This document shows, one piece after another, positions 1 through 51,613 of a stretch of DNA of 51,613 nt. The notes below the pieces were generated by a model. The model was not told the origin of the DNA. It made no database searches and saw only the letters and a program-made list of their open reading frames with translations. Within the stretch, counting starts at the first letter, position 1. Each line of letters opens with the position of its first letter. Source of the stretch: a virus (Duplodnaviria > Caudoviricetes); the IMG/VR virus record IMGVR_UViG_3300011971_000139, positions 1 through 51,613 of that record; one strand, given 5' to 3'. A program made the translations under genes and the position numbers.

Positions 1-822
1 ATTTCTTCCACCACCAATCATTCCAGCGCGGGTGACCGAGTGGTGTGGATTACGAAAGGGACGATATTGAACCAAGGACCCATTGCAATTAAGCAACCCA
101 GAAACACTGTAAAGCTGAGTGACCTCGATACTTTCTTGGTCGCTTAGTAAAGGAAGTATCCCTGCATATGCCTTTGCAAGCAACGTCTTACCTGATCCTG
201 GAGGGCCAAGTAAAACGACGTTATGTCCTCCAGCGGCCGCTATCTCCAAGGCTCGTTTGGCATGCTGTTGCCCATGGACATCCACGAAGTCCACTCTGGG
301 TCTACTGTCTAAGTCTGGTGGTGGAATCCGAGTGATAACATCATCTTCGAACTCGCCCATTTTGTCGATGGTCCTCACGATTTGATCGAGATTGAAGGTA
401 CTATGCGTTGCTAGCCCTGTCACAAGTCGAGCTTCTGCCAAATTATCCGGAGGAATAATCAACTGTAACGGTTCAGTGACGGTCCCTGCTTTTCTTCCTG
501 TTCTTGAGTTCACTTTATCGAGGGTGATTGCCATGGTGAGGACACCAGGAACTGGGCGAAGCGTTCCCTCTAATGAAAGCTCACCTGAAAAAACATATTT
601 TACAAGTTCCGGCGACATGATTTGCTCAGTTGCTGCGAGTATTCCTATGGCAATGGGTAAATCCAGTCCGGAACCTTCTTTCCGTAAATCCGCAGGGGCT
701 AAGTTAACGGTGACCCGCTGTAAAGGAAACTGATATCCAGAATTACGTATCGCTGAACGAACTCGGTCACGGGCCTCTCTCACGGCAGTTGTAGGTAATC
801 CAACTATTTCAAATGTCGGGAC
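1..822 (-). pseudogene. comM: ComM/YifB Mg-chelatase-like AAA+ ATPase lacking about 30 N-terminal codons (interrupted by the prophage); continues off the left edge
   Basis: The minus frame is open from 822 to 1 and reads PTFEIVGLPTTAVREARDRVRSAIRNSGYQFPLQRVTVNLAPADLRKEGSGLDLPIAIGIL...GHNVVLLGPPGSGKTLLA...RPFRNPHHSVT. There is an in-frame TAA at 823-825 and no start codon. Confidence 0.93.
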
Positions 823-840
823 TTAACCCATTTGCAAAAT
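811..840. other. Prophage attachment junction within comM
   Basis: The comM frame breaks at 820-825. Upstream (minus) reads GCA AAT GGG TTA + AGTC + CCG ACA TTT, i.e. ANGL-like codons out of frame, followed by non-comM sequence. Confidence 0.7.
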
Positions 841-856
841 ATAGTCCTTCCTTCTA

Positions 857-1162
857 CTATAAAACCTCATATTTAAGTTCAATTCCGTCCAGAAATCCTC
901 GTTTATAGGCATCTTTCAGTAAAGCACTTTCACATAACGCGGAAAATTCTTCGTGCTTCATAAAAAGGATTCGATCAGATCCAAGCTTCGCTTTTATGTT
1001 TAAACCTAACGAAATCGATTCTTCCAACCATTTATCATACTTTGTTGTTTCCCTCGTTTCTTGAAACGCAACCTTAAAAAGTCTTTCTTCTATTAAAGCA
1101 TCCATGACTTTATTAAGCAATCCACTGGCCTTTGTCTGAGAAATCTCCATATTTTTACTCAT
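857..1162 (-). CDS. Hypothetical protein (C-terminal AYxxGFxDG motif), probably SOS-regulated
   Basis: ORF with GAGG upstream of ATG 1162. A LexA box lies in the upstream promoter. Confidence 0.6.
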   Translation of the reverse strand: MSKNMEISQTKASGLLNKVMDALIEERLFKVAFQETRETTKYDKWLEESISLGLNIKAKLGSDRILFMKHEEFSALCESALLKDAYKRGFLDGIELKYEVL

Positions 1163-1270
1163 TTCTACTCTTCGCCTCACTATTTTTAGGATCTAATCAA
1201 AAGATTAAAAAACATTATAAACAAGACTACTCACCAAAGAAGACCATGTATAAAACATTTATTTTATATT

Positions 1271-1299
1271 ATTAGAACACATGTTCCATTTATTTTCAA
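1271..1299 (-). promoter_or_regulatory. sigma-A-like promoter with an embedded Gram-positive LexA (SOS) box
   Basis: GAAC-ACAT-GTTC at 1275-1286 lies between TTGAAA and TCTAAT (17-nt spacer) on the minus strand. Confidence 0.65.
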
Positions 1300-1333
1300 G
1301 GGGTAATTTGGCACATAGCCTATATTTTTACCA

Positions 1334-1528
1334 TTACCCTTCCCCAATAAGCGATCTTATCCCAACATCAAGGAATTCTGCTATTATCACCAATGTCTTG
1401 ATGTGGGGAATTTTTTTCCCCTCCTCGATAGCCGCAATATATCCCTTGCTCAGCCCTGTGCCCTTGGCCAGATCAGCCTGAGTACACCCTCTCTCCTTGC
1501 GAAGCTTGGCGATTCTTTTACCTACCAT
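1334..1528 (-). CDS. XRE-family HTH protein
   Basis: GKRIAKLRKERGCTQADLAKGTGLSKGYIAAIEEGKK. Confidence 0.9.
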   Translation of the reverse strand: MVGKRIAKLRKERGCTQADLAKGTGLSKGYIAAIEEGKKIPHIKTLVIIAEFLDVGIRSLIGEG

Positions 1529-1687
1529 GATGTCATTCCCTTGGTGTCATATTAATTTTACAGCTAAATAGTGTCGGATTTTGTAATAATGTCTCCCCTG
1601 AAAAGTACATATTCTACGCTAAATATACCTCATTATCGACACAATTTATATGTGTACCCATATATTTACATATATACCACTTTTCTC

Positions 1688-1714
1688 GCAGGAATTAACC
1701 CGTGTTTGCCGAAT
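1688..1714 (+). promoter_or_regulatory. sigma-H-type promoter
   Basis: GCAGGAATT-11nt-GCCGAAT matches RNAGGAWWW-N11/12-RNNGAAT. Confidence 0.7.
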
Positions 1715-1734
1715 TTCTAACATCGGTGATAAGA

Positions 1735-1923
1735 ATGAATCGGTTAGAGTTGATCATGCACAAAAAAGGCCTAACTCAAAAAGATCTATCTCGGTTAACA
1801 GGCATTCCGCAGAACGACATAAGTAAGATTATAAATGATCGCAAGGACATTTATTTAGTCACTGCCCAAAGGATAGCTTGCGCCGTCGGGGAAAAGGTAG
1901 ATTACATTTGGTACGATTATTAG
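1735..1923 (+). CDS. XRE-family HTH protein
   Basis: MNRLELIMHKKGLTQKDLSRLTGIPQNDISKIIN. ATG 1735 is preceded by GGTGA. Confidence 0.88.
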   Translation: MNRLELIMHKKGLTQKDLSRLTGIPQNDISKIINDRKDIYLVTAQRIACAVGEKVDYIWYDY

Positions 1924-1927
1924 GCTG

Positions 1928-1978
1928 TAAGCACAAGCTAAGACCCAGCGTCAATGCAAGGGTCTTAGCTTGTGCTTA
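1928..1978. repeat. Perfect 19-bp inverted repeat with a 13-nt loop
   Basis: TAAGCACAAGCTAAGACCC ... GGGTCTTAGCTTGTGCTTA. Confidence 0.95.
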
Positions 1979-2030
1979 GTCCCCTATTGTTCGGATCAAG
2001 TACATGCGGATAAATCTCCTATACATATAT

Positions 2031-2057
2031 AAAGGATTTGAGCATCTCATGTGGAAT
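2031..2057 (+). promoter_or_regulatory. sigma-H-type promoter
   Basis: AAAGGATTT-11nt-GTGGAAT. Confidence 0.7.
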
Positions 2058-2076
2058 ATTATTCCAAGGTGATTTT

Positions 2077-2145
2077 ATGAATCGTATCAGAGAAGTAATG
2101 AAAGAACGGGAGCAGAAAGAAGTCTTGACGCTTGCTGCTAAATAA
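2077..2145 (+). pseudogene. 22-codon remnant resembling an HTH gene N-terminus
   Basis: AAGGTGA RBS, then MNRIREVMKEREQKEVLTLAAK*, similar to the start of the 1735 HTH gene. Confidence 0.45.
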
Positions 2146-2237
2146 ATATTCTTGTCAAACTATGGAAATAAGGAGTATAATTTAATCAAAATGCAGAAAA
2201 AAGCTTAGAGGTAAAATACATATTGGAGGCGATTGTT

Positions 2238-2615
2238 TTGGGCTGGTTTGAAAACCAAAAAGAGCGCAATGAAGCATATAAAGCGCAAAAGGCAGTAGCA
2301 AAGAAAGAAGCGCTGGATAATGGTATCCCAAGTACTTGGGATAAGTTTAAAGCCTCGGCTAAAGAAAGCATGGATAAAGCTGGCGAGATAGCTGATCAGA
2401 AAAAAGTCAGGATGAAAGAAATGGATGATCAGGGTATCCCCTATTGCCCCAAGTGTTTATCAACATCATTAAGTGCAAATAAAAAAGGTGGCAGTATTGT
2501 TAAGGGGCTTGTTGGAGGCGCCCTTCTCGGCCCAGTTGGATTGCTGGCCGGTGGGATCGGCAGGAACAAGATAGATATGTATTGCATGAAGTGTGGTAAT
2601 AAGTTTAAAGCATAA
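2238..2615 (+). CDS. Phage accessory protein with a split Zn-ribbon and a glycine-zipper hydrophobic segment
   Basis: GGAGG RBS before TTG 2238. Motif CPKC...GLVGGALLGPVGLLAGGIG...CMKCG. Confidence 0.8.
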   Translation: MGWFENQKERNEAYKAQKAVAKKEALDNGIPSTWDKFKASAKESMDKAGEIADQKKVRMKEMDDQGIPYCPKCLSTSLSANKKGGSIVKGLVGGALLGPVGLLAGGIGRNKIDMYCMKCGNKFKA

Positions 2616-2635
2616 GATTATTCCATTGCCCCAAT

Positions 2636-2674
2636 AAAAGCCCTGGCTAAATTAATGGCTGGGGCTTTTCTTTT
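2636..2674 (+). terminator. Intrinsic terminator (probably bidirectional)
   Basis: AAAAGCCCTGGCT...GGCTGGGGCTTTTCTTTT. Confidence 0.7.
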
Positions 2675-2701
2675 GTCACAAAACCATTAATATTGTCGAG
2701 T

Positions 2702-2729
2702 GCAGGAAACTACCCTTACTACATTGAAT
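2702..2729 (+). promoter_or_regulatory. sigma-H-type promoter
   Basis: GCAGGAAAC-12nt-ATTGAAT. Confidence 0.65.
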
Positions 2730-2754
2730 TTTATTGGGAAATTAAAGAAAAGGA

Positions 2755-3153
2755 GTGATTTTTTTGAATGCTTTCCGAAAATTGAAAATGACAGGCATAT
2801 TCCTTGCTCTATTATTAGCCATTAGTGGATGCTCCAGCAATGCAGCACCAACTATAAGCCCTGTAAAAGCAGATGAATCAAAGCAAGTCCAAACAACACC
2901 CACGCCTCCAATTACTACCCCAGCTCCTGCCATTAGCACCGCTCCTGCCCCAACTCCCGTCACGGCCCCAGTTGTAAAACCTGCTCCAGTCCCCAAACAG
3001 GCTCCTCAAGCTGTAACGGTATACATAACTAATACAGGTTCAAAATATCACAGGGACAGTTGCCGGTACTTATCAAAGAGTAAAATACCAATAAGCCTAT
3101 CGGATGCGAAGAGTGGATACGAACCATGTAGTGTCTGTAACCCACCCCAGTGA
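2755..3153 (+). CDS. Lipoprotein with a Pro/Thr linker and a C-terminal Ada-like Zn-binding domain
   Basis: Lipobox LAISGC, a PT/PA-rich linker, then VYITNTGSKYHRDSCRYL...GYEPCSVCNP. Confidence 0.85.
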   Translation: MIFLNAFRKLKMTGIFLALLLAISGCSSNAAPTISPVKADESKQVQTTPTPPITTPAPAISTAPAPTPVTAPVVKPAPVPKQAPQAVTVYITNTGSKYHRDSCRYLSKSKIPISLSDAKSGYEPCSVCNPPQ

Positions 3154-3163
3154 AGAGCGGTTT

Positions 3164-3194
3164 AAGGCTCCAGCGTAATTGCTGGAGCCTTTTC
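3164..3194 (+). terminator. Intrinsic terminator
   Basis: AAGGCTCCAGC-GTAATT-GCTGGAGCCTTTTC. Confidence 0.8.
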
Positions 3195-3227
3195 TCGTGT
3201 CTTATATCTTATTCTGGAGGTGATTTC

Positions 3228-3326
3228 ATGTACGGGTACGGAATGGGTCAAGGCTGCGTTCAAGGCGCTGGTCACGGTGTAGGAGTAGGGGTTATTACTG
3301 TTGCAATTCTGATTCTTATTCTTTAG
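3228..3326 (+). CDS. YjcZ-like small sporulation membrane peptide (32 aa, possibly C-terminally frameshifted); absent from the ORF track
   Basis: GGAGGTG RBS, then MYGYGMGQGCVQGAGHGVGVGVITVAILILIL*. Adding one base near 3321 would extend it to ...LIxLGLIF*. Confidence 0.65.
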   Translation: MYGYGMGQGCVQGAGHGVGVGVITVAILILIL

Positions 3327-3357
3327 GCTTGATTTTTTAAAAACTTCTTATGAACTG

Positions 3358-3385
3358 GGGATATCACCTGAAAAGGTGATATCCC
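3358..3385 (+). terminator. Perfect 12-bp hairpin downstream of the small peptide gene
   Basis: GGGATATCACCT-GAAA-AGGTGATATCCC. Confidence 0.65.
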
Positions 3386-3592
3386 TTAATAATTGAAACA
3401 GAAAAAGGCCCCCACCGTCTGTGCAGCGAGAGCCAATTCAAGAGGTGAAGATATCCCATTGATATCTTGCCCAGGAGTAGGTTTATTAAACAGAGATGAA
3501 TAGTCACAACCTCTTTGGGTATATTAACTAAGCAGAAGAGATGCTTCTTGAAGTAATAATGTCATCAACTTACAAGGAGTTATCCATTCTAT

Positions 3593-3631
3593 AAAAGGGA
3601 GAGCCTTCCATAAAGGGCTCTGCCCTTTTTT
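3593..3631. terminator. Bidirectional intrinsic terminator
   Basis: AAAAGGGAGAGCCTT...AGGGCTCTGCCCTTTTTT. Confidence 0.7.
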
Positions 3632-3869
3632 ACATCTTCCACAAAAACCACTTGCAGGTCTGCACCTCAAACTTAATCTCGTATGGCTTCAGCACTCCGT
3701 CGATCCACTTGAAACACAGCATCTTATTGCCGGCCAGCTTCTCTTCGGTTACGGACACTACCTGCTCGATCTTGTGCTCCCGATCGGTGATCTTGAAGCG
3801 TAGTGGATGGGGTGTGCGGTCTATGTCGAAGTGCGCTAGGACTTTGATCGGTGTCATTCGAGTTTTCAT
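3630..3869 (-). CDS. Conserved clostridial hypothetical protein of the type often found beside Y-family polymerase genes
   Basis: AAAGGA RBS and motif PIKVLAHF...PHPLRF...EEKLAGNKMLCF...YEIKFE..TCKWFL. The family association is from recall. Confidence 0.6.
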   Translation of the reverse strand: MKTRMTPIKVLAHFDIDRTPHPLRFKITDREHKIEQVVSVTEEKLAGNKMLCFKWIDGVLKPYEIKFEVQTCKWFLWKM

Positions 3870-3898
3870 GATTTATCGTCCTTTCATGCGGATTAAGC

Positions 3899-4426
3899 CT
3901 ATATACTTAGAGCTACCAATAATTTAGACCATGCATCTTCTGTGGATATATTATCGTCAAACTTAATTCTTAAATATCCTAAATAACGTTTTGTGTCCGC
4001 GACATGTTTTGGTTTTCCCTTTGTCTTAATGTGTTTTAGAATTTCTTGACGAAGATAGTTCTTCCTTATCATTCTTATTTTTCTCTTAATAATATAGTGT
4101 GAAGCTATATAAAAAGCTATAAGTACAGATATGTCCAAAGTAATCGACCATAATGAAAGATTATATGAAGATGGTTTTGTGTTTACTAATGAAAGCGCTT
4201 GAAGCATAAAGCCAACGAAAAGGAAGCCAAATCCAATACTTGCTTCAAGTTTTTGAATTAAAGCACCCATCACATAGGCTTCATTAATTCCAAAACTATG
4301 TTTTGGTGCCTCTTCAATAATTCCCTCCAAATTCTTCTTGACTATCCCCCTTGCAAGATACCAGGCTCCTATGATATCTAATATAAGCCCCGTAACACCT
4401 ATTAAGCTCCCAAGTCTCACCAACAA
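3899..4426 (-). CDS. Membrane protein with about 3 TM segments and a basic C-terminus (moron)
   Basis: AAGGGGAG RBS, hydrophobic stretches, AT-rich DNA. Confidence 0.75.
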   Translation of the reverse strand: MLVRLGSLIGVTGLILDIIGAWYLARGIVKKNLEGIIEEAPKHSFGINEAYVMGALIQKLEASIGFGFLFVGFMLQALSLVNTKPSSYNLSLWSITLDISVLIAFYIASHYIIKRKIRMIRKNYLRQEILKHIKTKGKPKHVADTKRYLGYLRIKFDDNISTEDAWSKLLVALSI

Positions 4427-4595
4427 CTCCCCTTAATATTTAAATTTCTATATTCCAGAGATTTATACTCTTTTAACTAATTTACTGGTTTAGACATGAT
4501 CTGTCAACAAAAAAAAGAACCCCCATCGTTTCCGACGAGAGTCATGGAGTACGCTAGGTGGAATTTAACATTGAGTTTAGCTGGTGTGGTACTTA

Positions 4596-4916
4596 TTACC
4601 TAAGTACCACACCAAAAAGAGATGCTATTGAAGCTAATGATCCGACACTACCTAAAATAGTGCTCATTATGCCTAAAATACGTTGTCCTTTATTTTTATC
4701 ACCATTAGTAAAGGAAGCCTTTAAGTCCTCCGCAAGGTACATAGCTTGCTCTTTATTTGAGGCATCAAGTTTCTGTATATCACCTAATAAGTCTGTAAAA
4801 GCCTTTTCAAATTCTTCTGTTTTACCCTGAATTTGGGTATTCCCATCACTCTGAACTGCGATGTTTCCATTAACACTTGCGTTGTTGAAACTGTCCTTAA
4901 CATTCCTATCGCTCAT
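4596..4916 (-). CDS. 106-aa protein with an N/G/S/Q-rich N-terminus, a helical domain and a hydrophobic C-terminal helix; frame open upstream to 5111
   Basis: GGAGGG RBS at 4926-4931, 9 nt before ATG 4916. No stop occurs in this frame until TAA at 5112-5114. Confidence 0.75.
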   Translation of the reverse strand: MSDRNVKDSFNNASVNGNIAVQSDGNTQIQGKTEEFEKAFTDLLGDIQKLDASNKEQAMYLAEDLKASFTNGDKNKGQRILGIMSTILGSVGSLASIASLFGVVLR

Positions 4917-5050
4917 ATCTACATTCCCTCCACTAATACCATTAACAAGAAATAGCTTGTCCACATGCTTAATTACCAAATGCATTCCACTCTTAGACTG
5001 CAGCGCGTCAGTTAGGAATAATCCTGGATTCCAAGGGATTCCTGATTCTC

Positions 5051-5443
5051 TTACACATGTTGCAATTGAAGGAATGAAGTTTTCGTTTTTTTTTGAGAAA
5101 GAATATCTATTTTAAACTCTGGTGTAATTTCAAAAATCGGATAGTAGTCACTGGCCTTAGCTTCAAACTCCTCACCGCAAACTGTACACAATTCTTCTCC
5201 CAGTAAGGGAGCATAAACATAAGGCCCGATTTTACGTATACATGTGTAATTTGGACAACGAAGCTCCCATCTGAGATAGATTTCTCCTGAATCCACTAGT
5301 TCTAATAAGTATTTAAAGGCAACATCCAAGGGAAGGTTAGCATACTTAGCCACAGCAGATGGATAAAAGTATCTGACAATGCTTATGGCTGCAGTGTCAA
5401 CAAACTCTCTGACTTTGCGTTTTCCCTGATATATGGGTTGCAT
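5051..5443 (-). CDS. Winged-helix-like plus Zn-ribbon protein
   Basis: Strong RBS GGGGGAGG. Sequence FYPSAVAKYANLPLDVAFKYLLELVDSG followed by CPNYTC...CTVCG. Confidence 0.8.
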   Translation of the reverse strand: MQPIYQGKRKVREFVDTAAISIVRYFYPSAVAKYANLPLDVAFKYLLELVDSGEIYLRWELRCPNYTCIRKIGPYVYAPLLGEELCTVCGEEFEAKASDYYPIFEITPEFKIDILSQKKTKTSFLQLQHV

Positions 5444-5462
5444 ATTAACCTCCCCCTTTCCA

Positions 5463-6533
5463 TTACGTTAGAATGAATTTTTCTCGAACGAACTTGATTA
5501 CCGACTCAGTAGCCGGCGTATTAAAGTATATGCTGTTGGTTTTCAAACCGACCCTGATTGTATAAGTTTTTTCTATGCTTTCTTCTGGACAGTTAAAACG
5601 CACAAAACCGTTTTGATGGTCAAGGAATGGGTCAAATGAATCATATAAGGGTAAGCCCCTTAACTCATGGTCCCCCCCTAAACCAACCCTCTCCATTCCT
5701 GCTAATATAAGTGCCGTAAATGGAACTGCAAGAGTTTGTTCATCAAAAAGTTCTTCAGCTTTCTTAAGGCATTCCTCAAGAACAGTGATGTCCTTGGTTA
5801 CAAAATAACTATTTAATGCTGTGAGGATTGAGCCAACAGCCTTTGCTTGGTCTTCCCCGAAGTTATCTAATATTAGCTCGGGTTTAGAATTCGTATCAAT
5901 TAGCTCTCCTTTAAGAGCATCCGCAATTTCTCCAATACTCAAGAGAAAAGGAGCAGTAACCGGTTCTAGGGTGATTTCCTTATCTATTATTCGAGCTAGA
6001 GCTGAAGCTACTTTATCCGCTTTTCTTGAATCAGACCTTACTTCAATGATTCCCAATTCTTCATTCACATAAACCGTAGTAATCTCACTTATTGGGACAA
6101 TGTTCATATCTGTCCCATAAAATTCTTTTCTAACACCATTTTTATACATAAATCTTAAATAATATTCATTATCACTATTCCCTTTTGATCCAGCAATTAG
6201 ACACGGAGTAGTTGTTAAGTCTTCTTTTCGCGGAACAATTACTTGCTCAAAAGGATCGAATCCGCAATTCTTTTTAATTAGCCCCTTCACATCTGATAGG
6301 TCATCGGAATGGAACCAGGTAACAGAAACCTGGCCGGCTAAAAGCTTATCCTTAGATTTATCAAGGATAGCGCCTGAACCCGAATTTTTCCTTAGAAACT
6401 CCCATACTCTTTGAGCTAATTGATAAGCTGTACCCGAGGAATCTAGGTCTAAATCGGTACAAATTTCCGCCAGAGTTATTTTAGGTAGCTTAACTATATC
6501 ATTAACAAATACGATTTGAGGTATAGAAAACAT
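5463..6533 (-). CDS. 356-aa uncharacterised protein with an N-terminal SAP-like helix-extended-helix motif
   Basis: GAGGTG RBS. LPKITLAEICTDLDLDSSGTAYQLAQRVWEFL fits the SAP pattern. Confidence 0.8.
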   Translation of the reverse strand: MFSIPQIVFVNDIVKLPKITLAEICTDLDLDSSGTAYQLAQRVWEFLRKNSGSGAILDKSKDKLLAGQVSVTWFHSDDLSDVKGLIKKNCGFDPFEQVIVPRKEDLTTTPCLIAGSKGNSDNEYYLRFMYKNGVRKEFYGTDMNIVPISEITTVYVNEELGIIEVRSDSRKADKVASALARIIDKEITLEPVTAPFLLSIGEIADALKGELIDTNSKPELILDNFGEDQAKAVGSILTALNSYFVTKDITVLEECLKKAEELFDEQTLAVPFTALILAGMERVGLGGDHELRGLPLYDSFDPFLDHQNGFVRFNCPEESIEKTYTIRVGLKTNSIYFNTPATESVIKFVREKFILT

Positions 6534-6566
6534 GTTAACACCTCGATACTATTTTTAAGATTATTA

Positions 6567-6593
6567 CTTCGACATTTAATCCAAAATACCTTT
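6567..6593 (-). promoter_or_regulatory. sigma-H-like promoter overlapping a Spo0A box
   Basis: The minus strand reads AAAGGTATT-11nt-GTCGAAG, with TGTCGAA at 6568-6574. Confidence 0.55.
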
Positions 6594-6912
6594 AAATTAA
6601 TACTCAAGGAATCTTTTATTCATGGAGAGAAACACAAAATAAAATAAAAAACCCCCTCGCAAGGAGGGGTATTAGGAGGTAGAATTTGAAAAAGTTCTAG
6701 GTCTATATTTCAACCGTAGAATTCCAAGCTGTTATATCTATCATAAACCCTACTTGTTACCCTTCCGTGACCTTCGTATTAAGAATATGTGAAGCCTTAG
6801 TTTAACTAGCAAACAACAAACGAACGAACGCATTGGGATTCCGTGTTGGCATAATTACCAACGAAACCGGAGAAATTATGGATAAGGTATTTAGGAAGGG
6901 ATTGGAGCAAAC

Positions 6913-7280
6913 TTGGAAATTAGACAAAATGACATTATTCCCTTGGGATTGGAAAATTCGTGCGCTCCGATAAGATCATTGCGTTGGAGCCAATCGAAGA
7001 AAACCGAGGTCCCGGACGGAGAACGCGTGTGTATGTAGAACAAATAAGTACTCCCCTAATTGCTTCACGTACCGAAACAGCGGTTTTAGCCAATATAGTG
7101 GAAACCCCCAAAGAAGTTATGGAAGCGACTGCTGCCCTAGAACTTTTACATGATATCCATGATAATATTCATCAGATTGGTCCTATGCTTCGAAAAAGCA
7201 TCAGAAAAGAAGCCCAACTTGATTTGGATAAAATAGAAAGACGAATTGAAGAAATTCTAAAACATGAGATTGAGTTTTAA
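6913..7280 (+). pseudogene. RemA/DUF370-like protein with a C-terminal extension, frameshifted by a 1-nt deletion at 6949-6950
   Basis: TTG start with GGAG gives MEIRQNDIIPLG[tt]GKFVRSDKIIALEP...GRRTRVYV...LIASRT, resembling the RemA pattern GFGN.V...RII...GRRTR. Confidence 0.6.
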
Positions 7281-7319
7281 GCCAACCTGATGTCTTGGAA
7301 AATATGCGAACAATCAAAC

Positions 7320-7355
7320 AAAAAAAGCCCTCCACCAATTAAGGCGAGGGCTTTC
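7320..7355. terminator. Bidirectional terminator ending the late operon
   Basis: AAAAAAAGCCCTC...GAGGGCTTT lies between convergent genes. Confidence 0.75.
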
Positions 7356-7366
7356 ATCATGTCTAT

Positions 7367-7777
7367 TTATGCAGATTGTTGAACCGGATCGGCTGCCGGT
7401 ATTGAAACAGGGGTAACAGCTGGCACAACAGGATCGGGAACCAAAGTTACACTCAATTTACCTATTTCTTGTTTCATAATAGTTTTAATTAAATCAATGA
7501 TGGATTCCATAGGAAGGTTTTTACCGAAGCCCGTCTTTTCTATTTCAGCCTGAATAATACTAGACACTGAATTAGTAAAGTCCTCAACAGGGAAGGTTGC
7601 AACCTTCTGCTGCTTGGCATCTACAAAGCCCTGGCCAAGGATATAACTCGCCGTCAGCCCCACCAGGTACAAAACGTCAGCCGATGGGATTCCCAGCGTG
7701 AAAATGAAGTTAGCCACTACTAGGAGAGCTGTGAGGATAAAGGCCCATAGTTTACGAGATTTGAGTTTTTCTGACAT
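7367..7777 (-). CDS. Holin-like membrane protein
   Basis: SRKLW motif and 2 TM segments, directly after the endolysin. Confidence 0.7.
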   Translation of the reverse strand: MSEKLKSRKLWAFILTALLVVANFIFTLGIPSADVLYLVGLTASYILGQGFVDAKQQKVATFPVEDFTNSVSSIIQAEIEKTGFGKNLPMESIIDLIKTIMKQEIGKLSVTLVPDPVVPAVTPVSIPAADPVQQSA

Positions 7778-7857
7778 GATAAATTCCTTCTTTCTTTTTT
7801 TGGGCAAAATTATAAGCAGGTCATTGCCTGCTAAAACCTACTTAACATTGAGGGAGC

Positions 7858-8856
7858 TTAAAGTCCTCCAGAATAATTGACATACCCACTCTTAGTGTCG
7901 GCGCCTTTGTCCGTATCGTACACAACATGATATCTACTACCGCTCTTATAGAGAAGGGTTGCAGTTTCGTGAGGATTCAAGCTTCCCAGCTTGCTATCGC
8001 TGTTACTGCCGACATAGACTGTTTCTGAAGTTTTTCCATTGTGCCACGCGCCATGATGATCGTATTGGATACAACCTGCTTTGTTATTAACAAAGCCATT
8101 TCGTACGCCTGACGGGGTAGGATACTCAACGAAGGTTAACTGCTTGGTGAAGCCCACGTCTAGAACTGTGATTCTGTCTCCCTTGTCTACTTGCCTACCC
8201 GCGATTACTGTTCCATTTGCGTCACGAATGAGCAAGTCATCGTTCACGCATTTTGCATTGTTAGGATAGGTGAAGTTGAGTGCAACAACGGGAGGTGCAG
8301 GAGCCGGTTCATGCTGTTGGGGAGCAGATCCTCGTGAAGGTTCGGGCGCCTTCAGGATGGTTACAGGTCCTCCTTTTAAGTCATTAAACAGTCTATCCCA
8401 GGGAAACCCTGTTCCTGGGCAATTTGCTTTCTTAACTGAATCAATCCGATAATGTCCAATAATGTGATCGGTATCAATCGGTATGTTATATTTTTGAGTC
8501 AGTTCCTTATGGAGAAACAAGGTAGCTTGGTATTGTGCTTCCGTCAGTTCGTCACCGGTCATTCCTTCGTGTTCGATACTTATGGTGTAAAGATTAGGAT
8601 TCGTTCCATCGTAAATCTTCCAATTAGGCTTTGCTACAATGCCATTCGCCCACGCCTTATCCCCCTCTTTGACTAGCTGAATGATTCTTCCTAGCTTTGT
8701 TACAACGTAATTAGATGATGCCTTAGACACGGGATTCTGCAACCAATACATACATCCAGGGAAGGCTCCCTGGGTTATATGATCAACTATGGCAATAATT
8801 TTTCTTCCTTCCCTGCTGCTGAAATTGGGTGATGGGTTCCATTCCTCAACTGGCAT
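7858..8856 (-). CDS. Endolysin: N-acetylmuramoyl-L-alanine amidase (Amidase_2) with C-terminal SH3-like cell-wall-binding repeats
   Basis: IVDHIT...ASSNYVV...AWANG...NLYTISIEHEG...IIGHYRI...CPG. Confidence 0.93.
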   Translation of the reverse strand: MPVEEWNPSPNFSSREGRKIIAIVDHITQGAFPGCMYWLQNPVSKASSNYVVTKLGRIIQLVKEGDKAWANGIVAKPNWKIYDGTNPNLYTISIEHEGMTGDELTEAQYQATLFLHKELTQKYNIPIDTDHIIGHYRIDSVKKANCPGTGFPWDRLFNDLKGGPVTILKAPEPSRGSAPQQHEPAPAPPVVALNFTYPNNAKCVNDDLLIRDANGTVIAGRQVDKGDRITVLDVGFTKQLTFVEYPTPSGVRNGFVNNKAGCIQYDHHGAWHNGKTSETVYVGSNSDSKLGSLNPHETATLLYKSGSRYHVVYDTDKGADTKSGYVNYSGGL

Positions 8857-8872
8857 ATTACTTCCCTCCCGT

Positions 8873-9238
8873 TTATAAATGGCTCATGACAAACACGGTT
8901 AGCCCTACGCATAGGCTAGTAAGCCCGCCCATAATTATAGCTACGGCCCACGTAGGTCTACCTAACGCCATGTCGTCCAGTTTAGCGTACATTTTCTCGA
9001 ACTTCGGGTCTAAGCTGTCCATTTTACGGTTCATTTCTGCTTCGAAGGCAGCTTGAGTCTCCTTAAGTATCGTCAGTTTAGTCTGCAATACGGCGATTTC
9101 AGTAAGCGCCACATTACCCTCTTTAGCGATCACTAACGCGGCGGCTTGCGCTGCTTGAGATACTGCAAGGGCTGTAGCAGTGGCAGCTTGTGCTACAATA
9201 CGGGCTGTGATTTGTTCCTGGGTTTCTACTTCTGCCAT
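8873..9238 (-). CDS. XhlA-like coiled-coil protein with a C-terminal TM (lysis cassette)
   Basis: Coiled coil followed by RPTWAVAIIMGGLTSLCVGLTVFV, upstream of the endolysin. Confidence 0.65.
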   Translation of the reverse strand: MAEVETQEQITARIVAQAATATALAVSQAAQAAALVIAKEGNVALTEIAVLQTKLTILKETQAAFEAEMNRKMDSLDPKFEKMYAKLDDMALGRPTWAVAIIMGGLTSLCVGLTVFVMSHL

Positions 9239-9242
9239 CCTT

Positions 9243-9341
9243 CTACTTCCTTCCATACGCTTTAATTCCTTTCGTGCTACGTATAATGCCGTATAAAATC
9301 ATCATGATGCCAATAGGTGGATCACGCTCTGAAATATTCAT
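9243..9341 (-). CDS. Small hypothetical peptide (32 aa), possibly a remnant
   Basis: AGGAGAGGAG RBS, then MNISERDPPIGIMMILYGIIRSTKGIKAYGRK*. Confidence 0.35.
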   Translation of the reverse strand: MNISERDPPIGIMMILYGIIRSTKGIKAYGRK

Positions 9342-9479
9342 AGCTCCTCTCCTTTCGGGCATAAGAAAAACGCCCCGAAGGACGTTACTGAGCTTTGATA
9401 ATCGCAAGCGCTTGCTAATTTGAGATAAAGGAGGGCAAAAGAAAAAAGACTATTTCTAGTCCAACCTTGCCCTATGAAA

Positions 9480-9629
9480 CTAAACTATTGGTACAATCTT
9501 GTCTTGAAAACCATCGGCTACTAATATTGCATCGACTGTATCCTTCAATGGTAAGTATCTTGCAATTCTAAAAACAGCTAAGTAGTCCAATCTTCCTTCT
9601 TCGATTCCGTGTGCTAAATATAAAGCCAT
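9480..9629 (-). CDS. Small (49 aa) tail-region protein; absent from the ORF track
   Basis: GGAGGTGG RBS, then MALYLAHGIEEGRLDYLAVF...VDAILVADGFQDKIVPIV*. Confidence 0.75.
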   Translation of the reverse strand: MALYLAHGIEEGRLDYLAVFRIARYLPLKDTVDAILVADGFQDKIVPIV

Positions 9630-9654
9630 ATTTTCCACCTCCCTTCAACTCCTT

Positions 9655-9933
9655 TCAAAAGTTCATTAGGATGAAATCAATTGCGCCTTTGGTTTCTGTG
9701 AGTTGTTCTCGTAAAGATTCTACTTCTGTTTTAGGGAGTACCATGTTCTTGATAACGTTAATATCAACCTGAGTCATACCTTCTATCCATGAAGTTCCAT
9801 CCCATTTTGGTAAGTAAAATCCTTCTTTTGGTCTAACATCAATACAATTAGCAGGAATTACTGCACCTATTTCTAAAATTATTTCCCCAATAAAAAATCC
9901 ATTTGTATCTATACTTGCTACTAATCTAGACAT
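9655..9933 (-). CDS. Tail fibre-associated or chaperone-like protein
   Basis: GFYLPKWDGTSWIEG motif, directly after the tail spike gene. Confidence 0.7.
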   Translation of the reverse strand: MSRLVASIDTNGFFIGEIILEIGAVIPANCIDVRPKEGFYLPKWDGTSWIEGMTQVDINVIKNMVLPKTEVESLREQLTETKGAIDFILMNF

Positions 9934-9947
9934 TTCTAACACCCTCC

Positions 9948-12900
9948 TTACTGTTCTGCCTTGAATATTACGTTACTAAGCGAAACCCATACGTTACTAC
10001 CTCTATCAAGCCAAACATCACCACTAGGATAAACCTCTGATTGACCATATGCGTTATTAGAAGCAGTTCCAATATGGAGTATATCTAGTGGTCTATAGCC
10101 TACAGGAAGAGTGAATACAGAAGTATTCATTGTCCCATTCTTAACTAGCCCTTTTAAATGTACAAAACCTGATGAATCTTTCATATACTGGCATGTGGCT
10201 AAGCCTGAACCATAGTTTACCCAACCATTGAGCATTGTTGGAGTAAGCCAATCTTGTTGTTTGCTATGGTTGAATCCTATTTCACCATTAATGTGTGACC
10301 ACAAATCATCAAGTGGGTCAAACTTACCTGCTACGCCACCTTGTACCAGTTGAACCCCATCAACATAAATCCAGTTAGCGTCATAACCTTCAACATAAAT
10401 CCTTGCTCCATTAGTAGATGCAGGAACAGTAATACTTGCACCACTTCTTTGCCATGATGTAGTAGAAGCATAATCAAGTACAACAGAAGCACCAGTTAAG
10501 GTTAAATTATTAGCCCATTGAACAACTATTCTAATTTTCGATGATGATGTAGAACGGAAATTCATAAGACTTAAAGTTCCAATTAACTGACGATGTGAAG
10601 CTGATATAAAGTAAGTCTGTCCAGTAACTAAATCAACACCTTGAGATATATAGTTAGTAGAGTTTACACACATCATGCTACTACCATTTGACGCTTCTGA
10701 CTTAGTAAATGCTTGTCTATTGGTAGACCAATATGGAGCTGTTGCGGACCCTTCTGTATAACCACTCCATGCATGAGTACTCCACCCATACCAACCACCA
10801 AAGAGGTTTGGATTAAAATCAAAATACGTTAAATTAGGTGGATTTTGAAGAATATCAAGAGCATTTTTATCATAGTTTAAAATACCTTCAAACGAACCAT
10901 CAGCCAATAGGTTTGGTATTGAATACACAGTTGTTTTTAATTTTTGCGTCCCCGGCTCTACGATGTAATAAGAACCACCATCTACCACTAAGCCAGTAGC
11001 ATCAAATGTTACTTTCGCGGCATTTATCGCATTGAAAGCGATCTGCACATCAGTAGCACTTTGCTGGATAGTTGACTTGACTCCAGCCACATCTACTTTT
11101 GTGCTTATCTGCCCTGCTTGAACTGTTATTGAGGCTTCTGCTGTGGTCATTCGGGTAGTTACGCCAGTGACGTTAGAGTTTGTAGTATCAAGAGAGGTTT
11201 GGGCAGCTTTTAAAGTGATCTGTCCTGCCTGAGTTACAATTGTAGCTTCTGCCGTAGTAACTCTGGTTGTTAAGGGAACTACAGTATTGGTATTTAATAA
11301 GTTTACTTTCGCCTGTGAGCCTACCATATTTTCTACTTGTTCCCATGTACCCCAAGCACTAACAGATGTACTAACTCTTTTAAATACCCCGTCTGAGCTT
11401 TTAAATTCCTGTGTTACGCTTCCTCCACTAGCATCTGTCCAAGGAATAGATGTGGTTAGCGTTCCATATGTTGCTGCACCACTAACACCAATCGTTACTC
11501 TAGACTTAAACTCACTCTTTATTTGTGTTGGATAGTTGGTATAATACCATGATGGTAGTTGATTATCATTTCTTGTATCTGGTAATGTTTTATATACATT
11601 TATGCTAGTATTAATATCCGTCTGCGTAACCTTGGTAGTAATCTGTCCTGCCTGAGTCACGATGCTGGCTTCTGCCGTGGTAACTCTGGTTGTTAAGGCT
11701 GTTGCATTTGTATTTGCAAGATTTGCTGCTGTTTGAGCTGTAGCGGCATTTGTTACTCCTAGATTAGCTTGCGTTTGAGCGGTTGCCGCATTGGCAGTTC
11801 CTGTATTTGCCTGAGTCTGAGCTGTATTAGCCAACGTCCGAGCCTGGGCTGCAATCGCATTTAACAGGTCTGTCCTGGCATTGTAGTAGTCCTTCCATTT
11901 AGTGTCCCATGTAGCTCTGACAATTCCTGTTGTCGCAATGGTCATACTCGTGAACAGAGTCAAAGTAGTATTCAGGTATGTGTTCAGGGCTGAATATGAG
12001 GTATCAAAAGCGGTGTCTGCTACCCCAAAAAGAGTTGCTTGAACTGGTATTTTACCAGTTGTAGCTGTACCCTCAACGACTATCAAATCCCACTCTCTTT
12101 TGAGGGATATCTTCTCGTCGGGTGTTATAACCGAATCTAATGCCAAATTATCTGTATAAGCCTTTGCTGTATTCGCAGTAGTTTGAGCACCATTAGCGGC
12201 AGTCTGAGCGGTAGCGGCATTGGTAGTAGCGGTATTAGCTTGTGTTTGAGCTGTAGCGGCATTTGTTACTCCGAGAGTCGCCTGAGTCTGAGCTAGAGCT
12301 GCGTTGGTTACTCCGAGGTTGGCCTGAGTTTGAGCAGTAGTCACATTGCCATTCGTGGTATCTAGGCTAGTCTGACTTGCCTTTAATGTGATTGAGTTAG
12401 TATTTTGGACTATGGTTGTTTCTGCGGTGGAGATTCGAGTAGTCGCTAGATCTAGTTGGGATTGCACATCTTCGGGAGCAGGAGTCCAGTCTGTGGCTTT
12501 GTTGCCACTTTCAAGTTTATAGTTTCTATAATCTAGTTGCAATAAAGCACAAGTAAATCCACCTACTCTCATCGGATTAACGGTATACGTGAAGGTATAA
12601 TTAATTCTAGTCCAAATGTTAGCAGGGACAGAAGTCATACCTAAATTACTAATAAATCCAACACTTGTTATAGAAGTAACTCTTACATCTGCACTAATAG
12701 TATACTTATTACCTATAATACAATTCGAGTTCATATAAGCATAAATAGGATTTTCATAAACTGAAATACTTGAGCCCGTGGCGATAATTCTCCAATATGG
12801 AATAGTTTCATCTGTCTTTTTTGTAGCCGTTCCAAGCCCCGTATTATTAGGATTAGTTTGTATATTTTGACTGTCTAGTATTAAATTCCTTCCACCTATT

Positions 12901-15900
12901 TGAATAGCATTAACGGAATTATTAACATCCGTCTGTGTAACCTTTAAAGCTATTTGATTAGCTTGAACTACAAGGCTACTTTCTGCTGTAGATACTCTGG
13001 TTGTTAATGCAGGTACAGTTGTATTATTTAAAGTGTTGGCTGTACCATTGGCGGTATTAGCAGTTCCTTGTGCAGTTAAAGCATTTGTAACACCTAAATT
13101 AGCTTGCGTTTGTGCGGTTGCCACATTAGAATTTGTTGTATCCAATGAAGTTTGACTTGCTTTCAAAGTTATTGAGTTAGTGGTTTTGGGTTATGGTTGT
13201 TTCTGCGGTGGAGATTCGAGTAGTCGCAGAATCTATTTGAGATTGCACATTTCCCGAAACTGAATCAAATGTAATATTAGCGTCACACCATGCTTTAGTA
13301 GGTTCATTGCCAGCACCAAACACAGCAGTTAAATCGATAACTACAAAATTGTCAACTTGTGTTTCAGTCCATGCACTCGTCCTTGCATCTTGTACCTTTA
13401 CATATAAAGCGGTTGCGACAGCAGAAATAGTCTGAATGCCAGACAACCTTTCAAATAAATTACTACCTGAATGAGTTACTACTAATTGAAAAATCCCATC
13501 ATTAAGCGCTAGGTAGTTAGTTGTTACATTTGTTTTAACATCTGCTGCAACATATAACTTGTGTCCCTTATAGTTCGCATAGTTGGGGATAGTTTGTGTT
13601 GCACCGGCATATTGAGCTGTTACGGTATAAATGCAAATGCCAGCAGTAACGGTGAATGCAGCACCTGTCCATCCTGTTGTTCCGTTGCTAAAGTTACCGT
13701 TAGTAACTATATTTCTGCCGTTAACATTTGCATTAATGCTATTATCTATATCCGTCTGCACATCCTCAGGCGCAGGAGTCCAATCTGTGGCTTTGTCTCC
13801 GATTTCAACTTTAATAGTCTTAAACCAGTATTCAACACCTGAAACAGACGGGTAAAAATAAAGATCGACTGCCAATGTTGAGATTCTACTTACTACAGCT
13901 GAACCTGTATAGTACCCCCATGTAGTACCTATAGATGGTAAAATAATAGTATCTAAGACAGTACTGCCGTCATTGAGAGCGAAGTTTAATGAAGTTACTG
14001 CAGTAGCTTTAGCAAAGAAGGATATTTTAACTTTATCTCCAACTTTGTAGTCTTGAACTATAGACAAATAATTTGCCTGATATATATATTGAGCGTTGAC
14101 ATGGAGAACATTTCCGTAAATGGGGTCAGCTACTATTTCCTTTACTACCGTTGTACCCAATACACCACTTGGTATATAATCCAATCTACTATGACGTAAT
14201 AAATTCCTTCCGCCAATTTGTAGGGCATTTATGCTAGTATCCACCTGTGTCTGCGTAACCTTGGTAGTAATCTGTCCTTGCAATACGCTTATGCTACTAC
14301 TTTGAGTGCTTAGAGAGGTATTTATGGTGCTTATGCTACCATCTAAGTTAGTCATTTTAGTGTTATATGTGGTGTTATCAACCTTTAAGACTATCGAATT
14401 ATTCAAGGCTGTGATTGAAGATCCTTGGCTTGCTATAGTTGTACCCTGAGCACCCACCGTTGTATTAATAGCTGAAAATTGAACATCCAAGGTAGAATTA
14501 TTCAGGAATACTTTGGAGCCTTGAATTGTGGTTGTACCTCCGTTAATAGAAGTTACCACAGAAGCAATGTCTAGCTTTGTCCCTGAGATATTAGCATCAG
14601 TACCTATCTTGGCATTATTAATAGATCCATCCGTAATGCCTTCTCTTTTTACACCTGTTTCATCTAAAAGGACTGTTGTCCCATCTGCACCTCGTACCCT
14701 AAACCCATATGTAGTTCCATCACCATTTACATCACCAAGACTTACTCTTTCATAAAGTGTAGTAGTCCCTGCAAAAACTTGAAGTCTATTCCCAGTGATT
14801 TTAAGTCTTCCATTTGCTCCTTGAATAGTTACAACCGAAGTGTCAACCGTTCCCGCAATGAGTTTAGAAGCTGAAAGACTAAGAATTTGAGCAGACCCAA
14901 TAGCACCATCGGCAATGATGGCTGATCCTGCTTGAATTGCTCCTGCTTGAATGTTACTTGCTCCAATGTTTCCAGCCAATAAAGTGTTTATGGTAGCTAC
15001 GTTAGTTGTTAAACTCGTTATATTTGCATTTGCGGCTGTTAGATTTACTATCGTTGCATAGGTCGCAGATAAATTATTAACGCTTGCTATGTCGATTGTT
15101 GCATTGTCAATTATGCCGTTTGTGATATGGGCTGTGGTCGTTTCAAGCGTGGTAATCCTGGCGGTACTTGCATTCAACTGCGTGATCGTAGCGCTATTTA
15201 CCTCAAGTGTTCCTATTCTACCCGTTGCGGCGGTGAGATCAGTTACGTTTGCTTTGCTTGCTGTAAGGATCGTGATATTTGCATTGGTAGCATCTAGCTG
15301 AGTGATAGTAGCTTTGGTTGCAATTAAAGTACCCATATTAGCTAGGGTAACACTTAGATCTCCAACATTAGCCGTGGGAATGTAGGCGTTTGTAAGATCT
15401 CCCGATACGCCAGAAGCCACGATAGATCCTGTGGTATCCGTTGCCACTCCCACTATGTCTGCAGCGTCAGACAACTTTAAAATAATGTCCTCCAGCCGTG
15501 CAATGCGATTGGCAATTTGGATAGTAGACCGTTCCGGTTCTTCTGGGTATCGGTCGATTTTAACAATGCGCTGCTGTTCTCGGACTCCTTGGCTCTCACT
15601 CAAAAGTGTTATAAAATCTCCCAAAGCAAAGTCGAGTATCCCCCACTCAGGGGAAACATTGGCAAGGTCAATTATGCTTGCCGAATAAGCGCGAGTGGGC
15701 TTTGACAGGTAGGCTAGGCGCTCTATGGCATCATCCTTTAACCCCTGAGCAACGGTATAACGGTTGTCCACCCAGTATCCTGTTATCACCTTGTTGCTGT
15801 ACTGATAATTAGATACGTAGTTAACTCCTCCGTTGACAGACGTGATATCAAGCCCGTCCTTGCCAATAGGGATCAGCCGTGTAATGTAACCGTTTGAGTT

Positions 15901-16461
15901 ACCTTGCGACTGCAACTGTTTAAGATTTAGCTGTTCGGCAAAGTATACCCCTCTGTCAGCCCCTTGTTTTTGGTGGATATTGACGGTTTTTGAAACAGCG
16001 TTATAGGTGATTTCACATGTATAGGATTTTGCAATTTCTGACAGTACATCATACACTGAACACTGCGATTTTTTAACAGTGCGCAGTTTTGTTACGTCGC
16101 TATATCCAACTGTCCACCCAGTACCGGCAAGAGCAAGGTTTGCCGCATCCTCAGCCTTTTGCTCGACCGTTACAAAGGACGATACTGGATAACCCTTGAG
16201 GTCTTCAAGGTTAATTTTACAGACAATTTGCGCCCACTCTATGCCATTATCCGCACCCTGGATGTTTATTTCCTTGACAATGTACTCGTTACTGCCGCCG
16301 CGGATGTAGCACTCAAAGGCGATTTGAGCATACTGAGAGTCAGCAATTGGGTACGAAAAGTAGAGCAGGCTGTCAATATTGACGACCTGCTCAATGTGAT
16401 AGTCCTTGTAATTTGTCAAGGCGCTTATTTTGTTATGGTTGGTATCGTATAGGATTAACAT
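9948..16461 (-). pseudogene. Large modular tail spike/Tal-type receptor-binding protein (~2170 aa if joined), split by a 1-nt insertion at 13182-13183 into ORFs 13177-16461 and 9948-13166
   Basis: It has an N-terminal minor-structural-protein region (ITRLIPIGKDGL), coiled-coil repeats and CBM-like modules. The junction CAA AAC C ACT AAC TCA ATA has one extra base relative to the paralogous repeat CAA AAT ACT AAC TCA ATC at 12391-12410. Confidence 0.85.
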
Positions 16462-16486
16462 TTAAGCGCCCCCCTCCCTTTGCAAA

Positions 16487-16867
16487 TCAGTCCTCAATCA
16501 TATAATCGATCAACATTAAGTCAGCCGCCGTCATACTGTACCCGTTTAACGCTTCGATGGAAAACTTATGGATATCAATATCATTTTCGATTGCAAGCAG
16601 TTCTTTTATGTCTTTATTCCAGTCGTCCAGGTTCTCTTTTTGTATCGTAATTTGGTTGTTTTCATCTGCCATAGTTTTGCCTTGCTCATCTTTTTGGCTG
16701 TATTTTTGGATTAATTTTTCTCGTTCTGTATTATAGGTTTTTAGTTCCGCTTCTAACTTCGCTAGGTTTTTTGCTATGGCATAACTGGCTTTGATGGGTA
16801 GCTCTTTTTGAGCTATTTGTGCTAATTTTGTGGAGTCGTTCAGTATCTTTTCATTGCTTAATTTCAT
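16487..16867 (-). CDS. DUF1617-like tail-region protein
   Basis: ELPIKASYAIAKNLAKLE...EREKLIQKY pattern, located in the tail module. Confidence 0.7.
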   Translation of the reverse strand: MKLSNEKILNDSTKLAQIAQKELPIKASYAIAKNLAKLEAELKTYNTEREKLIQKYSQKDEQGKTMADENNQITIQKENLDDWNKDIKELLAIENDIDIHKFSIEALNGYSMTAADLMLIDYMIED

Positions 16868-16887
16868 TCAGATCATTCCTTTCAAAA

Positions 16888-17130
16888 TTAAAATATTACG
16901 TAACCTAGTTCTGTAGCTCTTGCGGATACTGCGCTCATAAACTCATCATACTGCGCTTTTACGGCCACTGCGTTTGCTATGACTAAGGCCTTGTTGGTTG
17001 TGCTCATAACAATATTAAAATTTTGGTTTCCCGTGTCCAGGGTGGCGTTTAGATAAGCTACTTGGACCTCGTTACCATTCGCGTCTTTTACAGTTACTTG
17101 AGCATTAAGATTCGTCGTTTCGTTAATCAT
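16888..17130 (-). CDS. Hypothetical tail-region protein
   Basis: 80-aa ORF with AAGGA RBS, inside the operon. Confidence 0.7.
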   Translation of the reverse strand: MINETTNLNAQVTVKDANGNEVQVAYLNATLDTGNQNFNIVMSTTNKALVIANAVAVKAQYDEFMSAVSARATELGYVIF

Positions 17131-17149
17131 TGTTTTTTCCTTCTTTCTT

Positions 17150-18349
17150 TTAAATAAATTTTGGCTTATAACTCACTGTGATCACACAATTTGTACTGCT
17201 TACGCCTACCATATTCTCTCCCGGTTGCAACACTGGGAATGCCCACATATCGGCATCCGCGAATTTATTAACGATACCTGGCGCGCCTGCATCTCGCGCA
17301 TAGTAACAGTTTAATCCCTCAACCTGAGACCCAATGGTCGGGTTAATACCCCATACCCCGTCAGCACCATAGTGCTGTATCCAGATAATCTCGATAACAT
17401 TCCATCCGGCAATTAGATTCATTGTCGCTGAGGCAGCGCCGTTGTTTTCATCCGCATGATAATCGTGGCTGTAAACAAGCGCTCCGTTAAGATAGATGCT
17501 CGCACCATCATCGTGATAAAAATTAAAGGATACAGCCTTGGGATTTGTAACATAGACCGCAGTTTTGAGGTGCCCTAGATAATCATAGCCAAGATTTTTA
17601 GCTAACTGTGCGGCATCTAATACGAGTTGCTGTGCGTACGATGACCCCGCGGGAATAGTGCCGTATGTCGGCGCGATGTGTATATCCGTGTCATCCGGAT
17701 TCGCAAAGCTCGCCATGTTGTATTTCCTGAAATTCCATTTGTTCAAGCCGGCAGCCACGGTCAAAGTCGTGTCAATATCCGCCTCTGTAACAGTGCATTT
17801 CTCTCCATCGATAACGACTGGTGTGTTGGCATGGAGATTACTGACTGTAATCGGATTTTTACTCAATCCCGTTAATGTTACCGATATCGTGTCAATCGAC
17901 GGTGTGATGGTTACTACTGCGGGGGTGGGTAGATTTCCAGGAATGGTTATTGTTTTCGCGGTAATGTTATTCATTGTTTCGGTGATTGCAGGCTTGTAGG
18001 CATATCCTGATTTCAATTCGACATCAAGTGTATAAAACCCATTCGTTAGTTTTTCATTTGATTTACTAGCTATAGTGCAATCATAATAAAAATCTATATC
18101 ATCAAACTTTATAGTACATTTTTCAAGCTGTTTGACTAGATTACTAATGTTGTTTAATGCCCCATTGTCGTCAACATCCGAAATTACGAGTTGTATATTT
18201 AATTTTTTAAACCGTTCATGCCTGCCTAAGAAAAGAGGGTTCAAGGCATTTCTTAACCAATCATCATACGTTATGACATCCGCGGGCTGTATGTCTTTTA
18301 TTGCCAATAATGCCTTAAAACTAGCTATATCGATGTTATTGATTAACAT
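17150..18349 (-). CDS. Distal tail protein (Dit) with an inserted PA14/CBM-like domain
   Basis: Follows the tape measure gene and has a Dit-type C-terminus (NKF.D.DMW.FP.L.PGEN). The insert contains HDDGASIYLNG. Confidence 0.8.
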   Translation of the reverse strand: MLINNIDIASFKALLAIKDIQPADVITYDDWLRNALNPLFLGRHERFKKLNIQLVISDVDDNGALNNISNLVKQLEKCTIKFDDIDFYYDCTIASKSNEKLTNGFYTLDVELKSGYAYKPAITETMNNITAKTITIPGNLPTPAVVTITPSIDTISVTLTGLSKNPITVSNLHANTPVVIDGEKCTVTEADIDTTLTVAAGLNKWNFRKYNMASFANPDDTDIHIAPTYGTIPAGSSYAQQLVLDAAQLAKNLGYDYLGHLKTAVYVTNPKAVSFNFYHDDGASIYLNGALVYSHDYHADENNGAASATMNLIAGWNVIEIIWIQHYGADGVWGINPTIGSQVEGLNCYYARDAGAPGIVNKFADADMWAFPVLQPGENMVGVSSTNCVITVSYKPKFI

Positions 18350-20889
18350 TAGCCCTGCCGCCTCCTAACTATTTTAGCGGATTCATTCATAAAGTAATCA
18401 ATGTCTTTTTTGTCATTGAAACTATATGCGCCATTGAAATTAATTATCGTGCTACCCTGATTAGTGAAACTTCCACTCGTTGCAGTACCCGTACTTCCTA
18501 CTCCAGCTATACTCGGAGCAAGCTTCATTCCCACGTTTACACCAGCTGCTAAGCCTTTGATAGAGTCGATGACTTTAAACTTATTAGAATCAATGCCCTT
18601 GGCCATTCCAGACATGAAGTCAGGCATCCAGCTCTCATAGTCTGTTAATGGGCCTTCGTCTGGAACACTAAAGTGCAAGAAGCTTCTGATTTTATCTGCT
18701 ACTCCGCTGACCGCGTCACCAATTCTTCCGACCATCCCAGTTATTCCGTCGATCATTCCTTGGATCATGTCCTTACCGTATCCGACCATTTTAGAAGGCA
18801 TACCTCTCAGCCAGTCCATAGCGTTCGTAATTCCGTTTACAATGGCGTTCTTAACTCCTGAAATTGTATTCATGACCCCGTTCTTCAGGGAATTTCCCAT
18901 GTTTGAACCGATAGTAGATAATTGACTAGGTAATGCTCTAAACCAAGCCATGAGGCCATTAAATATGTCCTTTGCACCTTGAACAATGGAGTTACATAAA
19001 TTAATTACGGAAGACTTCAAGGCTGTCCATGCTGATGCAGCGGTGCTTTTAATCCCATCCCACAGATTCCTAAGGAAGTCTTTTAAGCCATTCCAAACTG
19101 CCTCTGTCACAGACTTTATGGCCGTCCATGCTTGTGATAAAGTTGTTTGCACAAGGTCGACATAATATTTAAAAATGTTCTTGATGTTCTCCCATATATT
19201 GACGAAATCATCCTTAAGGTTTGTAAAGATATGCCCCGCATCTTCTTTTAATTTGGTAAAGTTTCCGGTAACTAGATCTAATATCAAAAGTATGGCGCCA
19301 AGGAATATATTCTTGATGATGTCCCATGAATTTTCAAAGATAATCTTTATGCTCGCAAAGATAACTTTTATATCTCCGATTTGCTTGGAAAACTTATCAG
19401 TCACAAACTGGACTATCGAACTAACAATATTAATAAAGAATTGTTTGATCCCATTCCATACATTCTCTGTCGAAGTCTTTATGCTGTCCCACGTTTGGAC
19501 TATTGAGGCTCCTAACCTCTGGAAGAATTCGACGATCGCCGTGATTGATTCGCTCACTACCCGCTTGATTACTACCCAAGAGTTAACAATGAAATCATGG
19601 AAAGTCTTATTTTTATTCCATAGGAGCACAAACCCCGCAACTAATGCCACAATCAGTACTATGATAATTCCAATCGGGTTAGCGTTCATAGCTGCATTTA
19701 AGGCCCATTGGGCCACTGCACTTGCCTTTGTAGCTACAGCCCTTGCCTTATCTGCTGTGATTAATAACCAAAGATAGACCGTTTCTGCTTTGTCCTGCGC
19801 CATTTTAACAGCCTGTACCACATTGTGTGCCAAGAGGACAATGTTATTTGCTATGATATAAGCCTCGTGGGCTAGCCACACCACACCCAGTGTAACAAGG
19901 CTCCCCCGCACAAACTCGATGTTGTCTCTGACAAAAGTTAATGCCTTTGTGACGATGTCTAATACACTCGATAAACTGACCGTTTTGTTTTTCACGTCAT
20001 CCGTTGATCCGCTGAATTTTGGGAATAGTTCATTGGCAATCTGCCCTATGATAGTGATCCACTCTTTAAATTTAGCAGTGACTAAAGTTACCACGTCTGT
20101 GATAACTTGTTTGATCTTCGGCATGTTATCGTTAACCGTTTTAATCAGGCCAGTTAAGGTAGGCAGTAAAGCACTCCCGATTGTGGACCCTAATCCACTT
20201 ACCTGGTTCTTAGCAATAGTCATTTGGCCAGCAAATGTTTTACCGGCTGCTTCTGCAGATCCACCGAACTCCTTAGCCAATTCGGCAAGGATTACCTTCT
20301 GAGCACCCGCTACATCTCCATGCTTAACCATTGCCGCGATAGCTTCTTTTTGACCTGCAGTGAAGTTAACCCCTACCCTGGATAAGGCCGTGATGCCTTT
20401 TATGGGGTCTTGGAGAGCTTTACCTAGCTGAACTGCACTTGACTTTGTATCCTGGCCTAGTGCCTGGCTCATGTCGTTGACCGTCTTCAGAGCATCAGGG
20501 AATACGTTCTTACCGATGGATGTAAAGGTGAGTAAAAGATTCTCGGTTTCCATATTTGCGCCCTTAGAAAAGGTTGTAAGTTTTCCCTGAGCATCCGCAA
20601 GCTTCAGTAATTCATCTTTTGTCATACCGGCTGCTCCACCGGTTGATTTTAAGACAGCATCCATTTGGGCAAGTTTTTGTTCACCTGCTGATGCCTTGCT
20701 AATCATATCGGAGATACCCATGCCAGCTCCGAGTATTGCACCTAGCTTTAAGGCTGTGCCAGCTATGCCAGAGAAGGAGCTCCCCATGGATTTACCAACA
20801 GAAGAAGCTTTCTTATCGTATTTGTCTAATTGACTTTCGACTCCTGAATCTTTCAACAATACGGATCCGAACAGCTCAAAAATTTGCAC
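18349..20889 (-). CDS. Tape measure protein
   Basis: FELFGSV start, QLGKALQDPIKGITALSRVG, periodic Trp/Phe repeats, LHFSVPDEGPL. Confidence 0.95.
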   Translation of the reverse strand: MQIFELFGSVLLKDSGVESQLDKYDKKASSVGKSMGSSFSGIAGTALKLGAILGAGMGISDMISKASAGEQKLAQMDAVLKSTGGAAGMTKDELLKLADAQGKLTTFSKGANMETENLLLTFTSIGKNVFPDALKTVNDMSQALGQDTKSSAVQLGKALQDPIKGITALSRVGVNFTAGQKEAIAAMVKHGDVAGAQKVILAELAKEFGGSAEAAGKTFAGQMTIAKNQVSGLGSTIGSALLPTLTGLIKTVNDNMPKIKQVITDVVTLVTAKFKEWITIIGQIANELFPKFSGSTDDVKNKTVSLSSVLDIVTKALTFVRDNIEFVRGSLVTLGVVWLAHEAYIIANNIVLLAHNVVQAVKMAQDKAETVYLWLLITADKARAVATKASAVAQWALNAAMNANPIGIIIVLIVALVAGFVLLWNKNKTFHDFIVNSWVVIKRVVSESITAIVEFFQRLGASIVQTWDSIKTSTENVWNGIKQFFINIVSSIVQFVTDKFSKQIGDIKVIFASIKIIFENSWDIIKNIFLGAILLILDLVTGNFTKLKEDAGHIFTNLKDDFVNIWENIKNIFKYYVDLVQTTLSQAWTAIKSVTEAVWNGLKDFLRNLWDGIKSTAASAWTALKSSVINLCNSIVQGAKDIFNGLMAWFRALPSQLSTIGSNMGNSLKNGVMNTISGVKNAIVNGITNAMDWLRGMPSKMVGYGKDMIQGMIDGITGMVGRIGDAVSGVADKIRSFLHFSVPDEGPLTDYESWMPDFMSGMAKGIDSNKFKVIDSIKGLAAGVNVGMKLAPSIAGVGSTGTATSGSFTNQGSTIINFNGAYSFNDKKDIDYFMNESAKIVRRRQG

Positions 20890-21524
20890 CTATTTTCTCC
20901 TTCCTGCCATATCTGCCTGTTTAATCAGCTCGGCATCTTTTAATATTTCTTCTTTGTTAACTTTCACCTGGGTTCCAAATGCCTTATCCTTGTACTGCTC
21001 AAACGTCATGAAGTTTCCTTGGTCCATTCCGGGGCGATCAGATAAATACAGTTTCCATACCTGATCTTCAGCTTTCTTATCATAAGCAGTTTTAATAATC
21101 TCGTAACCCATAACGATGTCTAATCCCATGACATAATTCATATCTCCATACCTAGTCGCTAGGACATCAAGGCACTCAGAGGCAGATTCTACTTGAGTGC
21201 TGAGGACAAAAAAGATCCTACGCCCTCTTGACTCAGTAACTCTTTAATTAATGGTACGAGAAGGGCTAAATCCATGCTCTCAATTTCTTCCGTTGTCGAT
21301 CCTGTTACATCTGCTAAGAGCTTACATATCTCAACTTCGGCAGACCCTAAGTTCTCCACAAAGATTAAAATTAAGCTCGTTTGCATTGTTGCTTCCGCTT
21401 TGGCCTTTTCCTTGACAGAGAAGCCTGTTACGTCTTTTGCAACTTCTGCGATTTCTTTTTTTATGCTCATTTTCTTCACAATTCGGCTAAGTGCGAAAAT
21501 GTCTTTCGTAATAAGTTTTCTCAT
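20890..21524 (-). CDS. Tail assembly chaperone pair (G: 21189-21524; GT fusion to 20890 by a -1 frameshift)
   Basis: Slippery T TTT TTG at 21207-21213. The -1 frame reads FVLSTQVESASECLDVLATRYGD and joins MNYVMG of ORF 20890-21141. Confidence 0.85.
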
Positions 21525-21552
21525 GCGTGCGCCTCCAATTATTCCAATAGGA

Positions 21553-21580
21553 AAAGCACTCCCGTTTAAAGAGTGCTTTT
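21553..21580 (-). terminator. Terminator after the major tail gene
   Basis: AAAAGCACTC-CCGTTTAAA-GAGTGCTTTT. Confidence 0.7.
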
Positions 21581-21586
21581 AAATTT

Positions 21587-22480
21587 TTAGTTATTCGCTA
21601 CAGCTACAACTGGGAAGGTAGCTAGTACGCCACCGGACAATGATGTTACCTGAGAAGGAACAGATACAGGCAAGATATAACCGGCTGTGACCGCCTGTCC
21701 TGCTGTTGGTGGAGTAGTGAGCGTTAACAACACAACGCTTAGATCATTCACGTCCCTAGTGGCTGCGGTTACTGCATTTCCTGCCCCTAGCAGAGTAACT
21801 GTAAATCCGGTAAACGGTACAACAACGGCTGCCGAGCTATTAAAGTGTAAGCGAATTTTTCCATTAGACATAATCACTGGATCAGTCATATAGAAAGGTG
21901 CTAGTGCTCCAACTTGTGGATATCTGATTTCGTAAGGGCTGATAAGAGGGAAGTTCGGGTCGATACTAGCCGTAAACATGATAGGAAGGATATTATCGGC
22001 GGAATCCTTTGAACTAAACTTAATTCCATCTGAGGATAGAGCATTTTTAAGCATAATAACGACAGGCTTTAGGCTTCCGCTAAGTCTACCAACAATGGCG
22101 ATGTTATCAATGTAATCAGTAAGCAGAATTTCCGTCTTGCCTGTGATCGTGTCGTACCCAGCGTTAGTTGTGGTATCAACAACGCCAAATAATGCCGTTT
22201 TAATGATGTCAGTGGTCAGCTCCAGCATATTGGCCTTTAGGGTTACATCCGTTGAAATAACTCTTGTAAGTCCTTTAACGGTTCCTTTCAGACCATCGAC
22301 TTTTACATCTCTAGTCTTTACTACGATTACTAGCTCATTACCGCCAGATGTTGCACCAAGCAATGCTTCATTTGCAAGGCCATAGTTTTTATAAACTGCT
22401 CCTGCATCAATCATTAGGTTGTTTGGCGTATTTGGCGTGAATCCAATTGTGTTTGTGCTATTAATGGGCAAAATAATCAC
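21587..22480 (-). CDS. Major tail protein with a C-terminal Ig/SwmB-like domain
   Basis: IDAGAVYKNY...LLGATSGG...DYIDNIAIVG, plus a ~100-aa beta-rich C-terminal extension. Confidence 0.85.
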   Translation of the reverse strand: MIILPINSTNTIGFTPNTPNNLMIDAGAVYKNYGLANEALLGATSGGNELVIVVKTRDVKVDGLKGTVKGLTRVISTDVTLKANMLELTTDIIKTALFGVVDTTTNAGYDTITGKTEILLTDYIDNIAIVGRLSGSLKPVVIMLKNALSSDGIKFSSKDSADNILPIMFTASIDPNFPLISPYEIRYPQVGALAPFYMTDPVIMSNGKIRLHFNSSAAVVVPFTGFTVTLLGAGNAVTAATRDVNDLSVVLLTLTTPPTAGQAVTAGYILPVSVPSQVTSLSGGVLATFPVVAVANN

Positions 22481-22484
22481 TCCT

Positions 22485-22859
22485 TTATTTGTAATAAACC
22501 GTGACGATATAGCGCATCTGTCTGCGCTGAATGTGGATAATGGGATCAGGTATGCCTAGCCGGTGTGGAGTATTCCTGTTAATGGATATATACATGGCGG
22601 AATCTCCGTACTGTAGGCGGTTTAATGCTTCGTGAATTGCATCAGCTATGCCTTCAATTTCGCGGATGTCCGTTGCCTTGTCATCCCAAATATCCACCTC
22701 TAACAAATTGTTGTCGCTAAAACTATTGTTTGGTACAACATTGGGAAACTTAATCTCAACATAGGGATAAACTTTTGTTTCATCTTCTGGATAATGGTCC
22801 GCAAAGCTGGGGCAGATCGGATCGATGATGCCGGCAAGTAATTTGTATAATTCTAACAT
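22485..22859 (-). CDS. Tail terminator/completion protein
   Basis: YPYV...LEVDIWD...IEGIADAI motif and position in the tail module. Confidence 0.75.
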   Translation of the reverse strand: MLELYKLLAGIIDPICPSFADHYPEDETKVYPYVEIKFPNVVPNNSFSDNNLLEVDIWDDKATDIREIEGIADAIHEALNRLQYGDSAMYISINRNTPHRLGIPDPIIHIQRRQMRYIVTVYYK

Positions 22860-23197
22860 CAGGATCCTCCCATCTTGCTCCGGTATAGGGACTCTGCCGC
22901 ATTGATGATCTTTGGAATCGATGCCATGGCTCCGGGTTCAAGAAAAGGTTGGGCCTTATGGCCAGATAGCCCCTTCTCAATGGTCAAGGCATATGGCGCT
23001 GCAGGAGTTACTCCTACAACAACGCCAGCATTACCTGGCATGACTTCATAGACTTCTGATCTTCTCAGATTTCCTGTGTCTACTTTAGTTCTTGATTGCG
23101 CCTCTGCGACTACCAAGGTGCCAACTCCTTCGCAGAATTCTTTTTTACAGAGTTTCATTGCCGCCAATACCGCAGCTTTGTTACTTCTAAACTCCAC
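22859..23197 (-). CDS. HK97 gp10-like neck protein
   Basis: VDTGNLRRS...YA..IEKG...AQPFLEP. Confidence 0.85.
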   Translation of the reverse strand: MEFRSNKAAVLAAMKLCKKEFCEGVGTLVVAEAQSRTKVDTGNLRRSEVYEVMPGNAGVVVGVTPAAPYALTIEKGLSGHKAQPFLEPGAMASIPKIINAAESLYRSKMGGS

Positions 23198-23236
23198 ATA
23201 GCATCACCCCTTTCTAAAAAGTAGGCTCTTTTTTAT

Positions 23237-23551
23237 CTAAGCAACCCCTAAACAGGCACAATCGAGATAATCCCAATTTACAAGGGTCTTAATCTCATAC
23301 TTTTCTAATACCCCTTGGGGATTTGTGTAGTAGAAAACTGTCCCGATTTTTACATCAGGGTAAAAATCTAAAAATACCCTCTTATTCACTTCGATATTGT
23401 ATCCGTAAGTTCTAAGTAACAATGCCGTGCTATAAGGCTGTATATCACACATGACATCCCTCGCCCACGCCAGAACCCCAGGAATCGTGATCCCTCCAAC
23501 TTTAGTACTAGGTCCACGATTCCACACACCAACTTTATAATCCGTAAACAT
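23237..23551 (-). CDS. Head-closure (stopper) protein
   Basis: CDIQPYS...YG motif, position after the connector gene. Confidence 0.7.
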   Translation of the reverse strand: MFTDYKVGVWNRGPSTKVGGITIPGVLAWARDVMCDIQPYSTALLLRTYGYNIEVNKRVFLDFYPDVKIGTVFYYTNPQGVLEKYEIKTLVNWDYLDCACLGVA

Positions 23552-23894
23552 TCCGTTGCACCCCCATCATTCTAATAAACGGGGATGGTAATAAGCCCTT
23601 AACGCTGTCGGGTAAATCACTCTCGTAAGTTACGCCACGACTTCCTTGCTGGGCCTGACTGACCCCCTCGTTGCCCCTCTTACGGTAACACAGCGTCACG
23701 TACTCTATGAGTGCATCGGCGTAGACCACTGTAACGTCCAATGGGGGCGTAACGGGATCAGTAACGGGCACATCAGGTGCATTCATGTAGTTGGTGATCA
23801 GCGTAGTGCCCTTGCGAATGTAAACATTCAGCAAGGTATCTATTGAAAAATCTGATTCCTTACCCAGAACTACTTTGATGTCATCTAATAGCAT
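23535..23894 (-). CDS. Head-tail connector protein
   Basis: YRKRGNEGVSQAQQGSRGVTYESDLP. Confidence 0.85.
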   Translation of the reverse strand: MLLDDIKVVLGKESDFSIDTLLNVYIRKGTTLITNYMNAPDVPVTDPVTPPLDVTVVYADALIEYVTLCYRKRGNEGVSQAQQGSRGVTYESDLPDSVKGLLPSPFIRMMGVQRNVYGL

Positions 23895-23954
23895 GACCTA
23901 CCTCCTAAAAAGGGAAAGGGGAAAGGCGGTTAAGCCTTACCCTTTCTCATTCCC

Positions 23955-25226
23955 TTATAATGTTTCTTTGATGTTTACCTTGAGTGTAACGTATTTGTTG
24001 TCAAGGATAAACAAGTCATGATACTTACGGTAGTCCAGTTTCCAAGCATTCGCACCTTGGTTTGCGATAGGGTCAAAAATTCGCATTGTGTCCGTCTTGC
24101 ATACTGCAATAGCAGTATCTTGAGCCATTACGATCCAGTTAATATTTTTAGCAGCAACGGTACCCGTTCCGGCGCCTCCCGATAGTGTCTTTGCTGTACT
24201 TACAGCTTGAACAGTTGCACCCGTTACGGCAGCCGCAGTAATTAAGGCAGCACCTGCACCAGTAAATGTCAAAGCCGCAATTTGTGTAGCCGTAACAGCT
24301 AAAGCTACTGAACTACCGTTGGTTCCGAGCGTAATTACTAGATTTCCAGCACCATCAACCACACCAGCTGTAGCAACAGAAACGCCAGCGCCCTGAATAG
24401 TAGCAACAGTATACGCATTACCAACGGGTCCGATGCTTGAGGCAGAATATTTAACTCCGGCGATAACGATATTTGCAAAATCAACAGGAGCAAATCCAAA
24501 ATTAGTAGAGCCATCGGCAAACTCATAAGCCGTTTTCATCAAAGCACTAGGCACTTCGATTAATGGGTTCTTATCAAGCATAGTTACTTCAAGATCAATA
24601 CTTGAACCAGTTGTCATGGTCCCAGCTTGCATGCATCCCATCGCACCAACGTGTAACTGCTTAACGATTTCTGTGCTGTTCTCTAAGACATTTTGGGTAG
24701 CAATTGACAGCATCACTAATAGAGGAATACCAACACCGATTACATCCTGTACCGCCGCGATGTCCGCTCTAATTTTAGTTAAAATATCGGATACCCCGGG
24801 GGTATACCCGCCACTGACGCAATTACCACCTTTTGCGATGGCCAAGGCTGCAATCTTAGAGATACGGTATGCATCGACTTCCGGAATAACTTTTGTTCTT
24901 TGGAATTCTCCCATAAGATTTGAGGCTGTGGCTACAAAATTTGATTCATTTACATCTTGAGCGTCCAGAGAGAAGCTGGTTGCACGGTCTTGGCCCATTA
25001 CAAACGACTCGAATTCTAAAGTTGCGGATCCTTTCTTAAATCCATTATCTCGATCATAAGTCCCCAACCCACTCATGCTCAGCTTAGGTACTTTTACGGT
25101 CTTGCCACCTTGGTAAGATACTAGTGAAGCATTACCCTCCATGAAGCCTGTGACCGCTTTAGCTACAATTTGCTTGTCCAACTCCTGTTGGAATAGGGTT
25201 GCATAGGCGATTGTGTTGATCGGCAT
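23955..25226 (-). CDS. Major capsid protein with a ~110-aa inserted domain
   Basis: GGKTVKVPKL..GLGTYDR...QDR..F.LD..DVNES...EFQRTKVIPEVDAYR...YRKYHDLFILDNK. Confidence 0.9.
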   Translation of the reverse strand: MPINTIAYATLFQQELDKQIVAKAVTGFMEGNASLVSYQGGKTVKVPKLSMSGLGTYDRDNGFKKGSATLEFESFVMGQDRATSFSLDAQDVNESNFVATASNLMGEFQRTKVIPEVDAYRISKIAALAIAKGGNCVSGGYTPGVSDILTKIRADIAAVQDVIGVGIPLLVMLSIATQNVLENSTEIVKQLHVGAMGCMQAGTMTTGSSIDLEVTMLDKNPLIEVPSALMKTAYEFADGSTNFGFAPVDFANIVIAGVKYSASSIGPVGNAYTVATIQGAGVSVATAGVVDGAGNLVITLGTNGSSVALAVTATQIAALTFTGAGAALITAAAVTGATVQAVSTAKTLSGGAGTGTVAAKNINWIVMAQDTAIAVCKTDTMRIFDPIANQGANAWKLDYRKYHDLFILDNKYVTLKVNIKETL

Positions 25227-25279
25227 TAAAATAACCTCTTTCAAATATTATAGTGCTTTTTAAAGGGGAGCCCGAAACC

Positions 25280-25864
25280 CTATTTCATCCACTTAGAAAC
25301 TTCAGCCCTCATTTTTTCGTCAGCAGTGAGGTTTGTCTTATCGCCATTTGGCGGAGTATAGCTGTTGGTCTTAGCAAACTCGGTTTTGATGGCTTCATCA
25401 TGTGCTGCCATAGTTGCCATAAACTTTTCTAGATTCTTTGTTGTGATCTCGTCATCAGCACCAACAAAGAAATCAACTAGATCGGTCGGTAGCTTTTTAT
25501 CTTGGAATTGCTTGAGCGTCTTGTTCGTCAAGTCTTTGCGCGCAGAATCACTTTGCGCTTTATCGAACTGCGCCTGGAGATTTTTAAGGGCTAGATCCCG
25601 GGGATCGGCTGCCGGGTTCTCTTTTAGAAATCTTTCCTGATAGACCTTATCGAGATTATTTTCCTGCCAAGTTTTAAGACTCTTCGCCGAATGCTTGTCG
25701 TTCTCTGAATCAAGAAAAGATTTGAAGTCGGCATCGTTTAGCTTTGCTTTGAACGCCTCTAAAGTGGGAGCCACCTTAAAACCATCTAGTAAAGTCTGAA
25801 CTTCTGCGTTTTCCTTATTGGCCTCCAGGTATGTGGTGATTTCTCCGATATTTTCAACTGGCAT
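25280..25864 (-). CDS. Capsid scaffolding protein (DUF4355-like)
   Basis: SLKTWQENNL...LPTDLVDFFVG.D...T..N...YTP, upstream of the capsid gene. Confidence 0.8.
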   Translation of the reverse strand: MPVENIGEITTYLEANKENAEVQTLLDGFKVAPTLEAFKAKLNDADFKSFLDSENDKHSAKSLKTWQENNLDKVYQERFLKENPAADPRDLALKNLQAQFDKAQSDSARKDLTNKTLKQFQDKKLPTDLVDFFVGADDEITTKNLEKFMATMAAHDEAIKTEFAKTNSYTPPNGDKTNLTADEKMRAEVSKWMK

Positions 25865-25959
25865 ATTCTCTACCTCTTTCTGCCCTCTTGACGGTGTCCA
25901 CCAAGAACGCAATTGTTTTTGGGCATATAAAAAGCACCCTGGATGGATGCTGATTAACT

Positions 25960-26412
25960 TTATCTAATTCCGTCTTTAGCTGTTTGAAGTAAAAATCCTA
26001 GCAGCATCCAGACCTTATCTTTGATTTTATCCATGCAAATATTCTTTCCCATTTCTTCGTCATAGTTGGCAACATCTACACAGGATGAGCTTTCAATGAC
26101 CTTAAAGCCATTTGCCAAGGTCGCAATAACAATTGTAGATTTATTGCCTACCGTAATGATTTCAACGCTTGAAATGAAAGCATCAACGTTCTCCTGGGTA
26201 ATGGTGTTGTTATCTCCGACTCGCATATATGCCTTGTCAAAGGCTTTCTTGGGAAGCCATGAAGTAGTAAGTCCGGAGGGATAAACTACTTTATAGCCAG
26301 CAGTTTCTACACCACCGAAGTCTTCCGTTATTCCGCCTCTTTGATCTACGTTAAATTCGACGTCCGTCATGGGTATCGCTTCTAGTAACATGAATCCAAT
26401 ATACTTAGCCAT
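25960..26412 (-). CDS. Gp49-family phage protein
   Basis: GYKVVYP...SWLPK..F...LANGF.V.ESSSCVD.ANYDEEMG..IC...VW.LLGFLL. Confidence 0.8.
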   Translation of the reverse strand: MAKYIGFMLLEAIPMTDVEFNVDQRGGITEDFGGVETAGYKVVYPSGLTTSWLPKKAFDKAYMRVGDNNTITQENVDAFISSVEIITVGNKSTIVIATLANGFKVIESSSCVDVANYDEEMGKNICMDKIKDKVWMLLGFLLQTAKDGIR

Positions 26413-26413
26413 T

Positions 26414-27307
26414 TTAATCAACTCCTTTACTATTAGCCCAATCTTCGTAATTTTTGTAATCAATAATCTTGCCTGATTCATTATCCTTACGTGCCGATGG
26501 ACTCCATCCGGCGTAGGGAACGTTGATAAGACAACATCTGCACATTGGATGATTTTCGGGGGGAACAACTTTATCTGAATCATCGACGCCATAAATCTTG
26601 CCGTCTAGGACTGCGCATTCTGGCGATGTCTTTCCGTCAAGAGTAGCGGAGTACATTTGCTGGTCCACGCCTGTCGAACGCGCTATGTCGTCCCCGGCTT
26701 GACTCTGGATCCGCGCGTTCTCTGTACGAACAAGTCTCTGACTCTCGTAGGCGGTAACATTAAATCTATCCCGGATATCCCTACCCAAGCGATCAATGGT
26801 AATGTCACCTTTCATAGCCCCGACGATAGTGGATTGTAACTGGTCAATCATGCCGGCTTTGTTGGCCCAAATACGATCGGAGAAAAGTTCTCCCTTGAAC
26901 TCGTGGTTGACCGCTGCGTCCACAAATTCTTTCTTCAAGATATTAAACTTTAAGTTTGCTTTCATACCAGATTCCATCGTGAAGGCTGTTTTGTAGTACG
27001 TGAGCTTAAAAACAGAACCCAGTATCGCCGTGACCTGCTCAATCTCGCTTTGCCCTAAATGAACACCCATTGCCTTAAGCTTAGCCTTTACGTCGGTTGT
27101 AATCGTGGCTTTTTGCGTTGCTGATATGTTTAAGAATCCCTCTTTGCTATGGTCAATGTAGATCTTACCGATCATGGCATGCAGCTCATCCAGTGCAACC
27201 TTCTGCTCCAGATAAACATCCTTCATGGCGGCGTCCGCGAACGATTCTCCCTCAACTTTTAGGTCTTCAATTTTCTTTTGGTAAACTGGATCTACTTTCT
27301 TGCTCAT
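26414..27307 (-). CDS. Minor capsid/head morphogenesis protein (SPP1 gp7/Mu F-like)
   Basis: FSDRIW...RLVRTE...ATLDGKTS.EC..LDGK...HPMCRC. Confidence 0.9.
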   Translation of the reverse strand: MSKKVDPVYQKKIEDLKVEGESFADAAMKDVYLEQKVALDELHAMIGKIYIDHSKEGFLNISATQKATITTDVKAKLKAMGVHLGQSEIEQVTAILGSVFKLTYYKTAFTMESGMKANLKFNILKKEFVDAAVNHEFKGELFSDRIWANKAGMIDQLQSTIVGAMKGDITIDRLGRDIRDRFNVTAYESQRLVRTENARIQSQAGDDIARSTGVDQQMYSATLDGKTSPECAVLDGKIYGVDDSDKVVPPENHPMCRCCLINVPYAGWSPSARKDNESGKIIDYKNYEDWANSKGVD

Positions 27308-27531
27308 TTAGTCACGCCATAATCGAATAGGCCATTTGTATCTATGATCCTGTCGCAGTGCTTACAAATGGTCAGTCCCGCTGAGATCTCCGTTTTTGTA
27401 TGCGTGCATATCGACGGGTTACTTCCCAAAGATACAATCTGAGCATCGATACTATTCCTGTATATAATTAGATTGTCGTAAAGCTCCTGCATATCTAATT
27501 TCACGCCGACAGTAATACTATCAAACTTCAT
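27304..27531 (-). CDS. Hypothetical protein
   Basis: ORF with GGAGG RBS between the portal and gp7-like genes. Confidence 0.6.
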   Translation of the reverse strand: MKFDSITVGVKLDMQELYDNLIIYRNSIDAQIVSLGSNPSICTHTKTEISAGLTICKHCDRIIDTNGLFDYGVTK

Positions 27532-27560
27532 GTAGAGTCATCCTCCCTTGATCTTATTTT

Positions 27561-28973
27561 TCATTTAACTACTGGGACCTTAGTCACGGGGACCGGGGGC
27601 GCCGCAGGCGTTAGTGGCGGATTTAATAGCGAGTTTCCAATACTGTTAGCCTTTGCCTCTTCCTTGGCCTTAGCCACTTCATGCTGAGGATTATCCACGA
27701 AGGAAAATAGACTCAATGCTGTTTCTGAGCTTAATTTATCACCAAGGGCGGTCACGACAGTGCTATTTGTCACGTCATCGGATGGAATATTTGGAGTGAA
27801 TTTTACTTTTAAATCTTTGTAATCAAAACTGGTTTGGTGGAGCCAGTTTTGATAAATAAACAGCATCTTATTTCTCGTTTTAACACAGTTTGCCAGGGCT
27901 TTCTGGTTTAGCTTGCATTTTTCCTCCAAAGAAATAAGCCTAGCCCTTAAGGCCAGACTCGAAGTATTAGAACTCATCTTCTCGTTGGAATTGATATGGC
28001 AAGCGATCTGGAACATCTTATCCTCTAAAGTTGTCAGTGTGTTTTGAATGAAAGTATCGTTGATCGTCTTTATCAACCAAGAGGCGGATCCGTCCTTCCC
28101 CTTAGTTTTCATAACGCCCTGCTCTTTCATCTTCTTGAGATCGCCGTCCGCCAGATCTAAGTTATTCAGGACTAAATAAGCGTTTCTAAACTCGGTAATC
28201 TCTGAACTGATGTCTGATAGATTGGTTTCATAAGCATCCTGGAGCGCTTTAATATCCTTGTATAGACTGTCGAGCCAACCTTCTTCGCTGACGATTGCAA
28301 GGCCTACAGGAACACATCCGAATACATGGGTCTTCCGCGATATCTCCGTAAAAACCTCGTCACAGTGAATAATTTCTGAATCCGTGTAAATGTCCACGTA
28401 TTGTTTGGGATCGTAGGGTTCCCTATAAATATGGAGGAAGAATATAACGTTATCCCGGTTATCTGAATAGATAATACCGTGACGAGGTGAAATAACCCGG
28501 CTGCAGAACTGAGGTTCCGTATCGATGTAATATAGCTCGTAGGCTGTTGAGTAGATTAACATATTCTTTGCCAAGGTTGCGTCATGGTCCTCTTTCCAAT
28601 GCGCTGTAGCGAGACGCCTAAGCTCTACGATCTTTTCATCACCCTTGTGGCTCGTATAGGTAATATCATTGCCTACTGAATAACTAACTTCTTCTTTGGT
28701 GAACTTCTTAATGAAGTTGGTCCCTATTTTTTTATTGTACCTATCATTGACATAGTTATAATTCCCCGCGCCTTCTGCATCTAGATTGTACTCATTTATG
28801 AAGATGTCATCATATGAACCATTGGTCGAAAGGCCCATGCCATTACTGTTAGCATCGGTTAGGCCCATGTAATAGAGATACATTTTAAGAAAAACGTGAT
28901 ATTGAAGTTGGAAATTGGAAAATACTTTTGTAAGCAGGTCTTTTTGTTTATCCACATCAAAAATAGTGATCAC
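27561..28973 (-). CDS. Portal protein (SPP1 gp6-like)
   Basis: NFIKKFTKEEVSYSVGN...NTSSLALRARLISLEEKC...FTPNIPSDD. Confidence 0.92.
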   Translation of the reverse strand: MITIFDVDKQKDLLTKVFSNFQLQYHVFLKMYLYYMGLTDANSNGMGLSTNGSYDDIFINEYNLDAEGAGNYNYVNDRYNKKIGTNFIKKFTKEEVSYSVGNDITYTSHKGDEKIVELRRLATAHWKEDHDATLAKNMLIYSTAYELYYIDTEPQFCSRVISPRHGIIYSDNRDNVIFFLHIYREPYDPKQYVDIYTDSEIIHCDEVFTEISRKTHVFGCVPVGLAIVSEEGWLDSLYKDIKALQDAYETNLSDISSEITEFRNAYLVLNNLDLADGDLKKMKEQGVMKTKGKDGSASWLIKTINDTFIQNTLTTLEDKMFQIACHINSNEKMSSNTSSLALRARLISLEEKCKLNQKALANCVKTRNKMLFIYQNWLHQTSFDYKDLKVKFTPNIPSDDVTNSTVVTALGDKLSSETALSLFSFVDNPQHEVAKAKEEAKANSIGNSLLNPPLTPAAPPVPVTKVPVVK

Positions 28974-30709
28974 CTCCCAAACAACTTATTGCGGTCCATG
29001 AATTCAACGCGATAAATAACCTCAATCTCTTTAACGTCAATAAGAAATTGGCTCACACAGTCCGGTGCGTCATCGTGCTCGCTAAAATCTTGACCCGAGA
29101 AATCCAGGACCTGATCATTGAAGGCCTCATCTTCTTCGTTGAAAATTATCTGGCCAGTATTGACTCCCTGGATGATCGTCGAGATCTTCTCGTCCTTGTT
29201 CGTTCTCTGCATTTTGTTTATAAATTCGATCTGTCTGTTTCTCAGTTCCGGTTCTTTTGTAATTAACTCTTTTATCTTTAGTACATCAGCACCGCTGTAC
29301 AGATTTTTCTCGACGCTGACGTGAGTAATGTCCACATACATTTTTAATAACTCGATCACCTTTGAACAGAAATCGTCAAACCCTAGCTTTGCGAGTATCC
29401 CTTTTCTCACATATGCAAAATCATTAGTCGCAATCGATCCGACGCACACGGCCGTATAGTCTGACTTAATACTAACGCTGGAGGCTGGATCACATACGAG
29501 CATGGTCTTTTCCCAGGTATGCTCTTCAATCTCTTTGGCCGGTTGGGTCTTCATGGACTTAAACCACTTATCCCCAATCTTGGAGGCATCGTTCATCATT
29601 TCTTGCTTAAAGGCTATGGGATTATTAAAGTAATCAATCGCCAGATCCAGACAATCGTATTTGTCATCCCAAACTGTAGCATAATGCATTTCCTTTTCAT
29701 GCTGGTAGTAAAATTCCTTTGCCTCGGACACTGAGTCCTTCAGTTTATCGTCAAAATATATTTTGCCGAACTCTTCCCATAGGCCCTCGTGGAAAAAGGC
29801 GTCTACATCAAAATCGACGACTCTTCTTAGAATGTGTTTGTAGTCTTTGTTCAGTAAGAGCCTCGACATATAACAGTTTTTGTGGAGGATCGTACCAAGA
29901 ACTATGAACTTCGTTGCGGGCTTAATCTTTTTACCGCCCCGGTATACCGCCTTATCCCCAGCGTAGGCGCTGTCTTCAACCCAGGTATTATATTTTTTGT
30001 CTCTGCTTTCCTGGGTAACAACATCGGCCCTACCTTGAAAGTCATCCGCGATAATGGCGCTCGGTCTGCTCCCCGCGTATTTCTTCCCTCTCATACTAGA
30101 GGTGGAGGAAATAGCCTGGATCTTTGTCTTGTTTGTAAGCTCGAGCTCCAACTTATTGACGGTGAAGTCACCGGGCTTAATCAATTTACCAAAGGCGGCT
30201 ATTAAATAAGGATTCTCCTCGAAGGCTTGTCTTGCTTGAGAGATGAACTCCGTGGAGTCCGACTCAGTTTTACCCGCAACCAATGTGTACTTCGATTTCT
30301 CATAAGCATGCAGCCATACTGACAGAGCAAAGTCTAGCACCGTTGTCTTTGCGCACCCTCGAGGCCAGGCGACTTCTATCTTGTCGAACTCATCCTGTAA
30401 AAACATCTTATCGAGCTCGTCCCATACCTCGAGGTGGAGTGGTGCCAATTCTCTGGCGGCGTTAGTCTTCTTAGGGATGAACGTATCTTGCAAGAAGTAC
30501 CGACAGAAAAAAGGGATACTAAGCGATCCTATACTGTAGGCAAGGCCCCGGAAACCAAAGAGGTTATTTATGTGTTTCAGGATTAATGCTTCAGTGCTTG
30601 CCGCTGCTTGTTTCGGGCTTGCCCCGCTCGTAATGAATTGTTCATAGATTGCTTCGTACAAAAGCTGTCTGTTCTGTTCCTCTTCGGTCACGGTCTCCAT
30701 TGCTTGCAT
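28970..30709 (-). CDS. terL: Terminase large subunit
   Basis: Walker A PRGCAKTT, Walker B IIADD, nuclease motifs DPA...HDDAPD. Confidence 0.93.
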   Translation of the reverse strand: MQAMETVTEEEQNRQLLYEAIYEQFITSGASPKQAAASTEALILKHINNLFGFRGLAYSIGSLSIPFFCRYFLQDTFIPKKTNAARELAPLHLEVWDELDKMFLQDEFDKIEVAWPRGCAKTTVLDFALSVWLHAYEKSKYTLVAGKTESDSTEFISQARQAFEENPYLIAAFGKLIKPGDFTVNKLELELTNKTKIQAISSTSSMRGKKYAGSRPSAIIADDFQGRADVVTQESRDKKYNTWVEDSAYAGDKAVYRGGKKIKPATKFIVLGTILHKNCYMSRLLLNKDYKHILRRVVDFDVDAFFHEGLWEEFGKIYFDDKLKDSVSEAKEFYYQHEKEMHYATVWDDKYDCLDLAIDYFNNPIAFKQEMMNDASKIGDKWFKSMKTQPAKEIEEHTWEKTMLVCDPASSVSIKSDYTAVCVGSIATNDFAYVRKGILAKLGFDDFCSKVIELLKMYVDITHVSVEKNLYSGADVLKIKELITKEPELRNRQIEFINKMQRTNKDEKISTIIQGVNTGQIIFNEEDEAFNDQVLDFSGQDFSEHDDAPDCVSQFLIDVKEIEVIYRVEFMDRNKLFGR

Positions 30710-30764
30710 AAGATCACCTCCCAGTGCTTACTTCATTTTTAGAATTGGGTGTGCGCGCATTCAC

Positions 30765-31148
30765 TTAACTAGGCTCGTACTTAGCTTTAAGCTCAAAGTA
30801 CTTTGCTCGCTCTGTTATCTCCCATCGTTCCTTGCGCTGTTTTTCAGCCTCTTCAATTTGCAGTCGCCTAGCTTCACAGAGTTCTTGATACTCGTTTTCT
30901 TTAAGTACTCCGAGTTTCTTAAGTTCCTCTACCATCCATTTGTTACTAGTGCCCTCAAAGATGTGACGTTGAATCCCATAAGATTTATAGACCTGAACTT
31001 CTCTATCATCGTCCTGCTCTAGGACCATGAGCCCTCCGTCTGTGGTGGCTAAAACAATAGCCTCAGCGAATTGAGCGCAGTGAATAAAGGCAATTGCTTT
31101 CCCTAGGATGTCTTCACCCTTTTCAATAAAATACATTCTATAACCCAC
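30765..31148 (-). CDS. Hypothetical protein
   Basis: 127-aa ORF with a GAGGTGG RBS. Confidence 0.65.
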   Translation of the reverse strand: MGYRMYFIEKGEDILGKAIAFIHCAQFAEAIVLATTDGGLMVLEQDDDREVQVYKSYGIQRHIFEGTSNKWMVEELKKLGVLKENEYQELCEARRLQIEEAEKQRKERWEITERAKYFELKAKYEPS

Positions 31149-31149
31149 C

Positions 31150-31692
31150 TCATTTAACTCTCACGCTCGACGCGGCGTACTCGTCTTGAACCCACCGAGG
31201 AAGAACCTCGTCAAGCTGTTTCCTAAAAATCAAATATAGGTTAAGTGATATCCGGTTGGAGCCGAAGAAGTAGATCGGGTTGACATAGTACTGCGTGATC
31301 GTGTCATGCCCTACCAGCACCGTGACCTTAGCCAGCATACTCACCTTGATCATGCTCCGCACAAAGTCTCTAGCCTGGTATGCTTTCAATCCAACGATCT
31401 GCCCTATCTGCTCCTCGTTGTATGCCTTCACCCCACCACCGCCTCGGTAGCCTAACATGTTGGTAGTAGACCACATATGCTTGGCGAGTGTGGCCATCTG
31501 CCCACGTTCCTTCATGGTCATACTCACCGGGAAGTCTGTATCGACAAAGGATTTAGCAAAGTTCTTACGAGCCCAAAACAGGTAACCCTTCTCGGTATGG
31601 AACGCGGCGGCTAAGTGCTGGACCTTCTCACTCGTGATCTCCCCGCTATCCGGATTAATGTATTGAGTCTTTTTAATAAGGCTGTTACTCAC
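31150..31692 (-). CDS. RepL-like winged-helix protein
   Basis: YINPDSGEI at the N-terminus, an HTH-like core, and YYVNPIYFF near the C-terminus. Confidence 0.6.
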   Translation of the reverse strand: MSNSLIKKTQYINPDSGEITSEKVQHLAAAFHTEKGYLFWARKNFAKSFVDTDFPVSMTMKERGQMATLAKHMWSTTNMLGYRGGGGVKAYNEEQIGQIVGLKAYQARDFVRSMIKVSMLAKVTVLVGHDTITQYYVNPIYFFGSNRISLNLYLIFRKQLDEVLPRWVQDEYAASSVRVK

Positions 31693-31899
31693 ATTAAACC
31701 GCGTTCCCTTCCAGTTGGTTTTTGTACCCTTTTTAGGCTCAAAATCAGTCCAAAAACCAATCGCTAAATATGGTCTTAACCCTTGGCACTAATAGAGTGT
31801 AGCGATTTAGCCATGTAAAGATACTATAGTACTTACGTTACATCTTTACATGGAGCCTACCATTTGAGCCTCCCAGCGGACCACCTCCTACCTGCCTAC

Positions 31900-31992
31900 C
31901 GAGGGTGAAAAGTTTTTCTGGAAAATGTGAAAGCGATTGTTGAGGCTACCGCCCCGATATAGGCGATGTCCAGAAAAGAAGGTGCCCCCTCG
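31900..31992. other. Putative packaging (cos/pac) site
   Basis: Non-coding DNA between terS and terL. Nested inverted arms CGAGGG/CCCTCG and TTTCTGGA/TCCAGAAA surround a GC-rich core GGCTACCGCCCCG. Confidence 0.45.
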
Positions 31993-32246
31993 CTGAATTA
32001 ATAGCAGTTGGGTCCTATAATAGGTACTATGACAAGTTAAGTACTAATTGGTGCAACCTCTACACCCTTAGGGAGAGTAGGAGAACAGGCGCTATAACAG
32101 AATACATGTAAAGTAGTAACTGAGAATACATAGCCTATGTGTGCGAGTTATGGATGAATTGTTTGCGCCTGACAGACAACTCACACCCGAGCGACCCTCA
32201 GCCGTCAAAATCCCAGACATCCAGACAAGATAGAATCACACATAAA

Positions 32247-32271
32247 GCAATCAGGTGTAATACCTGATTGC
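32247..32271 (-). terminator. Hairpin after the terS-like gene
   Basis: GCAATCAGGT-GTAAT-ACCTGATTGC. Confidence 0.55.
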
Positions 32272-32793
32272 CTAATTAATATCGATTGTCTCCACTTTGT
32301 TTAACTGCCTCATATGCTTAAAGGTATCTTGTATCTCATCAAGCATAGGTACTCTTACCTCTATTGTTTTCTCCACTTCATGCTTATCTCTCCACTCTAG
32401 TTTCTTCCTGTTCTTCAACCAGAAGATCATGGATGTCGGATCTGCGAGAACCTCTTTAGTGACTCGCTTGGTCTCGACCATCTCATACCCAACTATCAGG
32501 TCATGGTCCCATTTGTCATATATGGGCATGCGTTCTTTCGTGATCTCATCATATCTAAAGCCCTGTGTACGCTTGAACAGAGCGTTCTCAACCATTATGT
32601 CTGCTTCTTCTTTACCCCTTTTTAAGGCATCGCGCAAAATGCTATGCTGGATTTTGTACCGTTGTAGAGTTGCTACATTTATTCCCAAATTATGGGCAAT
32701 GTCTTTCTCTATGAGGCCATCCCTACACCAGGCCTCGACGAGCACTAATTTATTTTCTACCCCTGGCCATTTGCTTGTTGCCATATGGGCCAA
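32272..32793 (-). CDS. Putative terminase small subunit (HTH)
   Basis: AWCRDGL..KDIAHNLGI...ALKRGKEEAD..VENALFKR..G...IFWLKNRK..EWRDK. Confidence 0.75.
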   Translation of the reverse strand: MAHMATSKWPGVENKLVLVEAWCRDGLIEKDIAHNLGINVATLQRYKIQHSILRDALKRGKEEADIMVENALFKRTQGFRYDEITKERMPIYDKWDHDLIVGYEMVETKRVTKEVLADPTSMIFWLKNRKKLEWRDKHEVEKTIEVRVPMLDEIQDTFKHMRQLNKVETIDIN

Positions 32794-32796
32794 CTC

Positions 32797-32985
32797 CTAA
32801 CCTAGATATACACCTCTATTTGAGCGCATCGCCTTATCGGACGCGTCGAACTCTGTATCTATGTGAAACTCGTTAACCATTTTTGAGTGGTTAAGACATC
32901 GGATATCCGCCCAGACGTGACAGTTCGGGCAGTTCTGCTTCGCCGTTGGATCCTTCGGTTTATAATCTTTACACAATATTGCCAT
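32797..32985 (-). CDS. Cys-rich hypothetical protein
   Basis: GAGGAGG RBS before MAILCKDY, with a CPNC motif. Confidence 0.6.
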   Translation of the reverse strand: MAILCKDYKPKDPTAKQNCPNCHVWADIRCLNHSKMVNEFHIDTEFDASDKAMRSNRGVYLG

Positions 32986-33109
32986 GGTTGTACCTCCTCT
33001 GAGCAAAAGGAAAAAGAGCCCAAATGGCTCTTTAAAAAAGTACCTCTCACTATTAGGTGCAAATCGTAAGACAAAAGTATGTTTTTATTTTCTAGGTATC
33101 CGTGAAATG

Positions 33110-33632
33110 CTAGAATATCGCGGGTTGAACGGGCATTTTGAAGACGATTCCATTGTCAGTTAGGTCAGATACCATGTGATATATTTTATCTTCCGCCCTT
33201 CTGACTAGCAGCTGGACCGTGCCCTTTTGTATATTCATAATCTTAGCAGCCACTCCGAAAGAATAACCACTGCCTCTGACAAAAGCATAGGCCTCTCGCT
33301 CTTTAGCACTTAGAACTTTTAAGACTATCCCTAAATCCTTAATGCGCCTTTTTCATTTCTTTGCTAATCTCTGGAGGATGGCTTTGTATTGCGACTGACC
33401 GGATAAAAGCGACACTCTGCGGATCCATGGGCACTTCTCTTCTCAGAGTACTCAGTCTCGTTATTCCCCGCCAACTGTCTGGGTTCTTGCCCATGGACAT
33501 ATATTTAATTGAGTATTTCAGACTATCTGCGCAACTAGAGAGCAGAGATCTGTCCTCTCTGCCGGTGGCCTCCATTCTAGACTTATTGACATGTCTTAAA
33601 GCAATTCGATATTCCCCGATGAGCTTTTTCAC
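33110..33632 (-). pseudogene. Xpf-like late transcription activator (sigma70 region-4 HTH), frameshifted at the A5 run (33349-33353)
   Basis: The first frame ends EMKKAH*. The shifted frame continues IKDLGIVLKVLSAKEREAYAFVRGSGYSFGVAAKIMNIQKGTVQLLVRRAEDKI to TAG at 33110. The span of 523 nt is 3n+1. Confidence 0.8.
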
Positions 33633-33652
33633 CGTTGGCCACCCCCGATTAT

Positions 33653-33814
33653 TTAATCCATTCTTCCAGTTTGTTCGATCCATATGGCCAAAACGAATGC
33701 AAAGATCGCATCAGCCACATTGTGACCGGCGAATGAGATCATGCCGGTCACAGCCAATGCCAGGCTTACCCACTGACGTGCTCCGTTAATCTTACCAACT
33801 AGGTTTTTCATCAT
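33653..33814 (-). CDS. Small membrane protein (53 aa); absent from the ORF track
   Basis: GGAGGTGG RBS, then MMKNLVGKINGARQWVSLALAVTGMISF...FAFVLAIWIEQTGRMD*. Confidence 0.6.
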   Translation of the reverse strand: MMKNLVGKINGARQWVSLALAVTGMISFAGHNVADAIFAFVLAIWIEQTGRMD

Positions 33815-33889
33815 TTGCCACCTCCGTCGTCCACTTTTGGCAAAGCCAGATATCTGACCCAGAGAATACTTAAGAAATACCTTATGCCT

Positions 33890-34078
33890 TCAAGACTCAT
33901 GGCACTCGTCCCAGGCGATACAATCCTTTGTGCACTTTTCTACCGCGAAAATAAACGGACACTTGATCATTTCTTCTAACCGGCTTGAGTGGCTAGAATT
34001 CACCATGAGAATACATAACAGGTACCCGGCCATTGTCCCGATGAATCCGCCAATTCCTAAGAACATTACATTCGACAT
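33890..34078 (-). CDS. Small membrane-anchored hypothetical protein
   Basis: AAGGGGG RBS and an N-terminal TM segment. Confidence 0.6.
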   Translation of the reverse strand: MSNVMFLGIGGFIGTMAGYLLCILMVNSSHSSRLEEMIKCPFIFAVEKCTKDCIAWDECHES

Positions 34079-34397
34079 CTCAAATCCCCCTTAGGATACT
34101 TAAGTTTCCAGTTACAACCTTTAATGCATGTGTAACACGGGTCACCACCAAGCCTAGCGATCTCCATCTCAGGCAGAAATGAGTATCGGCATTCCCGGCA
34201 TTTTGGTTCATTCTGCAGTGGTTTTTCAGATTCCAAGACCTTGTCTAATCTATCGTCAAGTCTACATAGCTTTTTACTCTTCACTTGATTCAGCCCATGA
34301 ATGCCAATGGCCAGCCCTATTTTCATTTGTTCAAGCATGATCTCGACGTCAGCAATCTCTTCAGTGACGTGCTCCAGTATGTTTCCACTATGCTCAT
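34066..34397 (-). pseudogene. Truncated MazG-like nucleotide pyrophosphohydrolase (C-terminal half only)
   Basis: The frame upstream of the listed ORF reads GNILEHVTEEIADVEIMLEQMK. The ATG at 34397 is in another frame and the first EE..EL helix is absent. Confidence 0.6.
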
Positions 34398-35780
34398 GTC
34401 GATTCTCCTCTCACTTTCTCGATTCTTGCTTTTACTGCATCCATCAAGGCGTCTTGCCCCGCGGCTTTCTGGGCTATGGCCTCGACCACGTCCTCGTCGA
34501 TCGTGCCCTCAGCCACGAGTCGCATGACCATGATCCGCCGCGTCTGCCCTTGCCTATGTACTCTTGCATTCGCTTGCTGATCCTCTTCCAGCGACCACGT
34601 TTGATCGAACCAGACGACTGTTTGACAGCTCGACTCTTGGAGATTGAGCCCATGACCGGCGGATTTTGGATGTAATAACAAAAGTGGTATTTTATCGTTG
34701 TTCCAGTCCTCGATATCCTGACCCCCGTCTTTCCCTTTTCTCAGGATCTTCGCCTGTGGGAAGCGCGCTTGGATCCGAGATAATGCATGCTTGAAGTTGT
34801 AAAAAACCATGACCGGCTTACCATTTGCACCCTCGATGATATCCTCCAGAGCGTCCAGCTTGGCATCGTGGATCTGCTTGATGCCTCGCTCCTCGTCATA
34901 GACCGCGCCGGAGGCCATTTGCAGTAACTTGTTTGACAGTACAGCTGCAGTCACAGCGACGACATCGGCGTCCAAGTATGGGAGTAACATGTCTTTTTCC
35001 AACTTTTTATAAAGCTCCCGCGCCGGTTCGGATAGTTTGATCGGGACGACTCGGTCAATTCTCTCAGGTAGTTCAAGCCAATCCTTGGACTTCATACTCA
35101 CGGCGATATCGGATATGGCCTCGTAGATCCTCTGCTCTGCTTCCTGCTTTTCCTTCCACTCGTAAACCACATGGCCACTTCTTGCACCGGCTGTGAAGTA
35201 TCGGTCCCTGTAGCTGGTGATTGTCTTGCCAAGGCGTTGACCTTGATCCAGCAGATAAACCTCTGGCCATAGGTCCATCAAACCATTGGGTGCCGGCGTG
35301 CCGGTTAATCCGATCACTCGTTTCATCATGGGCCGGACTCGACGCAATGCTCTGAACCTCTTAGACCGGCCATTCTTGAAACTGGATAACTCATCGATCA
35401 CCACAGTGTCGAAGTTCCACGCTGTACCCAGCTCACCGACTAACCATTCAACATTCTCCCGATTGATCACCCAGATATCAGCATCAGCCTTCAAAGCTTT
35501 TCGGCGCGTGTCGGCGCTCCCTAAAATTTTACTGATCCGTAAGTGCTGCAGGTGATCCCATTTCTCAGCCTCACGGGCCCAGGTATCATCGGCTACCCTC
35601 AATGGTGCGATGACTAAGACTCTAGTTGCGTCATAATAATCATTCAGCAGGAGATCGATCGCGGTCAGTGTGCTTACAGTTTTGCTAACCGAGGCCCATC
35701 TCTAGCAGTAACGCAATGTAATGGGTATCTAGTATTCGTTGTGTCGCATATTCTTGGTACTGATGTGGGATGAACTTCAT
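34394..35780 (-). pseudogene. SNF2-family helicase interrupted by a 4-nt insertion in Walker A
   Basis: MKFIPHQYQ...LLEMGLG[TTAG]KTVSTLTAI...VIAPLRVA...IDELS...LTGTP...GHGLNLQ...RVHRQGQ. Confidence 0.9.
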
Positions 35781-36064
35781 TTGGCATCACCTCTATTCTC
35801 GTTAATAAATTGGTCAATGTCCTCGTGAGAGTCGATCTTGTAAACTCGGTGTCCGGTGCTCCTCAAGATCTTAGCCCACCACTTCTGGAGTGGCTTCAGT
35901 GGTTTACCCGGTGCTTTCATCTCCACGAATAGAACTCGCCCGCCTGGTAGTAATACCAATCGGTCGGGAACTCCTCTTGTACCTGGTGACACCCACTTGG
36001 GCGCTCGGCCGCCAATCCGTTTTACTTCCCGGACGAATCGACTCTCTAGTTCTGACTCTAGCAA
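35777..36064 (-). CDS. VRR-NUC domain nuclease
   Basis: KWVSPG.RGVPDRLVLLPGG...FVEMKAPG. Confidence 0.93.
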   Translation of the reverse strand: MLESELESRFVREVKRIGGRAPKWVSPGTRGVPDRLVLLPGGRVLFVEMKAPGKPLKPLQKWWAKILRSTGHRVYKIDSHEDIDQFINENRGDAK

Positions 36065-36297
36065 AGTACTTCACCTTCGGGATCTGGAACACACCAAAGC
36101 CAAGTGCTGCCGGTATTGATCGTTCTCACGTTAAGTTCTTTTCGTGCTGCTTTTAACTCTGTCTTGGTAATGCCCCGTTTTGCACAATACTCTTTTACTT
36201 CGTCATACGGCTTAGGCTCGTCGGCCAAATACTCGGCCAACATCATGGCGGCGTACTCAACCCGTTCTGCTTTTGTCGATCCGTAATTATCACTCAT
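36058..36297 (-). CDS. Hypothetical small winged-helix-like protein
   Basis: GITKTELKAARKELNV...WLW, with an AAGGGGG RBS. Confidence 0.65.
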   Translation of the reverse strand: MSDNYGSTKAERVEYAAMMLAEYLADEPKPYDEVKEYCAKRGITKTELKAARKELNVRTINTGSTWLWCVPDPEGEVLC

Positions 36298-36359
36298 TGT
36301 GAATGCCCCCTTCGATTGGTGATCTAGTATCCCTCACACATGCGTTATGTGCCTAAATG

Positions 36360-36600
36360 TGTGTTAGCATAGGGCTTGTATATATACGTGTTCTATTACC
36401 CCTATGCTCTATTACTTATCTCTTTATAGGGTTATTTACTGATACATTAGATACAAGCAGGGGTTAAGCCTTGGTGCATAAGGGTTAAGGCTGTATCAGA
36501 TAAAATATATTGTCTGTTATATGTCTGTTACATCTGATACACCAAAAGTATCAGTAATATCAGATAAGTATCAGATTAAATATGAATCTGTTACACCCTG
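36360..36600. other. Putative phage replication origin
   Basis: AT-rich non-coding DNA just after the VirE-type primase-helicase. It has GATACA/TGTATC, ATCAG and TCTGTTA repeats, plus the inverted repeats AGCATAGGG/CCCTATGCT and TTAAGCCTT/AAGGGTTAA. Confidence 0.65.
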
Positions 36601-38933
36601 TCAAAAACGGTTTGTAATCCATAGACAGGTATGCGCACTCTACCATTTCGTTCTTTCCACCCAGGTATGCGCCGAAAGATGTCACATATTTCACGTGCCT
36701 CCCAGGGACGCATAGAACCAATTCTGTTATGCAAACATTCCGCCCACACTTGAGATGCACATACACGCTTGTGGAATCTCTCATCGGTGTCCGCTATACG
36801 CCACTCTTCTTCAATGGGTGACTCGATCCACTCCTGGATCAGTCCAACACGTGGGTCATCCTCCATATGCATTCCCTGAATACGTGAAGCCTGCTGCTCG
36901 ATCTCTGGTGACAATGTAAGCGCCTCGCCTTTTCGGTACGCCTCCAAGACCTCTGCCCATATCTGTGTGATCTCGTACTCGGAGAGATCCGTAAATATAC
37001 TCTTGACTCGTTTCTCCGGATCGATCGTCACTGGCCAGAATCGACGGTTGCCTGTCGGGTCCTTTAGAAAATTACAGTTATTCGTGGTCCCAAAAAACAC
37101 GCACTTTCGTGGAAAATCTGTAACTACCCGATCATAAGCCACTCGATATTTGTCGGACCGCTTAGTGATAAACTGCTTAATCTCATCCACTTCGGTCTTG
37201 GTCATGCCTGCCAGCTCACCGAACTCAAATATCCATGCCGACTGTAGATGCTCCCCAGCATCCTTGGAATCAAAGTTTTTAAGTGAATCGCTGAACCAGT
37301 TCTTAGCCATCATCTGAATGATCGTGCTTTTACCGGCGCCTTGCGGGCCAACCAGAACCAGCATATAGTCAAATTTGCATCCGGGTTCATAAAGTCTTTT
37401 GACCGCTGCAATAAACATTTTTCGCGTGACTTCTTTGACATAGTCCGAGTCTTCAGCACCTAAGTAATCTATAAATAAGCGATCGATCCGCGGCGCTCCG
37501 TCCCACCTCTGCTCTTCTAAGTACTCGATAATAGGATGAAATCGATTAAGATGTGATACTTCCGTGAATGCGTTTTGAATGATATTGGCGGACTTGATCT
37601 CGTACTTCTTACCGAACCAGTGCTGAAGTCTCCTGTCATCTGCACCAAGCCAGGGCTCATACTCCTCATGCTTGCGCTCACGATCACGCCAGGGTAATCT
37701 CTTTCGGATGACCTCGGTATTGCCGAAATCATCATAAGCCAGCACCCCGTCCCACCGTCCGTAAGTTAGGAGAACCTCCACATTATTTGAGTTAGATAAG
37801 GGTTTACCAGTCTTTGAATTCATCTTTAATAGGTCGATCCATTTCTTCGTATCAGCCTCGGGCTTCTCTTCTTCCTCGGTCTCTGTGCCTGCGAAGTCCT
37901 CGGATAGTTCAGACAACCGCTCACGCTTGACCTTTCCATCTTGCGAGGCGAAGGCCACCATGGCCGTATGACTTGGCAGTTTGTCGATATTGGTTTTCTC
38001 ACTGGCCCGATCGTCCAGCTTGCCAAACTTGTGCAGCCGTACTAAGTCAAAGGCATTAACCTCTCGGCCTCCGCAAGGATCGCTCTCATGGTGGGAATAG
38101 GCGAAGGTGTCCTCGTCATACACGACCAAACCCCCGAAGCTACTGGCGCCAACGTGTGTATACCTGGTCAAACTATCGTCCACAGAATCGTAGATGTCCG
38201 GCAGGAAGACCGCAATGGCCTCGCTGATGGAGTAGCATCGGCAGAATGCTCCTACTACTCCCAACTTAGCTTTAGGATCCTCCATTCGCCTGGACGTTTG
38301 CCTTTGCACCTTATCATCAACGTGCCGTGGCCACTGGAGAGGATCTTTCCAATTGTCATAATCGGAGAGAACACCATCGACGCTTAAAGGATCACCCTCG
38401 CATACTTCCAATACCGGATCAGCATCATTCGAGCAACTCGGTAAGTACATCAAACGGTGGACGTCGAAAGTCGTTTTATCGAAATAATCCATGCCGATCT
38501 GCTCCGCCAGTTTACGACTGACCGCCCCGTATGCATCGGGACTAATGGCACGATCAGTCGGTGTCACTAGCCGGTATTTAGGCTTCTCAGGGCGATGGCT
38601 GTGCGTGGAGTAGATTACATAGGCTGTGCCTCCTAGCACGAGCTCAGTGGCAAATAGAAAGTCCTCAGTCGCGTGATCCACGTCCAGCGTGATCAGGCAA
38701 CGCGTGTCGATGTTCTCTTTCTTCCGGCGTCCGCCTCGGACTAATCCGCCCACAAACGCCGGACCATCTTTGATCTTGCCTCGACCGATATTATTCATCT
38801 TGGCATACTGCTCCATCGTCTCGGATGTTCGTCGGACCTTCCTCAGCCGATCGACGAACTCATCCCAGTTTAAGTACTCCGGCTTCCAGTTTGTATCCGT
38901 CCTATTCTTGCCGAAACTTATATCTAGTTCCAT
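36591..38933 (-). CDS. VirE/VapE-family primase-helicase
   Basis: N-terminal prim-pol motifs TLDVD...YSTHSH. C-terminal LVGPQGAGKST...EFGEL...FFGTTN...DPTGNRRFWP. Confidence 0.93.
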   Translation of the reverse strand: MELDISFGKNRTDTNWKPEYLNWDEFVDRLRKVRRTSETMEQYAKMNNIGRGKIKDGPAFVGGLVRGGRRKKENIDTRCLITLDVDHATEDFLFATELVLGGTAYVIYSTHSHRPEKPKYRLVTPTDRAISPDAYGAVSRKLAEQIGMDYFDKTTFDVHRLMYLPSCSNDADPVLEVCEGDPLSVDGVLSDYDNWKDPLQWPRHVDDKVQRQTSRRMEDPKAKLGVVGAFCRCYSISEAIAVFLPDIYDSVDDSLTRYTHVGASSFGGLVVYDEDTFAYSHHESDPCGGREVNAFDLVRLHKFGKLDDRASEKTNIDKLPSHTAMVAFASQDGKVKRERLSELSEDFAGTETEEEEKPEADTKKWIDLLKMNSKTGKPLSNSNNVEVLLTYGRWDGVLAYDDFGNTEVIRKRLPWRDRERKHEEYEPWLGADDRRLQHWFGKKYEIKSANIIQNAFTEVSHLNRFHPIIEYLEEQRWDGAPRIDRLFIDYLGAEDSDYVKEVTRKMFIAAVKRLYEPGCKFDYMLVLVGPQGAGKSTIIQMMAKNWFSDSLKNFDSKDAGEHLQSAWIFEFGELAGMTKTEVDEIKQFITKRSDKYRVAYDRVVTDFPRKCVFFGTTNNCNFLKDPTGNRRFWPVTIDPEKRVKSIFTDLSEYEITQIWAEVLEAYRKGEALTLSPEIEQQASRIQGMHMEDDPRVGLIQEWIESPIEEEWRIADTDERFHKRVCASQVWAECLHNRIGSMRPWEAREICDIFRRIPGWKERNGRVRIPVYGLQTVFDRV

Positions 38934-38948
38934 AGGTTTTCACCTCTC

Positions 38949-39869
38949 TCATGCCAGCAATTCCTCAAACTCGATCTCCTGCAAACGTTCCTGTGTGCGT
39001 TTAAGTATCTGGGTCAGTACACCACGTTCATTAGGTATCTCTTTTTTCTCAAACTGGTGGTCCTCACCTGTGAGTAGAATAAGATCACGCCGAATCGGAT
39101 TAGCCATATGTCCTAATCGAACAGACTGTCTTTTTATCGACTGCTCGATGATATTGCGGACGGTTCTAGCGTTTCCGAAGTTAGGACGCGATTTCTCCTG
39201 CCGTAGTTGCTCAGCAAAACCATGACTAAACTCGATCGTCATTTTGTATTCTCGTTCCTTGCACATAAATTCTGCAATGCCGTGAAGGTCCCTAACATCG
39301 TAATCAGGGAAGTGGATGACATTTGAAAAGCGAGATCTAAGTCCTGGGTTACAATCTAAGAACTCCTCCACTTCCTTTGGGTACCCTGCGATGATCACAA
39401 CCACTTCATCCCGCATATCCTCAAGCATCTGGGTTATGGCCCCTACAATCTTCTCACTGTTTTGGCCTTCTGATTTTCCTAAAAAGGTGTAAATTTCGTC
39501 GATAAATAGGACTCCACCTTTTGCCTCACGGAACTTCTGTATAACCTCCTTCTCAGCGAGCCCCACTAGTTCGCTTATGATATCGGCATGATGGATTTCG
39601 ATAAATGGCGGGGTAGTATTGGTATTTGATTTAAGGATTCCTAGCTCGGCAAAGGCCTGTCCGATTAACCGTGCTGCTGTCGACTTACCCGTACCGGGAT
39701 TACCTGTGAAGACCATGTGATTTGATTGTGGCTCAGTCTTTAACCCATTACGCTCCCGGAGCTTAGATATCCGAGCGAACGCGATCATCTGTTCAATTTG
39801 CTCCTTTATATTTGACATCCCAGGCATTGCTCCGAGTTGGTCTAATGCCCTCTTTGCTTTGATGTTCAC
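38949..39869 (-). CDS. SpoVK/CbbX-like AAA+ ATPase
   Basis: HMVFTGNPGTGKST.AR...GGVLFIDE.Y...VIIAGY...NPGLRSRF...FPDY...FGNARTVRN. Confidence 0.9.
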   Translation of the reverse strand: MNIKAKRALDQLGAMPGMSNIKEQIEQMIAFARISKLRERNGLKTEPQSNHMVFTGNPGTGKSTAARLIGQAFAELGILKSNTNTTPPFIEIHHADIISELVGLAEKEVIQKFREAKGGVLFIDEIYTFLGKSEGQNSEKIVGAITQMLEDMRDEVVVIIAGYPKEVEEFLDCNPGLRSRFSNVIHFPDYDVRDLHGIAEFMCKEREYKMTIEFSHGFAEQLRQEKSRPNFGNARTVRNIIEQSIKRQSVRLGHMANPIRRDLILLTGEDHQFEKKEIPNERGVLTQILKRTQERLQEIEFEELLA

Positions 39870-39894
39870 TCGGTTGACCTCCCTTCTTTAAAAA

Positions 39895-40545
39895 TTAAGT
39901 ACGTATTGGTAATATCAGAACGTCAATCCCGTTTTCCTCATCCCGGAGGACAATTGCGTCATTCGTATGCCTGAACTTGATAACGACCGAAGTTGACTTT
40001 GCGCTCTTGAAAACATTTAGAGCATTGTATAAAAAAGCCGCATTGAAGCTCCATACTTCGGATTGGTCTGACATTAACTGTCCCAGGAGTGCGGTAAACT
40101 CGATACCCTGATTTTTTATTCCAAGGCAAGCTGTATCACCATGGAATCTAATGTTCACAATCTTGTCATAAGACTTAAGCTCTTTAAGGATCATCTGTGC
40201 TATTTTAGCGAACTTGGTGGCGTCCTCAATTTGAGCAGTTTCTAGGGTTATCTGATTTTCCTTATTCCAGTTAAGTAGATCCCCAATTGCATTAGACGGA
40301 AATACCCCTTCTAGGTCAGCGCCGGTTATCGCATGGACCGATCGTTCTACAGCGACGGATGTGTCATCGACGATGGCGGACACATCTTTGATCCGGAGAA
40401 GGGTGTGCGTATCCGACACAATAGCCGTTCCATTCTTTAGGTAATGGATTCCTTGAAAGATTGGGTTTCTCGCATTTTTATCGGCGGCGAAGAATTTCGC
40501 GTGTTTGGTCAAAAGTTCTTGTTTCTGAGTTTTATTAAGAATCAT
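39895..40545 (-). CDS. Two-domain beta-sliding-clamp-like protein
   Basis: RNPIFQGIHY...SDTHTLL...GVFP...FNAAFLYNAL...LILPIR resembles DnaN domains II-III. Confidence 0.65.
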   Translation of the reverse strand: MILNKTQKQELLTKHAKFFAADKNARNPIFQGIHYLKNGTAIVSDTHTLLRIKDVSAIVDDTSVAVERSVHAITGADLEGVFPSNAIGDLLNWNKENQITLETAQIEDATKFAKIAQMILKELKSYDKIVNIRFHGDTACLGIKNQGIEFTALLGQLMSDQSEVWSFNAAFLYNALNVFKSAKSTSVVIKFRHTNDAIVLRDEENGIDVLILPIRT

Positions 40546-40967
40546 CTCTTACCCTCCAACAATTCAGGATTTTCATAGATGTTACCGATGATCACTCGCC
40601 GTTGCCAGGAGTTATTGAGCAACTGCTGGTGGTCGTTATCACTGTCCCGTTCTCTCTTGTCAGCCTTCACGTCCTTCAGCCACCAAGCAACTCGGTACGG
40701 ATCCCATATCACTTTGTAAACGATTTTCCTGTCCTCGAACTTTACAAGATCACCCTGATAAATTTCTTTCCCGTTATCATCTTTAAGCGTTGTATATTGA
40801 CCGACCGTTTTGGGATCAACCTTCTCTAAGATATTTTTCATACATAACTCGTCATTAGGGTTAAATGGTGTGAATATTTCAAGTTCTCCACCCCTATAGG
40901 TAACTAAGCTCCCATAGGTCAACTCGCCGTTGTCGATCCTTTTACCTCTGAACTTAATCTCTCTCAT
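40542..40967 (-). CDS. YopX-family protein
   Basis: MREIKFRGK...VGQYT.LKD.NGKEIY.GD...IGNIYENPELL. Confidence 0.93.
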   Translation of the reverse strand: MREIKFRGKRIDNGELTYGSLVTYRGGELEIFTPFNPNDELCMKNILEKVDPKTVGQYTTLKDDNGKEIYQGDLVKFEDRKIVYKVIWDPYRVAWWLKDVKADKRERDSDNDHQQLLNNSWQRRVIIGNIYENPELLEGKR

Positions 40968-41581
40968 TTAGTCGCCTTCCTTCTCTCCCCGATTTTGTTA
41001 TAAATATCGGCAATGATAACTCCCGTTCTTGTTAAGTCAGCATCCTTCTGAATCAGATTGAGCTTGTTTAGTCTTACAAGTTGCTTGCGAGAAACACAGA
41101 TGAGGTTTTCGGGTTCAAAGTTTCGCCTGTTCCTGTCTCCGAAAATTATCACATTACCTTTTGGCACAGGTCCGTTTGCAGATTCCCAAACTACTATATG
41201 TTTTCCTTTCCACGTGTGAGGATCGGCTATTTTGACATCCACATAGTCGTCACCGTTAACCCTCTCCGTTCCAATAGGTCGATAGTTCCAAGGTTTATTT
41301 CCTGACTTGAATTGCGTAGGTTCCCATCCACCGATACCCTTTTTTCCTTTGTTAGCAGGCACATGACCTTTTTTGAATTGCGTAGGCTCCCAGCCTTTAC
41401 TAAACTGCGTGGTGCGCCCGTTATGCAGGCCATGTCGATCGGATAGAGAAACCATCGTCGAAACCTTTAAGCCCATTCCGAACTGCTTATTAAACGCATC
41501 AGTTAGCTCACTGAAACTGCAACCTAATATATTGGACGCTATAAATTCGATATGTTCAGCGTTATACTTGCAATTACTCAT
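40964..41581 (-). CDS. HNH endonuclease with NUMOD3-like repeats
   Basis: Repeated PTQFKKG, then KHIVVWE..NGPVPKG..I.F.DRNRRNF..ENL. Confidence 0.85.
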   Translation of the reverse strand: MSNCKYNAEHIEFIASNILGCSFSELTDAFNKQFGMGLKVSTMVSLSDRHGLHNGRTTQFSKGWEPTQFKKGHVPANKGKKGIGGWEPTQFKSGNKPWNYRPIGTERVNGDDYVDVKIADPHTWKGKHIVVWESANGPVPKGNVIIFGDRNRRNFEPENLICVSRKQLVRLNKLNLIQKDADLTRTGVIIADIYNKIGERRKATK

Positions 41582-41828
41582 CTGTTGGGAGATATGCTCC
41601 ACGCAGCATGGCCGGCATTTTCTTGCTGTCACCGCCCAAATATTCATCCCTTGCTTTTAGTGAATCAATCACTAATTTTCCGGTAGAAATAATTTGAACG
41701 GAAATCTGGCTTATCGACTTAGCCCTCTCAATTTCCTCTTGAAGTTTTTCACCTTTGATCTCTTCGTCCCCTAAACGCTCTAACTGGGCGAATAAATGGT
41801 TATTCAAATCACCTAATGAATTTTTCAT
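41574..41828 (-). CDS. Conserved phage protein
   Basis: MKNSLGDLNNHLFAQLERL...EIERAKSI, a type usually paired with the HNH gene. Confidence 0.85.
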   Translation of the reverse strand: MKNSLGDLNNHLFAQLERLGDEEIKGEKLQEEIERAKSISQISVQIISTGKLVIDSLKARDEYLGGDSKKMPAMLRGAYLPTDE

Positions 41829-41857
41829 GTATCCTTTCACCCCCATAATTCTTAGGT

Positions 41858-42064
41858 TTAGACTCTAAAGCCCTCTTTAAATTCTTCTGGGCGGTATATG
41901 TGGTTTTCTAGCCGGATAGTATCTCTACGCAATTCGTGCATCTTAGCCTTTAATTCAGAGGTTGCCGCGCTACCATAAGGGTTTAGCTTTGTTCCCGATT
42001 CAATGATCTCTATAACTCTTTTGCATTCAAGAACGACCAGTTGTTTAGTGTCATCGATCTTCAT
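41858..42064 (-). CDS. Hypothetical protein
   Basis: GAGGTGG RBS and overlapping start/stop. Confidence 0.6.
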   Translation of the reverse strand: MKIDDTKQLVVLECKRVIEIIESGTKLNPYGSAATSELKAKMHELRRDTIRLENHIYRPEEFKEGFRV

Positions 42065-42231
42065 TTATCCACCTCAATATCCAAAACTTCCACCGGATGC
42101 TCTGGGCATCCGTATTTAGGACATAACAGGCAATCCTCTCCGGAGAGATTAAACCCACCGCAGTCATTGCACTTGCAACCGCGTTGATCACATTCTTCCA
42201 AAGCAACGTCACTGCAGTCTTTACTCATCTT
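42061..42231 (-). CDS. Cys-rich hypothetical protein
   Basis: MSKDCS...CKCNDC...CLLCPKYGC. Confidence 0.5.
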   Translation of the reverse strand, partial: KMSKDCSDVALEECDQRGCKCNDCGGFNLSGEDCLLCPKYGCPEHPVEVLDIEVDK

Positions 42232-42424
42232 CATCATCCGTATTGGCCTCGTATTCCTCGCCAGAGATCGGCGTGATCCATTCGACATCCTTTTTCAGCA
42301 TCCCCGCAACGTTTTCCCTTTGCTCAATGTGCATTTCGTCGTACTCTTCACTTGTAACCGCCTTTTTACAGTTGCCTATTTTTATTCGAAGATACGGCTT
42401 CCACGTTGTTGCCTTCTCCATCAT
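42221..42424 (-). CDS. Hypothetical protein
   Basis: Acidic ORF in the operon downstream of the polymerase. The start codon is uncertain. Confidence 0.45.
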   Translation of the reverse strand: MMEKATTWKPYLRIKIGNCKKAVTSEEYDEMHIEQRENVAGMLKKDVEWITPISGEEYEANTDDEDE

Positions 42425-42488
42425 GAGCAAGCCCGGCTTCAGCTGAAATACGGTAGGGGAATTTTAAATCATAGTACATACGAACACC

Positions 42489-44450
42489 TCAATCTTTCTT
42501 ATAGAAGTCACATTCATAACCGGCTGCTCTCAGTGGTAACCCAGGGGCCCATCCGATGTCTTTACCCATTACAGCCGTCACGTGGTCTAATGATCCTGTC
42601 CCGATTGGAACATCTAATATGACCTCATCGTGGACGTGCATATTTATCACATAACCCTCGGCGTCTATCCTCATCATGCTAACTGCCAGACAGTCCCGCG
42701 CGATGGCCTGAACAAGATTCTCCACCAACCGACCGCCGTATGTTCGGTGGGACACCCACTTTTTTGTCACTTGATCCATGCCGTCGAACACTAGGCCCTC
42801 TTTGTTGAACTTCGGTTCGTGCTTAATCCTCGGATTGACATAAGCTAAACTCCGACCGCTGGGTAGATCCGCGAACAACATGCCGGATTTATAACGGTAT
42901 TGAACTCCATGTGCCAGCTTTACCGTCGTTTTCTCTTGCACTGCTGTGACAGCCGCGTTCTCTGCGGCGTACCAAAGCTTTACAATGTTCGGGTTAGATC
43001 GTCTCCACTGCTTCACCATCCCTGGCAATTCATCCTCGGGGATACCTTCTCTGAGTGCACCCATGGCGATCAGTGCATTAGGACCGCCTTGGTATCCACA
43101 GGCCAACGTAGCCACCTTACCCTTCGCCCTCAGAGCGTAGTTCGCTTGACCCTTGGCGATTGTGTCAAAAGGAACTTTGAACATCTCAGACGCCGTTGCC
43201 TCGTAGATCTTGCCATCACCACGGAATACTTCGAGTACCCAGTTCTCGTCTGCCAGCCAAGCAATTACCCGCGCCTCGATGGCGCTGAAGTCACTTACAA
43301 TGAACCGGCAACCCTCGGAGGGAATGAACGCCGTGCGGATCAGCTGTGACAGTGCAAATGGTGGAGCGCCAAACATCATCTCTAGTAAATCGAAGTCTCC
43401 ACTGCGCAGTGTTTCTCGCGCCAGCTCCAAGTCCTTAAATTTGTTCTGAGGTAAATTTTGAACCTGTATAAGGCGCCCTGCCCATCGCCACGTTCGATTT
43501 GCTCCACAGAATTGAAGTAATCCGCGTGCCCTCTCGTCGTCACACATACTTCGGTTCATGGCGTTGTATTTATCCACGCTGGTCTTTGACATCTCTTGTC
43601 TAAGTTCCAACATCCTCTTGGTCTCATCGTTCGGCGCGGCGTCCAGTAATCCCGCCATATAATCCTTCGACAGACCGTCAGGGGTATCTAATCCGTGTTC
43701 ACTGAACCATGCCTTAAGTTGTGCTAAGCTATTTGGATTGTCTAGGCCTGTGATGTCCTGAGCCTCCTGGACTAAACGTTTTTCGTATTCATCATCACAA
43801 TCAATTGCCTGGTGGAACAACACCGGATCAAGCCGAACGCCACGATCGTTAATCCTTTGATCAAGCGCCCATAGTTTCCATTCGTGGTCAGGGATTGGGA
43901 AGCATTCCAGCTTATGACGTACTGCTCGTTCAACGACTACGTCCTGACAGTTGTATGCTTTATATTCCTCCCACTTTTCCGGGGCGTGATGTGGGTAGTT
44001 ACGTGTCCGTTCTCCGTTGGTCTTCGTTGCCTTGCAGGGGATAGAGAAATACTTGATTAATGCTTTCCCTTTGGCGTCCTTCTGTGCATCGATCTCGAGA
44101 ACTTCTGCCACAGCTGCCAAGTGTCCGGGTAACCCTAAAGCCAAGGCCCAGACCGATGTGCATTTCCATTGGAGCGGATCACATTCGATTCCATATTGCT
44201 TGGAGATACAAGTCCGTTCAAAGTTGGCGTTATAGGCCATTTTAGTTACGGCCGGATCCGTTAGATCGTGCAACACCCGATCGGGTATGCCCTCGAAGGC
44301 TGTCAGATCAATTACCTGGACTTCATCATCGCCATAGGCGTATCCAAAAAGTAAGATCTCGAAATCATCGGCTTCGACATATTTGTATACCCCGCCTTTG
44401 ATCAAGTCGTTACTGCTGTAGGTTTCAATGTCGATTCCTAAGATGGTCAT
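42489..44450 (-). CDS. Phage family A DNA polymerase with a 3'-5' exonuclease
   Basis: IDIETYS, YNANFER, motif A SDFSAIEAR, motif B RAKGKVATLACGY, motif C HVHDE. Confidence 0.95.
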   Translation of the reverse strand: MTILGIDIETYSSNDLIKGGVYKYVEADDFEILLFGYAYGDDEVQVIDLTAFEGIPDRVLHDLTDPAVTKMAYNANFERTCISKQYGIECDPLQWKCTSVWALALGLPGHLAAVAEVLEIDAQKDAKGKALIKYFSIPCKATKTNGERTRNYPHHAPEKWEEYKAYNCQDVVVERAVRHKLECFPIPDHEWKLWALDQRINDRGVRLDPVLFHQAIDCDDEYEKRLVQEAQDITGLDNPNSLAQLKAWFSEHGLDTPDGLSKDYMAGLLDAAPNDETKRMLELRQEMSKTSVDKYNAMNRSMCDDERARGLLQFCGANRTWRWAGRLIQVQNLPQNKFKDLELARETLRSGDFDLLEMMFGAPPFALSQLIRTAFIPSEGCRFIVSDFSAIEARVIAWLADENWVLEVFRGDGKIYEATASEMFKVPFDTIAKGQANYALRAKGKVATLACGYQGGPNALIAMGALREGIPEDELPGMVKQWRRSNPNIVKLWYAAENAAVTAVQEKTTVKLAHGVQYRYKSGMLFADLPSGRSLAYVNPRIKHEPKFNKEGLVFDGMDQVTKKWVSHRTYGGRLVENLVQAIARDCLAVSMMRIDAEGYVINMHVHDEVILDVPIGTGSLDHVTAVMGKDIGWAPGLPLRAAGYECDFYKKD

Positions 44451-44635
44451 AACCTTTTCCAACTCTCGTTGTGTTTTTTCTCAAAAATCTTTCCATTATT
44501 AAAAAATGCTTGAATCAATGTTCTGGACTTTGTTTTGTACTCCCATGTTTCGAATAAAAAGAAGTAGGGGTACTCCTTTACAAATACTGAGCCAGTATGA
44601 TCCCCACTTCCGTAGTACTCTCTAATAGGTTTCAT
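44447..44635 (-). CDS. Hypothetical protein
   Basis: GAGGTG RBS, overlapping the polymerase start. Confidence 0.55.
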   Translation of the reverse strand: MKPIREYYGSGDHTGSVFVKEYPYFFLFETWEYKTKSRTLIQAFFNNGKIFEKKHNESWKRL

Positions 44636-44700
44636 CCGCGCACCTCTTTACCTGATAGGCTAGGGGACCCGATGTTATCAAGTCCCCTACCAAGTTTGAT

Positions 44701-45666
44701 TTAGTCTAAAAAGCTGTCATCCTCTTCATCTTCTGTCATATCGACCCACACAAAACCATTTTCGTCTAGGTACTCTTCCAGCGCTATTAACTGCTCCGTT
44801 GTTCCTGATACCTCATAAGTTGCAACTGCTTTTCGTGGTTCATCGGTGATAGAGCAAGTACCTAAATCCCCGGTGTTAGGTACTTCAACCGGAGAAGGAG
44901 TGAAGTGTTCTTCCTCTTCCGGCACCGCATCTGGTATCGCATCAAAGGCGTCATATATCTTCTTCGCCTCTTGAGCATCGAAGGTTATCAATTCTTCAAG
45001 TTTAGCGATAGGGTGGAAACTTAGAAGTCTTAGATACTGTTCAGGCTTCAAGTTACGCGGTGGCAATAGTTGGTACTGAGCATTGGCCAACTGGACTTTT
45101 GTTTTGATCAGGTCGATGTCCTGAGCCTCTTTTTCCTCCAGGAGACTCAGGGTGCTTGCAAGGGCCAGTAGTTCTGCTTTGATAGCTTTGATGGTTTTAC
45201 CCTTCGCGAGATACTCATCCAAGATAACGAGCTGAACTGAGGATTTTTCAGCAAGGAGATGATCCGCGACTAGTGTGTCAATAAAGCTTTGTATCTCTAC
45301 TCGCTTTAACTCTTTACGGTCAGTCTCGAATTGTTCCTGTTGCAGGGTTAATGGCTCGAGTACGGTCTCAAACTTTTTGTAAAGCACTTTGCACTGGGAT
45401 TCGAAAGCCGTTACCGATTCGGTGAGCTGCTTCTTCGTGGCCTTCCGGAACTCGTCGAGGGACTTCTGTCCCTTTCGAAGTTCAGCAATGGTCTTTTTGC
45501 ATTCCGCGACATCTTTGTCACTGAACACTAGGCCTTTATACTTTTCTAGGACACCGTCCAGATGGTCCGATATCTCTTGATAGTTGAAGCTGACCACGGC
45601 GGGTGTTGTTTCAAACACCCTTATGGCCACGTCAGTTGTTACGGTCAATTGATCACTCATTCTCAT
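44701..45666 (-). CDS. DUF1351-like coiled-coil protein
   Basis: FNYQEI...KYKGLV...KKTIAELRK....LDEFRK. Confidence 0.75.
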   Translation of the reverse strand: MRMSDQLTVTTDVAIRVFETTPAVVSFNYQEISDHLDGVLEKYKGLVFSDKDVAECKKTIAELRKGQKSLDEFRKATKKQLTESVTAFESQCKVLYKKFETVLEPLTLQQEQFETDRKELKRVEIQSFIDTLVADHLLAEKSSVQLVILDEYLAKGKTIKAIKAELLALASTLSLLEEKEAQDIDLIKTKVQLANAQYQLLPPRNLKPEQYLRLLSFHPIAKLEELITFDAQEAKKIYDAFDAIPDAVPEEEEHFTPSPVEVPNTGDLGTCSITDEPRKAVATYEVSGTTEQLIALEEYLDENGFVWVDMTEDEEDDSFLD

Positions 45667-45686
45667 TACTCCTCCGCTATCTTCGA

Positions 45687-46280
45687 TTAGTTCAGGAAAT
45701 CGTCGTCTCCGCCATCTGTTTCAAACTCTTCGTTGGCGAAGTCGTCATTGACGTTCGATCTGCCACCAAGGAAGTCACCGTCCTGAATTTTGACTATATT
45801 GTTAAGGCCTGCCGCCACACCGCGATTTCCTTTTGCATCGAATGGGTAGAAGTTCAAACTGACTTTTGCGTAACATCCGCTATAAACTTCTGTGGTATCC
45901 GTGATCTCTTGGAACTTCGTTTTGCCATCAGCACCTTTGCCGATCGGCTTGGCGATACCAGGCTTGTTTTTACTGGAGGCATTGAGGAAGTAGCAGCCGG
46001 CGTATGTTTCATCATCCGGTCGTTCTTCGTCGCCATCACGAAGAGGTGTTTTGCAATTAGCAGGAACTTTGCCATTAGGCCATTTGTTCTTGCCGAGTTC
46101 TTTGGCCGCGTCGGTGGCGTCCTTGATCTTTTGGAGGGTCACTTTGTCAGTCTTAGGGATGAGGATCGCGGTGCTGTACTTTTCGTCTCCACCGTCAACA
46201 CTTGCTGGCTCGAAGACGTGGGCATAGGATAGACGTACCTTACCTGTGATTACCTTAGTTGAGTTGTTGTCAATTGCCAT
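45687..46280 (-). CDS. DUF2815 / T7 gp2.5-like ssDNA-binding protein
   Basis: VRLSYAHVFEP...PLRDGD...YSGCY...GLNNIVK..DG..LGG, with an acidic tail. Confidence 0.9.
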   Translation of the reverse strand: MAIDNNSTKVITGKVRLSYAHVFEPASVDGGDEKYSTAILIPKTDKVTLQKIKDATDAAKELGKNKWPNGKVPANCKTPLRDGDEERPDDETYAGCYFLNASSKNKPGIAKPIGKGADGKTKFQEITDTTEVYSGCYAKVSLNFYPFDAKGNRGVAAGLNNIVKIQDGDFLGGRSNVNDDFANEEFETDGGDDDFLN

Positions 46281-46312
46281 TTGTTCATTTCCCCTTTAAA
46301 TTTAATTTGGTT

Positions 46313-47488
46313 TTACTCGAAATCTTCTCCCGCGAAATCTCCATCGACGCTGTTCAACTCTGAACGCTTGTCCGTCTCAGGAACTAAACAAGGTTTGCCG
46401 GGAGGCTTTACGACCAGTGATCCCATTAGAGCCGCAAATACTTTCTTCCCAATTCGTTTCTCCAACTCACCAATACCGAGTAGATCCTGAGGTTTCAGAT
46501 ACATGTCCGGCTTCAGGTCAGTGGCGGCTTTAAAGATCGCGATCGCAGCGTCCTTATCTGAGATGGAGCGATTACTGCGCCCCTCGACTAATTTCCACTG
46601 TGGGATCGGCTTTCCATTTAGCGCTTGGCTTGATGCGTAACTCTCAACGTCCTTCGCCCAGGACTGAAGTTGCTCTGTAATAAACAGGATGGACCCAATT
46701 TCTTCGGGGCCCATAAGCGCTGGATCTTGAAATTCATATGCCAAGGCTTTCATGTTTTCGTCAGAACGGGCACGGCAAGTTGCTTTTACTTTGCACCATC
46801 GGCAGTGATCGCCAGACTTGAAGTCCCCTTCTCCGGCGAAAGCTAACAACGCGGCAGGCCTGACAACTGTCTCGGCCCAATTGAGTAATTCGTCTACAGG
46901 CATGATGTCTGTACTAATACTGTCTAAGCGGGGCTGAATGATGGTCATGTGCACTTCGTCGATAGAGTAGAGGTAGTTGTAACCCCACCACGCTCCGAGG
47001 CCGTAGAGCCTAGGCTGTGGATTGTTGAAGGCACTAACTGGAACGCCTTTTCCATACTTAAGATCAATGACTTCCAGCACCCCATCAGCAATCAGCACAA
47101 CATCACCGGTACCGAAGCCTTCTTGAACCCACTCGCTGTAATCAAGATGTTCTTCCAATAGAACGATGGCATCACTGGACCTAGCCTTTGCCATCATGAA
47201 TCGTTCCTCGACTTGATCCACGTACAACTTGACGGCTTCTTCCATTTCCGGACCGTAAAACTGGTTGGCCTTGATCTTGTTGTACTCTTCAACCAAAGCC
47301 CTTCGTTGCTTGGAGTTGCACTTCGTGATCCGGCTCCGGAGTTTGATCTCAGCGAGCGCATGGGCTACCGTGCCCTCTTGGGCGTACTCGCTCGTTGTCT
47401 CTGGTACACTCTCCTGCAACCGTGCGCTCGGCGGGCATGAAAGCCACTGCGCCGCTTTACTCGCACCCAGTAGGGCGTGTTGCATCAT
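46313..47488 (-). CDS. DUF2800 Cas4-like PD-(D/E)XK nuclease
   Basis: HALLGAS...W..CPPS...EGT.AH...FGTGD...IDLKYGKG...HCRWC. Confidence 0.9.
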   Translation of the reverse strand: MMQHALLGASKAAQWLSCPPSARLQESVPETTSEYAQEGTVAHALAEIKLRSRITKCNSKQRRALVEEYNKIKANQFYGPEMEEAVKLYVDQVEERFMMAKARSSDAIVLLEEHLDYSEWVQEGFGTGDVVLIADGVLEVIDLKYGKGVPVSAFNNPQPRLYGLGAWWGYNYLYSIDEVHMTIIQPRLDSISTDIMPVDELLNWAETVVRPAALLAFAGEGDFKSGDHCRWCKVKATCRARSDENMKALAYEFQDPALMGPEEIGSILFITEQLQSWAKDVESYASSQALNGKPIPQWKLVEGRSNRSISDKDAAIAIFKAATDLKPDMYLKPQDLLGIGELEKRIGKKVFAALMGSLVVKPPGKPCLVPETDKRSELNSVDGDFAGEDFE

Positions 47489-47922
47489 CCTTTCTCTGCC
47501 TTCTTGCCCAGGTCCACTAACGCTTGCAGGCATGCCGTTCTATTGTCTTCAGTAACCTTGGAGATGGATTCGCTCCCGAACTTAGTAAGTATGGCCTTGA
47601 TCGCCTTCTTGCCTTCTGTACTCTGACCGTGCTTCTGTGCTTCAGCTCTTAACTCAACGACCGTCGGGATCTCTTCAGGAGTTTTAGCAGGTGGTACCTC
47701 TACCGGTGGAGTTTCCTCTACTGCAGCTGGTTCAACAGCCTGTTCGGTTTCAGGCGCCTTCTCTGGTTGTGTGGCGACCTTATTACTCCGTTTGGTTTTC
47801 TCTGGCTCCAATTTAGGAGTGTCTGCTCCGCCAGTTATAACCGCAAAACCTCTCGCTAATCCGTTGATGGCTTCCTGTAATTCCGCTGAACTGTCAGCTT
47901 CGATATTGAGTGTGATATTCAT
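47485..47922 (-). CDS. Conserved phage protein of the type found upstream of DUF2800
   Basis: Pro/Glu linker followed by TVVELRA...KAILTKFG...ISKV. Confidence 0.75.
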   Translation of the reverse strand: MNITLNIEADSSAELQEAINGLARGFAVITGGADTPKLEPEKTKRSNKVATQPEKAPETEQAVEPAAVEETPPVEVPPAKTPEEIPTVVELRAEAQKHGQSTEGKKAIKAILTKFGSESISKVTEDNRTACLQALVDLGKKAEKG

Positions 47923-47945
47923 TTAATAAATCCCCCTCTTAAAAT

Positions 47946-48071
47946 TTAGAGATAAGCCTCTTCGGCTAAATCTTTCTTGGCCTCTTCCCGCGTATCGTAG
48001 TTCCCAACGTGCCGACCCTCGACCCAGAGTTCGAAGTATCCTCGCACGCTCGGGATAATCTTGTAAAGCAC
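47946..48071 (-). CDS. Small hypothetical protein (41 aa); absent from the ORF track
   Basis: AAAGGGG RBS and GTG start, giving LYKIIPSVRGYFELWVEGRHVGNYDTREEAKKDL. Confidence 0.6.
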   Translation of the reverse strand: MLYKIIPSVRGYFELWVEGRHVGNYDTREEAKKDLAEEAYL

Positions 48072-48103
48072 GTTGGAAAGTCCCCTTTCTTTCTATAATG
48101 GGT

Positions 48104-48949
48104 CTAGATTCCTTGGTTGTTTGTAACTGCAAGGACTAACTGAAGCAACTGAGCCCTGAATTCCTTGTCCGCTTGCTCTATGTACTTCTTTTTAGCGATT
48201 GCAAGATTTTCCTCGATAGTCTCCCAGACCTCACCTAATGTCGGCGCAGTGGTGATTGGTTGAACCTCAACCGTGGACATAATTTGATCAAACGCTTCAC
48301 TCGATAAGCTATCGGGTATATCCTTTTTCTCCATCTTTGGAATCTCCTGTACTTCATCGGTGTGGAACTGCTCCACCCCAGCCAGCGTAGGACCATTTTG
48401 GACCATATCGGAATACTTCTTCATGTCGTCATAAAACTTTACATCCTTCGAGTTATAGATCTCGTCTAACTCGATCTCTGCAGGCGTTGGAGCCTCTTGA
48501 ACCATTTTCTCAAGAACTGGTTTCTCATAAACCCTAGGAGCGACAGCTTTAGTGGCAACGACCTTATCAGCAGGTTTTCTCTGGCCCTTAATCCCCTGAA
48601 GGCCATAAGCTCTGATCCAATTAAAAACGGTTTGCGTTTTGGCATCATATTTCTTAGCGATTTGAGCACCGGTTAGCCCTGACCTCAGATCCTTCTCAAG
48701 GGATTCTTTCGTTGGTTTGTTAGCGTTCAAGTCTATAACCCTCCCTGTGTTTTTTCTGTTCGCTTTCATCTCGATAATGTGTAACTTCTCTGCCACTCGA
48801 AAGCAGTTATACCTGCAGAACCATACAGTTTTACCTTTGATACTCAGCTTGTAGATCCATTGATCGGATCCATGAATGCTGAATTGTTTCCCGCATTCGC
48901 CACACGTTCTCTCCGATGAGGCAAGAATTTGTTTATCATTTAAAAGCAT
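48104..48949 (-). CDS. Zn-finger plus HTH hypothetical protein
   Basis: CGECGKQF...WFCRYNC and LTGAQIAKKYD...TVFNWIRAYG. Confidence 0.7.
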   Translation of the reverse strand: MLLNDKQILASSERTCGECGKQFSIHGSDQWIYKLSIKGKTVWFCRYNCFRVAEKLHIIEMKANRKNTGRVIDLNANKPTKESLEKDLRSGLTGAQIAKKYDAKTQTVFNWIRAYGLQGIKGQRKPADKVVATKAVAPRVYEKPVLEKMVQEAPTPAEIELDEIYNSKDVKFYDDMKKYSDMVQNGPTLAGVEQFHTDEVQEIPKMEKKDIPDSLSSEAFDQIMSTVEVQPITTAPTLGEVWETIEENLAIAKKKYIEQADKEFRAQLLQLVLAVTNNQGI

Positions 48950-48954
48950 AAGCT

Positions 48955-49215
48955 TTACCCTTTCCGGACAGCTACAGCGAAGGTATTGATGCAACCCTTA
49001 CAAACGTGTTTCCCATTACTCTCGTAAAGGTCTTCCAGCTTTCCGCAAAAGGTGCAGCCGGGCTCATATTTTTTAAGGATAATCTCATCCTTGTCGGTGA
49101 CGTAGAATTCGAGTGGATCTCCTTCTCCAATGTCGTGTGTCTTACGTAACTCCTTAGGGATAACAATTCGACCTAGATCGTCAATCCTTCGAATGATTCC
49201 AGTGGCCTTTTTCAA
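48955..49215 (-). CDS. abrB: AbrB-family transition-state regulator
   Basis: ATGIIRRIDDLGRIVIPKELR...GDPLEF...IILKKYEPGCTFCG...VCKGC. Confidence 0.9.
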   Translation of the reverse strand: MKKATGIIRRIDDLGRIVIPKELRKTHDIGEGDPLEFYVTDKDEIILKKYEPGCTFCGKLEDLYESNGKHVCKGCINTFAVAVRKG

Positions 49216-49227
49216 TTTAATTCCTCC

Positions 49228-49467
49228 TCACAATGTTTTCAGGCGACCAAGTGATCGCATAACCCTTCTACGAACAGCGTCTGCACCTATCCCGTATAAC
49301 TCGCCAACCTGCTTCCAGGTGTGGCCCTCCTTAAACTTCAGGAGATCAGCGACGTCAGGTTCTTCAAATTTCCTTTTTACTGACACCAATCCCATAACGC
49401 GAAAAGCCTCTTCCGGAATCTTCCCTGACAAGACACAAACGCATAAAGCGTAATAGTTGAGTTTCAT
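49228..49467 (-). CDS. Small HTH-containing protein
   Basis: NYYALCVCVL...GHTWKQVGELYGI..DAVRRR. Confidence 0.7.
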   Translation of the reverse strand: MKLNYYALCVCVLSGKIPEEAFRVMGLVSVKRKFEEPDVADLLKFKEGHTWKQVGELYGIGADAVRRRVMRSLGRLKTL

Positions 49468-49468
49468 C

Positions 49469-49729
49469 TCAGACCCGGGATGCTGCATTTCGCACCTTCT
49501 TCTTCCGCGACCTTGGGAAATTTGCGTACCGGTCTTTTCTTGATCTAACCGAGCAAGCTTTCTCCCTTGCGAAAATAGGGGTAAAGGTAGTTGTAAGGTT
49601 CCCAGTGGCCCAACACCCTTCAGGACCGCGTTTCCACTTCATACCGCATCCATCAACTGGACAACGGGACTCGTTTACACTTTTTGGAAAACTCATGACC
49701 CGGCCACACTTGCATTTTGGAGTAAGCAT
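49469..49729 (-). CDS. Cys-rich basic hypothetical protein
   Basis: AGGAGG RBS and CKCG...CPVDGCG. Confidence 0.6.
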   Translation of the reverse strand: MLTPKCKCGRVMSFPKSVNESRCPVDGCGMKWKRGPEGCWATGNLTTTFTPIFAREKACSVRSRKDRYANFPRSRKKKVRNAASRV

Positions 49730-49919
49730 CCACTCTTCCTCCTATTCGTGGTATAATAGTTTCTGAAAGTAATTTCTCTTGAGTCCGTTTGGCGTTAGCG
49801 CGCCGGCGGGCTTTGTTCTTTTTTGCGGAGTAATACTGGCAGTAGATCCAGAAGGCTATGATCGTCGGCATGAAATGACCAAGGATTGTCGCTTGCGTGT
49901 GATCCAACATAAAGCTCAT
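49653..49919 (-). CDS. Hypothetical membrane-anchored protein
   Basis: N-terminal hydrophobic segment, in the early operon. Confidence 0.45.
   Translation of the reverse strand: MSFMLDHTQATILGHFMPTIIAFWIYCQYYSAKKNKARRRANAKRTQEKLLSETIIPRIGGRVDAYSKMQVWPGHEFSKKCKRVPLSS
49749..49824 (+). ncRNA. Candidate short antisense RNA
   Basis: Extended -10 TGGTATAAT (49749-49757), then after about 25 nt a GC hairpin and TTTGTTCTTTTTT, on the strand opposite the early operon. Confidence 0.4.
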
Positions 49920-49921
49920 CT

Positions 49922-50335
49922 CTAACATCCGATTAGCTTGTTGTAGGAAGCCTCCAAGTCGTCTAAGGCGTTACCTAATGCTTCATACACCCTAGCGTCT
50001 TCTACGCTGGTCCAGTTACTCGCCATGGCCAAGAGCACCTCAGTCCCTAAGTCCTTGAATGCCTTTCTCACATCTCTAGTCAGCCCCTTTTTGTGCTTCG
50101 GTGTTATTGGGGCCAGTGCTTTTTCAAACTCAGCATTCGGAGCCATGCCTTTGCATTCATCAAATTTTTGGTTCGGGGCAACGCCTTTGCATTTTGCTAT
50201 TGTGATACCCAACTGGCTACGCTTTGCATAAACCTCAGTTAAGTTGCACTCCAGTAGCTTCGCGATCTCCCTATTTCCCTTACCTGAATAGCAGAGTTGC
50301 TTGAGCTTATCAACTTTAAAATCTGTCCATATCAT
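49922..50335 (-). CDS. GcrA-like N-terminal HTH protein
   Basis: WTDFKVDKLKQL...GKGNREIAKLL.....VYAKRSQLG. Confidence 0.7.
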   Translation of the reverse strand: MIWTDFKVDKLKQLCYSGKGNREIAKLLECNLTEVYAKRSQLGITIAKCKGVAPNQKFDECKGMAPNAEFEKALAPITPKHKKGLTRDVRKAFKDLGTEVLLAMASNWTSVEDARVYEALGNALDDLEASYNKLIGC

Positions 50336-50373
50336 TTTGTTATCACCTCCCTCGATTGGCTTGTCCCACAGAA

Positions 50374-50514
50374 CTACAAACGCATGGATCCACTGCGGAA
50401 AATAACTGATACCAAGTGATCCTTCCTAGCTTGATCCTTCATGCGCCAGAGATAATCGGCAACGGTCCAACGGATACGATTGGATTTAAGTAAGAGTTTA
50501 CGGAGTGTCTTCAT
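50374..50514 (-). CDS. Small hypothetical protein (46 aa)
   Basis: GGGAGGTG RBS, then MKTLRKLLLKSNRIRW... Confidence 0.5.
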   Translation of the reverse strand: MKTLRKLLLKSNRIRWTVADYLWRMKDQARKDHLVSVIFRSGSMRL

Positions 50515-50529
50515 CTGTTCTCACCTCCC

Positions 50530-51231
50530 TAACCAACTTTTTCACAAATTAAGCAGTTTTAAGATATTTCCTCGAAATGATATCTTTTATGGCTTGGTAA
50601 TCATAATCCAAATCAATTAATGAACTTACTTGTCCTTCAAGCTTTTCGACTCGCCCTAATTCCGCAGACGTAAATCTATTTCGCAAATTATCAGTTTTGC
50701 TGATGCAGTGAAATTCCCTCAACTGTTTTGTGTTTTTGCCAAACACTATTTTGTAAACGAGATCCGTATAGTGCTTGTATTTCATGGATTTGTGTGGGCT
50801 TTCGGGTAAACCTTGGATAGCGTTTGTTAATGCTTCCCGTGCTTGCTTCCCGATCTGGCGTGTTACTTTGCGGTTCATTAGTTCTTTTTGCATTAGGTAG
50901 AATTGTTTGACTAGGACTTTTTTGAATTGCCTGACCGGTAGAGTGTTTTTCATGTAGATGATAAGCAAAGTCGCTTGCTGTTCGTTCAACTTGTATACCT
51001 TCTCTGATTGGCCACTTTCTAAAGGACGGATTTCAAATCCGAGCTTTCCGAATTCTTCGAGATCGTTTTCATAGTTTCGAATCAATCTTTGGACAGTATC
51101 GTGTTTAACATTTCCGTTTTCCGCAATGACCTTTGAGGTAGTAAAAGGTATCTCGTTCAGGTCATCTGGTTCAAGAAAAACTAGATTGTTCAATTAAATC
51201 CTCCTTATCTCCTTAACCAACTTTTTCACAA
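50530..51231. repeat. 18-bp exact direct repeat flanking the rha gene
   Basis: TAACCAACTTTTTCACAA at 50530-50547 and 51214-51231. Confidence 0.9.
50549..51193 (-). CDS. Rha-family phage regulatory protein
   Basis: PFTTSKVIAE....HDTVQRLI...LNEQQATLL..YMKNT..V..FKK.LVKQF. Confidence 0.9.
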   Translation of the reverse strand: MNNLVFLEPDDLNEIPFTTSKVIAENGNVKHDTVQRLIRNYENDLEEFGKLGFEIRPLESGQSEKVYKLNEQQATLLIIYMKNTLPVRQFKKVLVKQFYLMQKELMNRKVTRQIGKQAREALTNAIQGLPESPHKSMKYKHYTDLVYKIVFGKNTKQLREFHCISKTDNLRNRFTSAELGRVEKLEGQVSSLIDLDYDYQAIKDIISRKYLKTA

Positions 51232-51374
51232 GCCGAGCTGTATAGGTCATGATCCGCTTCTTTGTCCTTCAATTCTTGATTTTTTACTAAATTAAGTATT
51301 TCAAGTACCCCAACTCGAACTTTTTTTGGATCATATACCGACGGAAGATAAATAGTCTTACCTAATGCCACCAA
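51213..51374 (-). CDS. Small hypothetical protein (53 aa)
   Basis: AGGTGA RBS, then (M)VALGKTIYLPSVYDPKKVRVGVLEIL...SACEKVG*. Confidence 0.5.
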   Translation of the reverse strand: MVALGKTIYLPSVYDPKKVRVGVLEILNLVKNQELKDKEADHDLYSSACEKVG

Positions 51375-51376
51375 AA

Positions 51377-51613
51377 TCAGCTCACCTGCCCTTTATCTAC
51401 GCCCTGTGCGTAATTACCGCTTAAAAAAATACTGTCTAACGACATTTCCAGTTCCTTTGCTAATAGCACCAGGGTGTTAATACCTGGGCTTTTCCGTCCC
51501 GCCTCGATATCACATATCAGCTGAGGACTTCGTCCTATACGTGCCGCCAACTCGGTTTGAGACATCGATTTTTCTTCTCGCTTTTCTTTGATTGTTGCTG
51601 CTAGGGTTTCCAC
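51377..51613 (-). CDS. Cro-like XRE HTH protein, first gene of the early operon (start at window edge)
   Basis: IKEKREEKSMSQTELAARIGRSPQLICDIEAGRKSP. Confidence 0.88.
   Translation of the reverse strand: METLAATIKEKREEKSMSQTELAARIGRSPQLICDIEAGRKSPGINTLVLLAKELEMSLDSIFLSGNYAQGVDKGQVS

What the first reader, a model, noticed from the sequence alone, without database searches (positions are those of the whole stretch)
4596..6593. Three-ORF accessory operon with an A9 slippery tract that could fuse a wHTH/Zn-ribbon protein to an amyloid-motif-like effector: candidate undescribed defence system
Seen: a sigma-H-like promoter precedes a 356-aa SAP-motif protein, a 130-aa wHTH/Zn-ribbon protein and a third ORF. 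The third frame is open from 5111, well upstream of its own RBS/ATG (4916), and overlaps the second gene across CAA AAA AAA ACG (A9, 5086-5094). A -1 ribosomal shift or one extra A gives a ~282-aa fusion (...SQKK-NENFIPSIATC...HVDKLFLVNGISGGNVD-MSDRNVKDSFNNASVNGNIAVQSDGNTQIQG...). A possible stem (ATTCCT...AGGAAT with inner TTGCA/TGTAA) starts 9 nt after the slip site. Established: A AAA AAA is a slippery heptamer, A9 can support transcriptional slippage, and prophage morons often encode defence systems. Inference: the operon makes three products (short sensor, sensor-effector fusion, free effector). The shared N/G/S-rich beta-prone segment could let the fusion nucleate polymerisation of the free effector, whose hydrophobic C-terminal helix could attack membranes, by analogy to HET-S/RHIM-type signalling. 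Caveat: other 1-nt homopolymer lesions occur in this window, so A9 may be a miscalled A10.
Basis: partly seen in the sequence, partly recalled or inferred. Interest (0 to 1): 0.85.

Follow-up and report, generated by a model that had tools for sequence, protein, structure and literature searches.

The report
Conserved poly-A slip site fusing two genes
A run of nine A's between two small prophage genes is kept in all related gene clusters we could read and most likely lets the cell make both a short DNA-binding-type protein and a longer version fused to a membrane-type module, in a three-gene cassette that looks like an undescribed phage-exclusion system.

Summary
A9 lies at 5086-5094. The downstream frame is -1 and open from 5111. 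One extra A gives a 282-aa fusion.

The surprise is the conservation. I read 22 homologous loci, which fall into 16 lineages. Twenty carry an A run of 9-12 at this junction, in all three codon phases. In 199 kb these are the only A/T runs of 9 or more.

The effector frame is -1 in 16 loci, +1 in 1 and fused in frame in 4. Of 150 family representatives, 37 are natural fusions.

The roughly 50-codon linker often has no start codon, yet it is under purifying selection (dN/dS 0.15-0.40). No RNA structure is conserved after the run.

Best reading: this is a selected slippage site, most likely RNA-polymerase slippage. DNA-level phase variation is the main rival. It yields a short and a fused product, and a conserved internal SD/ATG adds a free effector.

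Gene 1 is a SAP domain plus an RdgC-like fold, the fold of lambda RexA. The effector module is related to the C-terminus of PADLOC candidate PDC-M14B.

A defence function is inferred only. The amyloid idea and the proposed stem are unsupported. The scan noted the same cassette in another genome (e1-6215346).

The parts
6653..6669 (-). Terminator-like hairpin plus T-run that ends the upstream unit. It marks the 5' boundary of the cassette's transcription unit.
   Evidence: pattern scan only
5463..6533 (-). Gene 1 (356 aa): an N-terminal SAP-like domain (residues ~2-66) followed by an RdgC-like fold (residues ~65-356). It belongs to PHROG 38742, of unknown function.
   Evidence: phrog_38742, E 8e-28; SAP_new25, E 0.0069, below cut-off; model pLDDT 81, pTM 0.75; E. 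coli RdgC 2owl_B: Z 11.1, rmsd 3.8, 203 aligned; PIAS1 SAP: Z 7.5
5051..5443 (-). Gene 2, standard reading (130 aa). It has a conserved N-terminal domain with a Cys-x4-Cys ... Cys-x2-Cys/His pattern (presumed Zn ribbon), then the K-run and a 12-aa basic tail.
   Evidence: invariant F26, P28, C63, C68, C86, P102 in 22 sequences
5086..5094 (-). A9 slippage tract at the junction of the gene-2 domain and the effector frame.
4596..5093 (-). Effector frame (-1 relative to gene 2), 165 codons from the run to the stop. It comprises a linker and beta-strand region (to about 4917), an N/G/S-rich segment, then a four-helix region that ends in a hydrophobic helix rich in small residues. Read after gene-2 codons 1-119 it gives the 282-aa fusion.
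4926..4931 (-). Internal Shine-Dalgarno-like GGAGGG, formed by the conserved Gly-Gly codons.
4596..4916 (-). Free short effector (106 aa) from the internal ATG at 4916. This is the form called in the source record.
   Evidence: (P0003)
4518..4543 (-). Terminator-like hairpin (11 pairs) plus T8 that ends the cassette.

Best explanation
This is a self-contained three-gene accessory cassette of Bacillota prophages and genomic islands.

Gene 1 is a DNA-binding-type protein (SAP domain + RdgC-like ring fold, the fold of lambda RexA). Gene 2 encodes a small Cys4-type domain that ends in a lysine run written as A9-A12. The third reading frame encodes a linker, an N/G-rich segment and a helical module with a hydrophobic or amphipathic C-terminal helix.

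The A-run is a selected slippage site. Standard decoding gives the short gene-2 protein (130 aa here). When RNA polymerase adds one A, the same N-terminal domain is joined to the effector module (282 aa here). Less likely routes are a ribosome slipping -1 on the run, or replication changing the tract. A conserved internal SD/ATG additionally gives the free 106-aa effector.

I infer, but have not shown, that the cassette works like Rex-type exclusion. In that model the RdgC/RexA-like protein and the gene-2 domain sense foreign or abnormal DNA, and the fusion couples that signal to a membrane-acting module whose bulk is supplied by the free effector.

Shown by comparison: the conserved tract, the frame relationships, the translated linker and the natural fusions. 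Inferred: the level at which slippage occurs, the product ratios, the membrane action and the defence role.
For: (1) The tract is conserved as nucleotides. An A-run of 9 or more sits at the junction in 20 of 22 loci. The exceptions are the two identical degraded loci L008/L009, which have A8GA7. The 21 loci with an ORF1 fall into 16 ORF1 clusters at 70% identity. The run occurs in codon phases 0, 1 and 2. Lys codons elsewhere in these genes are only 305 AAA to 121 AAG. In 199,318 bases of window plus loci, the only other A/T run of 9 or more is a second A9 three bases after the junction run in L021.

(2) Frames. The effector frame is -1 and open from the run to its end (157-184 codons) in 16 of 21 loci where it can be read. 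It is +1 in 1 locus (L017) and in frame in 4 (L015 at 293 aa, L020 at 306 aa, and L008/L009).

(3) The linker is translated. L003, L006, L007, L011, L013 and L017 have no ATG/GTG/TTG in that frame for 52-70 codons after the run, and L018 has none for 49. The linker aligns across loci, including the in-frame fusions. Between the gene-2 stop and the internal Met, dN/dS is 0.32 (WIN/L001), 0.15 (L012/L014), 0.40 (L018/L019) and 0.38 (L005/L008).

(4) Family-wide. A profile of the gene-2 domain found 481 proteins at E <= 1e-3. Of the 150 best cluster representatives, 37 are 208-306 aa fusions, all 37 with KK or KKK at the junction. The other 113 are short. Fused and split states are scattered over the domain tree: 28 changes against 33.1 +/- 1.8 in 200 shuffles.

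(5) Against a classic -1 PRF. There is no conserved structure in the 55 nt after the run (mean z 0.006 over 20 loci). The minimum run length of 9 equals the length at which slippage-prone A/T runs are selected against in many bacteria (PMC1088944; abstract and passages read).

(6) Internal start. An ATG or TTG at the aligned position, with a 4-nt or longer SD core, occurs in 11 of 20 loci.

(7) Function leads. Gene 1 has an RdgC-like fold (Z 11.1). Lambda RexA is reported to be RdgC-like and to partner a membrane protein (PMC11077077; passages read). The effector module of subtype loci and of 5 of 10 scanned natural fusions matches the C-terminus of PADLOC candidate PDC-M14B (E 2e-10 to 3e-3). 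The window's subtype is homologous to that subtype (hhalign 96% probability, E 2.9e-9).

The window's C-terminal 19-aa hydropathy is 2.04.

Neighbours are a phage lysis cassette (window, L005, L017), an integrase (L007), restriction or pPIWI genes (L014, L019, L012), an SNF2 helicase (L022) and IS21 (L013), out of 16 contexts looked at.
Against: - No RNA, protein or phenotype data exist. No RNA run was listed for this DNA, and contigs cannot show minor length variants.
- The close relatives keep the frame-0 tail of gene 2 (KKTKxxYLQLQxM, 4 of 4).
- L001 and L010 have a GTG/TTG at the gene-2 stop, so coupled re-initiation could translate part of the linker in some loci.
- The scatter of fused and split states fits DNA-level switching as well as RNA-level slippage.
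- Five of 16 contexts are ordinary housekeeping neighbours.
- Gene 1 and gene 2 match no PADLOC model.
- The window's own effector hits PADLOC only weakly (LeoBC, E 0.0019).
- C-terminal hydropathy is below 1.6 in 14 of the 21 sequences, so a true transmembrane anchor is not general.
- At the internal start column only 25 of 58 aligned rows have Met.
Confidence: 0.6

Rival explanations
1. Contingency locus. The A-tract is kept because replication slippage switches the population between a fused (ON) and a split (OFF) genotype, as in phase-variable restriction or Pgl-type defence genes. The fusion is the only active effector form, and RNA-level slippage is incidental.
For: All three frame states occur in nature. 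Close relatives differ in state: L018/L019 are split and L020 is fused at 78-80% ORF1 identity. Fused and split states are almost randomly scattered on the domain tree (28 changes against 33.1 in shuffles). Tract length varies from 9 to 12.
Against: The states are very unequal: 16 loci need +1 A and only 1 needs -1 A. That asymmetry is not expected from free switching, but it is expected if the -1 configuration still delivers fusion protein. The split state predominates (113 of 150 representatives) yet the linker stays under purifying selection. Two assemblies of the window's population show only A9, although contigs hide minor variants. The conserved internal SD/ATG argues for a designed multi-product locus.
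Confidence: 0.22
2. Classical programmed -1 ribosomal frameshift on A AAA AAA, stimulated by a downstream stem-loop.
For: A slippery heptamer in phase is present in every locus because the run is 9 or longer. The effector frame is -1 in 16 of 21 loci. In the window a hairpin can form 10 nt after the run.
Against: No structure is conserved after the run (mean z 0.006; window z -0.69; L001 z +1.17). No consistent upstream SD-like element appears in the 20 nt before the run (listing). Seven bases would suffice for such a shift, yet no locus has fewer than 9 uninterrupted A's except the degraded L008/L009. L017 needs the opposite shift.
Confidence: 0.08
3. Ordinary operon of three separate genes. 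The A-run merely encodes conserved lysines, and the third gene starts at its own codon: the GTG/ATG at the gene-2 stop as in L001, or ATG 4985 or 4916 here. The open -1 frame upstream of that start is chance.
For: Gene callers annotate homologues as separate 130-aa and 152-aa or 133-aa proteins. In L001 a GTG overlaps the TGA of gene 2. The frame-0 tail is conserved among the four closest relatives.
Against: Seven loci have no start codon in the linker, yet the linker is conserved and selected and is part of an uninterrupted ORF in natural fusions. The window itself has GTA where L001 has GTG. AAA-only lysine coding in 15 of 16 lineages is improbable at 72% AAA usage (about 0.37 per KKK). The run also shifts codon phase between loci.
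Confidence: 0.06
4. Artefact or fresh pseudogene: a single fused gene broken by a one-base homopolymer error or mutation in this assembly.
For: Homopolymers are error-prone. In-frame fused versions exist elsewhere.
Against: Independent contigs from two runs agree on A9. Sixteen loci from isolates, MAGs and viral contigs share the -1 state. The downstream module has dN/dS of 0.08-0.21.
Confidence: 0.02

Closest known systems
Programmed transcriptional slippage sites: Thermus thermophilus dnaX (A9, tau/gamma), Shigella mxiE (two ORFs joined by one extra base) and IS-element A-runs, as summarised in PMC1088944 (abstract and passages read)
   Same: A homopolymer of nine or more in the sense strand. 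Two products share an N-terminus. As in mxiE and the IS elements, the longer product needs one untemplated base to join two overlapping ORFs. In the in-frame loci (L015, L020) slippage would give the shorter product instead, as in dnaX.
   Different: The gene family and biology are different. The tract length drifts between 9 and 12, and all three frame states occur among relatives. A third product from an internal start is likely. No transcript data exist here.
Lambda RexA/RexB and the Rex-like exclusion systems of actinobacteriophages (PMC11077077, passages read)
   Same: Prophage-borne and expressed as a small accessory unit. One partner has an RdgC / Iml3-Chl4-type fold of the kind reported for the DNA-binding RexA. 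My model's top matches are RdgC (Z 11.1), Iml3 (Z 7.3) and CENP-L/N. The other partner is membrane-directed.
   Different: Gene 1 has no detectable sequence similarity to a RexA family: no Pfam hit beyond weak SAP at E <= 1. RexA itself was not among the listed structural matches. Gene 1 carries an extra SAP domain. The membrane partner is not a four-helix RexB but a helical module with one C-terminal hydrophobic helix, joined by recoding to a Cys4 domain. The cassette sits beside the lysis genes, not beside the repressor.
PADLOC phage-defence candidate PDC-M14, component B. It is one of 145 untested candidates from guilt-by-embedding (bioRxiv 10.1101/2024.01.29.577857, passages read). Its composition is in supplements that I could not open.
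   Same: The C-terminal ~110 residues of the effector module match profile positions ~140-267 of 267. This holds for the L016 and L011 effector frames (E 2.1e-10 and 1e-4) and for 5 of the 10 natural fusions scanned (best E 1.9e-11). Overall protein length is similar to the fusions.
   Different: The N-terminal ~140 profile positions do not match the gene-2 domain. Gene 1 matches no PADLOC model (0 of 29 members with a meaningful hit). The window's own effector subtype does not hit PDC-M14B directly and is linked only through hhalign. PDC-M14 itself is untested.
E. coli RdgC (PDB 2OWL)
   Same: Best structural match of gene 1 residues 65-356 (Z 11.1, rmsd 3.8 A, 203 aligned, 8% identity). It stands about 3.5 Z above the next unrelated rows. 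Phage proteins annotated as RdgC also appear in the BFVD search.
   Different: No sequence-level match was found. The N-terminal SAP domain is added. Ring dimerisation and RecA-related activity were not tested. The genomic role differs, as this is an accessory cassette.
Phase-variable defence genes with homopolymer or repeat tracts (type I/III restriction 'phasevarions', the Streptomyces Pgl G-tract). This comparison is recalled, not checked in any call.
   Same: A hypermutable tract lies inside a defence-type locus, and relatives are found in different frame states.
   Different: Here the tract joins two domains rather than simply switching one gene on or off. The out-of-frame state is the commonest, and its downstream frame stays under selection.
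HET-S/HET-s, RHIM and bacterial amyloid signalling (Bell/BASS).
   Same: Only in outline: a short N/G/S-rich segment lies next to a small helical, possibly membrane-active domain, and two proteins share that segment.
   Different: The domain order is reversed. No family match was found. The segment is simply low-confidence in the model (pLDDT 35-37). Sharing of the segment is trivial because both products are read from the same DNA. Nothing here tests amyloid formation.

Membership tests
Programmed transcriptional slippage site | Homopolymeric A or T run long enough for RNA-polymerase slippage (about 9 in many bacteria) | tested here: met
   A9 in the window. Runs of 9-12 in 20 of 22 loci. The length criterion comes from PMC1088944.
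Programmed transcriptional slippage site | The run is conserved at nucleotide level among diverged homologues, beyond what the encoded residues require | tested here: met
   15 of 16 ORF1 lineages keep a run of 9 or more. The run occurs in codon phases 0, 1 and 2. AAA makes up only 72% of Lys codons elsewhere in these genes. No other A/T run of 9 or more occurs in 199 kb apart from a second one at the L021 junction.
Programmed transcriptional slippage site | The downstream frame lacks its own start yet is open, conserved and under purifying selection | tested here: met
   (linker dN/dS 0.15-0.40; seven loci have no start codon for 49-70 codons).
Programmed transcriptional slippage site | The mRNA population is heterogeneous in run length while the DNA is homogeneous | not testable with these tools
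   No RNA run holds this DNA. Only contigs could be laid.
Structure-stimulated -1 programmed ribosomal frameshift | Slippery X XXY YYZ heptamer in the zero-frame phase | tested here: met
   A AAA AAA is available in phase in every locus.
Structure-stimulated -1 programmed ribosomal frameshift | Conserved stimulatory element (downstream hairpin or pseudoknot, or upstream SD-like sequence) | tested here: not met
   The 55 nt after the run give a mean z of 0.006 over 20 loci; the window gives -0.69. No common SD-like motif appears in the 20 nt before the run (listing).
Phase-variable contingency locus | Close relatives differ in tract-determined frame state | tested here: met
   L018/L019 (A10, split) against L020 (A9, fused) at 78-80% ORF1 identity. 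There are 28 state changes on the tree of 149 representatives.
Phase-variable contingency locus | Tract-length heterogeneity within one population | tested here: inconclusive
   Contigs of two runs show only A9. Contigs drop minor variants.
Rex exclusion system (RexA/RexB) | RexA-family protein by sequence | tested here: not met
   No Pfam, NCBIfam or PADLOC match for gene 1 other than weak SAP.
Rex exclusion system (RexA/RexB) | RdgC / Iml3-Chl4-type fold in the soluble partner | tested here: met
   (RdgC Z 11.1; Iml3 Z 7.3; CENP-L Z 6.5). The fold relationship of RexA is taken from PMC11077077. RexA itself is not in the listed rows.
Rex exclusion system (RexA/RexB) | RexB-type inner-membrane partner with four transmembrane helices | tested here: not met
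   The partner has one C-terminal hydrophobic helix at most.
Rex exclusion system (RexA/RexB) | Exclusion of superinfecting phage | not testable with these tools
RdgC family | Sequence membership (Pfam RdgC) | tested here: not met
   No hit at E <= 1. A profile search of PDB sequences found only weak SAP-type matches.
RdgC family | RdgC three-dimensional fold over most of the domain | tested here: met
   2owl_B: Z 11.1, rmsd 3.8, 203 of 301 residues, model residues 65-356. Foldseek 2owy_A: E 8.4e-4.
SAP domain | SAP helix-extended loop-helix motif at the N-terminus of gene 1 | tested here: met
   Structural matches to the PIAS1 SAP (Z 7.5, 65 aligned), the FAN1 SAP (Z 6.9) and other SAP domains. 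Pfam SAP_new25 scores E 0.0069, below its cut-off.
PADLOC candidate PDC-M14 | Component B profile match | tested here: inconclusive
   Only the C-terminal part matches, and only in one effector subtype and 5 of 10 scanned fusions. The window's effector is linked only by hhalign.
PADLOC candidate PDC-M14 | Component A present next to B | tested here: inconclusive
   Gene 1 matches no PADLOC model. What PDC-M14A is could not be read because the supplements are closed.
Amyloid signalling pairs (HET-S/HET-s, BASS/Bell) | Recognisable amyloid motif family, or a confident beta-arch or beta-solenoid prediction | tested here: inconclusive
   No family hit. The N/G-rich segment has pLDDT 35-37 in the monomer model.

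The most novel reading that the evidence does not exclude
The cassette is a new anti-phage abortive-infection family. A polymerase-slippage tract acts as a built-in stoichiometer. It makes a few sensor-effector fusions among many free effectors and free sensor domains. When the RdgC/RexA-like gene-1 protein and the Cys4 domain engage invading DNA, the rare fusions seed assembly of the free effector, through the shared N/G-rich segment, into a membrane-disrupting oligomer. Drift of the tract between frame states would let lineages retune, or switch off, an autotoxic system.
Probability: 0.15. Interest if true: 0.9.

Novelty: new variant of a known kind. Interest (0 to 1): 0.72.

Why it matters
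Annotation pipelines call this locus three unrelated hypothetical genes. Comparison shows a fourth, hidden product made by recoding, conserved across at least 16 lineages of Bacillota and their prophages.

That would add a clear cellular, non-IS example to the short list of bacterial genes that use homopolymer slippage to join two ORFs. It would also place recoding inside a defence-like cassette, where product ratios (sensor, sensor-effector, effector) are likely to matter, as they do for RexA:RexB.

The locus also gives a handle on a widespread unknown family (PHROG 38742; 481 gene-2 relatives) and on the untested PADLOC candidate PDC-M14.

The predictions are cheap to test with amplicon cDNA sequencing, a tagged western blot and three synonymous or locked alleles.

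Tried and rejected
- DNA search of phage records with the whole cassette: no match. tblastn of gene 1 against phages: no match.
- tblastn of gene 2 found only a stand-alone paralogue. It covers 74% of the query at 37% identity, in the early region of Paenibacillus larvae phages, with no gene-1 or effector partner. I did not pursue it.
- Early scans of viral contigs and genome contigs with the effector alignment, and of viral contigs with gene 1 alone, found nothing.
- My first working idea was two coupled genes with a GTGA stop/start overlap, as in L001, and a lost GTG start in the window. I dropped it when the wider set showed no start codon in many loci.
- Fold searches with the effector-frame model gave only generic four-helix-bundle matches (Foldseek best E 0.13; VIA best Z 9.0, below the level that is informative for helical bundles).
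- ESM Atlas look-alikes of the L020 fusion: feature scores of 0.76, which is uninformative. The structural hit is the family's own 130-aa cluster.
- NCBIfam: only chance-level hits.
- PDB sequence searches with the gene-1 and gene-2 profiles: only weak SAP-type (E 0.04) and chance rows.
- Complex prediction of gene 1 with the gene-2 domain: no answer (scores 0.02, 0.54, 0.02). I do not use this as evidence either way.
- No RNA holder was listed for this DNA. Run X3 laid nothing.
- Weak single hits were not taken further: LeoBC for the window's effector (E 0.0019), AbiTi for P0105 (E 0.0018) and cyclase models for L020 (E 0.006).
- Literature searches for slippage or frameshifting in defence systems and for PDC-M14 found no description of this cassette. 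These cover open-access papers and bioRxiv only.
- The sigma-H promoter and the wHTH fold of gene 2 were not tested.

Full report
**What is in the window.**
On the minus strand, between two terminator-like hairpins (6669-6653 and 4543-4518), lie three reading frames:
- ORF1, 5463-6533 (356 aa);
- ORF2, 5051-5443 (130 aa);
- a third frame open from 5111 to its stop at 4596-4598.

ORF2 reads CAA AAA AAA ACG across an A9 run at 5086-5094. The third frame is its -1 frame. One extra A, or a -1 slip, joins ORF2 residues 1-119 to 163 further residues, giving a 282-aa protein.

An SD-like GGAGGG (4926-4931) precedes ATG 4916, and the source record calls the 106-aa product from that ATG (P0003).

The window is an IMG/VR provirus. 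The cassette follows the holin and amidase genes and lies near the end of the prophage.

**Is A9 real?**
Logan's separate assemblies of two runs from one soil study cover the site without a difference (X1 over 4400-6051, X2 over 4995-5237). X1 may be the source sample. A JGI metagenome contig (L001), 72% identical in the effector protein, has the same A9 and the same frame relationship.

The run is the only homopolymer of 9 or more in the whole 51.6-kb window.

**First hypothesis, then the turn.**
The three closest effector homologues are called as separate proteins of 152, 152 and 133 aa. Their ORF2 partners keep the frame-0 tail KKTKxxYLQLQxM (4 of 4). In L001 a GTG start overlaps the ORF2 stop (GTGA), whereas the window has GTAA. 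This looked like an ordinary coupled operon with a lost start codon.

ORF1 has a larger family (55 hits). I used it to fetch context:
- 7 loci from viral contigs;
- 13 loci from Bacillota genomes, including Desulfosporosinus, Neomoorella, Paenibacillus, Neobacillus, Ureibacillus, Bacillus, Scopulibacillus and Exiguobacterium, plus three MAGs.

All of them keep the order ORF1, ORF2, effector frame.

**The comparative result.**
- *Run length.* Of the 22 sequences (window, L001, L003-L022), 20 have an uninterrupted A run at the same junction. It is A9 in 13 (two A9 runs in L021), A10 in 5, A11 in 1 and A12 in 1. The identical, degraded loci L008/L009 have A8GA7.
- *Independence.* The 21 loci with an ORF1 form 16 clusters at 70% identity.
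- *Codon phase.* The run starts in codon phase 0, 1 or 2 of ORF2, depending on the locus. What is conserved is therefore the nucleotide run, not a particular codon string.
- *Codon usage.* Elsewhere in these genes lysine is AAA 305 times and AAG 121 times. Three AAA codons in a row are expected in only about 0.37 of KKK motifs.
- *Background.* In 199,318 bases of window plus loci there is one other A/T run of 9 or more, and it sits three bases after the junction run of L021.

**Frames.**
Where the downstream sequence can be read (21 sequences; L004 ends 42 nt after the run), the effector frame has three states:
- -1, and open from the run for 157-184 codons, in 16;
- +1 in 1 (L017, A10);
- in frame in 4: L015 (293 aa, A9), L020 (306 aa, A9), and L008/L009 (238 aa, then broken, with ORF1 also broken).

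**Is the linker translated?**
The 45-60 codons between the run and the conserved internal Met align across loci, including the natural fusions.

L003, L006, L007, L011, L013 and L017 have no ATG, GTG or TTG in that frame for 52-70 codons, and L018 has none for 49.

I measured dN/dS on the part of the linker that lies after the ORF2 stop and before the internal Met:

| Pair | Linker dN/dS |
|---|---|
| WIN/L001 | 0.32 |
| L012/L014 | 0.15 |
| L018/L019 | 0.40 |
| L005/L008 | 0.38 |

The downstream module gives 0.08-0.21 on the pairs where dS was not saturated. More distant pairs were saturated and gave no ratio.

A start codon near the ORF2 stop occurs in about half of the split loci, which is roughly what chance gives. 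Fusion to ORF2 is therefore the only route to the linker that is available in all loci.

**Family-wide check.**
A profile of the ORF2 domain (A7, 22 sequences) was searched against 1.84 billion cluster representatives. It found 481 proteins at E <= 1e-3.

Of the best 150:
- 37 are 208-306 aa, and all 37 have KK or KKK at residues 90-150;
- 113 are shorter than 200 aa, and 92 of these have KK or KKK followed by a short tail.

I built a FastTree of the N-terminal 112 residues (149 rows; one row under 100 aa was dropped). On it the long/short state changes at least 28 times, against 33.1 +/- 1.8 (minimum 28) in 200 label shuffles. The tree is short and weakly resolved, so the count is rough. Even so, the fused form is clearly not one clade.

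**Which mechanism?**
The 55 nt after the run show no conserved structure. Mean z against shuffles is 0.006 over 20 loci.

Three observations argue against a structure-stimulated -1 ribosomal frameshift:
- no conserved downstream structure;
- a minimum run of 9, where 7 bases would suffice for a ribosomal slip;
- the +1 locus L017.

They fit slippage on the homopolymer itself. Baranov and colleagues report that nine is the length at which A/T runs are selected against in many bacteria. They also report that dnaX of Thermus, mxiE of Shigella and IS elements use such runs (PMC1088944, abstract and passages).

Slippage during replication (phase variation) is the serious rival, because relatives occupy all three states. 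However, the strong excess of the 'needs +1 A' state (16 to 1), the persistence of selection on the linker in split loci, and the conserved internal start all suggest that the split genotype is itself functional and still supplies some fusion. I cannot separate RNA-level from DNA-level slippage, or from ribosome sliding on poly-A, without read-level data.

**Third product.**
At the aligned internal position, 11 of 20 loci have ATG or TTG preceded by a 4-nt or longer SD core. Three of these are TTG (L006, L010, L015). Over 58 aligned rows the column holds M 25, L 10, V 8, I 3, gap 10 and other 2.

An internal start that gives a free effector of about 105-115 aa is therefore likely but not proven. 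The hydrophobic residue could instead be structural.

**What the proteins are.**
*ORF1.*
- Family: PHROG 38742, of unknown function (E 8e-28).
- Model: pLDDT 81, pTM 0.75.
- N-terminal SAP domain: PIAS1 SAP Z 7.5; FAN1 and other SAP domains Z 5-7.
- RdgC-like fold over residues 65-356: E. coli RdgC 2owl_B Z 11.1, rmsd 3.8, 203 aligned. Next come Iml3 (Z 7.3) and CENP-L/N (Z about 6). Foldseek gives CENP-N at 4e-5 and RdgC at 8.4e-4. BFVD lists phage proteins annotated RdgC.
- The crystal-structure paper on lambda RexA reports that RexA shares this RdgC / Iml3-Chl4 fold, binds DNA non-specifically and works with the membrane protein RexB (PMC11077077, passages).

*ORF2.* It has invariant Cys63, Cys68 and Cys86, with a fourth Cys or His, so it is presumably a zinc ribbon. 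The wHTH was not tested.

*Effector frame.*
- It models poorly (pLDDT 64.5) apart from a confident helical region at residues 89-160. The N/G-rich part has pLDDT 35-37.
- In the window, the last 19 residues but one have a Kyte-Doolittle mean of 2.04. In the other loci the best window ranges from 0.96 to 2.09.
- There are two C-terminal subtypes: one rich in small residues and hydrophobic, one amphipathic with WK..F. They are homologous (hhalign 96%, E 2.9e-9, 124 columns).
- The amphipathic subtype and 5 of 10 scanned natural fusions match the C-terminal part of PADLOC candidate PDC-M14B (E 2.1e-10 to 2.8e-3).
- ORF1 and ORF2 match nothing in PADLOC.

**Context.**
I looked at 16 contexts:
- The cassette follows a phage lysis cassette in 3 (window, L005, L017).
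- It adjoins an integrase in 1 (L007).
- It adjoins restriction-type or pPIWI-associated genes in 3 (L014, L019, L012).
- It adjoins an SNF2 helicase in 1 (L022) and IS21 in 1 (L013).
- The neighbours I scanned are housekeeping genes in 5 (L010, L011, L015, L020, L021).
- In the other 2 (L006, L016) the scanned neighbour had no Pfam hit or was a trypsin-like peptidase.

This is the pattern of a mobile accessory, defence-like module, but it is association only.

**Verdict.**
The specific mechanism (stem-stimulated ribosomal shift) and the amyloid analogy are not supported.

I put about 0.85 on the tract being a selected device that yields the fusion. Given that, my split over the level of slippage is about 0.55 RNA polymerase, 0.25 DNA phase variation and 0.1 ribosome. 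I put about 0.5 on an anti-phage or exclusion role.

That note is consistent with the pattern found here but is not independent evidence.

Noticed in passing
window 1-783 (minus strand, runs off the window): An open frame with a Walker-A-type GPPGSGKT motif looks like a host AAA+ gene at the prophage edge. An earlier scan note calls it comM. The name is from that note and from recall, not from a search of mine.
   Followed up: no
L008 and L009, 3959-5972: Two viral contigs of one source carry an identical degraded copy of the cassette. ORF1 is split in two. The junction is A8GA7 with the fusion in frame. The effector is then broken again. An IS3-like transposase pair lies just downstream (6114-7687).
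   Followed up: partly
L021 4446-4466: The junction carries two A9 runs separated by CTC. This is the only other A/T run of 9 or more in 199 kb of fetched sequence.
   Followed up: partly
L023 (Paenibacillus phage Heath) 2854-3345, gene HEATH_43: A stand-alone relative of the gene-2 domain (37% identity over 74% of the query) sits among early regulators (XRE, HTH, antirepressor) of Paenibacillus larvae phages. It has no gene-1 or effector partner.
   Followed up: partly
window 3899-4426 (minus strand): A 175-aa multi-pass hydrophobic protein lies directly downstream of the cassette, behind its own sigma-70-like site (4507-4479, 10 of 12 matches). It has no PADLOC match. In L001 the downstream neighbour is different (a 70-aa HTH protein), so this gene is not part of the conserved unit.
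   Followed up: partly
window 5672-5678: A G7 run inside ORF1 (coding ...LGGD...). It is the longest G/C homopolymer in the window. ORF1 is intact across it.
   Followed up: no
L014 136-2970 and 5521-6597: In Paenibacillus lactis the cassette is sandwiched between a type III restriction res-like helicase-nuclease and a pPIWI_RE-associated REase-domain protein. This is the clearest defence-island context in the set.
   Followed up: partly
P0105 residues 185-289: The effector part of one natural fusion gives a weak full-length match to the small lactococcal abortive-infection protein AbiTi (E 0.0018, profile positions 2-107 of 114). It may be a distant relative of the effector module.
   Followed up: no
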